Shown one piece after another: positions 1 through 64,000 of a stretch of 64,000 nt of DNA. Made by a program: the position numbers and the translations under genes. Within the stretch, counting starts at the first letter, position 1, and every line of letters begins with the position of its first letter. Source of the stretch: an uncultured Verrucomicrobiae bacterium (GTDB lineage: Bacteria; Verrucomicrobiota; Verrucomicrobiia; Chthoniobacterales; Chthoniobacteraceae); assembly GCA_963769025.1 (NCBI GenBank), contig CAVYKI010000003.1, forward strand, positions 960,001 through 1,024,000, read 5' to 3'. The notes under the pieces were generated by a model. The model did not search any database, was not told where the DNA came from, and saw only the letters and a list, made by a program, of their open reading frames with translations.

Positions 1-2
1 AC

Positions 3-266
3 GCGAAGCTCACCACCAAATCGAACACCTTCAACGTCCACATGCGCGTGCAGCTCCTGCGCAAACACGCCAGCGCCGACACCAATCACGCCGTGTGGAA
101 CGAAGACCTCGACGCCGTCGTCGCCGAGCATCGCGGCTCGGCGCTCATCGAACGCTACGTGGACGCGTCGGACCCGAACCTCCCGGATTTCGCCACGAAA
201 ACGGATGCAACACTGGACAACTACGCTAGGTTTCGCATCGTCAGCATCAACAAGTTTGCCCCCTGA
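3..266 (+). CDS. Verru_Chthon cassette protein A (TIGR02600-like), C-terminal fragment, 5' truncated by window
   Basis: Frame open from position 3: KLTTKSNTFNVH...EHRGSALIERYVD...LPDFAT...RFRIV...FAP resembles the conserved C-terminus of cassette protein A; directly followed by a cassette D-like gene. Confidence 0.75.
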   Translation, partial: AKLTTKSNTFNVHMRVQLLRKHASADTNHAVWNEDLDAVVAEHRGSALIERYVDASDPNLPDFATKTDATLDNYARFRIVSINKFAP

Positions 267-272
267 ACGAAC

Positions 273-950
273 ATGAGAACCCGGCCATCAAGCGACAGTC
301 CACAGACCGCATTTTCGCTTATCGAACTGCTCGTCGTGATCGCCATCATCGGCATCATCGGCGCGTTCGCGGTGCCCGCGGCGGGGAATCTTCTCAAGGG
401 CTCCTCGCTCACGCAGGCCGCGAATCTCCTCACCGACCACACGGCTTCCGCCCGCCAGCAGGCGCTGACGAGGAACCGCACCGTCGAGGTGAGGTTTTAC
501 AGCTTCATCGATCCCGAGCAGCCCGGGGAAACCACGCCCTACTTCCGCGCGCTTCAGTACTTTGAAATCGCAGAGGGTGGCATCCTGAACGCTGTCGGCA
601 AAGTCGCGCGGTTTCCGGACACCGTCATCATGAGTTCGGACACGACGCTTTCGAGTCTCTTCGGTGCCCTCACCCCGACGAAGGCCGGCGCGAAAGACCC
701 AGACCTGCCGCGCGGCGTGAAACAGAACTACTCTTACGTCACCCTCCGCTTCCAGCCCGACGGTTCCACTTCACTCTCCCAGACCGGTCCGACCACAGCC
801 GGCGCGAACGGACAATGGTACATCACCGTCCACCTGCTGAACGACCTCGGACGTGCGACCGGCGGCAACCCTCCGCCGAACTTCTTCACTTGGATGATCG
901 ATCCGGTGAGCGGGAGCACGAAGATCCTGCGGCCCGGTTTCAAAAAGTAA
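273..950 (+). CDS. Verru_Chthon cassette protein D (TIGR02596-like), prepilin-type N-terminal cleavage/methylation protein
   Basis: AFSLIELLVVIAII prepilin motif; ARQQALTRNRTVEVRFY, FQPDGST, NFFTWMIDPVSG...RP. Confidence 0.8.
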   Translation: MRTRPSSDSPQTAFSLIELLVVIAIIGIIGAFAVPAAGNLLKGSSLTQAANLLTDHTASARQQALTRNRTVEVRFYSFIDPEQPGETTPYFRALQYFEIAEGGILNAVGKVARFPDTVIMSSDTTLSSLFGALTPTKAGAKDPDLPRGVKQNYSYVTLRFQPDGSTSLSQTGPTTAGANGQWYITVHLLNDLGRATGGNPPPNFFTWMIDPVSGSTKILRPGFKK

Positions 951-967
951 CACCGGGCCTCAACCGC

Positions 968-1597
968 TTACGGGAGCGGCTTGATGAGGATGCTCTTGTA
1001 GTGCACCTCGCTGATTGGGTCATGCCCCTGGAGGGCGATCGTGCCGTGGCTGATCATCCGGCCCGGCATGCCCTTCGGCGGCGTCCAGTCTTCCGGCTGC
1101 GTGAAATCGCTGATCACCTTGCCGTTCACCTTCGTGACGATGCGCTTGCCCTCCACCTTGATCTCCATCGTGAACCACTCGTCGTCCTTCGCCGGCGCGG
1201 TGAAATTATCCTGCACCGCATACACGCCCGCGGTCTTCTTTGGATCCTTGTGCGTGTTGTTCACCTGGATTTCGTAGCCCTTCGACGGCCAGCCGGTGTC
1301 CTGGAACTCGGTGTGGATATAGACGCCCGAGTTCGCGCCGGGCTTCGTGAGGATCTCCAGCTTCAGCTCGAAGTTCTTGAAGTCGTGGTTCTGCACCGGG
1401 CCGTCGTAAAAAAGGTGCGAGCGGTCGCCCTTCACGATGAGAATCCCGTCCTTCACCGAGAATGTGCCGGGCTTGTCGTTGGACTTCCACCCGTCGAGCG
1501 ACTTGCCGTCGAAAAGTGGGATCCAGCCGTCCTTGTCGGCAGCAAGGGAGACGGCGGCGAGGCTGAGTGCGAGGCAGGAAATGAGGAGGGTTTTCAT
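968..1597 (-). CDS. DUF1080 family (3-keto-disaccharide hydrolase-like) secreted protein
   Basis: Signal peptide; WIPLFDGKSLDGW, NSGVY, GYEIQV, GTIALQGH motifs. Confidence 0.9.
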   Translation of the reverse strand: MKTLLISCLALSLAAVSLAADKDGWIPLFDGKSLDGWKSNDKPGTFSVKDGILIVKGDRSHLFYDGPVQNHDFKNFELKLEILTKPGANSGVYIHTEFQDTGWPSKGYEIQVNNTHKDPKKTAGVYAVQDNFTAPAKDDEWFTMEIKVEGKRIVTKVNGKVISDFTQPEDWTPPKGMPGRMISHGTIALQGHDPISEVHYKSILIKPLP

Positions 1598-1681
1598 CGG
1601 AGGGCGACGCTAGCAGGCCGGATCGCGCGAGGTCAACGCCCGTAGCCCGAGGTGGAAAACTGGGTCCCCCTTCGCGCCCTC

Positions 1682-2410
1682 TCAGTGGGCTTCCAGGTAG
1701 GACTCCCACTCCGGCGGCAGCGGCGCGCTCTCAACGCCATCGGCGATGCGGCCTTCAAACTCCGGGTTGAACTGCGTGGTCGTGCCGTAAACCATCACCG
1801 CATCCCGCGCGCCCTCGGCGCGCAGCGCGTGCGCGACACCGGCAGGGATCACCACGCCCGCGTTGTTCGCCCCGCGCTGGTCGTCGCCCTCGATGATGAA
1901 GCGCATCACCTTCCTCGGCATCCCCGCGCGCTCGTCCACGAAGATCATCTCCACATTTCCCTCGATGAAGAACATCGCGTCCCACTGCTCGCGGTCGTAC
2001 GGGCGGAGCGAGAAATTCTTTGGCTCATCGATGAACAGCCGGCGGAACCAGTCCTCAGCCTTCGTCCCGTCCGGGATGTGCGGCGGATGGATGTGGAAAC
2101 CCTTCGCGGTGCCCGCGAACATGCGCGCCGTCGCCCACTGCCGCGGCCACAGCCCGATGGCGTGCAGCGGCCCTTCGCCCTCGCGCGCGAACTCGCCGAA
2201 GAAGCCGCGATGCCGCTGCGGGAAAATCCGCCTGCCGAAAATCTCCACGCCGGGAATCCACGCCGCCTCGAGTTCCGCGCGCTTCGCGATCGCCTCGCCG
2301 GCCTCGATGCCAGTGGTGCCGAGGCGTTCCGCCGGGGATTTCTGCGAGTAGTCGCGCTGCCCGAGGCGCGCGGCAGCGATGGGATTCAGGCCTTTCCAGA
2401 GTGGATTCAT
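1682..2410 (-). CDS. RmlC-like cupin (dTDP-4-dehydrorhamnose 3,5-epimerase family)
   Basis: RGFFGEF, KGFHIH, VVIPAGVAHAL cupin motifs. Confidence 0.7.
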   Translation of the reverse strand: MNPLWKGLNPIAAARLGQRDYSQKSPAERLGTTGIEAGEAIAKRAELEAAWIPGVEIFGRRIFPQRHRGFFGEFAREGEGPLHAIGLWPRQWATARMFAGTAKGFHIHPPHIPDGTKAEDWFRRLFIDEPKNFSLRPYDREQWDAMFFIEGNVEMIFVDERAGMPRKVMRFIIEGDDQRGANNAGVVIPAGVAHALRAEGARDAVMVYGTTTQFNPEFEGRIADGVESAPLPPEWESYLEAH

Positions 2411-2458
2411 GCCCCGTGAAGTTACGCGGCGGGCAGGCGCGAGTCGAGCGCAGCGAAA

Positions 2459-3954
2459 TCAAAAGCAACCCGCGCGCAGATCCCGGAACGCCGCACTCAG
2501 AAAATCGAGCATGCGCGAAGGCGTCAGCGATTCCACGCTCTCGCCTCCGTGCGAGATTGCGAGTTCACTCGCGCGCCCGCACAGCCATGCACCGAGCCGC
2601 GCGGCGTCGAAGGGCCGCACATGCTGGCCGATGAGTGCGGCGATGACTCCCGTAAGCACATCACCCATCCCGCCGACCGCCATCCCCGGCGTGCCCGTGG
2701 TGTTGAAACTCAGCTGTTCGCCCACCTTCCCGACGAGCGTCCGCGCGCCCTTCAGCAGCAGCGTCGAAGGATATCGTTGCGTGAATGCAGCCACCGTCTC
2801 CCGGCGCGGACGCTTGATCGACCCGGGAGCCAGCCGCTCCATCTCGCCGGGATGCGGCGTGAGCACGCGTTCCCCCGCAGCTTCGCCGAGCGCCTCGCAC
2901 ATCGGCGGAAATCGCATTCAGTCCGTCCGCATCGAGCACGAGAGGCTGCGCAAGCTTCCGGACCAATGCGGCGACATCCACCGGCGGATGCGCGCCGAGA
3001 CCGGGGCCAATCGCAAAAACGTCGTGCTGCTGCTCCAGCAATTCCTCCAGCACGGGTAGCGGTCGCACCATCACCTCCGGCGCGGCCTTCACCGCGAGCG
3101 AGTCCGCGACATCGCGCGGCGCATAAAGTGTCACGAGCCCCGCGCCCGCGCGCACACAGGCCGCCGAGCACAGCACCGCCGCACCGAGGTAGCCGCGCGA
3201 TCCTGCGACGATTCCGACGCGCCCGAAGTCTCCTTTGTGCGTGTCGAAATCGCGCCGCGGGAGCAACGGCGCGAGCGCATCCGGGGTCGCCACCGCTGCG
3301 TCCGCGTCAGTGGCGTCGAGCCGCCTGGTGAGTTCCGCGCAGCGGCAGAACGCTCAGGCGGCCGGTGAAATTCGCCGCCGCATCCGCGACGAGTCCGCAT
3401 TTCGCGAAGCCGACGGACAGCGTGTGATCCGCCACGACACACGCCGGGTCGGCCTCGCCGGTGTCGCCATTCAGCCCGGTGGGAATGTCGAGCGCGAACA
3501 CCGTCGCATTGCTGCCGCGTCGCCGTTGGTTGATGGCGCGCGTGATTCCGCTCAGCGGGTCGCGCAGCCCTCCTTTCGCGCCGATGCCGAGGAGTCCGTC
3601 GAGCACCACGAGCGGCTCGCCGGGGATCGATGCAAGCTGCCCGATCTCCGCACGCCGGCACCCCGCGGCGGCGGCAAATTTCGCCTTCGGCAGCGCGCCC
3701 CACTCCGCATCGGGATATGCCGCGACCAGGCGGACATCCCAATCCCACAGCGCGAGGTGCCTCGCGGCGACGAGCGCATCACCGCCATTGTTCCCTTTTC
3801 CAAACACCGCGACGCAGACGCCAGGCCTCGGAAAAAACTGGCGCACCGCGCGCGCGATTTGCAGGCCGGCCTCCTCCATCAGCGCATCCGCCGACACGCC
3901 TTCGGCGAATGCCCGCTCCTCGAGGGCTTTCATCGCGGCACAGGTGAGGATCAT
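2459..3954 (-). CDS. nnr: Bifunctional NAD(P)H-hydrate epimerase/dehydratase, split by frameshifts near 3300 and 2910 (probable assembly error)
   Basis: Three consecutive ORF pieces carry GKGNNGGDA, THKGDFG...GAGLV, DADGLN, LTPHPGEM and GGMGDVLTG. Confidence 0.9.
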
Positions 3955-3982
3955 CGCGTGGGTGGCCGCCTTCGGCGAAAGT

Positions 3983-4567
3983 TCAGCGATAGCGCGAGAT
4001 GATCACGGACGCGACCGCATCGGCCAGCCGCTGGCGATACGAGGAGGAGGCGACGCGCGATGCCTCGCCGCGATTGGTGAGAAAACCGAGCTCGCAGAGC
4101 ACCGCGGGAAACCGCGTTTGCCGCAGCACGTAGAACGGCCTCGATCGGCAGAAGCGCGCCGGGGCTCCGGTGGCAGAGACGACCTTTTTGAGGATCGCGT
4201 CGGCCAGCCGTCCGCCTTCACGGCTGTTGTAGTAGTAGATTTCGATCCCGGTCGCGTCCTTGTTCGGTGCGCCGTTGAAGTGGATGCTCACGAACACGGC
4301 CTTCGACTGCGCGTTGGCGATCCTGCACCGATCCCCGAGCGTGACGTAGTAATCGCCCTTCCGCGTCATCACCGTGCGCAGCCCTGCCTTGCGCAGTGCG
4401 ACATCGAGCCGCTTTGCCACGTCGAGTGCGTAGCCCTTCTCCGGCACGCGCTGTCCCGGCATGCCGCCACGGTCGTGGCCGCCGTGGCCCGCATCGACCA
4501 CGATGACCGGCGCAGCGGAGGCCATGCATGCGAGAAAAAGCAGCGCGGCGAGGCTGGCGACCACCAT
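3983..4567 (-). CDS. N-acetylmuramoyl-L-alanine amidase (Amidase_3)
   Basis: Signal peptide, DAGHGG, SIHFN, LCELGF motifs. Start at ATG 4567 or GTG 4624; the ORF-track extension to 4738 overlaps the tRNA. Confidence 0.9.
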   Translation of the reverse strand: MVVASLAALLFLACMASAAPVIVVDAGHGGHDRGGMPGQRVPEKGYALDVAKRLDVALRKAGLRTVMTRKGDYYVTLGDRCRIANAQSKAVFVSIHFNGAPNKDATGIEIYYYNSREGGRLADAILKKVVSATGAPARFCRSRPFYVLRQTRFPAVLCELGFLTNRGEASRVASSSYRQRLADAVASVIISRYR

Positions 4568-4634
4568 CGCGAAAGCCGGGCGAAACTTCCGCTTGGCAGC
4601 GGGCGGTACTTTGGTAGTTTCCACGGCCCTGAAC

Positions 4635-4710
4635 GGTGGCTGTAGCTCAATGGTAGAGCTCCAGATTGTGGTTCTGGCTGTTGCGGGTTCGAGTCCCGTC
4701 AGCCACCCCA
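4635..4710 (+). tRNA. tRNA-His (GTG) with encoded G-1 and CCA
   Basis: Acceptor GTGGCTG/CAGCCAC, D-arm GCTC AATGGTA GAGC, anticodon arm CCAGA TTGTGGT TCTGG, T-arm GCGGG TTCGAGT CCCGT, C73 followed by CCA. Confidence 0.97.
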
Positions 4711-4759
4711 GGTTTTCTTTTGCGTGCCGTGGAATCATCGGTGAGGTCCGCGGCGCCGC

Positions 4760-5887
4760 CTATCGCGACCAGGTCGGCTCCGAGATTTTTCCCGCGCCGC
4801 TCACGAGCGTCGTGCGCGTGCCGGTCTGCGTGTCGAACAGCACCAGCGAGCTGCCGGAGGCAAAGACGAGATGCCGCGAATTTGCGCCCCACACCGGGCC
4901 TTCGCCATCTCCCACCGTGCGCACGGCGCCGCCCTGCAGGTCGAGGATCGCGACCGCAAACGAGCCGCCACTGCGCGTGTTGAAGGCGACCTTTTTGCCG
5001 TCAGGCGACCAGCTCGGCGCGGTGTTGTAGCCGAAGCCCGTCGAGAGCCTCGTCGGCGTGCCGCCGGAGGCGGACACGCGGTAGAGCTGCGGCGAGCCGC
5101 CCTCGTCGCTGCTGTAGATGAGTTCGTTGCCGTCCGGCGACCACGTCGGCGAACTTTCCACGCCGGCCGTGCGCGTGATGCGTCTCGGCGAGCCGCCGGC
5201 GGAGCCGGTCACGTAGATTTCCGGGTTGCCGTCCTTGCTCAGCGTCACCGCGAGGCGTCCGCCGTCGGGGGAAAATTTCGCGCCGCTGTTCGTGCCGGGA
5301 TATTTCAGCACGCGCGTCCGCGAACCGCTGCCGAGCGAGATGCGGTACACGTCCGCGTAACCGCTCTGGTAGCCGGTATAGACGAGCGACTGGCCGTCCG
5401 GGCTCATGCCGGGCGAAACGCTGATCGAGCCGTCATGCGTGAGCTGCACGAGGTTCGAGCCGTCGGCGTCGCAGGTGTAGATTTCCTTTTTCCCGGTCCG
5501 CGTGCCGACGAATGCGAGCTTCGTGGAAGCGATTCCGCGCGCGCCGGTGAGCGCCGCGGTGATGTCGTCGGCAAAGTGATGGATCGCCGTGCGCCCGCCG
5601 CCCCCGTAACTTTTCGAGAGCGCGGTCTTCCCCTCGCGATCCACCACCGTCCCGCGCAATTCGCCGGCCGACGTGGCATTCGCAGTGAACTGCGCCTGGT
5701 CGGCGGGCGTGACGGTGAAATACCCCGAGTTCACGAGGTCGCGCCGCAGCGTCTCGAGGTCGCCGCCGGCGAGCCCGGTGATGGCGATGTTCAGCTTGGT
5801 GCTCTTGACGATTCGGATCTTCGGTTCGTCCTGTGCGAACACGAGTGCGGGAAGCAGGAGAAGGAGTGCGGCGATGGTGGATTTCAT
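4760..5887 (-). CDS. tolB: Tol-Pal beta-propeller protein TolB-like
   Basis: Signal peptide, repeated PxWSPDG (PD40) blades; last gene of a tolQ-tolR-tolA-like run. Confidence 0.85.
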   Translation of the reverse strand: MKSTIAALLLLLPALVFAQDEPKIRIVKSTKLNIAITGLAGGDLETLRRDLVNSGYFTVTPADQAQFTANATSAGELRGTVVDREGKTALSKSYGGGGRTAIHHFADDITAALTGARGIASTKLAFVGTRTGKKEIYTCDADGSNLVQLTHDGSISVSPGMSPDGQSLVYTGYQSGYADVYRISLGSGSRTRVLKYPGTNSGAKFSPDGGRLAVTLSKDGNPEIYVTGSAGGSPRRITRTAGVESSPTWSPDGNELIYSSDEGGSPQLYRVSASGGTPTRLSTGFGYNTAPSWSPDGKKVAFNTRSGGSFAVAILDLQGGAVRTVGDGEGPVWGANSRHLVFASGSSLVLFDTQTGTRTTLVSGAGKISEPTWSR

Positions 5888-5927
5888 GCGGGAAAAATGG
5901 TCGGATGTGTTTTGCAACGGACGGGGC

Positions 5928-6917
5928 TCAGAGTTCGAGGATGAACGCAACCAATTCGTCGAGCACCCCGTTCTTCAAAATTTCGGCCGGCGGGCGCTCG
6001 ACCTTTTTCACGCGCAGGAGCGCCTGCTCGATGGACTGGTCCACCTCGAGATTCCCGGTCGGCTTCACGAGCCTGAGCGACTCCACCGTTCCGTCCGCCG
6101 AGGCGCGCAGCCGCACGTGCGCCTCCACCTCGCGGCCGCTGCGGACGACGGTGAGCGGCTGCTCCCATTCGCGGTGAAACTGCTGCTCCACCTTCTTGAA
6201 ATAGCCGAGCAGCAGCGCCGCCGATCCGCCGGGCGCGCCGGGGCCGCCCTTCGTGCCGGCATTCGTCGCATCGCCGGCGCCGGAAGGCGCATTGCCCTTG
6301 CCGGTCCCGGCACCATCCGGCTTTGCGGCGGCGTCAGTGATCTTCGGCGCGGCGGCCTTCGCGCCGGGGCGCGGCGTGGCGACCTTGGCGACGTTCGCCG
6401 TGGACGCGGGTTTTGCGGTCGCGGCTTTGGCGACCGCGGGTTTCGTCGGCGTGGCGGTGGGCTTTGGCTTGGGCTTCGGCGTCGCCGTCGGCGCTGGCGT
6501 GGTTTTCTTCGGCGTGGGCGTCGCGGTGGGTCTTGGACGGGGTGTCGGTGTGGGCGTTGGCGTCGGCTTCACCATTGCGATGTCTTCGAGCTCCTTCGGC
6601 GCGGGCAACGGTTCCGGGGTGGGTTCCGGCGGCGGATCGGGCAGGAGCGGGGGCAGAATCTGCGGCTCCGGCGTTTTTCCCGTGGGCGAGGTGTCGCCGC
6701 TTTCGGGCAGCGCGAGCACGGCGGCGGAACCGAGTTCGCCACCGCCGTCGAGCCACGTGATCGGCTCCGGCACGTGGCGCTTGAAAAACAGCCGCCCGCC
6801 CACCCACACGAGCAGGATGACCACGACGTGCGCGCCGAGCACGCGCAGGAAATTCCTTCTGAAACTCCCCTCCTCCTCACCCGACAGCGACAGCCGTTCG
6901 TTGCGCATCGGCGTCAC
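5928..6917 (-). CDS. TolA/TonB-like energy transducer
   Basis: N-terminal TM helix with His, Pro/Thr/Lys/Ala-rich linker, TonB C-terminal-like domain (TGNLEVDQSIEQAL). Confidence 0.8.
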   Translation of the reverse strand: MTPMRNERLSLSGEEEGSFRRNFLRVLGAHVVVILLVWVGGRLFFKRHVPEPITWLDGGGELGSAAVLALPESGDTSPTGKTPEPQILPPLLPDPPPEPTPEPLPAPKELEDIAMVKPTPTPTPTPRPRPTATPTPKKTTPAPTATPKPKPKPTATPTKPAVAKAATAKPASTANVAKVATPRPGAKAAAPKITDAAAKPDGAGTGKGNAPSGAGDATNAGTKGGPGAPGGSAALLLGYFKKVEQQFHREWEQPLTVVRSGREVEAHVRLRASADGTVESLRLVKPTGNLEVDQSIEQALLRVKKVERPPAEILKNGVLDELVAFILEL

Positions 6918-7327
6918 TCCTTCGATGTCTGCACAAAGCCGACACGCTTCACTCCGGCGTGCTTCACCGCGTCGAGCACCTCGGAAAATTTCTGCACCGG
7001 CAGGTCGCGATGCGTGCGGATGAGCACGCCGAGATCCGGCTGCGCTTCGCGCGCGGCGGCGAGTTTCGCGGCGAGGGCATCGAGCGTCACGGGCTGCTCG
7101 TTGAACGTGATCGCCCCGTCGGCGTGGATGGAGACCGTGCGGACCGTCTCCATGTTCACCGGCTCCTTCGCCGCCTCGCCGCTCGGCAGCACGAGGTCGG
7201 TGCTGTTTTCCATGAGCGGCGTGGTGATCATGAAAATGATCAGCAGCACGAAGGCGAGGTCGAGCAGCGGCGTCACGTTCAGCTCGCTGAGCGTCTGAAG
7301 CTGGTGGCGGTCGGAAAAACGGCGCAT
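6914..7327 (-). CDS. tolR: ExbD/TolR family protein
   Basis: ELNVTPLLDLAFVLLIIFMI signature. Confidence 0.88.
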   Translation of the reverse strand: MRRFSDRHQLQTLSELNVTPLLDLAFVLLIIFMITTPLMENSTDLVLPSGEAAKEPVNMETVRTVSIHADGAITFNEQPVTLDALAAKLAAAREAQPDLGVLIRTHRDLPVQKFSEVLDAVKHAGVKRVGFVQTSKE

Positions 7328-7331
7328 GGCG

Positions 7332-8119
7332 TCAGGGCAGGCGGCGGCGTTCGCTGTGGTCCACGTATTTGTGCTCGATGGCGCTGGAGAGCTCCGCGCC
7401 GAAGTTGTCCAGCTCGACGATCATCCCGCGCAGCGTGGTGATGAGCCAGTTGTAGCCGAACATCGCGGGGATCGCGACGAGCAGGCCGGTCACCGTCGTG
7501 ATGAGCGCGGCGGAGACGCCCGGCGCCATCGCGGCGAGGTTCGCCTTTCCGGCGGTCGCCACGTCGCTGAAGGTGTCCATCACGCCCCACACCGTGCCGA
7601 GCAGGCCGAGGAAGGGCGCGCCGCTCACGGCGGTCGAGAGCAGGACCATCTGCGCTTCGAGCTTCAGCGCAGGTCTCGCCCACGCAGCGTTCCATCGCGG
7701 TCTGCACCATGCGCATCTGCGCGGGGGAAATCCGCGGCGCGGTCTCCAGGCGCTGCGGCGAAGGTCTCATCCACCTCCGCGGAGCCGAGCATCTGGAAGC
7801 TCAGCTCGCGGCATCCGGCCTGGTACACGGCAAAGACCGGTGCCCCGGCGAAACGCGCGCCGCTCTGGTACAGGCTCAGCGGCTGGCGGTCGGCGCGGAA
7901 GGCGTCGAGGAAATCCATCCGCCGATCCTTCGCGCGGTTCAGCATGCGGAACTTGGTGATCATCACCGTCCATGAGAGCACCGACGCGAGGAAAAGGGCG
8001 ACCAGGACGACGAGGCCGGGGATCGTGGAGTTTTCGAGCGCATAGATGAGCCCGCCGCCCTCGGCCAGAAACTGCGGTGGAAGAAACACGAACGAAATCA
8101 CGCGCGCCGTCGGTAACAC
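7332..8119 (-). CDS. tolQ: MotA/TolQ/ExbB proton channel protein, frameshifted around 7670-7760
   Basis: APFLGLLGTVWGVM and APGVSAALITTVTGLLVAIPA motifs; N-terminal TM in upstream frame; exact start uncertain. Confidence 0.85.
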
Positions 8120-8158
8120 AACGATCCGCCCTCGGCAAACGCTGTCTGCCTCGCGCCC

Positions 8159-9548
8159 CTACCGCCGGTGCAGGCCGCCGGTGAGCTTGAAGACGGCGAT
8201 CAGGATTCCGTAGATCACCGTGCCGATGACCAGCGCGATCATCACCATCACGATCGGCGGGATGAGCGTGCTCACCACCTTCACCTGCTTGTCCAGCTCG
8301 CGCTCGTACACGTCGGCGATGAGGTTCATCGTGTCGGGGAATTTCCCCGTCTGCTCGCCCACGCTCATCATGTCCACGAACATGTCCGGGAAGATTTTCT
8401 GCTGCGAGAGCGCGGCGGAGAGCGTCGCGCCGTCCACCACCGCCGCGCGCACCTGCACCATGCGCAGGCGGATGTATTCGTTCCCGGCGATGTCCTCGAG
8501 CAGGTCGAGCGCGCGCAGCAGCGTCACGCCGTTCGCGGTCAGCGTGCCGAGCGTGCGGGCGAACTGCGCGTACAGCCGGTAGCGCGGGATGCGGCTGAAC
8601 ACCGGCACCGTCCATTTGAACCGCCCCCACGTCACGCGCCCCGCGGGCGTCGCGATGAATCCGCGGAAGAGCACGTATGCCCCGGCGATCCCGGCGAGCG
8701 CGATCCACCAGAACTGCATGATCGTGTTGTTCAGGTCGATCAGCAGCCGCGTCACCGTCGGCAGCTTCGCGCCGGTGTCTTTGAAAAACGCGGTGAGCTG
8801 CGGCACCATCACGTTCATGAAAACGAGGATCAGCGCGATGCCGATGATGATGAGGACGGCCGGGTAAAGCAGCGCCTGCTGCACGCTGTCGCGCATCGCC
8901 TTCACCTCGCCGATGTGGATCGTGAGCCGCCGCAGGATCGTGGACAGCGAGCCGGACGCCTCGCCCGCGGAGACCATGTTCACGTAGAGCGGGGAAAAGA
9001 CGCGGGGAAAATCGCGCATCGCCTGCGAGAGGCTGCCTCCATCCACCAGCGACTGGTGGAGCGACTTCGAGAGCGCCTGGAGCTTCACGTGCTTGAGGCG
9101 CTTTTCGAGGACGTTCAGCGCCTCGTCCAAGGTCATGCCCGGCGTTCAGCAGATGCGCGAGCTGCTCGCTGAAGAGATACTGCTGCGCGTACGTCAGCTT
9201 CATCGAGCTGCTCGCCGGCGCGACGCCCCCGCCCTTGGCCGGCTTGCCCGCATTGCGCGGCGCGGGCTTCGCGGGCTGGGCGTCGGGTTTCGTCGCGAGG
9301 GTCTTGGAAGCGGAAGTCTCCTTGCCGCCGTTCGCGCCGCCCTTTTGCTGGGGTGCCGCCGCGGACGTGGCGGCGAGCTGCTTCGCGGCGGGAGCCGGCT
9401 TTGCGCCGGCCTCGACGGGCTGGACGCGGATGGGCACGAAGCGCTTCTGCTCGACCTGCGCGATCGCCGCCGCGCGGTCGTTGGCCATCACGGTGCCATC
9501 CACGAGCTGCCCCTGGGCGTTGCGCGCGCTGTATCGGAATTCAGGCAT
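8159..9548 (-). CDS. Type II secretion system F family / PilC-like platform protein, frameshift near 9137
   Basis: FRYSARNAQG N-terminus, AGEASGSL, ALLYP, VGEQTG, LIPPI motifs. Confidence 0.88.
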
Positions 9549-9680
9549 GAGTCATTGCGGCCCTCTGAAGCTCAAAGGCAACCGCGAAGGCTTGCGGCCC
9601 CGCATGGCGGGGGGAGAGGCGGCGGCGGAAGCACGTCCCGTGACGCACGGGGCGGTTCGCTGCGCAGGTGAGGCGACGGT

Positions 9681-9974
9681 TCATCGGCGTCGAATACCCA
9701 GAGGTGGATACCTCCGGTGATGTCTTACAACCAGAATCCGCACCGAATCGCCGACAATCCGAAACAGAAAATGGTAAGGGAAGCGATACAGGTTGGCGCG
9801 CCGAAGATCGCGTACGCGGACGGAAAACGCTTCGGGCCGCTCCGCCGCCTCCAACAGGAAGCGCCGCAACTCGCTGTAGAAATCGTCCGCAAGCTCCGGG
9901 TTGGCGACTCGCTCGTAATACTCCATGATCGCTTGGACATCGGAGCGGACCTTCGGATGCAGGACAACCCGCAT
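9681..9974 (-). CDS. Type II toxin, RelE/ParE family
   Basis: MRVVLHPKVRSDV...RRANLYRFPYHFLFRI...ILVVRHHRR; ATG overlaps the antitoxin stop (TGATG). Confidence 0.85.
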   Translation of the reverse strand: MRVVLHPKVRSDVQAIMEYYERVANPELADDFYSELRRFLLEAAERPEAFSVRVRDLRRANLYRFPYHFLFRIVGDSVRILVVRHHRRYPPLGIRRR

Positions 9975-10197
9975 CAGGGTCGGCGAGCACTGATCTGCTG
10001 GTCGAGTTGCTCCAGGGTGATGCCCATATCGGGATTCGCGTCGAACTCGGGCATCACGGCGCAATGCTTCCGCAATGCCCTCGTCTTCGTCGTCGAGGAC
10101 GGACGGAAGTGATCGGAGCAGGTGGACTGCGAGGACGGCCCGCTGGGAATCGGGCAGGTCCAATGCGGAGTTTTTCGACTTCGGTGATGGTGGCCAT
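9974..10197 (-). CDS. Addiction-module antitoxin component, frameshifted
   Basis: Reconstructed MATITEVEKL-ALDLPDSQRAVLAVHLLRSL...EALRRDA-EFDANPDMGITLEQL; coupled to the toxin. Confidence 0.75.
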
Positions 10198-10271
10198 GGC
10201 GGGAGTGTAACGCGGGGTGATTTCAGGGCAAGCGCGCGAAGTCGCCTGCCACCCGGATTGCGGTGCCCTCT

Positions 10272-10306
10272 GGAAGCACAAAGGCAAGCCCGAAGGCTTG
10301 CCTTTG
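10272..10306 (-). terminator. Intrinsic terminator downstream of the PEP-CTERM gene
   Basis: Perfect 12-bp stem CAAAGGCAAGCC / GGCTTGCCTTTG (10279-10306) with a C(TTCG)G loop on the minus strand and a T-rich tail. Confidence 0.7.
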
Positions 10307-10330
10307 CCTGCTTCAAAATGAAGGCCGTCG

Positions 10331-11067
10331 CTATTCCCGGCGCCTGCGCCGCACGCCGGCCGCTGCCAGTGCCGCGAGGCACCACAAAGCGACCGTCGAG
10401 GGCTCGGGGACGGCAGCCACCGTCTGCAGTTGGACGGCTCCGATCGTCCGGAAATGCCAGCCCCATTGTAAATCGAAGTAAGCGCAGCGTTGCTCGCCAC
10501 GTAGCTGATCCCGCCAGATAGATGCCACCGAGCGAAGTCTTCGCGATCTCCGATATCCGGATCGTTGGCGCGGTCGCTCCATCGGTCGCCGGGAAAATCC
10601 AGTTCGCCGTAAAGGCTGGTCCTGTCGCGAATGGCTCGTAAAAAATCGCCTGCTCCGTGACGGTACTCAAGGCGGTGCTGACCGATGTGTTGTCCGTCGC
10701 CTTCAGTGACCCACATGTACATCTGCTGATTGCACGCGATAAAGGAGGGGTTGGCAACGATACGTTGAAGACGGAGGTGCCTGGAAGATACCTGCAAATC
10801 CGACCTGTACCAGTGCCGACTTGGGTCTGAGCCGAACTCACGAAACGGCGTGTTCAGCGCGCGACATTCGCCCCGTCGGCGAAGCAAGCACTGCAATCGA
10901 TGCGTCGGAAATGGGAAAATACCCGATCCGGATGTAGTTGCCGACTGCGCGAGGGCCGCCGTGGAGCTGTCCGCAAAACCGGTCGTCGACCCTGTGCACT
11001 CCAGTTGACTGTGGCACCGTGAGCGGCGACGCCGTGAAGACGCAGGCGGCGAGAAGGTGAGCTTCAT
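10331..11067 (-). CDS. PEP-CTERM (exosortase-sorted) surface protein, multiply frameshifted
   Basis: C-terminal VPEPSTVALWCLAALAAAGVRRRRR; signal-like MKLT-LLAACVFTA; Ser/Thr-rich middle spread over several frames. Confidence 0.75.
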
Positions 11068-11108
11068 TCATGCAATGAAATCAGGGAGGAGTGGCGGAGC
11101 AGACGAGA

Positions 11109-12192
11109 CTAGAACGTGGCCGGATGTTGAGGAGCGACCCAATTGAATGGCGCGCCGTTTCGCTTGATGAAGAGGGCGGCACCCGACCGGGATGCGAAGT
11201 GGTGCTCGCGTCGACCCGCGATGTCCGAACTTCCTCCAGCCGTCCCCGGCAAGCCCGCCGCTCGTAGTAATAAGGTGCGGTAGCCGGCACGTCGCCGCAT
11301 TCCAGAGGAGCAATCTGATCGCCGGACGATGGATCCGTTGCCGCGTTTCACGCCAGTGCTCCGGGGAATCCCGGTATACAAACCGGAAGCTCGCAAGCGT
11401 CATTCCCGACGCGTACACATTGCCCAGCAAAGAGTAACCCGTGACGACTGGAATCGAAGTCTGGCCGGTTTTGACGGCGCCGCTGACGACAATGTTCACC
11501 GCCGCGCTCTGCTTGCGCTGAATGAGAAGGCCGTCATCCGGATAAATGACCGTATTGCTCTGATCGCCTGACGGTGCCGAACTCCTCCAGCCCGATCCCC
11601 GCAAAATCCGCCGGTCGAGTAGTAGTAGGTGAGAACCCGCCAGTCCGGAGAGCTGAATCTGATCCGGCGGAGGACGACCGGAGCCCGCCGCTGAGTCCGT
11701 TTTGATTCGTGGCGCCGAAGACGCCGGCGATCGTCCAGTGCGGGCGAATCTTGTAGGTGGCGTTAGCCGGTGCTGGTGCCCGAGGAGCGGACCGCCGAGG
11801 GTCAGCGTACTTGGCGTGCAGCGTTGGTGGCAAGGATGTCGTAGGTCGTCCCAGCCGCCGGCCCCGAAGTGATCTCGACGAAATGCGTGGGGGCCGCCCC
11901 CACGGTGGTGCTGTTATACAGGTTGTCGGTCCAGGTCGCGTTCGGGTCCGCGAGCGTGGTGGAACCCCCGGCGGACGTTGTCGTCGATTGAAACGCGACT
12001 GCTTTCATCAATCCGAGCGTCGCGAAGGTGTACTTCGGCGCGGACGCTGTGCCGCCGCCGGCGATGGACATCGTCAGGAAACCCACGGGTTCCGTGACGG
12101 CGGTGGTCTGGGCTTGCGCGCACGGTGAGCGTGAGGGCGGCGATCGCCACGACGGCAGCAAGAGGCCGGATGAGGGATGCGTTCATTTTCAT
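11109..12192 (-). CDS. TIGR02597-like verrucomicrobial secreted protein, multiply frameshifted
   Basis: Signal peptide, then TEPVGF...HFVEITSG...YKIRPHWTIAGVFG...IYPDDGLLIQRK...VSGAVKTG across frames. Confidence 0.65.
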
Positions 12193-12350
12193 CGGATGGT
12201 GTGGTTCTGGTTCTGGAAGTTCAGAAATGCGAGGGGGCGGATTTCAGATGATTTCCGCCTCGCATCTCTAGTCGAATTGCGGACGGGCACAACATTTTTA
12301 TCGTCCGCTTTCCGTAAAGTTTCGTCCAGACGCGGAGGGTGCGGTCCCTC

Positions 12351-12508
12351 GGTAGGGACGGCTCGCCGAGCCGTCCCACGAATCCGGGCGCGTTCAGCCG
12401 CGTCAGGACTCGTCCGAGGCGCGTTCGGAAGGGCGGCGGGGCGGGACCCGTCCGAGAGGGCGGAGTGCGGGCGGGGAGATGGGGCGCGTTCGGCGAACGC
12501 GCCCTACC
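12351..12508. repeat. REPIN-like doublet of GTAG-type REP palindromes (family 1)
   Basis: GGTAGGGACGGCTCGCCGAGCCGTCCC and inverted GGGCGCGTTCGGCGAACGCGCCCTACC; both 27-mers recur identically at 34546-34653. Confidence 0.85.
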
Positions 12509-12544
12509 TTGACCATCGCGGGCGGGTCTGCTTTTGTCTGCGGC

Positions 12545-12592
12545 GTGATTTTCCTGCTGACCAGCCGACTTACGCTGCTCCCCGGCAACTGA
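12545..12592 (+). CDS. Putative leuA leader peptide (MIFLLTSRLTLLPGN)
   Basis: GTG start, 5 Leu in 15 codons, TTGACC-N17-TTTTGT promoter-like motif 7 nt upstream, overlaps a hairpin. Confidence 0.6.
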   Translation: MIFLLTSRLTLLPGN

Positions 12593-12730
12593 CCGGTGCC
12601 CCGGTATCCGGTGGCACCCTGCCGGGGAGCTGTTTGCTTGCGCGCAATCCGCGCGATTTGCGTAATCGGCTGGCGCTTCTTCCCGGGCGGCGGGAGTGGC
12701 CGGCTGCTCGACCTGCCCGCCGCCCATTTT
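12577..12730 (+). promoter_or_regulatory. Attenuator-like hairpins in the leuA leader
   Basis: GCTCCCCGGCA/TGCCGGGGAGC (12577-12630) with an inner GGTGCC/GGCACC stem; GGGCGGCGGG/CCCGCCGCCC (12685-12725) followed by ATTTT. Confidence 0.55.
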
Positions 12731-12746
12731 CAAAAATCACACACCC

Positions 12747-14417
12747 ATGCTCCCAAATCCTTCCTCCAAATACCGCGCGCATCCGCCGGTGCAGCTGCCC
12801 GGCCGGCAGTGGCCTTCGCGCACGCTGACGAAGCCGCCCATCTGGTGCTCCGTGGATCTCCGCGACGGCAACCAGGCGCTGGCCGTGCCGATGAATGTGG
12901 CGCAGAAGCTGGAGCTCTTCCAGGCGCTGGTGCGGTGCGGCTTCAAGGAAATCGAGATCGGTTTCCCGGCGGCGTCGAACACGGAGTTCGCGTTCAACCG
13001 GACGCTGATCGAGGAGGGCCGCATCCCGGAGGACGTGACGGTGCAGGTGCTCGTGCAGGCGCGCGAGGATCTGATCGAGCGGACCGTGGAGTCGCTCATC
13101 GGCGCGAAGAAGGTGATCATCCACCTCTACAACAGCACGTCGCCCGCGCAGCGGCGCGTGGTGTTCGGCAAGACGAAGGACGAGGTGCGCGAGATCGCCG
13201 TGCGCGGCGCGCAGTGGATCCGCGACCGGCTGCCGCGACTGGAAAAGGGCGGCACGGACGTGCGGCTGCAGTATTCGCCCGAGAGCTTCAGCGCGACGGA
13301 GGTGGAATTTGCGAAGGAAATCTCCGAGGCCGTGATGGACGTGTGGCAGCCGACGCCGCAGCGCCCGATGATCCTGAACCTGCCCGACACCGTGGAGGTC
13401 GCGATGCCGAACGTGTACGCCGACCAGATCGAGTGGATGTGCACGAACATCCGCAACCGGGATTCGCTGATCGTGTCGCTGCACACGCACAACGACCGCG
13501 GCACCGGAATCGCCGCGACGGAACTCGGCCTGCTCGCCGGCGCGGACCGCGTCGAGGGCACGCTTTTCGGAAATGGCGAGCGCACGGGCAACCTGGACAT
13601 CGTCGCCGTGGCGATGAACTGCTACATGCACGGCATCGCGCCGGGGCTGGATTTCTCCGACCTGAACGCGCTGATCGAAATCTACGAGCGCTGCACCGGC
13701 ATGACCGTTCCCGCGCGGCATCCGTACTCGGGCGAGCTGGTCTTCACGGCGTTCAGCGGGTCGCACCAGGATGCGATCAAGAAGGGACTCGCCGAGTGGG
13801 AAAAGCACCGTCGCGGCGAGCATTGGGACGTGCCGTATCTCACGATCGATCCGGCGGATGTCGGCCGCGAATACCGCGAGGTGATCCGCGTGAATTCGCA
13901 GAGCGGAAAAGGCGGCGTGGCGTACTTGCTGGAGAGCGAATTTGGCATCGAGCTGCCGAAGGACATGCAGCGCGAATTCGGCCCGCTGGCGAACGACGAG
14001 GTGGACCGGCTCGGCCGCGAAGTGAGCGCCACGGAGCTGAAGGGGATGTTCTGGCGCGAATACATCGAGCGCACGAAGCCGTGGGAGCTGATCCATTTCC
14101 ACGCGGACGGAGTCGATGGCGTCTTTTCCTGCCGCGCCTCCGCGCGCCGCGCCGCCGCCGAAGTGCAGCTCACCGGCGAGGGCAACGGCCCCATCGCCGC
14201 ATTCGTCCACGCGCTCAACGCCGCGGGCGTGCCGAAGTTCGAGGTCGCAAGCTACCGCGAGCAGTCGCTGAGCTCCGGCACCGAGGCGAGCGCGCTGGCC
14301 TTCATCCAGATCCAGCTCGCCGACGGCCGCACCAAATGGGGCGCCGGCGTGGACACGAACGTGGAGCTGGCCGCCATCAAAGCCGTGCTCAGCGCGGTCA
14401 ATCGTGCTACCGCATAG
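12747..14417 (+). CDS. leuA: 2-isopropylmalate synthase (yeast/actinobacterial type)
   Basis: WCSVDLRDGNQAL, HTHNDRG, GNGERTGN, FSGSHQDAI, GNGPI. Confidence 0.96.
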   Translation: MLPNPSSKYRAHPPVQLPGRQWPSRTLTKPPIWCSVDLRDGNQALAVPMNVAQKLELFQALVRCGFKEIEIGFPAASNTEFAFNRTLIEEGRIPEDVTVQVLVQAREDLIERTVESLIGAKKVIIHLYNSTSPAQRRVVFGKTKDEVREIAVRGAQWIRDRLPRLEKGGTDVRLQYSPESFSATEVEFAKEISEAVMDVWQPTPQRPMILNLPDTVEVAMPNVYADQIEWMCTNIRNRDSLIVSLHTHNDRGTGIAATELGLLAGADRVEGTLFGNGERTGNLDIVAVAMNCYMHGIAPGLDFSDLNALIEIYERCTGMTVPARHPYSGELVFTAFSGSHQDAIKKGLAEWEKHRRGEHWDVPYLTIDPADVGREYREVIRVNSQSGKGGVAYLLESEFGIELPKDMQREFGPLANDEVDRLGREVSATELKGMFWREYIERTKPWELIHFHADGVDGVFSCRASARRAAAEVQLTGEGNGPIAAFVHALNAAGVPKFEVASYREQSLSSGTEASALAFIQIQLADGRTKWGAGVDTNVELAAIKAVLSAVNRATA

Positions 14418-14419
14418 CC

Positions 14420-15805
14420 ATGTCCGCGCTCGCCCAAAAGCTCGCCCGCATCGCTGAACTGCGCAGCGAGATCGACGCGATCCGTCCGCTCTCGCGCGAG
14501 ATCGAGGAGCGCGTCATGCAAAAATTCCGCCTCTGGTGGACGTATCACTCGAACGCCCTCGAAGGAAACGCCCTCACGCTCGGAGAGACCGAGACATTCC
14601 TGATGGAGGGCCTCACCGCGAAAGGCAAACCGCTCAAGGATCACCTCGACATCCGCGGCCATCACGCCGCGATCGACTACCTGCTGGAGTTCATCCGCCA
14701 AAAGGAAACGCTCACCGAGGCCATCATCCGGGAGCTGCACAAAATCATCCTCGTCGAGGATCATTACGTCGAGGCGGAGAACGCCGACGGGCAGCCCGTG
14801 CGGAAACTGATCCGCGTCGGCGAATACAAGACCGAGCCGAATGCGCGCAGGACGACGACGGGCGAGCGGAAATTCTACGCGAATCCGACGGAGACGCCCG
14901 CGCGTATGCGCGACCTGATCGCCGGGTATCGCGAGGACTGCGATCGCGATGAAAAACACATCGTCGAGATTGCCGCACGCTTCCATCACGAGTTCACCGC
15001 AATCCATCCATTCGACGACGGCAACGGCCGCATGACGCGGCTGCTCACCAATCTCATCCTCATGCAGGCGGGGTTCCCGCCGGTCGTCATCCGCACGCAG
15101 GAGCGCAGCGCTTACATCTTCGCCCTCTCAAAAGGCGATCAGGGCGAACTCGAAGACATCACGGTCTTCATCGCAGACCATCTCATCGAAGCGATGGAAC
15201 TCTACCTGCGCGGCGCGCGCGGTGAGGAGATTTCCGAGCCGACGGATGTGGACAAGGAGATCGCGATTTTGAAACGCGAGATGCAGCATATCGAAGCGGC
15301 GAGCCCGCGCGATGCGACCAACACAAGACGCATCGTTTCAATGCAGGTGATTCCAGCTTGGGAACGAATTGGTCCTAGGCTCGCGAGCCTTGGCGAGTTG
15401 TTCGCGAATGCAAAAGTGAACGTAACCGTTTCGTGGGGGAAAATCGGGCGCTCATCGAGTCACGAGATCCAGAAAAATCTGCCGGGACTGATTTCCGTTT
15501 CCGAAATCGAGGGCAATATGACATCCGACACTTGGTTTCAGCAGATTCAGTTTAACGTGGTGCTTCACGGTTTTACTCGCTCAGGCACCCGCCCATTTGA
15601 TGTTCAAGCGCAATTCACCTGGTTGTTCGCCGAACTGAAATACTCGCTCATGCTCAATGTGAGCCTCCAAGGCCGGCCGACAGAACTTGAGCGCATCTAC
15701 AATGAGGATATTCCGAGCGATGTGTTGTCGAAAGCGATGGATGCTTTCTGTTTCTACTTCGTTGAAGAAGTGAGGAAGCAGACCAACGGAAAGATTCAGC
15801 GCTAA
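14420..15805 (+). CDS. Fic family protein with divergent C-terminal domain
   Basis: HPFDDGNGRMTR Fic motif; SNALEGN inhibitory-helix motif; ATG 2 nt after the leuA stop. Confidence 0.9.
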   Translation: MSALAQKLARIAELRSEIDAIRPLSREIEERVMQKFRLWWTYHSNALEGNALTLGETETFLMEGLTAKGKPLKDHLDIRGHHAAIDYLLEFIRQKETLTEAIIRELHKIILVEDHYVEAENADGQPVRKLIRVGEYKTEPNARRTTTGERKFYANPTETPARMRDLIAGYREDCDRDEKHIVEIAARFHHEFTAIHPFDDGNGRMTRLLTNLILMQAGFPPVVIRTQERSAYIFALSKGDQGELEDITVFIADHLIEAMELYLRGARGEEISEPTDVDKEIAILKREMQHIEAASPRDATNTRRIVSMQVIPAWERIGPRLASLGELFANAKVNVTVSWGKIGRSSSHEIQKNLPGLISVSEIEGNMTSDTWFQQIQFNVVLHGFTRSGTRPFDVQAQFTWLFAELKYSLMLNVSLQGRPTELERIYNEDIPSDVLSKAMDAFCFYFVEEVRKQTNGKIQR

Positions 15806-15843
15806 ATCGCACGGACCGGGCCGACAGATTGTCGGCCCCACGT

Positions 15844-17079
15844 TCAAGCCGCGGTGAACTTCGCGCAAAACGCGCCGTCCACGGCGTCGATCCACGGGCG
15901 GACGTGGCGCGTGGTTTCGAGGCGCAGGGCGGGGATCGTGCGGGCGGCTTCTTCGGCGACGTGCTCGTTTTCCTCGGGCTCGAGGGAGCAGGTGGAATAG
16001 ACGAGCGTGCCGCCGGGCTTCAGCAGGCCGGCGCAGCGACGCAGGAGGGCGAGCTGTTGCGCGGGCATGCGGAGGAAATCCTCCTCGCTCAGCCGCCAGC
16101 GGACGTCGAGGCGGCGGCGGATGACGCCGGTGTTGCTGCACGGCGCATCGACGAGGATGCGGTCGAAGCTGCGCGGCGCGAGCTCGGGGGATTCCTTCAT
16201 CGTGTCGAGGACGAGCGCGCGGACGTTCTGCACGCCGAGCCGCGCGCAGTTTTCGCGGAGGCGCACGACGCGGCTTTCCCACAGGTCGCATGCGGTGATG
16301 CGGCCTTCGTTGCGCATGAGCGCGGCGAGATAGGTCGTCTTGCCGCCGGGTGCGGCGCAGGCGTCGAGGATGGTTTCGCCGGGCTGCGGATCGAGCATGT
16401 CGCAGGCGGCGAGCGTGCTCGGATCCTGCACGTAGCAGAGGCCGCGTTCGAGCCAGTCCGCGGGGATGCGCGGGGCGCTGAGCGCGAGCGGGTGGAAAGG
16501 GTGCGGCTCGGCGCCGGGCAACGCGGCGAGGAGTTCGTCGCGCGTGGTCTTGAGCGTGTTCGCGCGGAGGAGGACGGGCGCGGGGGTGTTGTTCCAGTCG
16601 GCCAGCGCACGCGCGGCGTCGGGGCCGAAATTGGCGGTCCATTTTTCCAACAGGAACTCAGGATGGCTCGTCCGCACATCGAGCGGCGCGCCGGCGAGCG
16701 CGGCGTCCAGCGCGGGGCGTTCGCGGCCGGCGCGGCGGAGGATGGCGTTGACGAGTCCGCCGGCGCGGCGCGAGAGCGAGACGGTCTCCTTCACGATCGC
16801 GAATGCGGGCATGCGCGTGTGGAAAAGCTGGTAGAGGCCGAGGCGGAGGACGGCGCGGGTGTCGTCGTCCACCTCGCCGTCGCGCAGGCGGGCGATGAGG
16901 AAGTCGAGTTCGGTCAGGCGGCGGAGGACGCCGTAGAAAAGTTCGGTGACGAGCGAGCGGTCGCGGTCGTCGAGCTTCGACGCGGCGAGACGCTCATGCA
17001 GGAGGTCGTCGGCGTGCGGGCGCGTGCGCTCCCAGTCGGTGAGCAGCCGGTGTGCGGTGGAACGGGCGCTGGCTGCCAC
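15844..17079 (-). CDS. rsmB: 16S rRNA m5C methyltransferase RsmB/Sun
   Basis: NusB-like N-terminus; DACAAPGGKT, DAPCS, YSTCS. Confidence 0.9.
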   Translation of the reverse strand: MAASARSTAHRLLTDWERTRPHADDLLHERLAASKLDDRDRSLVTELFYGVLRRLTELDFLIARLRDGEVDDDTRAVLRLGLYQLFHTRMPAFAIVKETVSLSRRAGGLVNAILRRAGRERPALDAALAGAPLDVRTSHPEFLLEKWTANFGPDAARALADWNNTPAPVLLRANTLKTTRDELLAALPGAEPHPFHPLALSAPRIPADWLERGLCYVQDPSTLAACDMLDPQPGETILDACAAPGGKTTYLAALMRNEGRITACDLWESRVVRLRENCARLGVQNVRALVLDTMKESPELAPRSFDRILVDAPCSNTGVIRRRLDVRWRLSEEDFLRMPAQQLALLRRCAGLLKPGGTLVYSTCSLEPEENEHVAEEAARTIPALRLETTRHVRPWIDAVDGAFCAKFTAA

Positions 17080-17094
17080 GGTCTTGCCGGCGGC

Positions 17095-17634
17095 CTAGCT
17101 CCCTACCTGCCTTTTCAGGCCGGCGACCATGGCGCGCACATGGGGATACTTCTGGCGGGGGATCAGCACTGCGAGGCTGACCGGGTAGCTGCCGAGCTGG
17201 AGAATTTCGATTTGCACGTAGCGGACGCCCCATCGGTTCATCTCGGCGCGGGTTTTCTTGTAGAGATCGATGGTGTAGCGGCCCACGAGCGCGCTGCCGT
17301 AGTCCTCGATGGTGTAAACATCACCCGTCGCGACGATGCGGAAGCGGGTGCCCGCCGGCAGCCAGCTCCAGTCGGCGGCGGCGCTGTGGACGGGCTTCAG
17401 GTAGCCGCCGATGGCGGTCACGCGTCCGCCGGGCTCGCTGTGGTGGTAGGCGGTCGTGCGCACATACATGAAGCGCGTTGCCTTCTTGGTGATGGCCCGA
17501 TCCGGCTTCGTGGCCAGGCCGCCGTCGCTGCCACGGGACACGGGGGTCTTGGCAGGCGGCTTCGCGCTGGTGCACGCCGTGAGGACGGCTGCACTGAGCA
17601 GGATGAGGCAACGGATGAGGAGCAGGAATCGCAT
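17095..17634 (-). CDS. 3D (Asp-Asp-Asp) domain lipoprotein
   Basis: Lipobox LTAC; TTAY, AAADW, IEDYG, TIDLY. Confidence 0.75.
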   Translation of the reverse strand: MRFLLLIRCLILLSAAVLTACTSAKPPAKTPVSRGSDGGLATKPDRAITKKATRFMYVRTTAYHHSEPGGRVTAIGGYLKPVHSAAADWSWLPAGTRFRIVATGDVYTIEDYGSALVGRYTIDLYKKTRAEMNRWGVRYVQIEILQLGSYPVSLAVLIPRQKYPHVRAMVAGLKRQVGS

Positions 17635-17717
17635 CGAAGGGCCTGCTCTGTAACGAAAGAATCGTGCCGAGGGAACAGAAAAGGCAGCCTTGGAGATTCA
17701 GGGACCGCTCGTCGTAC

Positions 17718-18230
17718 CTACCGGAGAAAACGCCCGAGATTTTCCTGCTCCCACTCGATCGAGCGGCGGTAGTGGCGGAAGCGGCGTTCCTTTTCCAGAA
17801 AGCCCTCATGATGCACGATGCGGCGGCCCGCGCTGTCGTGGCGGTCGGGTACAAAGGCGTGGAGCATCTCGTGAAAGACGACGTATTCGAGATACCACTG
17901 CGGCACGAATTGCCGGTCGAGCAGCGGGTGGATGCGGATGGCGCGGTCCTCCTCCTGGATGCTGCCGAAGACGATGTAGCTCTTCGGGCGCTCGCGGCGG
18001 CGGCGGCCCCAGACGATGGAGTAGCCGCGGAGCCGGTTGCGAAAGTAGCGCGCGTTGATCTTGTCGAAGATGGCGCGGAGATCGAAATAGCGGCCTTCAC
18101 CGGGGAACTCGAACTGGCGCTGGAGCGGCGTCCGGACGGTGGCCAGATGGCGCTTGCTCACCCGCTTTCGCGCCCCGGCCTTCGTGACTGGGCGGGAGGT
18201 GGACTTGCGCTGTGGTTTTCGCTTGCTCAT
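17718..18230 (-). CDS. SprT-like zinc metalloprotease domain protein
   Basis: FDKINARYF, IRIHPLLD, FHEMLH, downstream His. Confidence 0.75.
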   Translation of the reverse strand: MSKRKPQRKSTSRPVTKAGARKRVSKRHLATVRTPLQRQFEFPGEGRYFDLRAIFDKINARYFRNRLRGYSIVWGRRRRERPKSYIVFGSIQEEDRAIRIHPLLDRQFVPQWYLEYVVFHEMLHAFVPDRHDSAGRRIVHHEGFLEKERRFRHYRRSIEWEQENLGRFLR

Positions 18231-18289
18231 GGCCGGGTTGTTGGCGTTGGACAACGAAACGTGAGGAACGTTCACCCGGTTCACAAGAG

Positions 18290-19333
18290 TTACGTGCCGG
18301 GCGGAATTGATTGTCCGGACTCGCCCAAAAGCTGCTCCAGCCGGGCGACACGGGCACGGAGCTTGTGGAGGCTGTGTATCTGCGCGACATGCTCCTTCCA
18401 GTCCCGTGCAGGGACGGCCGGGCTACCCATATACATTTGTTTTGCTGGCAATGACTTGCTGACTCCAGACTGCGCGCCGACGATCACGCTATCACCGATT
18501 TCGACGTGTCCGACAGTGCCAACCTGACCCGCCAATGTCACGTAGTTCCCCAGCTTCGTGCTCCCAGAGACGCCGGTGAGCGCACAGAGGATACAGTGCT
18601 TCCCAATGACCACATTATGAGCGATTTGAACCAGATTATCGACCTTGGTTCCCTCGCCGATCCATGTCCGGCCAAACCGTGCCCGATCCACGCTCGAATT
18701 GGCTCCGATTTCCACTTCGTCATCGATCTGGACGATGCCGATCTGGGGAATTTTGACGTGGCGACCGCCCTGAAATTCGTAGCCAAACCCGTCGCCACCG
18801 AGCACCACGCCGCTGTGGAGGATGACCCGGTTGCCGATTTTGCAGCGAAATCCAACGGTCACGTGCGGGTAGATGTGGCAATCGCTGCCGATCTGCGCCG
18901 CATGCCCGACATAGCTGTGCGCGCCGATGATCGTCCCCGAGCCGATGGTTGCCCCTTCCTCGATGACGGCATAGGGCTGGATGCTCACGTCCGCGCCGAG
19001 CTGCACGCCGGGGGCGACGATGGCCGTCGGGTGGACGCCCGGCGGGAAGCGCACCGGCGGCGGCGCAAATCGCTCGACGACCTTGGAAAATGCGAGCGTC
19101 GGGTTTTCGCAGAGGATGCGCAGTGCGGGCACCTCTTCGGTGAACGCTACGGGGACGAGCGCGGCAGTCGCCTTGGATGCACGGAGCTGCGGGAGGTACT
19201 TGGGATTGCCGAAGAAGGTCACCTCCCCCGGCAAAGCCTCGGCCAGCGCGGCGGCACCGGAGATCTTCGCGGAACCATCGGCCCCGGACGCAAGCTGGCC
19301 GCCAACGAGGGCGGCCAGCTCCGAAACGGTCAT
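18290..19333 (-). CDS. lpxD: UDP-3-O-(3-hydroxyacyl)glucosamine N-acyltransferase
   Basis: Hexapeptide repeats, DGFGY, KIPQIG, TKVDNLVQIAHN; bamA-skp-lpxD synteny. Confidence 0.95.
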   Translation of the reverse strand: MTVSELAALVGGQLASGADGSAKISGAAALAEALPGEVTFFGNPKYLPQLRASKATAALVPVAFTEEVPALRILCENPTLAFSKVVERFAPPPVRFPPGVHPTAIVAPGVQLGADVSIQPYAVIEEGATIGSGTIIGAHSYVGHAAQIGSDCHIYPHVTVGFRCKIGNRVILHSGVVLGGDGFGYEFQGGRHVKIPQIGIVQIDDEVEIGANSSVDRARFGRTWIGEGTKVDNLVQIAHNVVIGKHCILCALTGVSGSTKLGNYVTLAGQVGTVGHVEIGDSVIVGAQSGVSKSLPAKQMYMGSPAVPARDWKEHVAQIHSLHKLRARVARLEQLLGESGQSIPPGT

Positions 19334-19347
19334 ATCCACGGCGTGGA

Positions 19348-19971
19348 CTACTTCTTGCCCTTCGGGTCCGCGGGCTTCTCGGCGGGGGCGGAGCTCTTCG
19401 GACGGTCGGCGTTGAGTTTGTCGATGATCTCCTTGGTGAAATCGTAGCTCTCCTTTGCGTAGAGGATCACCGGGACGTTGTTGATGCTGTTGCCCGAGGT
19501 GTCGAAGACCAGGTCGTAACCGATGGACTTCACCTTTTCGTCCACGACCTTGCGGATTTCGTCCACGATGCCGTTGCGGATGCGAAGGGTCTGATCGGCG
19601 AGCTGTTTCTCCTTCTCCATCTGGTAGGCTTGGAGTTCGCGCATCATGTTCTGCCATTCGGCGATCTTGTCGTCACGCTCCTTGGTCTTGCCCATCGCCC
19701 TCTCCTTGCTGAGTTCGGGCTTTTTGATCTCGTCGTTGAGCTTTTCGATGCTGTCCTGGAGTTCCTTGCGCTTCTCGTTGCGTTCATCGAGGTCGCGCTT
19801 CAGGACGGCTCGGGTTTCGCTCATCTTGGTTTCGGCTTCCTTGGTGCGCCAGTAGGACTCGAAGACTTTCTTCATGTCCACGGAACCGAGTTTGAGCTCG
19901 GCCCGCGCGGTGCCCGCAAAAGCGAGCGAGAGGACCAGGGAGAGGATGGGGATGATCAGGTGTTTTTTCAT
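19348..19971 (-). CDS. skp: OmpH/Skp periplasmic chaperone
   Basis: Signal peptide, KLGSVDMKKVF, coiled coil, GYDLVFD...YDFT. Confidence 0.9.
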   Translation of the reverse strand: MKKHLIIPILSLVLSLAFAGTARAELKLGSVDMKKVFESYWRTKEAETKMSETRAVLKRDLDERNEKRKELQDSIEKLNDEIKKPELSKERAMGKTKERDDKIAEWQNMMRELQAYQMEKEKQLADQTLRIRNGIVDEIRKVVDEKVKSIGYDLVFDTSGNSINNVPVILYAKESYDFTKEIIDKLNADRPKSSAPAEKPADPKGKK

Positions 19972-20010
19972 GTGCAAAGGCGTGTATTGACCCGCAAGGC
20001 GCGGGTCCGT

Positions 20011-22359
20011 TCAAAACTTGTAACCGATATTGAACTGAAACTTGCCGCCCGAACCGTTGTAAGGGTCGGACTGGAGCGGGATGCCGTAGTCGATTCGGAT
20101 GGGGCCGATGGCCGGGATTTCCAAGAGCAGGCCGATGCCGTAATCGCTGTTCAAGCCGCCGGAGCCGTTGGGGTCTTTCTTCGCGCTGAAGTCGTAGGCG
20201 CTGCTGCTCACAAAGCCGGCATCGAAAAAGAACGCCATGCGCACTTTCTCAACGATCGGTATCGTGTACTCCGCGGTGAACCGCGCGAGGGACTGGCCGC
20301 CGATCGGTTCGCCGCCGCTGACGGTCTCCTTCGGGCCGACTTCGCGATAGGTGAAGCCGCGCAGGCTGTTCGCGCCGCCGAGGTAGAGGCGGTCGTAAAC
20401 CGGCACGCGGCTCCCGCCGGACCAGTTGTCCACGCCCGCGATCTGGGCTTCAAAGGTCAGGATCGTGTCGCCGGGCAAGGCGATGTATTTCGCCGCATCG
20501 ATGTCAAAGCCGTAGATGCTCTCATCGCCTCCGAGGAATCCGCCGGCCGCATACACCTGGGCATCCACGCGCCATCCTTGGCTGGGAAGGTACACCCGGT
20601 TGCGCGAGTCGTAGGTGATGCCGGTGCTGACCTGACTCTTCAGCACGGGACCCGCGTCCCGAAAGAACTCCGAGGTCGGCGACAGCGTGGACGAGTAGTT
20701 GTGCAGCTCGATTTGCTCGAGTTTGTACTCGAGCCGGAACGCCGTGAATTCATTGACCGGCTTGCGCATGAAGACACTCCCGCCGTACCGGCGTTCGTTA
20801 TACACGGCGCTCGTGTAGCTGGCGTCGCGGTAGTAGAGTTCCGTGCCGACCGAAAACTTCCGGTCGAGGAAGTAGGGCTCGGTGAGGCTGATGATGAAAT
20901 CCTTGCGCGTGGTGCCGTACTGGATGCGCGTGCGGAACTTCTGGCCTCCGCCGGTGAGGCGCGGCCAGTTGGTGATGTCGAAATTGCTCTGCGTCAGCTC
21001 GACGAATCCGAGCAGGTTGTCGATCGAGCTGAAGCCCGCGCCGAAGTTGAACGAACCGGTCTGGGTCTCGGCGACGTCCACATTCAGGTCGCGGCGACCG
21101 GGGACTGAGATCAGCGGTTCCGCGGGGCGCACTTCCGTGCGGGAAAAGTAACGCAGGTTTTCAAGGCGCTGCTTGCTCGCGTCCATGCGGACTGTGTTGA
21201 AGAGGTCGCCGGGCGCCAGCGCGAGTTCGCGGCGGATCACCTTGTCCTTCGTGCGCGTGTTCCCGGAGATGTTCACCTTGTCCACGTAGTATTGGTAACC
21301 CTCTTCGAGGCGGAAGCTGACATCCACCACGCCGGGACCGCCGGGCGTGGGGCTCGGAATCACCGCCAAATCCAGGAAGCCTTTCGCACCATAGAGGTCG
21401 CTGATGATCTTACGGTCCGCGGCGAGCGCCTGGGGCGAATAAATCGCGCCGGGCTTGAGCGTCAGCTTCTGCGTGATCTCGTCGGCCGCGAACACCCGTG
21501 CCCCGATGACCGAAACCCTCCCGACGTGGAACAACGTCCCCTCGGTGATTTGGAAAGTGACATCCACCTTCGTGTCATGCCGCGAGACGACCGGGCTCCG
21601 CACCTCGACCTGGAGGTAACCCTTGCTCTGGTAAAGCTCGCGGATGGCGCGGACGTCGTCCTGCAGTTGCTCGCTGTTCAACTTGCCCGCCGTCGAAGAG
21701 AAGACGTTCATGATGCCCTTCGGCTTGGTCTTCACGACCTTCAGGAGTTCCGAGCGCTTCACCGCGTTGTTTCCCTGAAACGCAACGTTGTCGATCTTGG
21801 CCTTGGAGCCCTCGTTCACGTCGAAAATCGCCCGCACCGCCCCCGGCTTCCCGGTGTTCTCGGTGCGATAGCGCACGTCGATGTCGCCGTAGCCTTTGCC
21901 CTGGTAGTATTCAATGATTTTCTGACGGTCCGCCTCGAGCGCGGATTCGCTCGCCGGGCTGCCTGGCTTCGAGGAAATCTCGTCGCGCAACTTCGAGGTC
22001 TTCACCTTGGTCGCGCCGTTGATGATCACTTCGGCGAGCGTGCTCTTCGTGGCCACGACGACGATGACCTTCACCCCGTCCCCCTGCGGCTCACCGAACA
22101 TGCGGACGTTCGTCAGGTTGCCCGTCGCCATCAGGTTGCGGACATCGTCCTCGGTCACGCGGGGCGAGTAAGGGCGGCCCACCTTGGTGCGCATGTTGGC
22201 GAGCACCTTATCCTTGGAAACCGACTCCGGCCCGACGAACTGGATCTCGATCGACCTCACCAGCGGCATGTTCGGGGCTTCCTGAGCCGGAGCCGCCGAA
22301 GGCGACACCAAAAATGCGAAAATGCTGAGGAGGCCTTGGAGTAAAATGCGGAGCTTCAT
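20011..22359 (-). CDS. bamA: Outer membrane protein assembly factor BamA
   Basis: POTRA repeats (GNTRTKDKVIRRE), LGGANSLRGF, C-terminal FQFNIGYKF. Confidence 0.95.
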   Translation of the reverse strand: MKLRILLQGLLSIFAFLVSPSAAPAQEAPNMPLVRSIEIQFVGPESVSKDKVLANMRTKVGRPYSPRVTEDDVRNLMATGNLTNVRMFGEPQGDGVKVIVVVATKSTLAEVIINGATKVKTSKLRDEISSKPGSPASESALEADRQKIIEYYQGKGYGDIDVRYRTENTGKPGAVRAIFDVNEGSKAKIDNVAFQGNNAVKRSELLKVVKTKPKGIMNVFSSTAGKLNSEQLQDDVRAIRELYQSKGYLQVEVRSPVVSRHDTKVDVTFQITEGTLFHVGRVSVIGARVFAADEITQKLTLKPGAIYSPQALAADRKIISDLYGAKGFLDLAVIPSPTPGGPGVVDVSFRLEEGYQYYVDKVNISGNTRTKDKVIRRELALAPGDLFNTVRMDASKQRLENLRYFSRTEVRPAEPLISVPGRRDLNVDVAETQTGSFNFGAGFSSIDNLLGFVELTQSNFDITNWPRLTGGGQKFRTRIQYGTTRKDFIISLTEPYFLDRKFSVGTELYYRDASYTSAVYNERRYGGSVFMRKPVNEFTAFRLEYKLEQIELHNYSSTLSPTSEFFRDAGPVLKSQVSTGITYDSRNRVYLPSQGWRVDAQVYAAGGFLGGDESIYGFDIDAAKYIALPGDTILTFEAQIAGVDNWSGGSRVPVYDRLYLGGANSLRGFTYREVGPKETVSGGEPIGGQSLARFTAEYTIPIVEKVRMAFFFDAGFVSSSAYDFSAKKDPNGSGGLNSDYGIGLLLEIPAIGPIRIDYGIPLQSDPYNGSGGKFQFNIGYKF

Positions 22360-22482
22360 GATGGATTTTGGCGCGCCGACGAGTGATCGCTCGGCGCAAA
22401 GCCGGGTATTAGCCGGAGTGCAGGGCGGAAGGTCAAGCTGGCTTTTGAGGCCCGCCTGCACCGGCGCGACGGCGCGCAGGCG

Positions 22483-24060
22483 TCACTTTGGGCCCTTGGA
22501 AGGGCCCAGTTTGTATTCGTAGCTGTCCACGAGCGCCAGCCAGCTCGCCTGGATGATGTTGTCGCTCGCGCCGACCGTGCCCCAACTGTCGTGCCCGTCC
22601 GTGCTCGAGATGAGCACGCGCGTGCGGGCGGCCGTGCCCTGCTGGCCGTTGATGATGCGGACCTTGTAGTCCTCGAGCGAGATGTCTGCGATTTTCGGGT
22701 AGAATGGCGTGAGCGCCTTGCGGAGTGCGGCATCCAGCGCGTTCACCGGGCCGTCGCCCTCGGCGACCACGTAGGCGTCCTGGTCCTTCACCCGCAGCTT
22801 CACCGTCGCCTCGCACTTGTCCCATGAGCCATCGGCAGTCCGGCGGAATGAACAATGGTACTCGCACAGTTCAAAGAGCGGCGTGTGCTGGCCGAGCGTG
22901 CGGCGGATGAGCAGCTCGAACGACGCCTCCGCGGCCTCGAATTCGTAGCCCTCGGATTCGAGGCGCTTCACCTCGGCGAGGATCTTCGCGACCTCGGGCG
23001 CACCCTTGGCAAATTTGAAACCGACCTCCTCGGCCTTCACGATCACGTTCGACTGCCCGGACATGTCCGAGATGGTGATGCTGCGCGAATTTCCGATGAG
23101 CGCCGGATCCACGTGCTCGTAGCTGCTCGCGAGCTTCTGCACCGCATGGACATGCTGCCCGCCCTTGTGGGTGAAGGCCGCGGTCCCGACGTACGGCGCA
23201 CGGATGTTGTGCGGCACGTTCGCGAGTTCATCGACGAACAACGACAGCTCGCGCAGCCGCGTCAGATCGGGCACGAGGTTCATGCCGAGCTTGAGCTGGA
23301 GATTCGCCATCACGGTGATGAGGTCGCAATTCCCCACGCGCTCGCCGTAGCCGTTGATCGTCCCCTGCACCTGCACCGCGCCGGCCTGCACCGAGGCGAG
23401 CGCATTCGCCACGCCGAGCCCGCTGTCGTTGTGCGTGTGGATGCCGACGGTCCCCGGCCCGAGCTCCGCGAGCACGTCGCGCGTCGCCTTCGCGACAAAC
23501 TCCGGCAGCGAGCCGCCATTCGTATCGCACAGCACGACGAGGCTCGCGCCGGCGCCATGCGCGGCCTTGAGCGTCGCGAGCGAGTAAACGGGGTCGTCCC
23601 GGTAGCTGTCGAAAAAATGCTCCGCGTCGTAGAGCACCTCGCGCCCGTGCTTTTTCAGATACGCGACCGTGTCGGCGATCATTGCGAGATTCTCCTCCAG
23701 CGTGACTCCAAGCACCTCGACGACCTGGAGCGGCCACGTCTTGCCGACGATCGTCACCGCGGGCGTCTCCGCATCGAGGAGGATGCGCACCTGCGGGTCG
23801 TCTTCCACCTTCATCTTTCCGCGTCGCGTCGCGCCAAAGGCGGACACCTTGGCGTGCTTCCACGTGCGCTTCCTCACCTCGCGGAAGAACTCCGCGTCCT
23901 TCGGGTTCGAGCCCGGGAAGCCGCCCTCGATGTAATGCACGCCGAAGGCATCCAGCTTCTCCGCCACGCGGATCTTGTCCGTCACCGAGAACGAAATCCC
24001 CGTGCCCTGCGTGCCATCGCGGAGCGTCGTGTCGTAAAGAGTGAAGGCCTTGGTGCTCAT
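22483..24060 (-). CDS. cimA: Citramalate synthase
   Basis: YDTTLRDGTQG, YIEGGFPGSNPKD, DAEHFFD, HKGG-H, GDGPVNALD. Confidence 0.9.
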   Translation of the reverse strand: MSTKAFTLYDTTLRDGTQGTGISFSVTDKIRVAEKLDAFGVHYIEGGFPGSNPKDAEFFREVRKRTWKHAKVSAFGATRRGKMKVEDDPQVRILLDAETPAVTIVGKTWPLQVVEVLGVTLEENLAMIADTVAYLKKHGREVLYDAEHFFDSYRDDPVYSLATLKAAHGAGASLVVLCDTNGGSLPEFVAKATRDVLAELGPGTVGIHTHNDSGLGVANALASVQAGAVQVQGTINGYGERVGNCDLITVMANLQLKLGMNLVPDLTRLRELSLFVDELANVPHNIRAPYVGTAAFTHKGGQHVHAVQKLASSYEHVDPALIGNSRSITISDMSGQSNVIVKAEEVGFKFAKGAPEVAKILAEVKRLESEGYEFEAAEASFELLIRRTLGQHTPLFELCEYHCSFRRTADGSWDKCEATVKLRVKDQDAYVVAEGDGPVNALDAALRKALTPFYPKIADISLEDYKVRIINGQQGTAARTRVLISSTDGHDSWGTVGASDNIIQASWLALVDSYEYKLGPSKGPK

Positions 24061-24214
24061 AAAAAAGGGCGCGCACGCTATGGCAGCCACCGCCCCCAGT
24101 CAACCGTGACCCCGAAACGGCAAATCCCGAACGCTCCGGCCCTTGGACGGTCGGACGGGTGGAAAATCAGCCCCTCTCCCGGTCGTCGCAGGGATATTGC
24201 CGCGGAAATCCGCG

Positions 24215-24652
24215 CTACTTCTTCAGCTTTTCCAACTCGGCCACGTAGTCCTTTGCCGACGTTCCATTGTAGCCGACCTTTTTGAAGAGTTCCTTCCCGT
24301 CCGCATCGAGCACGATGATGGTCGGAAAGCCGCGGATCGCGTATTTCTTCGAGAGCTCCTGGTTGGCGGCCTTGAGTTCGGGCGTCTGCGGCTTGCTCTT
24401 CGGGAAATCCAGCTCCACGAGCACAAGGTTTTCCTTGGCAAACTTGTTGAACTCCTCGGACGTCAGCACCGTCTTGTGCAGATTCTTGCACGGCGGGCAC
24501 CAGTCGGAACCGGTGAAGTCCATGAGGACCATTTTCTTCTCCGCCTTGGCCTGCGCCATGGCCTTTGGGAGATTGGTCAGCCAGGCTTCTTCCGCAGCGC
24601 AGAACTGCGAGGTGGCGAATGCGAGCGTGAACAGGAGGGCGAGCGTTTTCAT
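24215..24652 (-). CDS. Periplasmic thioredoxin-family protein
   Basis: Signal peptide; FTGSDWCPPC; GFPT. Confidence 0.88.
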   Translation of the reverse strand: MKTLALLFTLAFATSQFCAAEEAWLTNLPKAMAQAKAEKKMVLMDFTGSDWCPPCKNLHKTVLTSEEFNKFAKENLVLVELDFPKSKPQTPELKAANQELSKKYAIRGFPTIIVLDADGKELFKKVGYNGTSAKDYVAELEKLKK

Positions 24653-24759
24653 GGGAGGTGATGGATTGGGTTTGGTGAACGGATACGCTGAATGCTAGCA
24701 GATCGGCCTTCCGATGGGAGCGGATTGTTCACGGTGCTCGACCCGGGAAAACGGCCCCG

Positions 24760-25173
24760 TCAGCGCACTTCGTCCTGCTCGCGCTTCCGGGCGGGCATGA
24801 TGGAGCACGCCTCCTTGCATCCGAAGATCCGGGACAACGTGCGGCGGTTTCGCGCGATGAGGTTGTACACCTTCTCCGCTATCCAGATGACGCCCGGCAC
24901 CCAAAGCACCAGCGCCAGCGGCAGCAGCAGCGGCAGCCGCATGCCGACAAACCGGATGCAGCGCGCGCCGCGGAAGATGCGCCCGTCGCGCGTCACGCAG
25001 TGCATCGCGGCGAGGAGCTGCTCGCGATCGACGTTCGGCGCGGCCTGTTGCGCGCGCGGGTCGGTGAGCGGGATGAGCGCGAGCGCGTTGAACCAGTCCA
25101 GCCACGTCAGCACCCGCATCTGGAAGATGCACAACGGGCATTCGCCATCGTAGAGAACGAGGGTTTGTTTCAC
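24760..25173 (-). CDS. DCC1-like thiol-disulfide oxidoreductase (DUF393)
   Basis: LYDGECPLC; YNLIARNR. Confidence 0.85.
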   Translation of the reverse strand: MKQTLVLYDGECPLCIFQMRVLTWLDWFNALALIPLTDPRAQQAAPNVDREQLLAAMHCVTRDGRIFRGARCIRFVGMRLPLLLPLALVLWVPGVIWIAEKVYNLIARNRRTLSRIFGCKEACSIMPARKREQDEVR

Positions 25174-25182
25174 GGGAGAAGG

Positions 25183-26070
25183 CTACACGCTGAGGTGCCC
25201 GAGCGCCAGCAGCCCGTAGAAAGTGTATTCCGCGTCGAGCGCGTCGTCCGCCCAATGCCCGTGGAATCCGCCCTCCGCGCTCCAAAGCGTGTCCACGAAA
25301 TCGAGGCACTTTTCGCGCAGCGAATCCGGCAGCGGACGGTCGAGGCACGAGAGCGCGTGCAGCGCCGTCGCGGTGGAAAGCAGGTCGGGCACCGGCGCGC
25401 CCGGCACCGCGAGCCAGCCGCCATCTTCGTGCGTCTGCGCGAGCAGCCAGTCGCCGGCCGCGGCGCTGATCGGCATCCCGAGCTGATGCAGGAGCGTGAT
25501 GGCCGCCGCCGTCGCCGGCACCGTGCCCTGGCGCATCCCGCGCACATTGCCCCACGCGCCGTCCGGTGTTTCGAGAAATTTCAGGCACTGCACCATCCGC
25601 AGCGGTTCGGGCAGTTTCGCGCCGAGATCCTGGTACGCGCCGAGCGCGACGAAGCACCCGTAGGCGTTCCCGTACGGCGCGCCGGGCTTCACGTCGTAGC
25701 CACCGTCGCCGGTGCGGAATGCCTCCAGCCGCGCGAGGATCGCCTCGGAAACACCATCCGCTCCGCTTTCAAGCCCGACAGCCGCACGGCATCGCGCCAG
25801 CGCGCCGAGATGCACGAAGTCCAGCCCCGCGCCATCGCCGAAGCCGCGCACAAACGGCTCCACGCGCGCCGCCGGAATCTCCGACTGCAGCGCCTCCAGC
25901 CCGCCGAGCACGAAGATCGTGTAATACAGATCCGGCCGCCCCGCGCGGTCCGCCCCGCCGCCTTCCGGCGTGACCTGCTGCAGCAGGAAATCCCGCACCA
26001 GCCCCGCCGATTCGCCGAGCGTCTTTTGCGCGACCCGCGCAATCTGCAGCATTTGGAGACGGAGACTCAT
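25183..26070 (-). CDS. Prenyltransferase/squalene-oxidase repeat protein (geranylgeranyltransferase beta-like barrel)
   Basis: Repeated xDGGF/W units, DLYYT, DLLSTA, DAEYTFYGLLALG. Confidence 0.75.
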   Translation of the reverse strand: MSLRLQMLQIARVAQKTLGESAGLVRDFLLQQVTPEGGGADRAGRPDLYYTIFVLGGLEALQSEIPAARVEPFVRGFGDGAGLDFVHLGALARCRAAVGLESGADGVSEAILARLEAFRTGDGGYDVKPGAPYGNAYGCFVALGAYQDLGAKLPEPLRMVQCLKFLETPDGAWGNVRGMRQGTVPATAAAITLLHQLGMPISAAAGDWLLAQTHEDGGWLAVPGAPVPDLLSTATALHALSCLDRPLPDSLREKCLDFVDTLWSAEGGFHGHWADDALDAEYTFYGLLALGHLSV

Positions 26071-26141
26071 GCGCGTTGGCTAGCGGTTCGCGACGGCGGC
26101 GTCAAAGCGTCGGACCTGACGAATCGGCCGAACCATCCATC

Positions 26142-26849
26142 TCAAACCTTGAACACCACGCCATCCACCATCTGCACGATGACCGCGTAGAGCGACCGGT
26201 GCGTGCACCAGCGGACGTCCTCCCGCCGGTTGTCGGCCATCAGCTCGCGCCCTTTCCGCGAATCGTGCAGGCAGTGCAGGACATCCTCCTGGTACTTCCG
26301 GAAAACCGAGGCCGTGATCCTCGCGGCGTCCGTATACTCCGCTTCCTGGAAGTAACTGCACACCATCCCGGCGGCGAAAAGATCCTCGAGCGCCGGTTCG
26401 CGCACGGTGCCCGCGCAAACGAGCAGCAGATTCGCGGGATTGGTCTCCCGCAGGTGCGCGACGAGCGCCCCCATGTTCAACAGCGAACCAACGAGAACCT
26501 TCCCGGCCTTGGCACACGCGCGCAGTGCGTTGCTCGCGTTGGTCGTGAGCGAGATGATCCGGTCCGCCGACGGGTTGCGATATTCGAGCGGCGAGTTGCC
26601 GAGATCGAAACCGTCGAACCGGAGCCCGTGCCGCTCACCGGCCAGCAGCGCGCCGGGCAGGAGACTTTTCACCTCCTGCGCTTCCTGCATCGACGTGACC
26701 GGGTAAATCGCCGTCACGCCATTGGCCAGCGCAGTGACCATCGAAGACGCCGTGAGGAGCACATCGAAGACGACGGCAGTGCTCTGGGTCAGATCGAGCC
26801 CGGGCAGAAGGTCGATTTCGAGGGGTGAAAGTGCCGCATCGATTTTCAT
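26142..26849 (-). CDS. 2-phosphosulfolactate phosphatase (ComB) family
   Basis: VVFDVL, LAGER, FDLGNSP, TTN, VCAG, LED motifs. Confidence 0.85.
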
Positions 26850-26947
26850 GGCGTTCGTTTTCGTGCTCCCGCTCCTTGGAGCAACCCCGGCAGATTGCAC
26901 CAGGCGTCGCCACGAATGGAAGCCTCCTCTGCCGGCGCTCCTCCCGG

Positions 26948-26983
26948 AAACAAAGACGCCCCGGCTTTCATACCGGGGCGTCT
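26948..26983 (-). terminator. Intrinsic terminator after gnd
   Basis: Perfect 11-bp stem AGACGCCCCGG/CCGGGGCGTCT followed by TTGTTT on the minus strand. Confidence 0.7.
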
Positions 26984-27022
26984 CGAATTCAGAATGCGCG
27001 TTTGTTTGGCGCAGCTTCGCGC

Positions 27023-28500
27023 CTAGACCGTGTAGGTGCTGCTCGACACGTCGCCGCCGCGGCCGGTCCAGTTCGTGTGGAAGAACTCGCCGCGCGGCTT
27101 GTCCACGCGCTCGTAGGTGTGCGCGCCGAAGTAGTCGCGCTGCGCCTGGAGCAGGTTCGCCGGCAGGACGGCGCGTGCGGTACTGATCGAAGAACGCGAG
27201 CGCGGTGCTGAAGGCCGGCACCGGGATGCCTTTCTTCGCCGCGGTGGCGACGACGTTGCGCCAGCCCTTCTGCGACTTCTTGATCTCGCCGCGGAAATAA
27301 TCGTCGAGCAGCAGGTTCGAGAGCTTCGGATTGTTGTCGTAGGCCTCCTTGATCTTGCCGAGGAAGCGCGAGCGGATGATGCAGCCGCCGCGCCACATCA
27401 GCGCGATGCCGCCGTAGTTCAGGTTCCAGCTGTACTCCTTCGCCGCGGCGCGCATGAGCATGTAGCCCTGCGCGTAGCTGACGATTTTCGAGGCGTAGAG
27501 CGCGTGGCGGATGTCCTCGATGAACGCCTTCTTCTTCTCGGGATTCGACGCGATCGCCTTCAGCGCCGGGCTCGGGCCCTTGAGCTTCTTCGCGGCCTTC
27601 ACGCGCTCGTCCTTCAGCGCGGAGACGCAGCGCGAATACACCGCCTCCGCCATGAGCGTGATCGGGATGCCGAGTTCCTGCGAATTGATCACCGTCCACT
27701 TGCCGGTGCCCTTCTGGCCGGCGGTGTCGAGGATCTTGTCCACGAGCGGCGCGCCGTCCTCGTCCTTCTTGGCGAGGATGTCGCGCGTGATCTCGATGAG
27801 GTAGCTGTCGAGGTCGCCCTTGTTCCACTCGGCGAAGACCTCGTGCATCTCGTCGGCGGTCATGCCGAGGCCGTTCTTCATGATGTTGTAGGCCTCGCAG
27901 ATGAGCTGCATGTCGCCGTATTCGATGCCGTTGTGGACCATCTTCACGTAGTGGCCCGCGCCGCCTTCGCCGACCCAGTCGCAGCACGGCACGCCGTCGT
28001 CCACCTTCGCGGAGATGCCCTGGAAAATCTCCTTCACGTGCGGCCACGCCGCCGGCGATCCGCCGGGCATGATGCTCGGGCCGCGGCGCGCGCCTTCTTC
28101 ACCGCCGGACACGCCGGTGCCGATGTAGAGCAGTCCCTTGCTCTCGCAGATACTTCACGCGGCGGATCGGTGTCGTCGAAAAGCGAGTTGCCGCCGTCGA
28201 TGATGATGTCGCCCGCTTCGAGGTGCGGGATGATCTGCTCGATGAATTCGTCCACCGGCTTGCCCGCCTTCACGAGCATCATCACGCGGCGCGGGCGCTT
28301 GAGCTTCGCGACCATCTCCTCGATGGAATGCGCGCCGATGCACGTTGCGTGCCCTTCGCCTCGTTGGCGAGGAATTCGTCCACCTTCGCCGTGGTGCGGT
28401 TGTACGCCACGACGGTGTAGCCGTGGTCGTTCATGTTGAGGATGAGGTTCTGGCCCATGACGGCCAGACCAATGAGGGCGATGTCAGCTGTAGGTTCCAT
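27023..28500 (-). CDS. gnd: 6-phosphogluconate dehydrogenase (decarboxylating), several frameshifts
   Basis: [45 protein letters not shown]-terminal [12 protein letters not shown] in a shifted frame. Confidence 0.95.
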
Positions 28501-28548
28501 TTGTGGGAGGGCGATTCAAAGGCAACGGATTCGCGGAGACAAGGCAAA

Positions 28549-28575
28549 GGTAGGGCGGTTTCGCCGAAACCGCCC
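28549..28575. repeat. Solo GTAG-type REP palindrome (family 1)
   Basis: GGTA GGGCGGTTTC GCC GAAACCGCCC; same architecture as the copies at 12351, 34546 and 42069. Confidence 0.75.
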
Positions 28576-28642
28576 ACTCCGAGGGCACACGAATGCCCTC
28601 GCGCCGCCAAATGCCCAAACAGCCCCGCGGCTTCCCCGCGAG

Positions 28643-29842
28643 CTATTCCGGCACTGAAAGTCCCACGACATCCCCCGCATAGCCGGTGAGTTCGAGGTAA
28701 CCGTGCCCATTCACCGCACGGCCGTCGCGCTTGCCCCGAACGTCGATCATCCCCTCCCAATACGCCACCGGCTCAAGCGCGAGTTCCTGCGCCTCGACGG
28801 GTGTCGTGACTTCCAGATCGATCCCCAGCGGCGGCACTTCGACACGCCAGCCGATCGGATATTTGCCCCGCGTCTTCGCGCTCTCCCAAAATTTCACAGG
28901 CGTCAGCCGCAGTTCATCGAGCTTCAGATGCCGCACGCTGCCATCCTTCGCGATGAACGACCCCGACGACGCGCCATCCACCGAGCCGTCCTTCTTTCGC
29001 AGCCGGTAGAGCATCAGCTCAGTCCCGTCATCGAGCTGCACGCTGAACCAGTCCCAGCCCGACTGCCCCGGCGCGAGCTGGTTCGTCGCCCATTCGTGGT
29101 CAAACCAGCTCTCGCCCTCGACCGGCAGCTCCTGTCCGCCGATTTTCAAAGTCCCGCGCGAGCGCATCCGCGTGCCGGAGTAATATTGCGACGCATGCCC
29201 CGGCACATCGGCCTTCGTGCTCAGGCCCGCCTCGCCGTGCAGCGCCCACGGCTTCGCGCTTTCCAAGCGCAATTCGAGCGAACGTCCATCGTCGCTCGCG
29301 TTCAGTTGCATCGCGCCATCCTTGTCGAATGCCAGCGACCAATCGCCGAGCCACGCGAGACGCACTTCGTTTTGCAAATCACCGAAGCCCGCCTCGCCGA
29401 ATGCGCCGCGCAAGAGCTGCTGCGAAAAATGGAACTGGCCCGCCTTCACATCGGTGATCGTGAAATGGCCGAACTTCAAATCATCCATCACGAACCGCGA
29501 CTTCGCCGCATCGCGCGCTCCGGGCGCACGGACGCCGTGCCGGAAAAACGTGACCTGATACCCGAAGCGCCGCCCATCCGCCGCGCGCAGATTGCCGGTG
29601 AAATACCACCACTCCGTCTTGAAATCCGGATGCGCCGCATGGTCGCGCGGCCACTCGAATTTCCAACCGGGCTCGGCTCTTCGCCAGCCGGGAGCATCAT
29701 CGGCGCACGCAAAGAATCCCAATGCAAAAAGGATTCCCAAAACCAGCAGAACCGCCCGGAAAGCACCGTTGAGCTCTCCGGGGAGCGCGGGCGCCCCGCC
29801 CGCGCTCCCCGATGCAGATCGGTCCTGTTTTGATTGTTTCAT
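28643..29842 (-). CDS. AttH/CrtC-like lipocalin-fold protein (carotenoid 1,2-hydratase family)
   Basis: WPRDHAAHPDFKTEWWYFTGNL, WFDHEW, GWDWF, YWEG, GYLELTGY; ATG overlaps the permease stop. Confidence 0.88.
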   Translation of the reverse strand: MKQSKQDRSASGSAGGAPALPGELNGAFRAVLLVLGILFALGFFACADDAPGWRRAEPGWKFEWPRDHAAHPDFKTEWWYFTGNLRAADGRRFGYQVTFFRHGVRAPGARDAAKSRFVMDDLKFGHFTITDVKAGQFHFSQQLLRGAFGEAGFGDLQNEVRLAWLGDWSLAFDKDGAMQLNASDDGRSLELRLESAKPWALHGEAGLSTKADVPGHASQYYSGTRMRSRGTLKIGGQELPVEGESWFDHEWATNQLAPGQSGWDWFSVQLDDGTELMLYRLRKKDGSVDGASSGSFIAKDGSVRHLKLDELRLTPVKFWESAKTRGKYPIGWRVEVPPLGIDLEVTTPVEAQELALEPVAYWEGMIDVRGKRDGRAVNGHGYLELTGYAGDVVGLSVPE

Positions 29843-32410
29843 TCTTCGTGCAAAGCCTCCGCGATTTCCTCCCGTTGCGCCAGCCGCGCGGGCCACCAGG
29901 CGGCGGCGAGCGAGGCAGCGAGAATCCACACCGGCGTCCACGCGAGCGCGGCCCATGGGATGTCCATGTGGATCGTCCAGCCGAAGAACGCCGGATTCAC
30001 GACCCACGTGAGGACCATCGCAAGCGGAATGCCCGCCTCCACGCCGAGCAGCGCCGCGAGCAGGCCGAGCAGGCCCGCCTCCGTGAGCACCAGCGCGCTC
30101 ACCCAGCGCGGCGTCGCGCCAAGCGCGCGCATCAGCGCGAGTTCCCGGCGGCGCTCAGTGACCAGCGTCGTCATCGTGAGAAGCACGCCCGCGATCGCGA
30201 CGATCATCGCCACGGTGCGCAGCACGTGCGTCACGGCGAAGGTCTGGTCGAACACCTTCAGGATCCGCTCCCGCAGTGCGCGCGTCGTGTTCAGCGCATA
30301 TTCGCCCGCACCGGCAAACGCCGCGCGAAACGCGTCCTCGAACGCCGGCACGTCCGTGCCCGGCTTCAGATAGACCGCCGCCGACATCACGCGATCATCG
30401 TCCCAATGCTTCCGGAACATCGCGCGGCTCATCACCACCGCGCCCTGGTCGCGGCTGTAATCCGCATACACCCCGGCGACCTCCACCTCGACCGCGCCAC
30501 GCGGCGCTTCCAGTCGCAGTTTGTCCCCGGCATTCACGCGGAACTTCCGCGCGAAGGGCTCCGTCACCACGACCGCATCGCCCGCAAAAACGCGACGCCA
30601 TCGCCGCGCGATCGTCGCCTTGCAGGAAGGTCAGGTTATTCCGGTAAACGCCATCGAGCACCACGAGCGACGCGATGCTGCCGTTCACGATCGTGTTCAT
30701 CTCGCGGAAGGTATCCGCGCCCGCGACCTCCGGCCGCGCGCGCAGCCAGTCCACGGCGGATTGCGGGAGAAAGGATGTCATCCCCAGCGTTTCGTTCGCT
30801 GCCGGTGCGATGAAGAGATCCGCGACGATGCCCTTCCCGATCCACGCGTCGAGCGACTGGCGGAAGGAATGCGTCATCACCACCAGCGCCACGTACATCG
30901 CGACCGCCGCCGCGAGCGCCGCGACGGTGATCGCATTGCGCCGCAGCCCGCGCGTAAGCCGCCGCGCGGCGAGGATCGCGACTGCCTCGCCCGTGCTGGT
31001 GATCCCTCCGGTCGAGGCGGACAGCTTCACCCACAACCGCGACATTTCCGCCGCGCCCGAGAGCACCATCGGCGCAAAAAGCGAGGCCGCGACCAAAACG
31101 AACAGCGCTGCGCCGAATGCGAGCCACGGCGGCCCGGCCGTCAGCGAACGCCACGCGCAGAGCGCCGCCGCACCGCAGGCCACGAGCGCCCACTTCCACC
31201 AGCCGCGCGCACGATCGCTTTCGCCCCGCTTTTCCACGCCGCGTCGCAGCGCATCCACCGGCTCCACGCGCGACGCATCCGCCGCCGGACCCCACGCGCC
31301 GAGGATCGCCGCGGCGATGCCGTAGAACGCGGCGACCGCAAACTGCCCCGGCTCCAGCCACAGCCGGTCCACATTCACGAGCGCGTAGAGCGAAGTCACC
31401 GTCTGCTGCACCGCGCCCGTGAGTTTCTGCGCGAGCAACACGCCGCCGATGGCGCCGAGCAGCACGCCGGGCACTGCGTAGAGCAGCGCTTCGCCGAGGA
31501 AAATCACGCGCACGCGCCACGCCGGGAGGCCGAGCGCGCGCATCACGCCGATCTGCGTTCGGCGCCGCGCGACGGAGGTCCACACGGTGTTGTGAATGAG
31601 GAACACGCCGACGAGCAGCGAGACCATGCTGAGCGCCGAGAGGTTGAGCTGGAACGCCGCGATCATCTTCCCCATCTGCTCGCTGCGCTGCCGCGGCGGA
31701 CCGATGCTCAAGCCGGGGGCGATGCGCGACAACTGCTCCGCCGCCTCGGAAATTTTCAGCGGATCATCGAGCAGCACTTGCAGCGAAGTCACGCGCCCTG
31801 GACGCGCGAGAAGCTCCTGCGCCCAGCCGATGTCCATCACCGCGAAACGCGAATCCGTCACCGGCGCGTCTCCGGCGTCGAGGATCGCGAGCACCTTCAG
31901 CGTCACCGCGCGCGTGTTCACGACGGCGTGAATCTCCGAGCCTTCGCGCAGCCGGCGCCGCGTGGCAAATTCCCGCGTGACCGCCACGCCGCCCGGCGTG
32001 CCCAGCCAGCGCCCGATGTCGAACCGCCCCGCATCCGCGCGCAGCTCGAACGTCCGAAATGCCGCGCCGCTGATCACATCAATGCCGGTGAGCCGCAGGT
32101 ATTCGCCCGGCCATTCCGGCAGCGCGGCGACCGCCTCGATCACGCCCGTCACCGCCGCCACGCCGGGCGTGCGCTCGACCTGCGGCCACAGCGTTTCATC
32201 CACATCGCCGCGGATCTCGAGATGCGCCTTTCCCGCGACGAGATCCACCGCGCCGGTGAACGCCCGCGTCGCACTTTCATTGGCGATGCGGATGGCCAGA
32301 TACACCGCGATGCCGAGCGCGATGCTCAGCACATTGAACAGCGCAAGCAGCCGGTGCCGCCGCACGTAGCGGGCGACATTCCACCAGAAGATGCGCAGGA
32401 AGGGCGGCAT
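29839..32410 (-). CDS. FtsX/MacB-type ABC transporter permease (AttFG-like), frameshift near 30590
   Basis: Two FtsX-like halves: RRRTQIGVMRALG and ERRRELALMRALG; NPAFFGWT. Confidence 0.88.
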
Positions 32411-32457
32411 TGGCTGCGGACGATACGCGAGCGGGCGGAGAAATGGCGCGCTATTTT

Positions 32458-32541
32458 GTAGCCGACGACGGCAGGAGGCGGGCACTTTGATGTTTCGTCC
32501 ACACGGAAAAGATCAGCCCGCCTCCTGCCGTCGGCGGCTAC
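32458..32541. repeat. REPIN-like inverted pair (GTAG family 2)
   Basis: 26-bp arms GTAGCCG(A/C)CGACGGCAGGAGGCGGGC with 1 mismatch; homologous to 43651-43793. Confidence 0.85.
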
Positions 32542-32585
32542 GAATGTTGCCAATTCCGCCCGCTTCCCGCATCGTCCGCCATTCC

Positions 32586-34388
32586 ATGCCGAAGCCTTTC
32601 TTCATCACCACCGCGATTGATTACACCAACGGCGCGCCGCACATCGGGCATGCGTACGAAAAGGTGCTCGCCGACGTGCTCGCGCGCTATCACCGGCTGA
32701 AGGGCGACGAAGTCTTCTACCTCACCGGCGTGGATCAGCACGGGCAGAAGGTGCAGCAGAGCGCGGAGAAGGCGGGCGTCGAGCCGCAGGAATTTGTGGA
32801 CGGCATCACCGGGAAATTCACCGCGCTGTGGGAAAAGCTCGACGTGAAATACGACGCGTGGGCCGCGACGACGGACCCGCTTCACAAGGATTGCGTGCGC
32901 GCGAATCTGCAAAAGCTGTGGGACGACAAGGATCCCGCGACCGGGCAGAGCCGGTGGATTTACAAGAAGACGCAGCGCGGCTTTTACAGCGTGCGCCAGG
33001 AGCAATTCCTCACGGACAAGGAGCGCGGGCCGGACGGGCAGTTCGGCCCCGAGTGGGGGCAGGTCGAGGAGCGCGACGAGGAGAACTTCTACTTCCGCCT
33101 CACTCAGGCGCCAGCCGCGCCGGGGCAGGACCCCGCGACCGGCCTGCCCGGCTGCGACCCGAAGCAGTGGCTGCTCGATTTCATCGACAAACGAAGCGCG
33201 GACGGAAAGCCGTTCGTCGTCCCCGATTTCCGCGTCGCCGAGTTGCGCAACGCGGTGGAAAAACTCGAAGGCGACCTGTGCATCTCGCGCCCCGCGTCGC
33301 GGCTGAAGTGGGGCATCCCCTTTCCTGAGAGCTTCGGCGAGGGCTTCGTCACCTACGTGTGGTTCGACGCGCTGGTGAACTACATCAGCTTCGCCCCCGG
33401 CCACGATACGGATTTCACCGCCAAGACGCCAAGGCGCCAGGAAGACGAAAATTCTTCCCCGCTTGGCGTCTTGGCGCCTTGGCGGTTCAACGATTTCTGG
33501 CCGCCGCTCCACGTCATCGGCAAGGACATCCTCATCCCCGCGCACGGCGTCTATTGGCCCATCATGCTCAAGGCGATGGGCTTTGCGGATGAGGAAATGC
33601 CGACGCTGCTCGTGCATGGCTGGTGGAACATCGCCGGCGCGAAAATGAGCAAGAGCCTCGGCAACATCGTGGACCCCGACCTCCTCGCCGACAAATACGG
33701 CCCCGAAGCACTGCGCTACTACCTCATGAGCGACATCGCCACCGGGCGCGATGCGGACTTCAGCGAGGAAAGGCTCGTCAGCTCTTACAATGCGGCCCTC
33801 GCAAATTCTCTCGGAAACTTGCTCAACCGCTCGCTGAGCATGGCGGGGAAGTATCGGGAGGGGCGCGTAGTGGATGCGAAAGTGAGCATCCCCAGCCAAA
33901 GATTAATTGTAGGGCAGCAACCGGACCCGGTAGAAATCTCGGTGCCTCCGGCTGGGCAAGACATCATAGATTTTCGCCGAGAGATTCGATCACAATGCAA
34001 CATCTACCCGACGGCGATGGACCATTTTCAAGTTCAGCAAGGGATCGCAGACGCGCTCGATATTGCGCAGCGGTGTAATCGGCTCATTGATGATGAAGCT
34101 CCTTGGAAACTGGCCAAAGACCCGAAGCAAGCTGACCACCTCGACACAGTCCTCTACTCGCTCGCCGAATCCCTCCGCATCATCGCCATCCTGATCTGGC
34201 CGGTGCTGCCGGATGCGGCGCACGGGATTTTTGACCAGCTCGCCTGGAAGCTGGACGAGGCCGGCAAGGACACGCGGTTCCGTCTCGCGGATGCGGTCTG
34301 GGGCGGTCTGCCGGACGGGCATGTGCTCGGCAAACCCGTCCCGCTTTTCCCGCGCATCGAGGCTCCGGCTCCGGCGGCGGAGAAGTAA
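32586..34388 (+). CDS. metG: Methionine--tRNA ligase (short form, Cys-free knuckle, several insertions)
   Basis: HIGH, YVWFDAL, IGKDI, KMSKS, APWKLAK, LFPRI. Confidence 0.96.
   Translation: MPKPFFITTAIDYTNGAPHIGHAYEKVLADVLARYHRLKGDEVFYLTGVDQHGQKVQQSAEKAGVEPQEFVDGITGKFTALWEKLDVKYDAWAATTDPLHKDCVRANLQKLWDDKDPATGQSRWIYKKTQRGFYSVRQEQFLTDKERGPDGQFGPEWGQVEERDEENFYFRLTQAPAAPGQDPATGLPGCDPKQWLLDFIDKRSADGKPFVVPDFRVAELRNAVEKLEGDLCISRPASRLKWGIPFPESFGEGFVTYVWFDALVNYISFAPGHDTDFTAKTPRRQEDENSSPLGVLAPWRFNDFWPPLHVIGKDILIPAHGVYWPIMLKAMGFADEEMPTLLVHGWWNIAGAKMSKSLGNIVDPDLLADKYGPEALRYYLMSDIATGRDADFSEERLVSSYNAALANSLGNLLNRSLSMAGKYREGRVVDAKVSIPSQRLIVGQQPDPVEISVPPAGQDIIDFRREIRSQCNIYPTAMDHFQVQQGIADALDIAQRCNRLIDDEAPWKLAKDPKQADHLDTVLYSLAESLRIIAILIWPVLPDAAHGIFDQLAWKLDEAGKDTRFRLADAVWGGLPDGHVLGKPVPLFPRIEAPAPAAEK
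33414..33489. repeat. Octamer-unit palindromic element inserted in-frame in metG
   Basis: ACCGCCAAGACGCCAAGGCGCCAGG ... CTTGGCGTCTTGGCGCCTTGGCGGT (25-bp arms), bounded by TTCA direct repeats 72 bp apart. Confidence 0.8.
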
Positions 34389-34471
34389 ACGCGTAGACGC
34401 AGAGACGCAGAGAAACATGTCAGGCTGACACGTTTTCTGTCCGCACCTCCGCGTCTCTGCGTCTCCGCGTT
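34388..34471. repeat. Octamer-unit palindromic element at the metG stop codon
   Basis: AACGCGTAGACGCAGAGACGCAGAG ... CTCCGCGTCTCTGCGTCTCCGCGTT (25-bp arms, 2 mismatches). Confidence 0.8.
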
Positions 34472-34545
34472 TCGACCATTTTCACCAGCGGGGACTGGCG
34501 CTTCCGCTCGCGGATGATGGCCGGGAGGGCGGCGGGGCTCCGCAA

Positions 34546-34653
34546 GGTAGGGACGGCTCGCCGAGCCGTCCCGCGCATCCGGCGAACCCGGCGAATGAAC
34601 CCGCGGATCCGGCCGCACATGAGACAGGGCGCGTTCGGCGAACGCGCCCTACC
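34546..34653. repeat. REPIN-like doublet (GTAG family 1)
   Basis: Both terminal 27-mers identical to those of 12351-12508. Confidence 0.85.
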
Positions 34654-34713
34654 CTGTTCAGGAGTTCCGCCTTGTGTCGGCGGGAGACGCGGTGATGCTC
34701 ACCTGTGCCCCGG

Positions 34714-36660
34714 ATGAACAACGCGACGAAAGTCCTCCTGCCCCTCGCCTTCCTGCTCGCGGGGTGGAGTGCCGGGTTTTTCATGGGCGGCGGGGCGGGC
34801 GGGGAAATGGGCGCGGGGCGATCCGCATCGGACGCGGCGGGTGCCGCGGGCGGGCAGCGCGGGAGTTCGCACACGGAGGCGGACGGAATGCCCGGAGGCA
34901 GCGGCTACACCCGCGACGCAAACCTGACCCCCGAGGAACGGCGCGGGCGCATGCTCTCGGGCCTGCTCGCGGCGATGCAGCAGCCGAATGATCTGCGGAA
35001 ATTCCGGAGCATGTTTTCCGCAGTGGAAAAGATCGGGCCGGAGGACATCCAGGCGGCGCTCGAATTCGCGAAGAAGCGGCCGGGCAACGAATGGGGCGGC
35101 GTGGTGTCGATGATCGTGGCGCGCTGGGCGGAGTTCGACCCGCAGTCGGCGGCGGCGTACGCGCTCACGATGAAGGGGAGCAACCGGTGGGAGCGCGACT
35201 TCGCACTTTCCACCGCCGCCAGCGAGTGGGCGCGAAAGGACGGAGCGGCGGCAAAGGCATGGGCGCTGGGGCTGCCGACGGGCAAGGAGCAGCAGACGGC
35301 CGTCGCGGGCGTGGCATCCGGCATGGTGCAGGTGGATGCGAGCGCGGCGCTCGCGTGGGTGAAGTCGCTGCCGCCGGAAATGCGTTCGATGGATGTGTAT
35401 CAGAAGATTTTTTCCGACTGGGGCGGGCGCGATCCGCAGCTCGCCTCGGCACAGGCGCTCTCGCTGCCGATGGGCGAAGGCCGCCAGCAGGCGCTGCTCG
35501 CGGTGGCGAGCCGCTGGGCGGAAAAGGATCCGCAGGCGGCGATGGACTGGCTGGAGCGAATCCCGGAAATCGGCACGCGCAGCCGCGCCATGGCCACGGC
35601 GCTCGGCCGTTGGGCGGAGACGGACCCGGAGGCGGCGATGAGCGCCGCGGAAAAAATGCCGGCGGGCGAATCGCGCAAGCAGGCCTTTGCGAACATCCTC
35701 CAGCAGGCGGCGCAGAAGGATCAGGAGCAGGCGATGCGGCTGATCGAGAAACTCCCCGAGGGCCAGGCCCGGGCGGACGCCGTGCAGCAGGTGGCGAATC
35801 AGCTCGCTTGGCAGAACCCGAAGGCCGCCGCCGAACTCGCCGCGACGCTGCCCGCCGGAAGCAACCGCGACGAGACGCTGCGCAATTCGCTGCGCAACTG
35901 GTCGCGCGAGGCGCCGGTGGAAGCGCTCGCATTCATCGAGAAAAACATGCCGGCCGGCGACGCGCGGCGGCAGGCTTCCAGCGAGGCGGTTGCGACGTGG
36001 GTGCTCAGCGACCCGCACGCGGCGCTGGAATGGGTCATCAAATCGCCGGAACTGAAGTCGGGCGACTACGGCCACGCCGTCTCGAGCTGGGCCGTGCAGG
36101 ATCCGCAGGGCGCGCTGGCGTGGGCGAAGAGCCAGCCGGAAGGCGCGCAGAAGCAGGCGTTCCTCGCCGGCGCGGTCGGCGGGATCTCGAACAATGACCC
36201 CGTGCAGGCCGCGCAGCTCTTTGCCACGCTCGCGCCGAGCGATGCGCAGAAGGCCACGGCGGGCCGAATCGCCGGCACGTGGGCGCGGCAGGATCCCGTG
36301 GCCGCCGCGCAGTGGGTCGTGCAGATCGCCGACCCGTCTGCGCGCGAGGCGGCATTCCCGCAGGTCGTCAATGCGATGGCGCAAAGTGATGTCGCGCGCG
36401 CCGCCGCGTGGCTGGAGAAACTCCCCGCCAGCCCGGAGCGCGACGCCGCCGTCACCGCGTACGCCGGGACGGTGACCGCGCGCGATCCCGAGGGCGCGGC
36501 GAGCTGGGCCGCGACCGTGGGCGACGACAACAAGCGCGAAAACGCCGTGCGGGGCGTGTACCAGCAGTGGAAGCGCTCCGACGAAACCGCCGCAAGCCGC
36601 TGGCTCGCGACAACGCCCGCACTTTCCGACGACGCGAAAAAGCGCATCTCCGGGAAGTAA
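34714..36660 (+). CDS. Membrane-anchored alpha-helical tandem repeat protein of unknown function
   Basis: N-terminal hydrophobic segment; many ~30-aa repeats of the form WAxxDPxAAxxWxxxLPxGxxR. Confidence 0.8.
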   Translation: MNNATKVLLPLAFLLAGWSAGFFMGGGAGGEMGAGRSASDAAGAAGGQRGSSHTEADGMPGGSGYTRDANLTPEERRGRMLSGLLAAMQQPNDLRKFRSMFSAVEKIGPEDIQAALEFAKKRPGNEWGGVVSMIVARWAEFDPQSAAAYALTMKGSNRWERDFALSTAASEWARKDGAAAKAWALGLPTGKEQQTAVAGVASGMVQVDASAALAWVKSLPPEMRSMDVYQKIFSDWGGRDPQLASAQALSLPMGEGRQQALLAVASRWAEKDPQAAMDWLERIPEIGTRSRAMATALGRWAETDPEAAMSAAEKMPAGESRKQAFANILQQAAQKDQEQAMRLIEKLPEGQARADAVQQVANQLAWQNPKAAAELAATLPAGSNRDETLRNSLRNWSREAPVEALAFIEKNMPAGDARRQASSEAVATWVLSDPHAALEWVIKSPELKSGDYGHAVSSWAVQDPQGALAWAKSQPEGAQKQAFLAGAVGGISNNDPVQAAQLFATLAPSDAQKATAGRIAGTWARQDPVAAAQWVVQIADPSAREAAFPQVVNAMAQSDVARAAAWLEKLPASPERDAAVTAYAGTVTARDPEGAASWAATVGDDNKRENAVRGVYQQWKRSDETAASRWLATTPALSDDAKKRISGK

Positions 36661-36664
36661 ACGC

Positions 36665-36852
36665 CGCGGCGAACTCAACGACACCAGCGCAGTCAACGTT
36701 GCGCTCAAAGCGGGCTGATTTTTCCGAATGTGCTCATCACCGCGCTCCAGGCATTCCTCACAGCCGAGGCGCTGACGGAGATCGCGCGGGTCAGCTCGGA
36801 GAATGTCGTGCGCTTCGGCGAAGGGCAGCCCTTCCTCGACGACTTTCAGCTC
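36665..36852 (+). pseudogene. Remnant of a D-lactate / 2-hydroxyacid dehydrogenase C-terminus
   Basis: RGELNDTSAVNVALKAG* followed in another frame by LIFPNVLITALQAFLTAEALTEIAR, matching LdhA motifs RGxLIDT...ALK-G and FPNVLITxHQAFLTxEAL. Confidence 0.65.
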
Positions 36853-36858
36853 CGGAGG

Positions 36859-37392
36859 CTACAGGCCGGCCGGATGGCGGACGACGGCGCCGTTGAGGGG
36901 ACGGCCCTTCGTGGTCCACTTCGGCCCCTCGGCGCCAGTGCCCCAGCCGGTGTCGAATCGCAGGCCGGCGACGACGAGAAAGACGTGGCCGTTGCGCGCA
37001 TAGACATTGATCCACCGGCCGTGCCCGCGTGAGCCGTAGCGGCGGAATGCGCTGGAGGTCGTCGGCTGGTCGAGCAGCCCGGCTTCGCAGAGCACGTAGG
37101 AGGCTGCGCCGGAGCAATCGTACGCATTCGAGAGTCCGCGCGTGTGTCCCGCGCCGTAGCGGTAGGGCAGCCCGGCGATGCGGTTGCCGGCCTCGATCGC
37201 CGCGTGGACGGCGCGCGGCGCAGAAGCCGGCGCGATGGCCTGGCCGCCGTAAAGGGTCGCCGTTTTTCCGGGAATGGGCTTGTAGGCGTAGCGCCTTGGG
37301 CTGGAGCCGGCGCAACCGGAGAGAAACGCAAGGGCGAAGAGAGATGGAAGCAGGAGGCGGAGCATGTGCGGGCGTATCAAATCAGTTAGCAA
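36859..37392 (-). CDS. NlpC/P60-like peptidoglycan endopeptidase lipoprotein
   Basis: Lipobox LSGC; PYRYGAGH, YDCSG, GHVF. Confidence 0.8.
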   Translation of the reverse strand: MLTDLIRPHMLRLLLPSLFALAFLSGCAGSSPRRYAYKPIPGKTATLYGGQAIAPASAPRAVHAAIEAGNRIAGLPYRYGAGHTRGLSNAYDCSGAASYVLCEAGLLDQPTTSSAFRRYGSRGHGRWINVYARNGHVFLVVAGLRFDTGWGTGAEGPKWTTKGRPLNGAVVRHPAGL

Positions 37393-37443
37393 AAGTCATG
37401 CGCGGATTGCCATCCCCGCGGCAAAATTTCCAGCGCGCTCCGG

Positions 37444-39788
<2,345 letters not shown>

Positions 39789-39839
39789 GGGGGAGTCAAG
39801 CCCCGCCCCGCGCAAACTCTAGGCCATTTCCCGCCCGGC

Positions 39840-40964
39840 TCAGACCATCTCGAGCTGTCCGCGACAGAGCCACATCAGCGCCTTCACACCGAGTTCCGGA
39901 AGATTGAAGGGCTTGCCGACAAAGTCGTTCCCGCCGCTGAGGCTCGCCTTTGCCTTGTTTTGGAAAGTCGCCATGCCGGTCAAGAATACGATCGGCGTGC
40001 GCTTGTACTGATCGATGGCGCGCACCTTCGTGCAGAGCTCGAAGCCGTTCATTTCCGGCAGGCCCACGTCGAGGAAGATGAGATTCATCGGCGACTTGTT
40101 CAGCTTCTCGATCGCCCGCGCCGGGGATTCCGCGCATTCGTTTTTCAGCCCGGCGAGCTGGAGCGCGGAGGTGATGAATTGCCGCGCGCCGTCCTCGTCA
40201 TCCACCACGAGCAGCGAGGCCGCGCCCGGGTCGGTGAGGCGCGAGAGACACTCCGGCTTGGAGATCGACGCGAGGAAATCGAGCGCCTGTCCCACGGTGC
40301 GAATCGTGGAGGGATTCAGTTGCTCGGGCGTCTCGTTCAAGCCGTGCAGCAGCATGTCGAACGAACCCGCGATCTGCGCGAAAGGCTTGTACGGGAGCAG
40401 CGCGGTCTTTTGGGCAAAGGCGTGCGCGAGGTTCCACAGCTCGTGCAGTGCGGGCAGTTCGGGCGGCGTCTCGGCGATGCCCGGCAGGCAGTGGCGCATC
40501 CGGTTGATGCTGTCCACCGCGTTCGCAAAAATGGCATCGACCCAGAATTCGTCGGCCTTGAAGAGCTGCTTGTCGGCGGCCGCGCCGAGGCCCGGCATGC
40601 CGAAGCTGCTGCGGATGGCGTCGATGATGCACGCGATCGGACTCGGCCCGGGGGCGATGGCCTGCGTGGCACCGGCCTCCGTCGCCTCGTGGGCGACCTG
40701 GCCGAGGAGGTTCGGGAGGATCAGGATGGGCAGTTTCGCATTCTCCGGTTCTGCACGGAGGGCGTGGATGAACTCCAGCGGGTTGCCTTCCTGAAAAACG
40801 ACATCGAGCAGCACGAGGTCCGGCTTCTTTTCCACGAGGATCTGCGCGGCCTTGCCCATGTCCCGGGCGGCGAACACGGCAAAGCCGTTCTCCTCGATTT
40901 TCTCCTGATAGAGTTTCAGCAGGAGCTTGTCATCGACGACGAGTAGGATGCGCTTGGAAGTCAT
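39840..40964 (-). CDS. Response regulator with two receiver domains flanking an Hpt-like helical segment
   Basis: LVVDD...LVLLD...; LVVDD...IFLD...GFELC...KPF. Confidence 0.85.
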   Translation of the reverse strand: MTSKRILLVVDDKLLLKLYQEKIEENGFAVFAARDMGKAAQILVEKKPDLVLLDVVFQEGNPLEFIHALRAEPENAKLPILILPNLLGQVAHEATEAGATQAIAPGPSPIACIIDAIRSSFGMPGLGAAADKQLFKADEFWVDAIFANAVDSINRMRHCLPGIAETPPELPALHELWNLAHAFAQKTALLPYKPFAQIAGSFDMLLHGLNETPEQLNPSTIRTVGQALDFLASISKPECLSRLTDPGAASLLVVDDEDGARQFITSALQLAGLKNECAESPARAIEKLNKSPMNLIFLDVGLPEMNGFELCTKVRAIDQYKRTPIVFLTGMATFQNKAKASLSGGNDFVGKPFNLPELGVKALMWLCRGQLEMV

Positions 40965-41007
40965 ACCGGTAGGGCTGTGTGTTTCTGGATTTGGCAAGGG
41001 TGCGAGA

Positions 41008-41023
41008 TGCAAGGATCGTGCCG
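41008..41023 (-). promoter_or_regulatory. Sigma-54 -24/-12 promoter candidate
   Basis: CGGCACGATCCTTGCA on the minus strand (GG-N10-GC), 44 nt upstream of the regulator ATG. Confidence 0.65.
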
Positions 41024-41118
41024 TCCGGCGAACGAATCCTAACTGCGGACGGCCGTGCGCAAATCCGCCAAGGCCACCGGACCTTCAGCCCGGGGGGCCG
41101 CCCCTGCGGCACCGAGAC

Positions 41119-42003
41119 CTACCGCTCGCGCATCAACACCGCCTTCGCCGCGGCCAGCTCCTTCAGCTTGGCCTTGCTGACCCTCGGGAAATGCAGGTCG
41201 AGCGATTGCAGCGTCTCGATGATCGCCGACGCCACGGCCAGGCGCGTGAACCACTTGTTGTCCGCCGGGACGACGTGCCATGGCGCGTCCTTCGTCGCGG
41301 TGTGGCGGATCATGTCCTCGTACGCCTCCATGTATTCGTCCCAATGCGCCCGCTCCTTCACGTCGCCCGTGGAGAATTTCCAATTCTTCTTCGGCTCATT
41401 CAGCCGGGCGAGGAACCGCTCGCGTTGCTCGCCCTTTGAAACGTGGAGGAAAAACTTCCGGACGATCACCCCGTTCCGCCCGAGGTAGCTTTCAAACGCG
41501 CGCACGTCCTTGAACCGCTCCTTCCAGATGTCCTCGGTGACCAGCTTCGGCGGCAGCTTTTGCGCTGCGAGAAATTCCGGATGCACGCGCACCACGAGCA
41601 TCTCCTCGTAGTACGAGCGGTTGAAAATGCCGATCCGGCCGCGCTCCGGCAGCGCCTTCGTCGTTCGCCACAGGAAGTCGTGATCGAGTTCCTGATCGCT
41701 CGGCGCCTTGAAGCTCGTGACCTCGCAGCCCTGCGGATTCACGCCCGACATCACGTGCTTGATCGTGCCGTCCTTCCCCGCCGCATCCATCGCCTGGAAA
41801 ATCAGCAGCAACGCCCACCGATCCTGCGCGTAGAGCTTTTCCTGCAAATCGCTGAGCAGCTGCACGCTCTCCTGGAGCAACTCCGCCGCCTTGTCCGGCG
41901 ACTTCAGTTTCCCGGTGTCCGCCGGATCCACATCCTTGAGCCGGAATTTCTTCCCCTTGGTGACGCGATACGGTTTGGCGAGGTCTGGCAGGGATGCATG
42001 CAT
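41119..42003 (-). CDS. ppk2: Polyphosphate kinase 2 family (class III-like)
   Basis: QAMDAAGKDG, FNRSYYEE, KNWKF, PADNKW. Confidence 0.93.
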   Translation of the reverse strand: MHASLPDLAKPYRVTKGKKFRLKDVDPADTGKLKSPDKAAELLQESVQLLSDLQEKLYAQDRWALLLIFQAMDAAGKDGTIKHVMSGVNPQGCEVTSFKAPSDQELDHDFLWRTTKALPERGRIGIFNRSYYEEMLVVRVHPEFLAAQKLPPKLVTEDIWKERFKDVRAFESYLGRNGVIVRKFFLHVSKGEQRERFLARLNEPKKNWKFSTGDVKERAHWDEYMEAYEDMIRHTATKDAPWHVVPADNKWFTRLAVASAIIETLQSLDLHFPRVSKAKLKELAAAKAVLMRER

Positions 42004-42068
42004 GGCGTTCGGGAGTTCCTGCAAAAGGCTACCCGCTTCAGCCGATGCAGCCGATGGAAATCTTCCCC

Positions 42069-42140
42069 GGTAGGGCGGCTTCGCTGAAGCCGCCCCGTTC
42101 TCCCGGCAAAAGCGGGCGCGCTCGGCGAGCACGCCCTACC
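42069..42140. repeat. REPIN-like doublet (GTAG family 1 variant)
   Basis: GGTAGGGCGGCTTCGCTGAAGCCGCCC ... GGGCGCGCTCGGCGAGCACGCCCTACC. Confidence 0.8.
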
Positions 42141-42143
42141 GAA

Positions 42144-43580
42144 TCACCAAGCCCGCTCGATCGAGCGGCGCTTCCACAGGAACTCGAACATGTTCCCCTC
42201 GTGCGGCTGATCCCACGAGATGGCCATCGTCGAGATCGGGCCGATGTTCAGGCGATCGATTTCCCCGAACGCCTCCAGTTCGCCGATGAATTTCGCGTCC
42301 TTCGTGATCGCCGACACCGCAAGCGAGTAGCCGATTTTGCCGAGCATCTCGGACTGCGGGCACTGCACGACGCTGGCGTACGGGCAGAGGAATTCCTTGT
42401 TCGACAGCGGGTGCGCGAAGCTCTCGCAATGCACGATCGTCGGGCGCAGATACACGCCGCCCTCGAACTCCACCCTGCGCGGGCCGCCGCGGTACTTCGC
42501 CGTCGCGTCGGTCGCGCCAGGCGTCTTCAGCCCGTCCTCGATTTGCGCGTCAATGAAGTCGGCCATCTTCACATTCGCGAAGCCGGAGAGCCGCGCGTTC
42601 GGGTCGTCGTTCCTCGTCGGCTGGATCGGGCCGAGCTTCTGCGCGAGCGCGTCGGCGATTTCGGCGGCGTATTTCGGCACGACGACGGCGCTCGCATTGA
42701 TGCACGAGCGGCCGCCGTTGTCGCTGATCGCCCCGGCGATCACGTCGATGTAGTCGCGCCAGTTCTCGATGCAGTCGTCGCCGATGATGAATTTGCTCCA
42801 GCCCGGCCCGTGGAGCTGGATCGCCGGGTTGTTCGCGTACTGCGCCATCGTGTTTTTGTCGCCGAAGATGAGCGCGCGCCCGCAGCTCTTCAAAATTTCG
42901 CCCGCACCCTCGTGGTCCGTCGGGTAAAAGCCGAATGCCTCCGCCGGCACGCCCGCCGCGATGAATGCCTGGATGAGCCGGAACGGCGTCCACGGCTCGT
43001 CGCGTCCGGGCTTGATGACCACCGGCGTCTTCAGCGCGATGGCCGGGAGCCAGAGCGAATTCACCGCGGGCGAATTGCTCGGCATCACGAGCCCGAGCGC
43101 CTCGCACGACGGGAAAAAGGAGAGCTTCGTGCCGAACTGCTCGCCGAATCCCTTGTCGATGATCGTCATGTCGAGCCCGCGCGAGAGGCCGTTCAGGATC
43201 ACGTCGAGATGCGTGAGCGCGTAGTGAATCTTGGTCATGTTGCGCCGCACCATCACGTGCGGCAGCCCGCTCGTGCCGCTGAGCGTCGCGACGTATTCAT
43301 CCGCCGACTGCGTGTGCCCCTTGTCGCCGAGCGGCAGCGTGCCGTTCAGGAAAAACTCGCCCGCCTTCGCCGACATCGCGATGAGTTCCGCGACGGTGAA
43401 TTTCTTCAGCGCCGCCCGCGCGTCGCCGAGCTTGCGGAAGTCCTTCCGCAGAATGCCCGCGTTGATCGAGGACACGACCGCCTTCACCTCGCCGGTGCGG
43501 TGATCCTTGATTTCGAGCTTGTCGAGGCTCTCGTAGCTGCGGCCGAGACGGAGGACGGGAAGATGCGGGACGGTGCTCAT
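42144..43580 (-). CDS. Aldehyde dehydrogenase-superfamily protein (acyl-reductase-like)
   Basis: MPSNSP, IKPG, HGPGWSK, GRSCINAS (catalytic Cys), QPHEGN. Confidence 0.8.
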   Translation of the reverse strand: MSTVPHLPVLRLGRSYESLDKLEIKDHRTGEVKAVVSSINAGILRKDFRKLGDARAALKKFTVAELIAMSAKAGEFFLNGTLPLGDKGHTQSADEYVATLSGTSGLPHVMVRRNMTKIHYALTHLDVILNGLSRGLDMTIIDKGFGEQFGTKLSFFPSCEALGLVMPSNSPAVNSLWLPAIALKTPVVIKPGRDEPWTPFRLIQAFIAAGVPAEAFGFYPTDHEGAGEILKSCGRALIFGDKNTMAQYANNPAIQLHGPGWSKFIIGDDCIENWRDYIDVIAGAISDNGGRSCINASAVVVPKYAAEIADALAQKLGPIQPTRNDDPNARLSGFANVKMADFIDAQIEDGLKTPGATDATAKYRGGPRRVEFEGGVYLRPTIVHCESFAHPLSNKEFLCPYASVVQCPQSEMLGKIGYSLAVSAITKDAKFIGELEAFGEIDRLNIGPISTMAISWDQPHEGNMFEFLWKRRSIERAW

Positions 43581-43650
43581 AGCGGGTAGGGTTGTTGGAA
43601 AGGGACGCGATTGATACGTGAGCGTAATACCTGTGGCAATGGCTTTTTCT

Positions 43651-43793
43651 CCGTAGCCGCCGACGGAAGGAGGCGGGCTGTCCGAATGGCGAGCAACGAA
43701 TGGCCGATGGGGCGCTAAATGCCGCAGGCCGCAGGCCACCTTCGTCATTCACCATTTTTTGATCAGCCCGCCTCCTTCCGTCGGCAGCTACGG
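43651..43793. repeat. REPIN-like inverted pair (GTAG family 2) with heptamer units in the spacer
   Basis: 30-bp arms CCGTAGC(C/T)GCCGACGGAAGGAGGCGGGCTG with 1 mismatch. Confidence 0.85.
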
Positions 43794-43841
43794 ATCAACG
43801 TGCTTGGATTCCAGCCGCTCCGCCGATCATCCTGCCCCGTG

Positions 43842-44330
43842 ATGGAAATCCGCCCCGCGACCGAAGCCGACATCCCGCTGCTGCGCGATCTCGCGCAGCG
43901 CATCTGGCGCGAGTGCTACCCCGGCATCATCACCTCCGAACAGATCGAATTCATGCTCGGCTGGATGTACAGCGAGGAGGAAATCCGCAGGCAGCTCGCT
44001 GCGGGGATCCCGTGGGCGGTCGCCGAGCAGGACGGCAAGGCCATCGGCTACCTTTCTTACCAGCCCGAGCCGGACGGGCGGGTGAAGATCAGCAAACTTT
44101 ACGTGCTCCCCGCCCGGCAGCGGCAAGGTCACGGGCAGCGCCTGCTCGCACACATCTGCGAGCAGGCGCGTGCGCTCGGAGCGCGGGAAGTGTGGATGCA
44201 GGTGAACAAGCGCAACGAGCCCGCCATCGCCGCGTATCTCAAGGCGGGTTTCCGCATCGAAAGGGAGGCGGTGTTCGACATCGGCGGCGGCTTCGTGATG
44301 GACGACTTCCTGATGGCCAGGGCGCTGTGA
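43842..44330 (+). CDS. GNAT family N-acetyltransferase
   Basis: KLYVLP..QRQGHG, VNKRN..AI..Y...GF, FVMDDF. Confidence 0.9.
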   Translation: MEIRPATEADIPLLRDLAQRIWRECYPGIITSEQIEFMLGWMYSEEEIRRQLAAGIPWAVAEQDGKAIGYLSYQPEPDGRVKISKLYVLPARQRQGHGQRLLAHICEQARALGAREVWMQVNKRNEPAIAAYLKAGFRIEREAVFDIGGGFVMDDFLMARAL

Positions 44331-44394
44331 GCATTCGCGCGGCCGTCCTGATCGCGGTTGGCTTTCTCACATCGCCGCCTATCGTGCGCGGCTC

Positions 44395-45192
44395 ATGAAT
44401 GTTCTCTGCATCGCCGCGCTCTGGATGTGCTGTTGCATCCCGGTGTTTGCAGAGGGGACCCCGCTCGCGCAGGCGGTGGGGGAGGGAAAGTTGGTCGCGA
44501 CGATCTCAGGAAACGGCCGCGACTCCGCGATGCTGAAGCTTTCCAACGCAGGCTCCGATCCCCTCACGGTCACCCTCCCGGCCGGCTCGGTGCTCGATGC
44601 AAAAACCGGCGAGCGGCAGGTGACGCTCCGCACCTTTACGACAAAGCTCGACGCGGGCACATCAGCGGAAGCCGTCGTTCCGACTGCGGCGCTCGCGCTG
44701 AAAAATGCACCGGCGCAACATTCGCTGACGCTCGGCGGCACCCCCGAACCGCGGCTGGCACCCCTGGTGAAGCTTTTCGCGGATCAGAACGACCTGCCGC
44801 GCGGGACGGCGCAGCTCGCAGTCTTCATCCTGCTCGAAAACATCCAGTGGCCGGCCTGGCGCGCATGGGCCGCTGCGGCGACCGGCAAACTCCCGCCGGA
44901 AGCCCCGACGCCCGCCGAGGTCGCGCAGGCCGTGGATGCACTCGCGCTCGTCCGCCTCGCAGCGCCGGAAAGCAAACCCGCAATGCTCGCGAGCGAAGAC
45001 TTGAAGCGGCTCGCACTGCGCAATCCCTGGGCGCGCGCGAAGGCGATGGGGCTGTACAGCCTCACCGTGGAGGACGCGCTGACGGGCGACCCGGGGCTGC
45101 CGCCCGATCTCAAGCAACTGCTCCACACCTCGCCGAACGACAATTGCCCCACCTGCCGCCTGCGGCAGCGGATGGAAGCGGACATCCCGTGA
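44395..45192 (+). CDS. Secreted hypothetical protein
   Basis: Signal peptide, coding-like codon bias, C-terminal CPTC; no family recognised. Confidence 0.6.
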   Translation: MNVLCIAALWMCCCIPVFAEGTPLAQAVGEGKLVATISGNGRDSAMLKLSNAGSDPLTVTLPAGSVLDAKTGERQVTLRTFTTKLDAGTSAEAVVPTAALALKNAPAQHSLTLGGTPEPRLAPLVKLFADQNDLPRGTAQLAVFILLENIQWPAWRAWAAAATGKLPPEAPTPAEVAQAVDALALVRLAAPESKPAMLASEDLKRLALRNPWARAKAMGLYSLTVEDALTGDPGLPPDLKQLLHTSPNDNCPTCRLRQRMEADIP

Positions 45193-45272
45193 GGGCGGGC
45201 GGGCGTTCGCCCTTGTAGCGCGACGGGCTAGTTGATAGCAGGGCGCTCGCTTTACCCGCCACGCACCCACCC

Positions 45273-47234
<1,962 letters not shown>

Positions 47235-47419
47235 GGGGCCGGCTGGCTGCCAGGATTGCAATTCGCCCTGGCGGCTGCGGCCCATTAACGATCGCAATGC
47301 AGATCGACGCCCGGGAATTGCGGGATTTTGTTCTTCCTCCCGGACGACGGGCTTCGAGCCAGAGACAAACGCCCGGTCGGTGAGCGGTTGGCCGGCAAAG
47401 TGACTCCCTGACCCTCCCC

Positions 47420-48229
47420 ATGCACGCCATCAAAAACATCGGCTATCTGACCGACACGATCTTCCACGATCGCGATGGTTTTGTGGAGGAGCACGCGGAC
47501 TTTTTTTCGATGCGAACTCCCACCAACCCCACGTTCTGGTTCGGGAATTTCATCCTGTTCAAGCGGGCGCCCATCGCGGGCGATTTCGACGGATGGATGG
47601 AGATTCACCGGCAGGTGTTTGGCGGCACGCTGAATCATGCGACGTTTGGTTGGGATGAACCTGCGCCGGGCTTCATCGACGAGTTCATCGCCGCAGGCTT
47701 CCGGACCTCGAACGGGTTGGCGCTCTCGATGTCCGCCTACGACGGAGGCGCGGCGATCAACCCGGATTTGACGGTGCGACAGTTGAGGGGCGCATCCGAT
47801 TGGGAGGCGATGGTCGGACAGCAGATTCAAATCGATCGCGAAGACTTTCGTTACCCCGAAGACAGCGGCTTTTTTCGGCGGACACAGATGGCGTCGCTGA
47901 GAGCCATGGCTGAGGAGGGACACGGCAATTGGTGGGGTGCCTTCGCCGGAGGCGAATTGATCGGCGGAATGGGGCTCTACTTCGATGCGGCGCGAACCGT
48001 GGGTCGTTTTCAATACGTGACCACGCGTGCGAGTCATCGTCGCCAAGGTGTATGCACGACGCTGCTCGACCGCGTGGTGAGGCATGCCTTCGAGACCGTG
48101 AAGGTGAAGCACGTGGTCATCTGCACCGGCGCGGGCGACGCGAATCCGGCCATCCCCACCTATCGAAACTTCGGCTTCTGCGAAGCGGTGCGCAGCTATG
48201 CGCTGACTCGGCGCGATGAAGTGCCTTGA
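47420..48229 (+). CDS. GNAT family acetyltransferase
   Basis: NPTFWFGN N-terminal motif; RFQYVTT..HRRQG, Y..FGF. Confidence 0.8.
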   Translation: MHAIKNIGYLTDTIFHDRDGFVEEHADFFSMRTPTNPTFWFGNFILFKRAPIAGDFDGWMEIHRQVFGGTLNHATFGWDEPAPGFIDEFIAAGFRTSNGLALSMSAYDGGAAINPDLTVRQLRGASDWEAMVGQQIQIDREDFRYPEDSGFFRRTQMASLRAMAEEGHGNWWGAFAGGELIGGMGLYFDAARTVGRFQYVTTRASHRRQGVCTTLLDRVVRHAFETVKVKHVVICTGAGDANPAIPTYRNFGFCEAVRSYALTRRDEVP

Positions 48230-48352
48230 GCGCGTGAGCCCGCTCATATGCCCGCGAAATGGGCACCTGTTTCCCAAAAACCTAAGCAACCAACTTGGAT
48301 TGCAAATTGCGAACCACCAGGGACCCCGAAGCCCCGCAATTGCAAGGCTCGT

Positions 48353-48995
48353 TCAGCGCTTCCGCAACAGGCAGCGCGAAGGCGCGCCGTCGCCTTTGTC
48401 GAATTTGATCGGCAGGCAGAGCAGGTCGTAGTTGCCCGGCTTCACCTTCGACAGGTCGAGGCCCTCGATGATCCACACCTCCGCGCCGAGCAGGATGTGG
48501 TGCGTCTCGATGCCGTCTTTGTAGAAGCCGCCGACGCTGAGGTAATCAATGCCCACCGTCTGCACGCCCGCAGTCCACGAGCACCTGCGCCGCCTCCTTC
48601 GAGATATAGACGAAGTCCTTGTCGAACTCAGGCTTCTTCCAGCTCACCGCCGAGTTGCGCGTCTTGAAGATGAGCCGCTCGCCCTTGCGCGGCTTCAGCT
48701 TCTTCAGCTCGGCGGGCTTGATGGCCTCCTTGTCCTTGATCTCGACGACGCGCGCCGGGCCGATGACGGCGTCCCACGGCAGATCGTCCATCGTCTTTGC
48801 GCCGTGGAGAAAATGCAGCGGCGCATCCATGTGCGTGCCGGTGTGCGAGCTGAAATTGACGGCCGTCACGTTGCACACGTCGCCCTTCGCCGTGCCGACG
48901 TGCATCGAGGTGAATGTCGGCGGATTTCCCGGCCAGCCGTGCATGGCATTGGAGATGGGAACGGAAACGTCGAGCCAGGGATTTTGCTTTGCCAT
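48353..48995 (-). CDS. Cyclase / kynurenine formamidase family metal hydrolase, frameshift near 48570
   Basis: HTGTHMDAPLHF, VGIDYLS, IIEGL, DGAPSR. Confidence 0.88.
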
Positions 48996-49002
48996 AGGAC
49001 GG

Positions 49003-49044
49003 AAGCTCAAAGCGCGTGGCTCGAAATTCAAAGCTCAAATTTCG
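49003..49044. repeat. Degenerate heptamer tandem array (6 units)
   Basis: AAGCTCA AAGCGCG TGGCTCG AAATTCA AAGCTCA AATTTCG. Confidence 0.5.
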
Positions 49045-49059
49045 GGCGAAGGCCGTCCC

Positions 49060-50187
49060 TTAGAACTGGATCACGTTCTTGATCCCCTGCGCCTTGCCGG
49101 TGAGCAGTTCCCGGTGCGCGCCGATGTCGTGGCGACCGGTGATCAGCGCGTTGAGGGCCGCAGGCCAGCGCTTCTTGAATTCCCCGAGGTCGCGGACCGC
49201 CTCCGCGAAATCCTCGCGGCTCGCGTTCACCGTGCCGATGATCGCCTGGTTCTTCAGCGTGATGTTCCGCATGATGTTGTCCGCGTACACCGGGATGGCG
49301 GGCTTCTGCGACGGGATGCCGGTGAAAATGAACACGCCGTTGATGCCGAGCACGCGCATGAGGTCGAAGGAGACATCCCCCTCGCCGACCGCCTCGTAAA
49401 CGAGGTCGATGCTGCCGATGTGCTGCGCGAGATCGTCCACGCCCATCTTCACCGAGGAAATGTACTCCACGCCGATCTGCTCGGCGATGTCGGCCTTGAA
49501 ATTCGGCTTCGGCGAGCGCGAGTAGGTGAACACGCGAAAGCCCTCGACGAGCAGCTTCATCGCGCCGAGCAGGCCGATCGGACCCGCGCCGAGGACGACC
49601 GCGTTGCGCCCGTGGCCGCGGCCCTTGCCGTCGCGGTTGTGATGCTCCCAGCCGGGCACGCGCTTCTGCACCAGCCACGCCTGCGAGAGACCTTTCTCCG
49701 CGATGGTGAGCGGCTCGGCCATCACCGCCACGTCGCGCAGATCCGGCGGCACCAAGGTGAGATACGGTTCCTCCTCGACGAAGAACTCCGTCATGAATCC
49801 GTGGAGCTGGTTGATCCCGCGCTCCGTGAACTGCCACGTCGCGCAGTAATCCTGCCGGCCATCGCGGCACGGCCCGCAATTCGGATCCGGGCAGGGCCGG
49901 CGCACGCTCGGCACCACGAGATCGCCGACCTTGAATTGCTTCACCGCCGACCCGACCTCGACGACTTCGCCGAGGCATTCATGGCCGAGCAGCAGGTAGT
50001 CCGTTCCCGCCGGTCCCTGGCCGTAGGCAAACGTGCAAATTTCGCGATCCGTGCCGCAGATGCCCACCTCGATTGTGCGGATTTTCACATCGCGCGGGGA
50101 GGAAATCACCGGCTCGGGATGCTCGATCATCCGCAGCTCCCGCTGCTTGGGAATGACACCGACGCCTTTCATCAGTTTGGGTTTCAT
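49060..50187 (-). CDS. Zn-dependent (MDR) glucose 1-dehydrogenase-like protein
   Basis: [19 protein letters not shown]......C, ERGI...HGF, GAGPIG, GTVNA. Confidence 0.85.
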
Positions 50188-50477
50188 CGTGAATATTTTG
50201 GAAGGTGGAGCCCGGTTGCGACAGTGCCATGGGGACCGGCTGCAAAGGAACATATCACCCGAGAATGTCGCGAGCACAATTTTTGCGATCTTGCCCGTCC
50301 TGCGGCGACATTCGCACGCTTCGGCGGGACGCCGCCCGGGCTTTGCAGTTGACTCGCCGCAGCCCGGCAATTTTCCTCGCGGACCGCTGCTCCAACTGCC
50401 CCGGAGGGCACGGCCTGCGTTCCCGTGCGGTGACTCGCGCGCAGCCGTCCGCCGGGGCGCATCGAAACCCATCCCAC

Positions 50478-51521
50478 GTGCAAATCGAACCCTTTGGAAA
50501 AACCGCCGCCGGCGAGCCGGTGGACGCATTCATCCTCACCAACCGCCACCACAACCTCCGCGTGAAGCTGACCAACTGGGGCGCGTGCCTCGTCGAGATG
50601 CACACGCCGGATCGCGACGGCGCGATGGCGGACATCACGCTCGGCTTCGACACGCTCGATCGCTACCTCGTGAAGCATCCGCATTTCGGCGTGACCACCG
50701 GGCGCTTCGCAAACCGCATCGCGCGCGGAAAATTCACGCTCGATGGCGTCGCACACCAGCTCGCGACGAACAACGGGCCGAACCATCTCCATGGCGGTCC
50801 GACGGGATTCCACGCGCGCGTGTGGAGGGCCGAGCCGCTCGCGGAAGGACACGGCGTGCGATTTTCGTACACGAGCGCCGATGGCGAGGAAGGCTTCCCC
50901 GGCACGCTCACGGTCGCCGTGACCTACACGCTCACGGATGACAACGATCTGCGGCTCGATTACGAGGCCACGACTGACAAGCCGACGATCCTGAACCTCA
51001 CGAACCACGCCTACTGGAATCTCGCCGGTGCATGCGAAGGCGACATCCTCGGGCACGAGGTGACGTTGAATGCGACCCGGTTCATCCCCGTGGACGCCAC
51101 GGGCATCCCGACCGGCGAAATCTCCGCGGTCGCCGGCGGGCCGATGGATTTTACCACGTCAAAGACGCTCGCGAAGGACTTCGCGCAAATGACCGGCACG
51201 CCCGGCGGATACGACCACTGCTACGTAATCGAGCACGCCAGACCCGGCGCGTTGACGTTCGCTGGCGAAGCGTATGAGCCGCGCAGCGGACGCGTGCTGA
51301 AAGTCTCGACGACCGAGCCGGGCATCCAGCTTTACACGGGGAATTTCCTCGATGGCTCCGTGATCGGCAAAGGTGGGAAGGCGTGCAAAAAGAACTATGG
51401 CTTCTGCCTGGAGACGCAGCACTTCCCCGATTCGCCAAACCAGCCGTCCTTCCCGAGCACGGTGCTGCGGCCCGGCGAGACTTTCCGAAGCACGACGGTG
51501 CATCACTTTTCCACGCGCTAG
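50478..51521 (+). CDS. galM: Aldose 1-epimerase (mutarotase)
   Basis: GRFANRI, NHLHGG, NLTNHAYWNL, GYDH, CLETQHFPD; GTG start. Confidence 0.93.
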   Translation: MQIEPFGKTAAGEPVDAFILTNRHHNLRVKLTNWGACLVEMHTPDRDGAMADITLGFDTLDRYLVKHPHFGVTTGRFANRIARGKFTLDGVAHQLATNNGPNHLHGGPTGFHARVWRAEPLAEGHGVRFSYTSADGEEGFPGTLTVAVTYTLTDDNDLRLDYEATTDKPTILNLTNHAYWNLAGACEGDILGHEVTLNATRFIPVDATGIPTGEISAVAGGPMDFTTSKTLAKDFAQMTGTPGGYDHCYVIEHARPGALTFAGEAYEPRSGRVLKVSTTEPGIQLYTGNFLDGSVIGKGGKACKKNYGFCLETQHFPDSPNQPSFPSTVLRPGETFRSTTVHHFSTR

Positions 51522-51528
51522 CCGGCGA

Positions 51529-52734
51529 CTACACGAGCACGCGCTCCGGGGCGACGACTTCGCGGCGCTGCGTGAGCCTCGCGATGAGGCGGTCCCAGTG
51601 TTCCTGCCCGGCGATGATCTCGATCTCCACACGGAGAAAGTAGATCGGCACCTCGGGCTTGTCCGCGCCGCCGATGCACGCGGGAAAACGGACACCGTCC
51701 TTTTCCGTCGTCACGATGAAGTCCGCGTCGCGTCGCGCGCAGCGGGCGACGAAGTCCGTCAGTTCCTGCCCGCGGAAGCGGTGATGATCCGCGAAGCGCG
51801 TCGTGATTTCGAGGTTTGCGCCCAGTTCGCGCAGCGTGCGCTCGAAGCTCTCGGGCCGCGCGATGCCGCTGAGCACGCCGAGGTATTTGTCGCGCAGGTC
51901 GGTGAGCGGGCGCCGGTCGGCGGCGTCGTAGATGTTCTGCAGATACACCGGCTTGTGGACGCATTCGACGATGTCCGCGGTGCGGTTGTATTCGCGGATG
52001 CGCTTGATGAGCGCGCGGCTCTCGCCGGGCACGGCCTTGGTGATGAGGATGCAGTTTGCGCGGCGGAGATTTGCGGGCGGTTCGCGCAGGGTGCCTCGCG
52101 GGAGGAGGAATTCGTTTCCAAACGGGGCCTGGCGGTCGATGAGGCAGATGTCGAGCCGGTGCTCGATGTCGAGATACTGCATCCCGTCGTCGAGGATGAG
52201 GATGTCCGCCTTGTGCTCCGAGACGGCGATCGCGCCGGCGCGGGCGCGGTTCTTGTGAACGAGCACCGGCACGTCGCCGAGGCTGCGCGCGAGCATGAAC
52301 GGCTCGTCGCCGGCCCACGCGGAATCGAGCAGCAGCTTTTTCCCGTCATGCACGACGCGCGGCTTGAACTTGCCGAAAAATTTCCGCCTCAGCCGGCGCA
52401 ACACCGGGAGCTTCCGGTTCTTGTAGCCGCGGCTGAGGATCGCGACGTTGCGTCCGCCGTCCTTCAGTTCGCGCGCGATGCGCTCGACGACGGGCGTCTT
52501 GCCCGTGCCGCCGACGGTGAGATTCCCGACGCTGACGACCATGACGCCGAGCTGCCGGCCTTTCCGGATGCGCATGCGGCAGAGCCAGAGCCGGAACTGC
52601 ACGCCACCGCGGAAAAGCCACGAAAGCGCGTAAAGAAACCAGCGCAGGAGCATCGCGCGCTTCCCGAACCGGCGCTCGAGGATGACGTCGGTCGCGAACT
52701 GCTCGAAGCGATCGAGATTGTCACGAAACGACAT
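51529..52734 (-). CDS. lpxK: Tetraacyldisaccharide 4'-kinase
   Basis: [36 protein letters not shown]. Confidence 0.95.
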
Positions 52735-53578
52735 CTTCGTCCCCGGCGTCGCGGGTGCCTTCGTTGTCCGCCGTCGCGATGATGATGTGCGAGCCCGGCG
52801 GCGCCATGTCGAGCATCGCCGTGGCGATGGCGTCCGGATCGACGTTTGCCACGCAGCAGATCGTGGAGCCGCTGCCGCTGAGGAATCCGCCGAGTGCGCC
52901 CGCCCTTTCGCCGGCGGCGATGGCCTTGGTAAGGAAAGGGATCAGCGGCTCGCGATACGGCTGGTGAAGGCCGTCGGCGAAGCAGCCGCGGAGCAGATCG
53001 TAGCGCCGGTTCAGGAATGCGGCCGTGATCCGGCAGGCATTTGCCACGCTCGTCACCGCGCCTTTCCGGGGGATCGATTTTGGGAGAACCTCGCGCGCCT
53101 CCGGGGTGGAGATTTCGAAATCGGGAATCAGCAGGATGAATTTCAGCGTGTCATCCACATCGCAGCGCAGCGTCTCCGCGCCGGAGCGCGCGACGGTGAA
53201 ACCGCCGAAGGCCGCGGGCGCCGCGTTGTCGGGATGGCCCTCGAGTTCGGCGCACAGTTCGTAGAGCCGCTTCGGCCCGAGCTCCGAGCCGCTGAGCGCG
53301 TCCAGGCCGTGAAGCACGCCGAGCCGCACCGTCACACTGCTGCCGAGTCCCCGCGCGCGCGGGACTTCGCCCTCGATGCTCCACTGAAAGTCAAAGGGGT
53401 CGAGCCCGTTCGTTTTGAAAAAAAGATCCGCCGCCTCGGCGACGATCTTCGGGTGCGCTCCTCCCTCCGCGCGCCGCACGGTGACACGGTTGGAAATGCT
53501 CAGCGCGACGCCGAGGCAGTCGAAGCCGGGGCCGAGATTGGCCGTCGTCGCAGGCACGCGGGTGGTGACGCTTTTCAT
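52721..53578 (-). CDS. thrB: Homoserine kinase
   Basis: VPATTANLGPGFD, PRARGLGSS, EGHPDN, LSGSGST. Confidence 0.95.
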   Translation of the reverse strand: MKSVTTRVPATTANLGPGFDCLGVALSISNRVTVRRAEGGAHPKIVAEAADLFFKTNGLDPFDFQWSIEGEVPRARGLGSSVTVRLGVLHGLDALSGSELGPKRLYELCAELEGHPDNAAPAAFGGFTVARSGAETLRCDVDDTLKFILLIPDFEISTPEAREVLPKSIPRKGAVTSVANACRITAAFLNRRYDLLRGCFADGLHQPYREPLIPFLTKAIAAGERAGALGGFLSGSGSTICCVANVDPDAIATAMLDMAPPGSHIIIATADNEGTRDAGDEDVVS

Positions 53579-53753
53579 CGCCGCCATGAAACCGCCGCAA
53601 GCGCCATGCGGTCAAACGTCGAATGCGGCGCCCCACATCTTAAAATGGCACCGCGTTTTGAATCCCAGCCGCCGCATCGCATGCTCCGCAGAGGCAGACA
53701 GGGCGCTGCGCCGGGGTTTGACCCGTCGTCGGCCATCCGCTAAATGTCAGCCC

Positions 53754-54992
53754 ATGCACGCCAAGTCCCTCGGAACCACCGTCGCCGAGATTGTCGAAAA
53801 AACGCCCGTCTTCGACATCCACACGCATCTTTACGACCCGGCGTTTGGCGACCTGCTGCTGTGGGGCATCGACGAGCTGCTCATCTACCACTACCTCGTC
53901 GCGGAGTCGTTCCGCTGGATGGATGTGCCGTATGAGAAATTCTGGGCCGCACCGAAGCAGCAGCAGACGGAGTGGATCTGGAATGAGCTTTTCCTGAAAC
54001 ACTCGCCCGTGAGCGAATCGTGCCGCGGCGTGCTCACGGTGCTGAACAAGCTCGGGCTCGACGCGAACAAGCGCGACCTTCCCGCGCTGCGAAAATGGTT
54101 CGCGGGCTGGAAGCCGGAGGACTACGTCACGCGCTGCTGCGAGCTGGCGAATGTGCGCAAAATCGCGATGACGAACTCGCCCTTCGACGACACGGAGACG
54201 CCGGTTTGGGAGCGTGGGTTCACCCGTGATCCGCGCTTCGTCGCCGCGCTGCGCATCGACCCGCTGCTCGTGGACTGGCCGAATGCCGCGAAGCGGCTGC
54301 ACGGCTGGGGCTACAAGGTGAACGCGGACTTCTCCGGCCAGACCTTTGCCGAGGTGCGCCGCTTCCTCGCCGACTGGACGAAGAAAATCGACGCGCAGTA
54401 CTGCATGGTCTCGCTGCCTCCGGAGTTTGCCTTCCCGGCAAAGACGGATGCCGCGCAGATCATCGAGCACGCGATCATGCCGCACGGGCGCGAGCACAAC
54501 CAGGCGTTCGCGCTCATGATCGGCGTGCGACGCGCCGTGAATCCGCAGCTCCAGCTCGCGGGGGACAGCGTCGGCACGGCGGATGTCACGGCCGTGGAGC
54601 GGCTGTGCGCGGCGTTTCCGGAGAACAAATTCCTCTGCACGATGCTCGCGCGGGAAAACCAGCATGCGCTCTGCATCGCGGCGCGGAAATTCCGCAACCT
54701 GCACGTCTTCGGCTGCTGGTGGTTCATGAACGTGCCGAGCATCATCGAGGAAATTACGCGCATGCGGCTGGAGCTCATCGGCCTCAGCGTGACACCGCAG
54801 CACAGCGACTGCCGCGTGCTCGACCAGCTCACCTACAAGTGGGCGCACAGCCGCCCCATCATCGCAAAGGTGCTCGCGGAAAAATACGACGACCTCGCGG
54901 CGACCGGCTGGCAGCCGACACGCGAGGAGATCCAGCGCGACGTCCACGGCCTGCTCGGCGGGGCGTTCGAGGAATTCCTCGCCCGCAAGTAA
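53754..54992 (+). CDS. uxaC: Uronate (glucuronate) isomerase, short type
   Basis: DIHTHL, YHYLVAE, MTNSPF, GCWWF, QHSD.RVLDQL.YKW. Confidence 0.8.
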   Translation: MHAKSLGTTVAEIVEKTPVFDIHTHLYDPAFGDLLLWGIDELLIYHYLVAESFRWMDVPYEKFWAAPKQQQTEWIWNELFLKHSPVSESCRGVLTVLNKLGLDANKRDLPALRKWFAGWKPEDYVTRCCELANVRKIAMTNSPFDDTETPVWERGFTRDPRFVAALRIDPLLVDWPNAAKRLHGWGYKVNADFSGQTFAEVRRFLADWTKKIDAQYCMVSLPPEFAFPAKTDAAQIIEHAIMPHGREHNQAFALMIGVRRAVNPQLQLAGDSVGTADVTAVERLCAAFPENKFLCTMLARENQHALCIAARKFRNLHVFGCWWFMNVPSIIEEITRMRLELIGLSVTPQHSDCRVLDQLTYKWAHSRPIIAKVLAEKYDDLAATGWQPTREEIQRDVHGLLGGAFEEFLARK

Positions 54993-55019
54993 GCCGGCGC
55001 ACACGCGTCGGACGCAGGC

Positions 55020-56510
55020 CTATTGCGGGTTCACCTGCACGCCATTCGCCGGAAACACGCGAAAGATTCGCAGCGGATGCCCCTGCGGCTCGCCGTCGCG
55101 GATGATGGGGTTCTCAAAGACCGGCCAGAAGCTCCGGATGTTGCCTTCGATGACCCTGACCGCCTGATCGTGGTATCCCGCGCGGCTCGTGCTGGGAACC
55201 GAGCTGTCGAGCACGATGTAGCGGATGTTCCCCGCGGTGAGGTGCGCGAGAAGCTGCTCGTCCTCGAGGAAGCGCTCCAACGGCTTCCCTGCCGGCGTCG
55301 CGCTTGCAGATTCCACAAGGGTCTCGCTGCCGCGCTCAACACTGATCTGCCGCGCAGCGTCGCCCATCGCGATTTCCGAGATCAGCATCCCTTCCCCGCG
55401 CGGGTCCGAAACCACGAGCACCCGCGCCGGGCCGTGCGCTTCGTCGATGAGCGTATGCGCTATGGGGGCGAAGCCGTGCCACTCCTTCCTCGGCCAGTCG
55501 AGCAGGCTTGGCGGGAGCGCGAGCAGAAGAAGAAGCACGAGCCAGAGCGCCCTGCGCCGGGAACGGTCCGCTTCGGGCATCGTCCCCGACTCCACTATCC
55601 GGGCCAGCGACACCGCACCGCGCGTGGCGAGCATCGCCAGGGCCGGGGTTGCGACGACGAGGAGGCGCACGTCCGGGACGCCCACTTTCATCCACCGCGC
55701 AAGCAGCACGCCCGCGACGAGCGCTCCCATCGCAATCCAGAGCGTGGTCGCCTGCGTGCCCGGGCCGCGCGGGATCACCAGGCCTGCGACCGCAAAAGCC
55801 GCGGCTGCGATGCCGAGGACAAACGCACACTCGGTCAAAAAATGCATGGCGGACTGCGGGTCGCCGGGGCGGAGCTTGAAGGCCACCGCGAGGGCGAGCG
55901 CCAGCACGCATCCACCACCGAGGATGACCGCCACCCCCAACCATCGGCCAACCCGGGCAAGGCGCGGTCCAGGTGCGTCGATCAGACGCGCCCAGAGCAC
56001 CAAGGCCCCGGTAAAAACAAACGCCCCGAGCACCCCGGGCAAGAGCGTTTCGTACGATTGCCTGACCACCGGCGCGGCGAGCCACAGCACCGAGGCCACC
56101 ACCCCGGCCCAGTCCCCGAGCTCGCGACGCACGGTGCCGAAAATCAGCGTGGCCGTGGCCGCGGCGAGCATGGCCATGAAGAGCAATGCGGCGACGCGCG
56201 AGGTGCCGAAGACGAGCATCCATGCGCCTTGCGCGACATCGAATGCCGACGTCCGCCTGAGCGCCGAGATCGGCTCGCCCACTGAAATCCCGCCTCCCGC
56301 GCGTGCGCGTTCCCACGTGCGCAGGGCCGAATCATGCACGCGGATGCCGCTCACATAGTGCGCGGCAGCGTCGGGATGTCCGCCAAACTCACTGTGGAAT
56401 GCGCCATCCGCCCATTGGAAGAATGCTGCCACGTCGAATGCGACGACGAACGCGATCAGGAGGCGCACCCACGGGCGGATTTTCTGGGGAGGAGCAGGGT
56501 CGGTGGACAT
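55020..56510 (-). CDS. Polytopic membrane protein, GT-C/PMT-like glycosyltransferase candidate
   Basis: Many TM segments, N-terminal HPD..AHYV motif, periplasmic C-terminal domain. Confidence 0.55.
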   Translation of the reverse strand: MSTDPAPPQKIRPWVRLLIAFVVAFDVAAFFQWADGAFHSEFGGHPDAAAHYVSGIRVHDSALRTWERARAGGGISVGEPISALRRTSAFDVAQGAWMLVFGTSRVAALLFMAMLAAATATLIFGTVRRELGDWAGVVASVLWLAAPVVRQSYETLLPGVLGAFVFTGALVLWARLIDAPGPRLARVGRWLGVAVILGGGCVLALALAVAFKLRPGDPQSAMHFLTECAFVLGIAAAAFAVAGLVIPRGPGTQATTLWIAMGALVAGVLLARWMKVGVPDVRLLVVATPALAMLATRGAVSLARIVESGTMPEADRSRRRALWLVLLLLLALPPSLLDWPRKEWHGFAPIAHTLIDEAHGPARVLVVSDPRGEGMLISEIAMGDAARQISVERGSETLVESASATPAGKPLERFLEDEQLLAHLTAGNIRYIVLDSSVPSTSRAGYHDQAVRVIEGNIRSFWPVFENPIIRDGEPQGHPLRIFRVFPANGVQVNPQ

Positions 56511-56725
56511 GGAGTGATGGGAGGGAAATGCGCGGCTGCCGCGAGCGTCCGCCGCGACCGGCACATTTTCAATTCACTTCAAGTCGCCGCCCGGCGCGCC
56601 CGTGTCCAAGGGTTTCTCCCGACCCTAATCGCGGCAACCGTGGCGCCCCGCAGCGTCCGGGGACGGCGGGACGGGATCCCGACGACCGGAAACGATGGGA
56701 CAAATATGGGGCCGCGGGCCCCGCG

Positions 56726-58133
56726 CTAGATGCTGGCGGCCGAGTATTCGTAGCCCTTCCGATACGCCTTGCGCTTGATGTAGTTGTTCGCCTCGGGGTG
56801 GTTGCCGACCTTGAGGGCCGCCGAGTCCCATTCGAGGCGCTTGCCGGGGAAGCGCATGGCGAGGCCGCCGATGAGCGTGAGCTCGGTGAGCGGGCTGGAG
56901 TAGTCGAAGTGGCCGGCCCAGGCGTCTTCCTTCCCGGCTTTGATGCACTCGGTCCATTCCTGTTGCGGATTGCCGGGAGTGCGGCTGCGGGGTTCGGTCT
57001 TCGGCGTCGGCTTGGCGAGGAATTCCTCGCGGCGCTTCAGCGGCCAGATCTGCGGATCCTTCGCCTGATCGTTCTTGTTAAAGATGATGCCCTCGCTGCC
57101 GACGATGAACCAGCCGCCGGGGGAAACGTTGCCGCTCTTCTCCGGGTTCTTCTCGTTTTTGAAGGCTTCCTTCAGATCGATGATCTCGGGGAAGTCCGGC
57201 AGGTAGGGCGTGCCGTCGGGCTTCTTGCCCTCGTACCATGTGAGCGTCACGTTGCCGTGCGAATTGCCGGGGAATTCCATTTTCACGACCGAACCGGTCG
57301 GCCATGCGATGTCGGTGAGGTCGTCCACCTGCGTCGCGGTGACGAAGCTCGGCACGCCGAGGCCGAGGGCCATCGAGGGCGCATCAATGAGATGGCAGCC
57401 CATGTCGCCGAACGCTCCCGCGCCGTATTCGAGGAAGCCGCGCCATTTGAAAGGATGGATGGTCGGGGAGTACGGGGCGTCCGGCGCCTGCGCCGAGCCA
57501 GCGCTCCCAGTCGAGCGTCTCGGGCACGGGCGACGGGGTGATGATGGCGCTCTTGCCCTGCGGCCAGATGGGGCGGTTCGTCCACACGTGGACTTCCTTC
57601 ACCTTGCCGATGGCGCCGGCGGCGATCCATTCCTTCACCACGCGGTTGTCCTCGTAGGTGTGGCCCTGGTTGCCCATCTGCGTGATGACTTTTTTCTTCC
57701 GCGCGCCGAGATGGAGCTGGCGGTTTTCCCAGAGCGTGTTCGTGAGCGGCTTCTGGATGAAGATGTGCTTGCCGTGGCTGAGCGCGTGCATCGCCGCGGG
57801 ATAATGCGCGTGGTCCGGCGTGCTGATGGTGACGGCGTCGATGCCCTTCACCTCGTCGAGCATCTTGCGGAAATCGGTGAACGCCTTCGCGTCCGGATAC
57901 TTTGCCTGCGCTTTTGCGAGGCGGGTCCTGTCCACGTCGCAGATGGCGACGATCTCGTTGTTCTCGGCGGCGCTGGAGGTGTCCGACGCGCCCTTGCCAT
58001 CGATGCCGATGCAGGCGATGGCGAGTTTCTTCGACGCGCCCTGCGCGAGGAGGAGGTTGGGGAACATGCTGGTCGCCGTGATGGCGCCGATGCCTTTGAT
58101 GAATGAACGACGGGGGATGCGTGGATGGATCAT
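56726..58133 (-). CDS. Tat-exported Gfo/Idh/MocA oxidoreductase, frameshift near 57470
   Basis: PRRSFIK twin-arginine signal, STPDHAH, QKPL, TQMGNQG, DMGCH. Confidence 0.9.
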
Positions 58134-58217
58134 GATGGGAGTGGTATGGAGGTGAGTGGGTAGAGCATCATCTCCAGCGTGTGGGAAGCTTAGAACGCGG
58201 GGCGGACGGAGGGAGAA

Positions 58218-59553
58218 TCAGAGTTTGATGCCGAGTTTCTTGAAGCCGTTCTTGATATCCGCCTCCAACGCCGCAGGGTCGCGTCCGTCGAAAAGGATGC
58301 CCAGCTTTTCGATTCCGGTGTCCTCGGAATGCTTCGCCTTCGGCTTGGGAAGGTCGCTCGGGAAAGTGTAGCTGCCGTCGCCATTCATCTTCACCCTTGG
58401 GTCCTTGAAGAAGCGATCCCACTCGTCGCGCGCCTCGGCCATGGCGTCGAAATATTTCAGGAAGCGCGTCCCTTTCCCATCCCCGTCGAGGTGGCAGAAG
58501 TAATAGACGAGGATGTAGGACTGGTAATAGAGCAGGTGCTGCGAGTGCTGCGCCGAGGAAAGGCTCTCCCAGTTGTCGCGCTTCATCGCGATGTGCTCGC
58601 CGAACGGGCGGAACTCCGAGGTCAGTGCGCGCTGGCCCGCCGCTTTCGCGATGTACTCCTTCAGCCCGCGCGCATGGGAACCCGCGAGGAAGCGCCCGGC
58701 GTTGTACGGGAGGCTCTCGGTGTATTCGGCCGTGCCCTCGATGATCCACTTCGGCAGGAAAGGCAGGAAGTCGTGCATCATCTGGTGCGTGACTTCGTGC
58801 ACGATCGTGTCGCCGCGATAGTCCGGTTTCTTGAACCACGTCTTGCCCTGCAGCTGGAGGCCGAGGCTGGGAAACGGGATGCGGAAGATGCGGTCCTTGG
58901 AAAAATAGACGCCGCCGGAATTCACCGGGCCGCCGTCGGCAAAGTAGTCCTCGCGCGTGACGTAGAGCCTCGCCTGATAGTAGCCGAGGTCCGCAGGCGG
59001 CTTCGGATCGATGGCCCACGGGAGCGCGGAGACCAGCGAGCGGGTCGCCTCGAAGGTCCGCGCGACTTCCTTCATCACACTGCCCGCGAGCTTGTCCTGC
59101 GAGACGAACTCGAACGACTGCGACTTGTACACGTAGCGGCGCTTCGCGGCGTCCTGCTCGCCGAGTGTTATCTCGATGGTGTTCGGCGGCACCTCGACGA
59201 TCGCCGGCCACGCGCGCGGCTTTGCGGCGGAAGGTGCGCCCGGTTTGCCGTTGGTCGCTGCCGCTGGCGCGGCGGGAGAGGTTGGCACCGGGGGATTCGG
59301 CGGCGCAGCCGCCCGGATCGCCGCCTGATCAGCAGCCGAGAGGAGATTCACCGCAAACTTCGACGTCTGTCCGTTCGCCAGAAGCAACGTCACGTTCCCG
59401 CCATCCATGCTGACGAACTTCGCCTGGAATTTTTGCCCGTTTGCCGCGGTCCAAACGCGCATCGCCTGCGCGTGGCTGCTGCGCGTCCGCGCAGAGTGGG
59501 AGGAACGAAAATGCGGCGACGGCGACGGCACGGAGCACTATCTGGGGAACCAT
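58218..59553 (-). CDS. Secreted SHD1-domain protein with HEXXH (DUF1570-like) domain; frameshift near 59470
   Basis: Signal MVPQIVLRAVAVAAF in a shifted frame, RVWTAANGQKFQAKF...LSAADQ, HEVTHQ..PKWIIEGTAEY. Confidence 0.7.
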
Positions 59554-59680
59554 GAGGCGCGAGGTAACAGGCGCGTGGAGTCGGGTCAATCGCGCGCACT
59601 GCCGTCGGCGCGTCGGAAAGGAGGCATTCAACGCTGAATGCAGTGCACGCCCGCGTCCTGCCGTCGGCGGCCGCAAAAGA

Positions 59681-61069
59681 TCACACGTGGATCGCGTGTC
59701 CGGCGGCGACTTCGGCGGCTTCCTTCACGCCCTCGCTCAGCGTCGGGTGCGCGTGGATGGTCGCCTCGATCTCCTCCCACGTCGCCTCGAGCGTGATGGC
59801 GAGGCCCAGCTCGGCGATCATCTCGGTCGCTTCCGATCCGATGATGTGCGCGCCGAGGATTTCGCCGTGCGGCTCGCCGACGATCAGCTTCACAAAGCCC
59901 TCGCTCTCGCCGATGGCGCGCGCCTTGCCGCTGGCCATGAACGGGAACTTGCCGATCTTGAATTTCTTGCCCGCCTCCTTCGCCGCGCGCTCCGTGAGGC
60001 CGATGCTCGCGACCTGCGGCTGGCAGTAGGTGCAGCCGGGGAAAATGGTGACCTTCTTCGGCTTGAACTTCGCATCGAACATCCCCTCCACCGCCTGCAC
60101 CGCCTCGAAGCTCGCGACGTGCGCGAGCCACGGCGGCCCGATGATGTCGCCCGCGGCGAACACGCCCTTCACGCTCGTCTCGTAGCGGTCGTTCGTCTTC
60201 ACGTAGCCCTTCACGAGTTCGAGCTTCAGCGCGCCGCCGGGCAGCACGGGCTGGATGCCGATGGCCACGAGCACCATCTCGGCCTCGATTGTCTTTTCCG
60301 CGCCCGCCGCGTCGGCCACGGTGATTTTCACGCCGCTGTCGCCCACCTCCGTCTTCGTCGTCTTGTGGCCGAGCAGCGACGTGATGCCCTGCTTCGCGAA
60401 CGACTTCTCCAGCGCCTGCGACACCTCGGTGTCCTCGATCGGCAGCAGATTCGGCAGCATCTCGACGATGGTGACCTTCGTCCCGAACGCGTTGAAAAAA
60501 TACGCGAACTCCACGCCGATCGCTCCCGCGCCGATGATGACGATGCTCTTCGGCTGCGCCGGAAGTGCGAGCGCCTCCTTGCTCCCGATCACCGTCTTGC
60601 CGTTGAACTCCAGTCCCGGCAGCGGCCGCGATACGCAGCCCGTGCCAATGAGGATTTTCGCCGCCGTGTGCACCTCCTCCTTGCCGTCCGCCCCTTTCAC
60701 CTTCACCTCGCCTGCCTTGTCGAGCGACGCCTCGCCTTTGATGGAATCAATCTTGTTCTTCTTGAACAGGAAATCCACGCCCGCCGCGCCCTTGTCGGAC
60801 ACGACTCGCGAGCGCTTGATGATCGCGCCCCAGTCGTAGCTGAGCCCGTCGATCTTGAAGCCAAACTCCGTCGCGCGGTGCTTCATCGTGTGGAAGAGCT
60901 CGGCGTTTTTCAGCAGCGCCTTGGTCGGGATGCAGCCCCAGTTGTTGCAGGTGCCGCCGCCGCGTTCCTTTTCCACACAGGCGACTTTCTTGCCGAGTTG
61001 CGCCGCTTTGATCGCAGCGACGTAGCCTGCGGGTCCTGCTCCGATGACGATGAGGTCGTAGTTGGCCAT
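59681..61069 (-). CDS. lpdA: Dihydrolipoyl dehydrogenase
   Basis: GAGPAG, GGTCNNWGCIPTK, GAGAIG, HAHPTLSE. Confidence 0.95.
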   Translation of the reverse strand: MANYDLIVIGAGPAGYVAAIKAAQLGKKVACVEKERGGGTCNNWGCIPTKALLKNAELFHTMKHRATEFGFKIDGLSYDWGAIIKRSRVVSDKGAAGVDFLFKKNKIDSIKGEASLDKAGEVKVKGADGKEEVHTAAKILIGTGCVSRPLPGLEFNGKTVIGSKEALALPAQPKSIVIIGAGAIGVEFAYFFNAFGTKVTIVEMLPNLLPIEDTEVSQALEKSFAKQGITSLLGHKTTKTEVGDSGVKITVADAAGAEKTIEAEMVLVAIGIQPVLPGGALKLELVKGYVKTNDRYETSVKGVFAAGDIIGPPWLAHVASFEAVQAVEGMFDAKFKPKKVTIFPGCTYCQPQVASIGLTERAAKEAGKKFKIGKFPFMASGKARAIGESEGFVKLIVGEPHGEILGAHIIGSEATEMIAELGLAITLEATWEEIEATIHAHPTLSEGVKEAAEVAAGHAIHV

Positions 61070-61262
61070 AGAAAAAATGAGAGCCGCGACCATGCGGGCG
61101 AGGGCGCGCAGGCGTCAAACGGCTTTTTGCCAGCGCTGCCCTCGCACGCCGTCGGCGGCGTGGTCGGGCTTCCGAGTTCGAGGTTCTTCGCACGATCGCT
61201 AAAACTCATCCAACGGATAGAAACGATCCGGAGACGGCATAGGTGATGCTTTTATGGCGGCT

Positions 61263-61677
61263 ATGAAACGCGCACCTCGCTCCCCCGGTTTTACCCTGAT
61301 CGAAATCATGATTGTCGTCGCGATCATTGCGTTGCTCGCGACCATCGCCATCCCGAACTTCCTGCGCGCCCGCAAGCGCGCGCAAGCAACCCGGATGATG
61401 GATGACCTCCGCCTGATCGACAACGCCATCGACCGGTACGCCGCGGACAACTCGAAAGCCGGCGGGGCACCCGCGTCGTGGGAGGATCTCCAGCCGTACC
61501 TGAAAAAGAACATCGTCCTCTATCATTCGATGGGCATCGACCTCCTCGGCAACCCCATCAACGACGGCCCGCTCTTTCACCGTCGATCTCATCCCGAAGG
61601 TGAACACCAGTTCCTTCTCGACACTCTCAGACGTGGCGCCTCGCGACTTTTGGGTGCCCTTCGATCCCCAGCCGTAA
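61263..61677 (+). CDS. Type IV pilin / pseudopilin-like protein, frameshift near 61570
   Basis: GFTLIEIMIVVAIIALLATIAIPNFLRAR; C-terminus FTVDLIPKV...DVAPRDFWVPF in a shifted frame. Confidence 0.85.
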
Positions 61678-61688
61678 CCGCGGCGCAC

Positions 61689-64000
61689 TCAGCCGAGCAC
61701 GCCCCGGATCGCGGTGCGCAGCGAATCGCTGGAAAAGGGCTTCTGGATGAAACTGGCGAGTCCCTTTCCCGCGAAGCGCACGAGCGCCTCCTGCTCGTTA
61801 AAGCCGCTCATGAGAACCACCGGCACATCGCCGCGCAGGCTCCTCATCCCGGCGAAAGTCTCCGCGCCATCCATGTGCGGCATCGTCAGGTCGAGCAGCA
61901 CGAGCACAAACCGGCCGGGGTCCGCGCGGAACACCTCCAATCCTTCCCGGCCGTCGGCCGCGAGCACGGACTCCATGCCCATGTGGGTCAGCATCTGCGC
62001 GACCGTGGAGCGGATGGACGGCTCATCATCCACGACCAGGACCGTGCCATGGCCGCGCCAGTGGCTGGAAACGGCGGGCTCTTCCGGCGCGGCCTCCACC
62101 GGCCCGCTTGCAGCGGGAAAGAGGAGCCTGAACGTGCTTCCACGGCCCCGCTCGGAACTCACCTTCATCGCGCCGCCGTGCCCGCGGACAATGCCCAGCA
62201 CGGCCGCGAGACCGAGTCCGCGCCCGGCGAACTTCGTGGTGAAAAACGGATCGAAAATCTTCGCCTGCACTTCCTCGTCCATGCCGCAGCCGTCGTCGGA
62301 GACCTCCAGCGAGACGTATTCTCCCTCCGGCAAGCCGTACGGCATCATCGCTGCGGCCAGATACGCGCGGTCAACGCGGACCACGCCCGTGGTCACGTCG
62401 ATCACCCCGCCTTTGTCGCCGATCGCATCGGACGCGTTGATCACGAGATTCATGATCACCTGCCGGAGCTGCGTGGCGTCCGCCTCCATGGGCGGCACGT
62501 CCTTCCCGGCGGAGAGCCGGAGCACGGCCTTTTTGCTGATGGAGATTTGCAGCATCGGGGCGATTTCACCGATGAGCTCGCCCAGATCGATGCGGCGCAC
62601 CACGAACCGTCCCCGCCCGGAATACGCGAGCATCTGCTTGCAAAGATCCGCCGCGCGCAGGGCGGCCTGGCTGACCTGATCCAGGCACTCATGCACCGAC
62701 GAGCCCGGCGCGACCTCATAAAGCGCGAGGCTCGCGTTGCCGAGGATGGCGGTGAGGATGTTGTTAAAATCATGCGCAATGCCTCCGGCGAGCACGCCGA
62801 GGCTCTCGAGCTTTTGCGTTTCCTGCATCTTGCGGGCGAGCTGCTCGCGTTCGGTCTTCGCGCGCCGCCGTTCCGTGACGTCGTGGGCCAGCACCACCTC
62901 GGCGCGCCGTCCGTCGAAATCCATCCCGTGCGAGGTGATCTCGACATCGATGAGCGAACCATCGCGTTTGCGGTGGCGCCAAACGCCCGCCTCTTCCAGC
63001 CCGCCGGTCACCGCCGCGACATTCGCCAGCAGTGACGGGACATCCCCGGGCGGGCGGATGTCCTTGATCGTCATCGCGAGGAATTCCTCCTCGCTGTAGC
63101 CGTAGTGCGTGACGGCTGCGGCGTTCACCGCGAGGAAACGCAGCGTTTCGAGATCGTAGGCCCACATCGGATGCGGGTTCGCTTGAAAGAGCGTGCGATA
63201 CCGCGCCTCGCTGTCCCGCAGCCGGCGTTCCGCCAGCTTGCGCGCGGAGATGTCCGTGACGCTGCCACGCACCACCGCATGGCCCCCGATTTCCATCCGC
63301 AGCAGCCGCACTTCGCACGGGATGTCGCATCCTTCGGCGTCGCGGTGCATCCACTCGAAGACAGGCTTTTCGCCCGCCATCGCCTGTTTGAGGAACTCCA
63401 TCCCTTTTTCGGCCGAAGGCCGGCCATCCGGCTGCATCGGCGGGCTCAACTCCATCGGCCCCGAGCGCAAAAGTTCGTCGATCGACCGCTTGAACAGCCG
63501 TTCGGATGCGTCGCTGACCAGCAGGAAGCGTCCCGTGGTCATGTCCAAAAGCTGGATGGCCTCCGGCGCGTGCTCGATGATCTTGCGGAAGCGCTCCTCG
63601 CTTTCGCGCAAGGCCGCCTCGCCCAGCTTGCGCCCGGTGATGTCGGTCACGATGCCATCCATCCGGAGCGGCTTGCCGCCGGCGTCGTTCACGATCCGAC
63701 CACGATCGTGGACCCAGCGCACCGCGCCGTCGTCGCGGACGATCCGGTATTCCGCATCGAATTCCCCCATCTCGGGCACTCGTTGGAATGCGCGCACCAC
63801 CGCCTCCCGATCCTCCGGGTGGATCATCGCTACCCATTTCAGCGGATCGGCGATGAACTCGGACGCCGGCCGTCCATACATGGCTTCGACCGCGACGCTC
63901 AAGAAGTTCAGGGCCTGCCCGTCCGGCGTGCTCGACCAGACCACGTCCTCCATGGAGTTCAGGATGCTGTCGAGTCGGCTGCGGCTGTCGGTGAGGGCCA
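61689..64000 (-). CDS. Multi-PAS hybrid histidine kinase (PAS-HisKA-HATPase-REC), 5' truncated by window
   Basis: PAS repeats, GGIAHDFNN, NLVINASDA, FFTTK..GRGLGL, C-terminal receiver domain. Confidence 0.95.
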   Translation of the reverse strand, partial: ALTDSRSRLDSILNSMEDVVWSSTPDGQALNFLSVAVEAMYGRPASEFIADPLKWVAMIHPEDREAVVRAFQRVPEMGEFDAEYRIVRDDGAVRWVHDRGRIVNDAGGKPLRMDGIVTDITGRKLGEAALRESEERFRKIIEHAPEAIQLLDMTTGRFLLVSDASERLFKRSIDELLRSGPMELSPPMQPDGRPSAEKGMEFLKQAMAGEKPVFEWMHRDAEGCDIPCEVRLLRMEIGGHAVVRGSVTDISARKLAERRLRDSEARYRTLFQANPHPMWAYDLETLRFLAVNAAAVTHYGYSEEEFLAMTIKDIRPPGDVPSLLANVAAVTGGLEEAGVWRHRKRDGSLIDVEITSHGMDFDGRRAEVVLAHDVTERRRAKTEREQLARKMQETQKLESLGVLAGGIAHDFNNILTAILGNASLALYEVAPGSSVHECLDQVSQAALRAADLCKQMLAYSGRGRFVVRRIDLGELIGEIAPMLQISISKKAVLRLSAGKDVPPMEADATQLRQVIMNLVINASDAIGDKGGVIDVTTGVVRVDRAYLAAAMMPYGLPEGEYVSLEVSDDGCGMDEEVQAKIFDPFFTTKFAGRGLGLAAVLGIVRGHGGAMKVSSERGRGSTFRLLFPAASGPVEAAPEEPAVSSHWRGHGTVLVVDDEPSIRSTVAQMLTHMGMESVLAADGREGLEVFRADPGRFVLVLLDLTMPHMDGAETFAGMRSLRGDVPVVLMSGFNEQEALVRFAGKGLASFIQKPFSSDSLRTAIRGVLG

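Follow-up and report, generated by a model that had tools for sequence, protein, structure and literature searches.

The window analyzed here is the whole 64,000-nucleotide stretch (G000:C3:960001-1024000, where G000 is the genome under study). Near its middle lies metG, the gene for methionyl-tRNA synthetase (MetRS), whose product contains the Pfam tRNA-synt_1g domain (2.4e-78) followed by an Anticodon_3 anticodon-binding domain. A genome-wide search returned this one match, indicating a single metG in G000. The features of the gene, together with those of the urease operon discussed below, are collected in Table 1.

An in-frame palindrome in metG

A palindrome of 70 bp lies within the metG coding sequence. 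Its 23-nt arms are 91% complementary and 24 nt apart, and neighboring CGCCAAG units in the arms are separated by one purine. When folded as RNA, the palindrome gave -54.2 kcal/mol compared to -27.3 ± 3.2 kcal/mol for shuffled sequences (z -8.4), a value equaled by 0 of 200 shuffles. The first-pass annotation, made from the letters alone, had reported a palindrome in frame in MetRS, and the arms, the folding score, and the open 600-residue frame all agree with that report. Its description of the arms as arrays of CGCCAAG units was partly correct: the tandem units are present, but the third unit on the left reads CGCCAGG. The window contains 4 occurrences of the two-unit CGCCAAG pattern versus 0.24 expected, and none of 100 shuffles reached 4. 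A TTCA stands at each edge of the palindrome, with the spacing of 72 bp that had been claimed. The extra codons encode FTAKTPRRQEDENSSPLGVLAPWR, in frame between the YVWFDA motif and the HVIGKD motif of MetRS; metG is present in single copy, and the insert does lie in the gene of an essential enzyme, as had been noted.

Table 1 Features of metG and of the urease operon in G000. Positions are those of the window.
Feature	Position	Strand	Description
metG (methionyl-tRNA synthetase)	32586..34388	+	600 aa plus stop; intact ORF
Extra 24 codons, FTAKTPRRQEDENSSPLGVLAPWR	33414..33485	+	MetRS residues 277-300
Left TTCA	33414..33417	.	Flank sequence peculiar to G000
Hairpin left arm	33417..33439	.	ACC + GCCAAG-A-CGCCAAG-G-CGCCA; octamer units CGCCAAGR
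Hairpin loop	33440..33463	.	AT-richer than the arms; unique to the metG copy; loops of other copies unrelated
Hairpin right arm	33464..33486	.	Reverse complement of left arm; ends in conserved GGCGGT(TC)
Right TTCA	33486..33489	.	Overlaps conserved element end GGCGGTTCA
Second hairpin, octamer ACGCAGAG	34387..34472	.	26-nt arms, 34-nt loop; overlaps metG stop codon
CGCCAAG hairpin			Between ureA and ureB, urease operon
140-aa gene			Between ureB and ureC; CGCCAAG arm overlaps its start codon, complete hairpin behind the gene
CGCCAAG hairpin			In frame inside ureC

The second hairpin, at the metG stop codon, is of the same class as the in-frame one and belongs to another family. Its unit, ACGCAGAG, brackets a GxxExxY gene in G015, another genome of the set.

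The probability that the palindrome is spurious and arose as an assembly artefact is negligible. Apparent frameshifts, which are probable indel errors, do occur in ureC, pnp, and gltB of this assembly; however, the metG frame stays open, and hairpins related to this one occupy the corresponding codon in the independent assemblies G018, G010, G003, and G042.

Variation of the MetRS loop among species

The MetRS loop was read in 25 of the 30 genomes of the genus and in 14 orthologues from outside the genus. Repeats of six unit types, present as hairpins or as solo arms, occupied the loop in 12 of the 25 genomes, and no repeat was found in the other 13. The CGCCAAG hairpin was present in G000 and G018, whereas a GCGAAG hairpin, with the same ends as the CGCCAAG hairpins (GAACCGC/GCGGTTCAA), occupied the loop in G010, G003, and G042. 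A GAAGGAT hairpin (7-nt unit) was found in G001 and G015, and a CGAAGnn hairpin in G004. The remaining occupied alleles held a solo arm, composed of four CAGTCAC units in G009, G002, and G020 and of four CTCTCAA units in G043. The alignment with orthologues that the first-pass annotation had proposed thus yielded MetRS proteins lacking the element, both within the genus and outside it.

The same annotation had stated that exact removal of the insert returns the usual spacing of the protein, and this proved to be inexact. YVWFDA and GKD are 55 residues apart in G000 and 31 residues apart when the insert is taken out, compared to 41-42 in element-free proteins of the same clade and 37-45 in 14 of 14 orthologues from outside the genus. 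Without its 24 insert residues, the G000 loop is therefore 6-11 residues shorter than the loops of element-free orthologues. The removal is inexact because the element replaced about 6-10 loop residues; in all of the occupied alleles, the element begins immediately after ...ER and ends immediately before the conserved F. Since it stands in place of 6-7 residues that are seen in empty alleles from the same clade, the event was not a simple insertion.

A metG tree was built from 865 nt of the gene with the loop taken out. G018 grouped with the CAGTCAC-bearing G002 and G020 (support 100/100), G004 with the empty G014 (100/99), and G043 with the empty G041 (97/92), while the GCGAAG-bearing G010 and G003 grouped with the GAAGGAT-bearing G001 and G015 (100/97). 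Because sister pairs differ in the state of the loop, turnover at this site outpaces the divergence of the gene, through recurrent gains, losses, or replacements. The presence of other unit families at this position in congeners identifies the MetRS loop as a recurrent landing or replacement site.

We considered whether the stem might instead be a locally evolved and selected feature of metG, either an mRNA structure that modulates translation or a functional protein loop specific to the lineage, that only resembles dispersed repeats. Such an origin would be in keeping with the occupation of the site in nearly half of the genomes read (12 of 25) and with the gapped comparisons of element and flank, in which the loop was better conserved than its flanks in G001/G015 (98% versus 89.5%) and in G002/G009 (92% versus 80%); in G000/G018 the relation was reversed (71% versus 83%), so that the comparison as a whole gave a mixed picture. 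We nevertheless regard it as very improbable. The unit type varies between close relatives, three species retain one arm only so that no stem is possible, the element is missing from 13 genus genomes and from all 14 of the outside orthologues, and the same arms are found in non-coding DNA of G000 and of many phyla.

Other copies of the CGCCAAG family in the genome

The metG palindrome belongs to a family with further copies in G000. A genome search for palindromes of CGCCAAG units, another check that had been suggested, returned 18 matches to the two-unit pattern, compared to 0 for a backwards control, and arms of CGCCAAGR octamers at 7 loci; the element is thus a dispersed palindromic mini-element, as had been supposed. 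The copies at the 7 loci share common ends, (G)AACCGCC...GGCGGTT(C), and their loops are unrelated. All five of the complete CGCCAAG hairpins are free of stop codons in six frames.

Four of the 7 loci are located inside 2.2 kb in the urease operon. The 140-aa gene at the ureB-ureC junction is the only GxxExxY gene in G000 (TIGR04256, 2.5e-43; PF13366, 1.2e-41). This junction is empty, consisting of a stop codon, three bases, and ATG, in 7 of 10 relatives, and in the remaining 3 it contains hairpins of other unit types. The in-frame hairpin of ureC was missing in 13 of 13 orthologues read and, as in metG, it takes the place of residues. The sequence LGVLAPWRF is common to MetRS and UreC, and only the arm-encoded stretches recur.

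A wider class of tandem-unit hairpins and their cargo genes

We scanned the G000 genome for hairpins from a 9-mer seed, requiring arms of 18 nt or more and allowing loops of up to about 130 nt. The scan provided 217 matches, including 71 rows (50 loci) with an arm period of 6-9 nt; a fifth-order Markov genome of equal length yielded 24 matches, of which 1 was periodic. The unit types comprise ACGCAGAG (the largest family), GGAACGC, GTTGAGG, GAAGGAT, GGAAGGCA, and a 9-mer around GCAGAT. At least one reading frame is open at 44 of the 50 periodic loci, and a third in-frame case was encountered in a large protein, where a GGAACGC hairpin splits the DUF1553 domain. For two more hairpins, assigned to gene interiors by a crude gene caller, the true gene starts proved to lie downstream of the hairpin.

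Target-site duplications were looked for at the 50 periodic loci of G000 and were not found: flanking direct repeats were absent at 33 loci, one base long at 12, two at 4, and three at 1. These data bear on the TTCA repeats of metG, for which the first-pass annotation had offered two interpretations, a target-site duplication or a conserved end. The right TTCA falls in the conserved end GGCGGTTCA, which is shared by G018, G010, G003, and G042, so the second interpretation applies to the right copy only; the left flank in those four genomes reads GAGCGA. The position of the right TTCA in a conserved end and the 33 of 50 loci lacking a flanking repeat together argue that TTCA is not a target-site duplication. 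A miniature inverted-repeat transposable element (MITE) in the usual sense was rejected on the basis of the same 33 loci and the unrelated interiors, and the presence of a different loop in every copy is at odds with copy-and-paste movement of a MITE.

It is extremely unlikely that the metG palindrome is a REP/REPIN element moved by a RAYT (Y1 HUH) transposase or an ordinary insertion-sequence MITE. The palindrome is indeed short and dispersed, and G000 does contain one Y1_Tnp gene. This single PF01797 match (C9:555357-555686), however, has flanks without arms and no adjoining CGCCAAG copy; furthermore, the ends of the element read GAACC with no GTAG or CGTC tag, target duplication is absent, and no parent insertion sequence with these arms was found.

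Periodic arms also enclose genes. Inverted tandem-unit arms enclose 8 of 10 GxxExxY genes from five congeners, and the unit differs from gene to gene (ACGCAGAG is one of those present). G000 contains three genes of the TIGR02436 family, the four-helix-bundle proteins of 23S rRNA intervening sequences (IVSs); in one of them GGAACGC units form an arm-gene-arm-loop-arm layout, and arrays of other units flank the remaining two. Tandem-unit hairpin cassettes constitute a widespread, apparently undescribed family.

Hairpins occur at operon junctions and directly 3' of stop codons, and one junction may hold different hairpin families in different species. Turnover of families among species was seen at three sites: the metG loop, the metG 3' end, and the ureB-ureC junction. 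The idea that the hairpins are terminators was rejected, as their intergenic contexts (13 convergent, 19 tandem, and 10 divergent) exhibit no bias to gene ends.

Distribution across phyla and the link to a nuclease

The three-unit CGCCAAG arm was detected at no fewer than 123 loci (at least 123, in contigs representing one genome per species) from many phyla; the hosts, among the matches listed, include Sorangium, Phycisphaerae, Caulobacterales, Burkholderiales, Chloroflexia, Holophagaceae, and Verrucomicrobiota. We fetched 80 of these loci. At 31 of the 80, a partner arm in inverted orientation that shares the GAACCGCC/GGCGGTTC ends is found 68-455 nt away, and identical 25-nt arms recur across phyla. 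A GxxExxY gene was located between or beside the arms, within 900 nt, at 2 of the 80 fetched loci, and a four-helix-bundle gene at none of them. A crude codon-position test for CGCCAAG hairpins in coding DNA of other phyla gave at most 1 marginal case among the 80 loci.

CGCCAAG arms bracket a GxxExxY gene in Sorangium and in a deltaproteobacterial metagenome-assembled genome as well as in G000, and the N-terminal residues of the nuclease, M(N/D)RQDAK..., are arm-encoded in three phyla. The G000 GxxExxY protein shares 48% identity with the CGCCAAG-armed protein of Sorangium and 53-57% identity with the other-armed proteins of congeners. We rejected a cognate nuclease specific for each unit: the CGCCAAG-armed GxxExxY proteins of the three phyla do not cluster, and with no closer match between like-armed proteins such specificity is not supported. 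From these comparisons, cargo and arms are not co-inherited, and the link of GxxExxY genes to the hairpins is a loose one.

These results also allow an assessment of the possibility that the hairpins are modules useful to the host (RNA processing or stability sites, terminator-like stems, or DNA cruciforms) that spread by horizontal transfer and recombination and have no transposition step of their own, with the metG copy being a by-product of recombination between stems of this kind. Several observations would be accommodated by this explanation, including the differences among all of the loops, the absence of target duplication, the location of stems at operon junctions and right after stop codons with families alternating at the same junction between species, and the separate inheritance of cargo genes and arms. 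The published IVSs with TIGR02436-type ORFs, described in the available text of PMC4990558 as selfish elements in precursor 23S rRNA, were also counted in its favor. The explanation is nonetheless improbable. The intergenic contexts, as noted above, lack a gene-end bias, the use to the host of a stem within two enzyme reading frames is not obvious, and identical 25-nt arms in different phyla fit more easily with a selfish element that is recognized by its sequence.

Fate of the insert in the protein

The insert is absent from solved MetRS structures, for which the alignment is broken or gapped at query residues 270-300. An AlphaFold2 model of MetRS, built on 20 orthologues, had a pTM of 0.83; residues 274-295, between helices 260-267 and 298-304, exhibited pLDDT values of <50. 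According to this model the inserted 24-residue loop extension is probably disordered, a property that would be expected of a tolerated, exposed loop and does not constitute proof of one.

Public sequencing runs were searched for the G000 organism, which was not found in them, and the best run shared 0.24 of the sampled words. Comparison of two DNA and two RNA metagenome runs with G000 metG recovered only contigs of relatives, which have no bearing on expression in G000. The metagenome depth drops over 33386-33493, and in some of the relatives' contigs the two sides of the loop are connected by a different sequence. One contig from an RNA library contains the hairpin alone in a different context.

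As the element is in frame and stop-free, the mRNA would be read through and the enzyme would carry a 24-residue loop extension. We infer that the inserted peptide is probably made and tolerated.

Discussion

We conclude that the 70-bp palindrome is probably a gene-less copy of a hairpin cassette, residing in frame in metG and read through. The data directly show that it belongs to the repeat family, that it is in frame, that orthologues differ in having or lacking it, and that the family is linked to cargo genes. This degree of confidence applies to the identity of the element and to its in-frame, read-through state, and it does not extend to the mode of movement.

The first-pass annotation had drawn an analogy with the Rickettsia palindromic elements (RPEs; Ogata et al. 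2000), which are in-frame palindromic repeats according to the portion of PMC10969869 available to us. The analogy is valid for the outcome, DNA that is translated through, and not for the family, which is a different one. In the partial accounts consulted, several RPE families of palindromes occur in frame in unrelated metabolic genes, are read through, and add peptide to the host protein, much as in the present case; the RPE-like in-frame state was seen in metG, ureC, and the gene of the DUF1553 protein, in all of which translation is presumed. By the same accounts, RPEs are about 150 bp in length, possess a conserved peptide of about 50 aa per family, and are confined to Rickettsia. The elements described here, set beside RPEs by description, are 70-100 bp, have only their arms conserved (arrays of 7-9-nt units), and contain unique loops; in addition, their full versions bear genes, and their arms cross phyla.

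Other known systems resemble the cassettes in part. REP/REPIN-RAYT systems, in the parts of PMC3116915, PMC3733652, and PMC3333891 available to us, likewise involve short dispersed hairpins and a low-copy gene bracketed by repeats, with gene-less copies being far commoner. The cassettes differ by lacking the GTAG/CGTC tag, by their arms of tandem units, and by having copies inside reading frames; the linked gene of REP/REPIN elements specifies a Y1 HUH enzyme in those accounts, whereas the genes linked here encode a PD-(D/E)XK nuclease or a four-helix-bundle protein. The consulted part of PMC4990558 characterizes the IVS of Coxiella burnetii, which bears an S23p ORF, as a selfish element in 23S rRNA. 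This IVS is comparable as a small, selfish, stem-bounded cassette in an essential gene, and TIGR02436 cargo lies between similar arms in our genome. The element studied here is found in a protein-coding gene and intergenic DNA rather than in rRNA, and the metG copy carries no cargo. Excision of the stem from the mRNA would destroy the only metG message, and thus presumably it does not occur. Integron attC sites are also imperfect palindromes that bound small gene cassettes and retain their structure while the sequence varies. In contrast to integrons, we see no arrays beside an attI site, and the arms are built from tandem units; the best match in G000 to the integron integrase profile TIGR02249 scored 85 bits versus a cut-off of 265.

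A search of the window with Rfam 15 at the gathering score matched only a tRNA, and a laxer E-value mode added only generic hairpin (miRNA-precursor) matches of at most 31 bits versus thresholds of 58-120. The function of PF13366 is listed as "Unknown" in the accessible part of PMC3424549. Subscription-only papers aside, we found no description of hairpin-armed cassettes in the literature on GxxExxY and PF13366, and the exact arm strings were absent from the literature searched; the literature on IVSs and on REP/RAYT elements yielded only the systems compared above. At the level of titles and abstracts, only incidental mentions of GxxExxY were found there.

The proposed cassette consists of inverted arms of three tandem octamers (here CGCCAAGR) with the ends GAACCGCC...GGCGGTTC. 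Full-length members contain a small gene between the arms, encoding either the GxxExxY PD-(D/E)XK nuclease or the four-helix-bundle "IVS" protein. A copy would have entered the variable surface loop that separates YVWFDA from HVIGKD in MetRS, by landing there or by recombination, and it took the place of loop residues rather than being purely added. The metG copy would have survived because the net change in length is divisible by three, none of the six frames meets a stop codon in the arms, the loop is tolerant, and metG is indispensable. As a tentative suggestion, movement might take place at the DNA level by structure-directed cutting and joining that creates no target duplication, perhaps with a GxxExxY nuclease acting in trans. 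A more speculative idea, which we consider rather unlikely, is that the hairpins are both the vehicle and the landing pad of a previously undescribed, structure-directed cassette system. A resident stem would then attract the next one, and as a consequence arms and cargo (the GxxExxY nuclease or the four-helix-bundle protein) would be swapped at fixed sites.

Translated palindromic repeats in essential genes are documented mainly for Rickettsia; here a different, cross-phylum family of hairpins leads to the same outcome in a free-living bacterium of high GC content. This hairpin family has ties to two gene families that are very common, those of the GxxExxY protein (PF13366) and the four-helix-bundle protein of 23S rRNA IVSs. 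Such stems are a hazard for annotation, as they generate false ORFs, unusual N-terminal extensions, and alignments that mislead. With six unit types in 25 congeners, the metG loop provides a natural series on the entry and replacement of stems, and this series bears on the amount of additional peptide that an aminoacyl-tRNA synthetase can accommodate. If resident stems do serve as landing pads, the coding loops of essential enzymes such as MetRS and urease would contain a fast-turning, hypervariable peptide module.

Hairpin families at the metG locus and in an unrelated context

A 309-nt contig from a peat-metagenome RNA library (run X16) matched the window only at the hairpin within metG (33417-33488), with unrelated sequence on both flanks; the metG-loop hairpin therefore also occurs in a different context, in a different organism. 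At the 3' end of metG, where the genome under study carries a ACGCAGAG-unit hairpin, the congener G018 has a CACCAAG-unit hairpin at the matching position, and G015 and G004 retain remnants of other hairpin families there. This makes the metG 3' end a second place where hairpin families turn over. The 651-aa protein encoded downstream of metG consists of repeats of ~35 residues in which the pattern W..(D/N)P..A..W recurs.

Occupied and empty sites elsewhere in the genome

The ureB-ureC junction, which holds the GxxExxY cassette in the genome under study, carries gene-less hairpins of other unit types (GATTTCG; CACCAAG) in three congeners (G001, L044; G016, L051; G007, L052) and is empty in seven. 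ureC itself shifts frame right after the conserved EGAGGG, and pnp and gltB are likewise out of frame; these breaks, together with a genome completeness of 83%, suggest assembly indel errors rather than pseudogenes.

In the genome under study, a four-helix-bundle gene with GGAACGC arms lies between an ABC ATPase gene and a permease gene; the same junction in G004 and G014 is without this gene and retains arm-like remnants. Translated, the left remnant forms the ATPase's C-terminal tail. On contig C13, ~250 nt of GGAGACTTGGAGAGGGG-type arrays precede a TIGR02436 gene, and behind the gene come arrays of GGAGACGGG and GAGTCTCAAA whose order is inverted, so that several unit types are combined here in one composite.

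Locations of features (L numbers, fetched loci; L031, urease locus, G000:C3:612500-618500)
Feature	Location	Strand	Remark
ACGCAGAG-unit hairpin	window 34387-34472		begins within metG stop codon
651-aa repeat protein	window 34705-36660	+	
ureC frame shift	L031 ~2529-2560	minus	
ABC ATPase-permease junction	L199, L200, L202		
TIGR02436 gene with mixed unit arrays	G000:C13:20280-21100		
Left arm giving GxxExxY N-terminus	L031 3928-3959; also L093, L150		

Coding contribution of the cassette arms

In three phyla, the GxxExxY protein owes its start codon and its first ~10 residues, M(N/D)RQDAK..., to the left arm. The outer palindrome, ATGAAC...GTTCAT, would make an ATG available on both strands.
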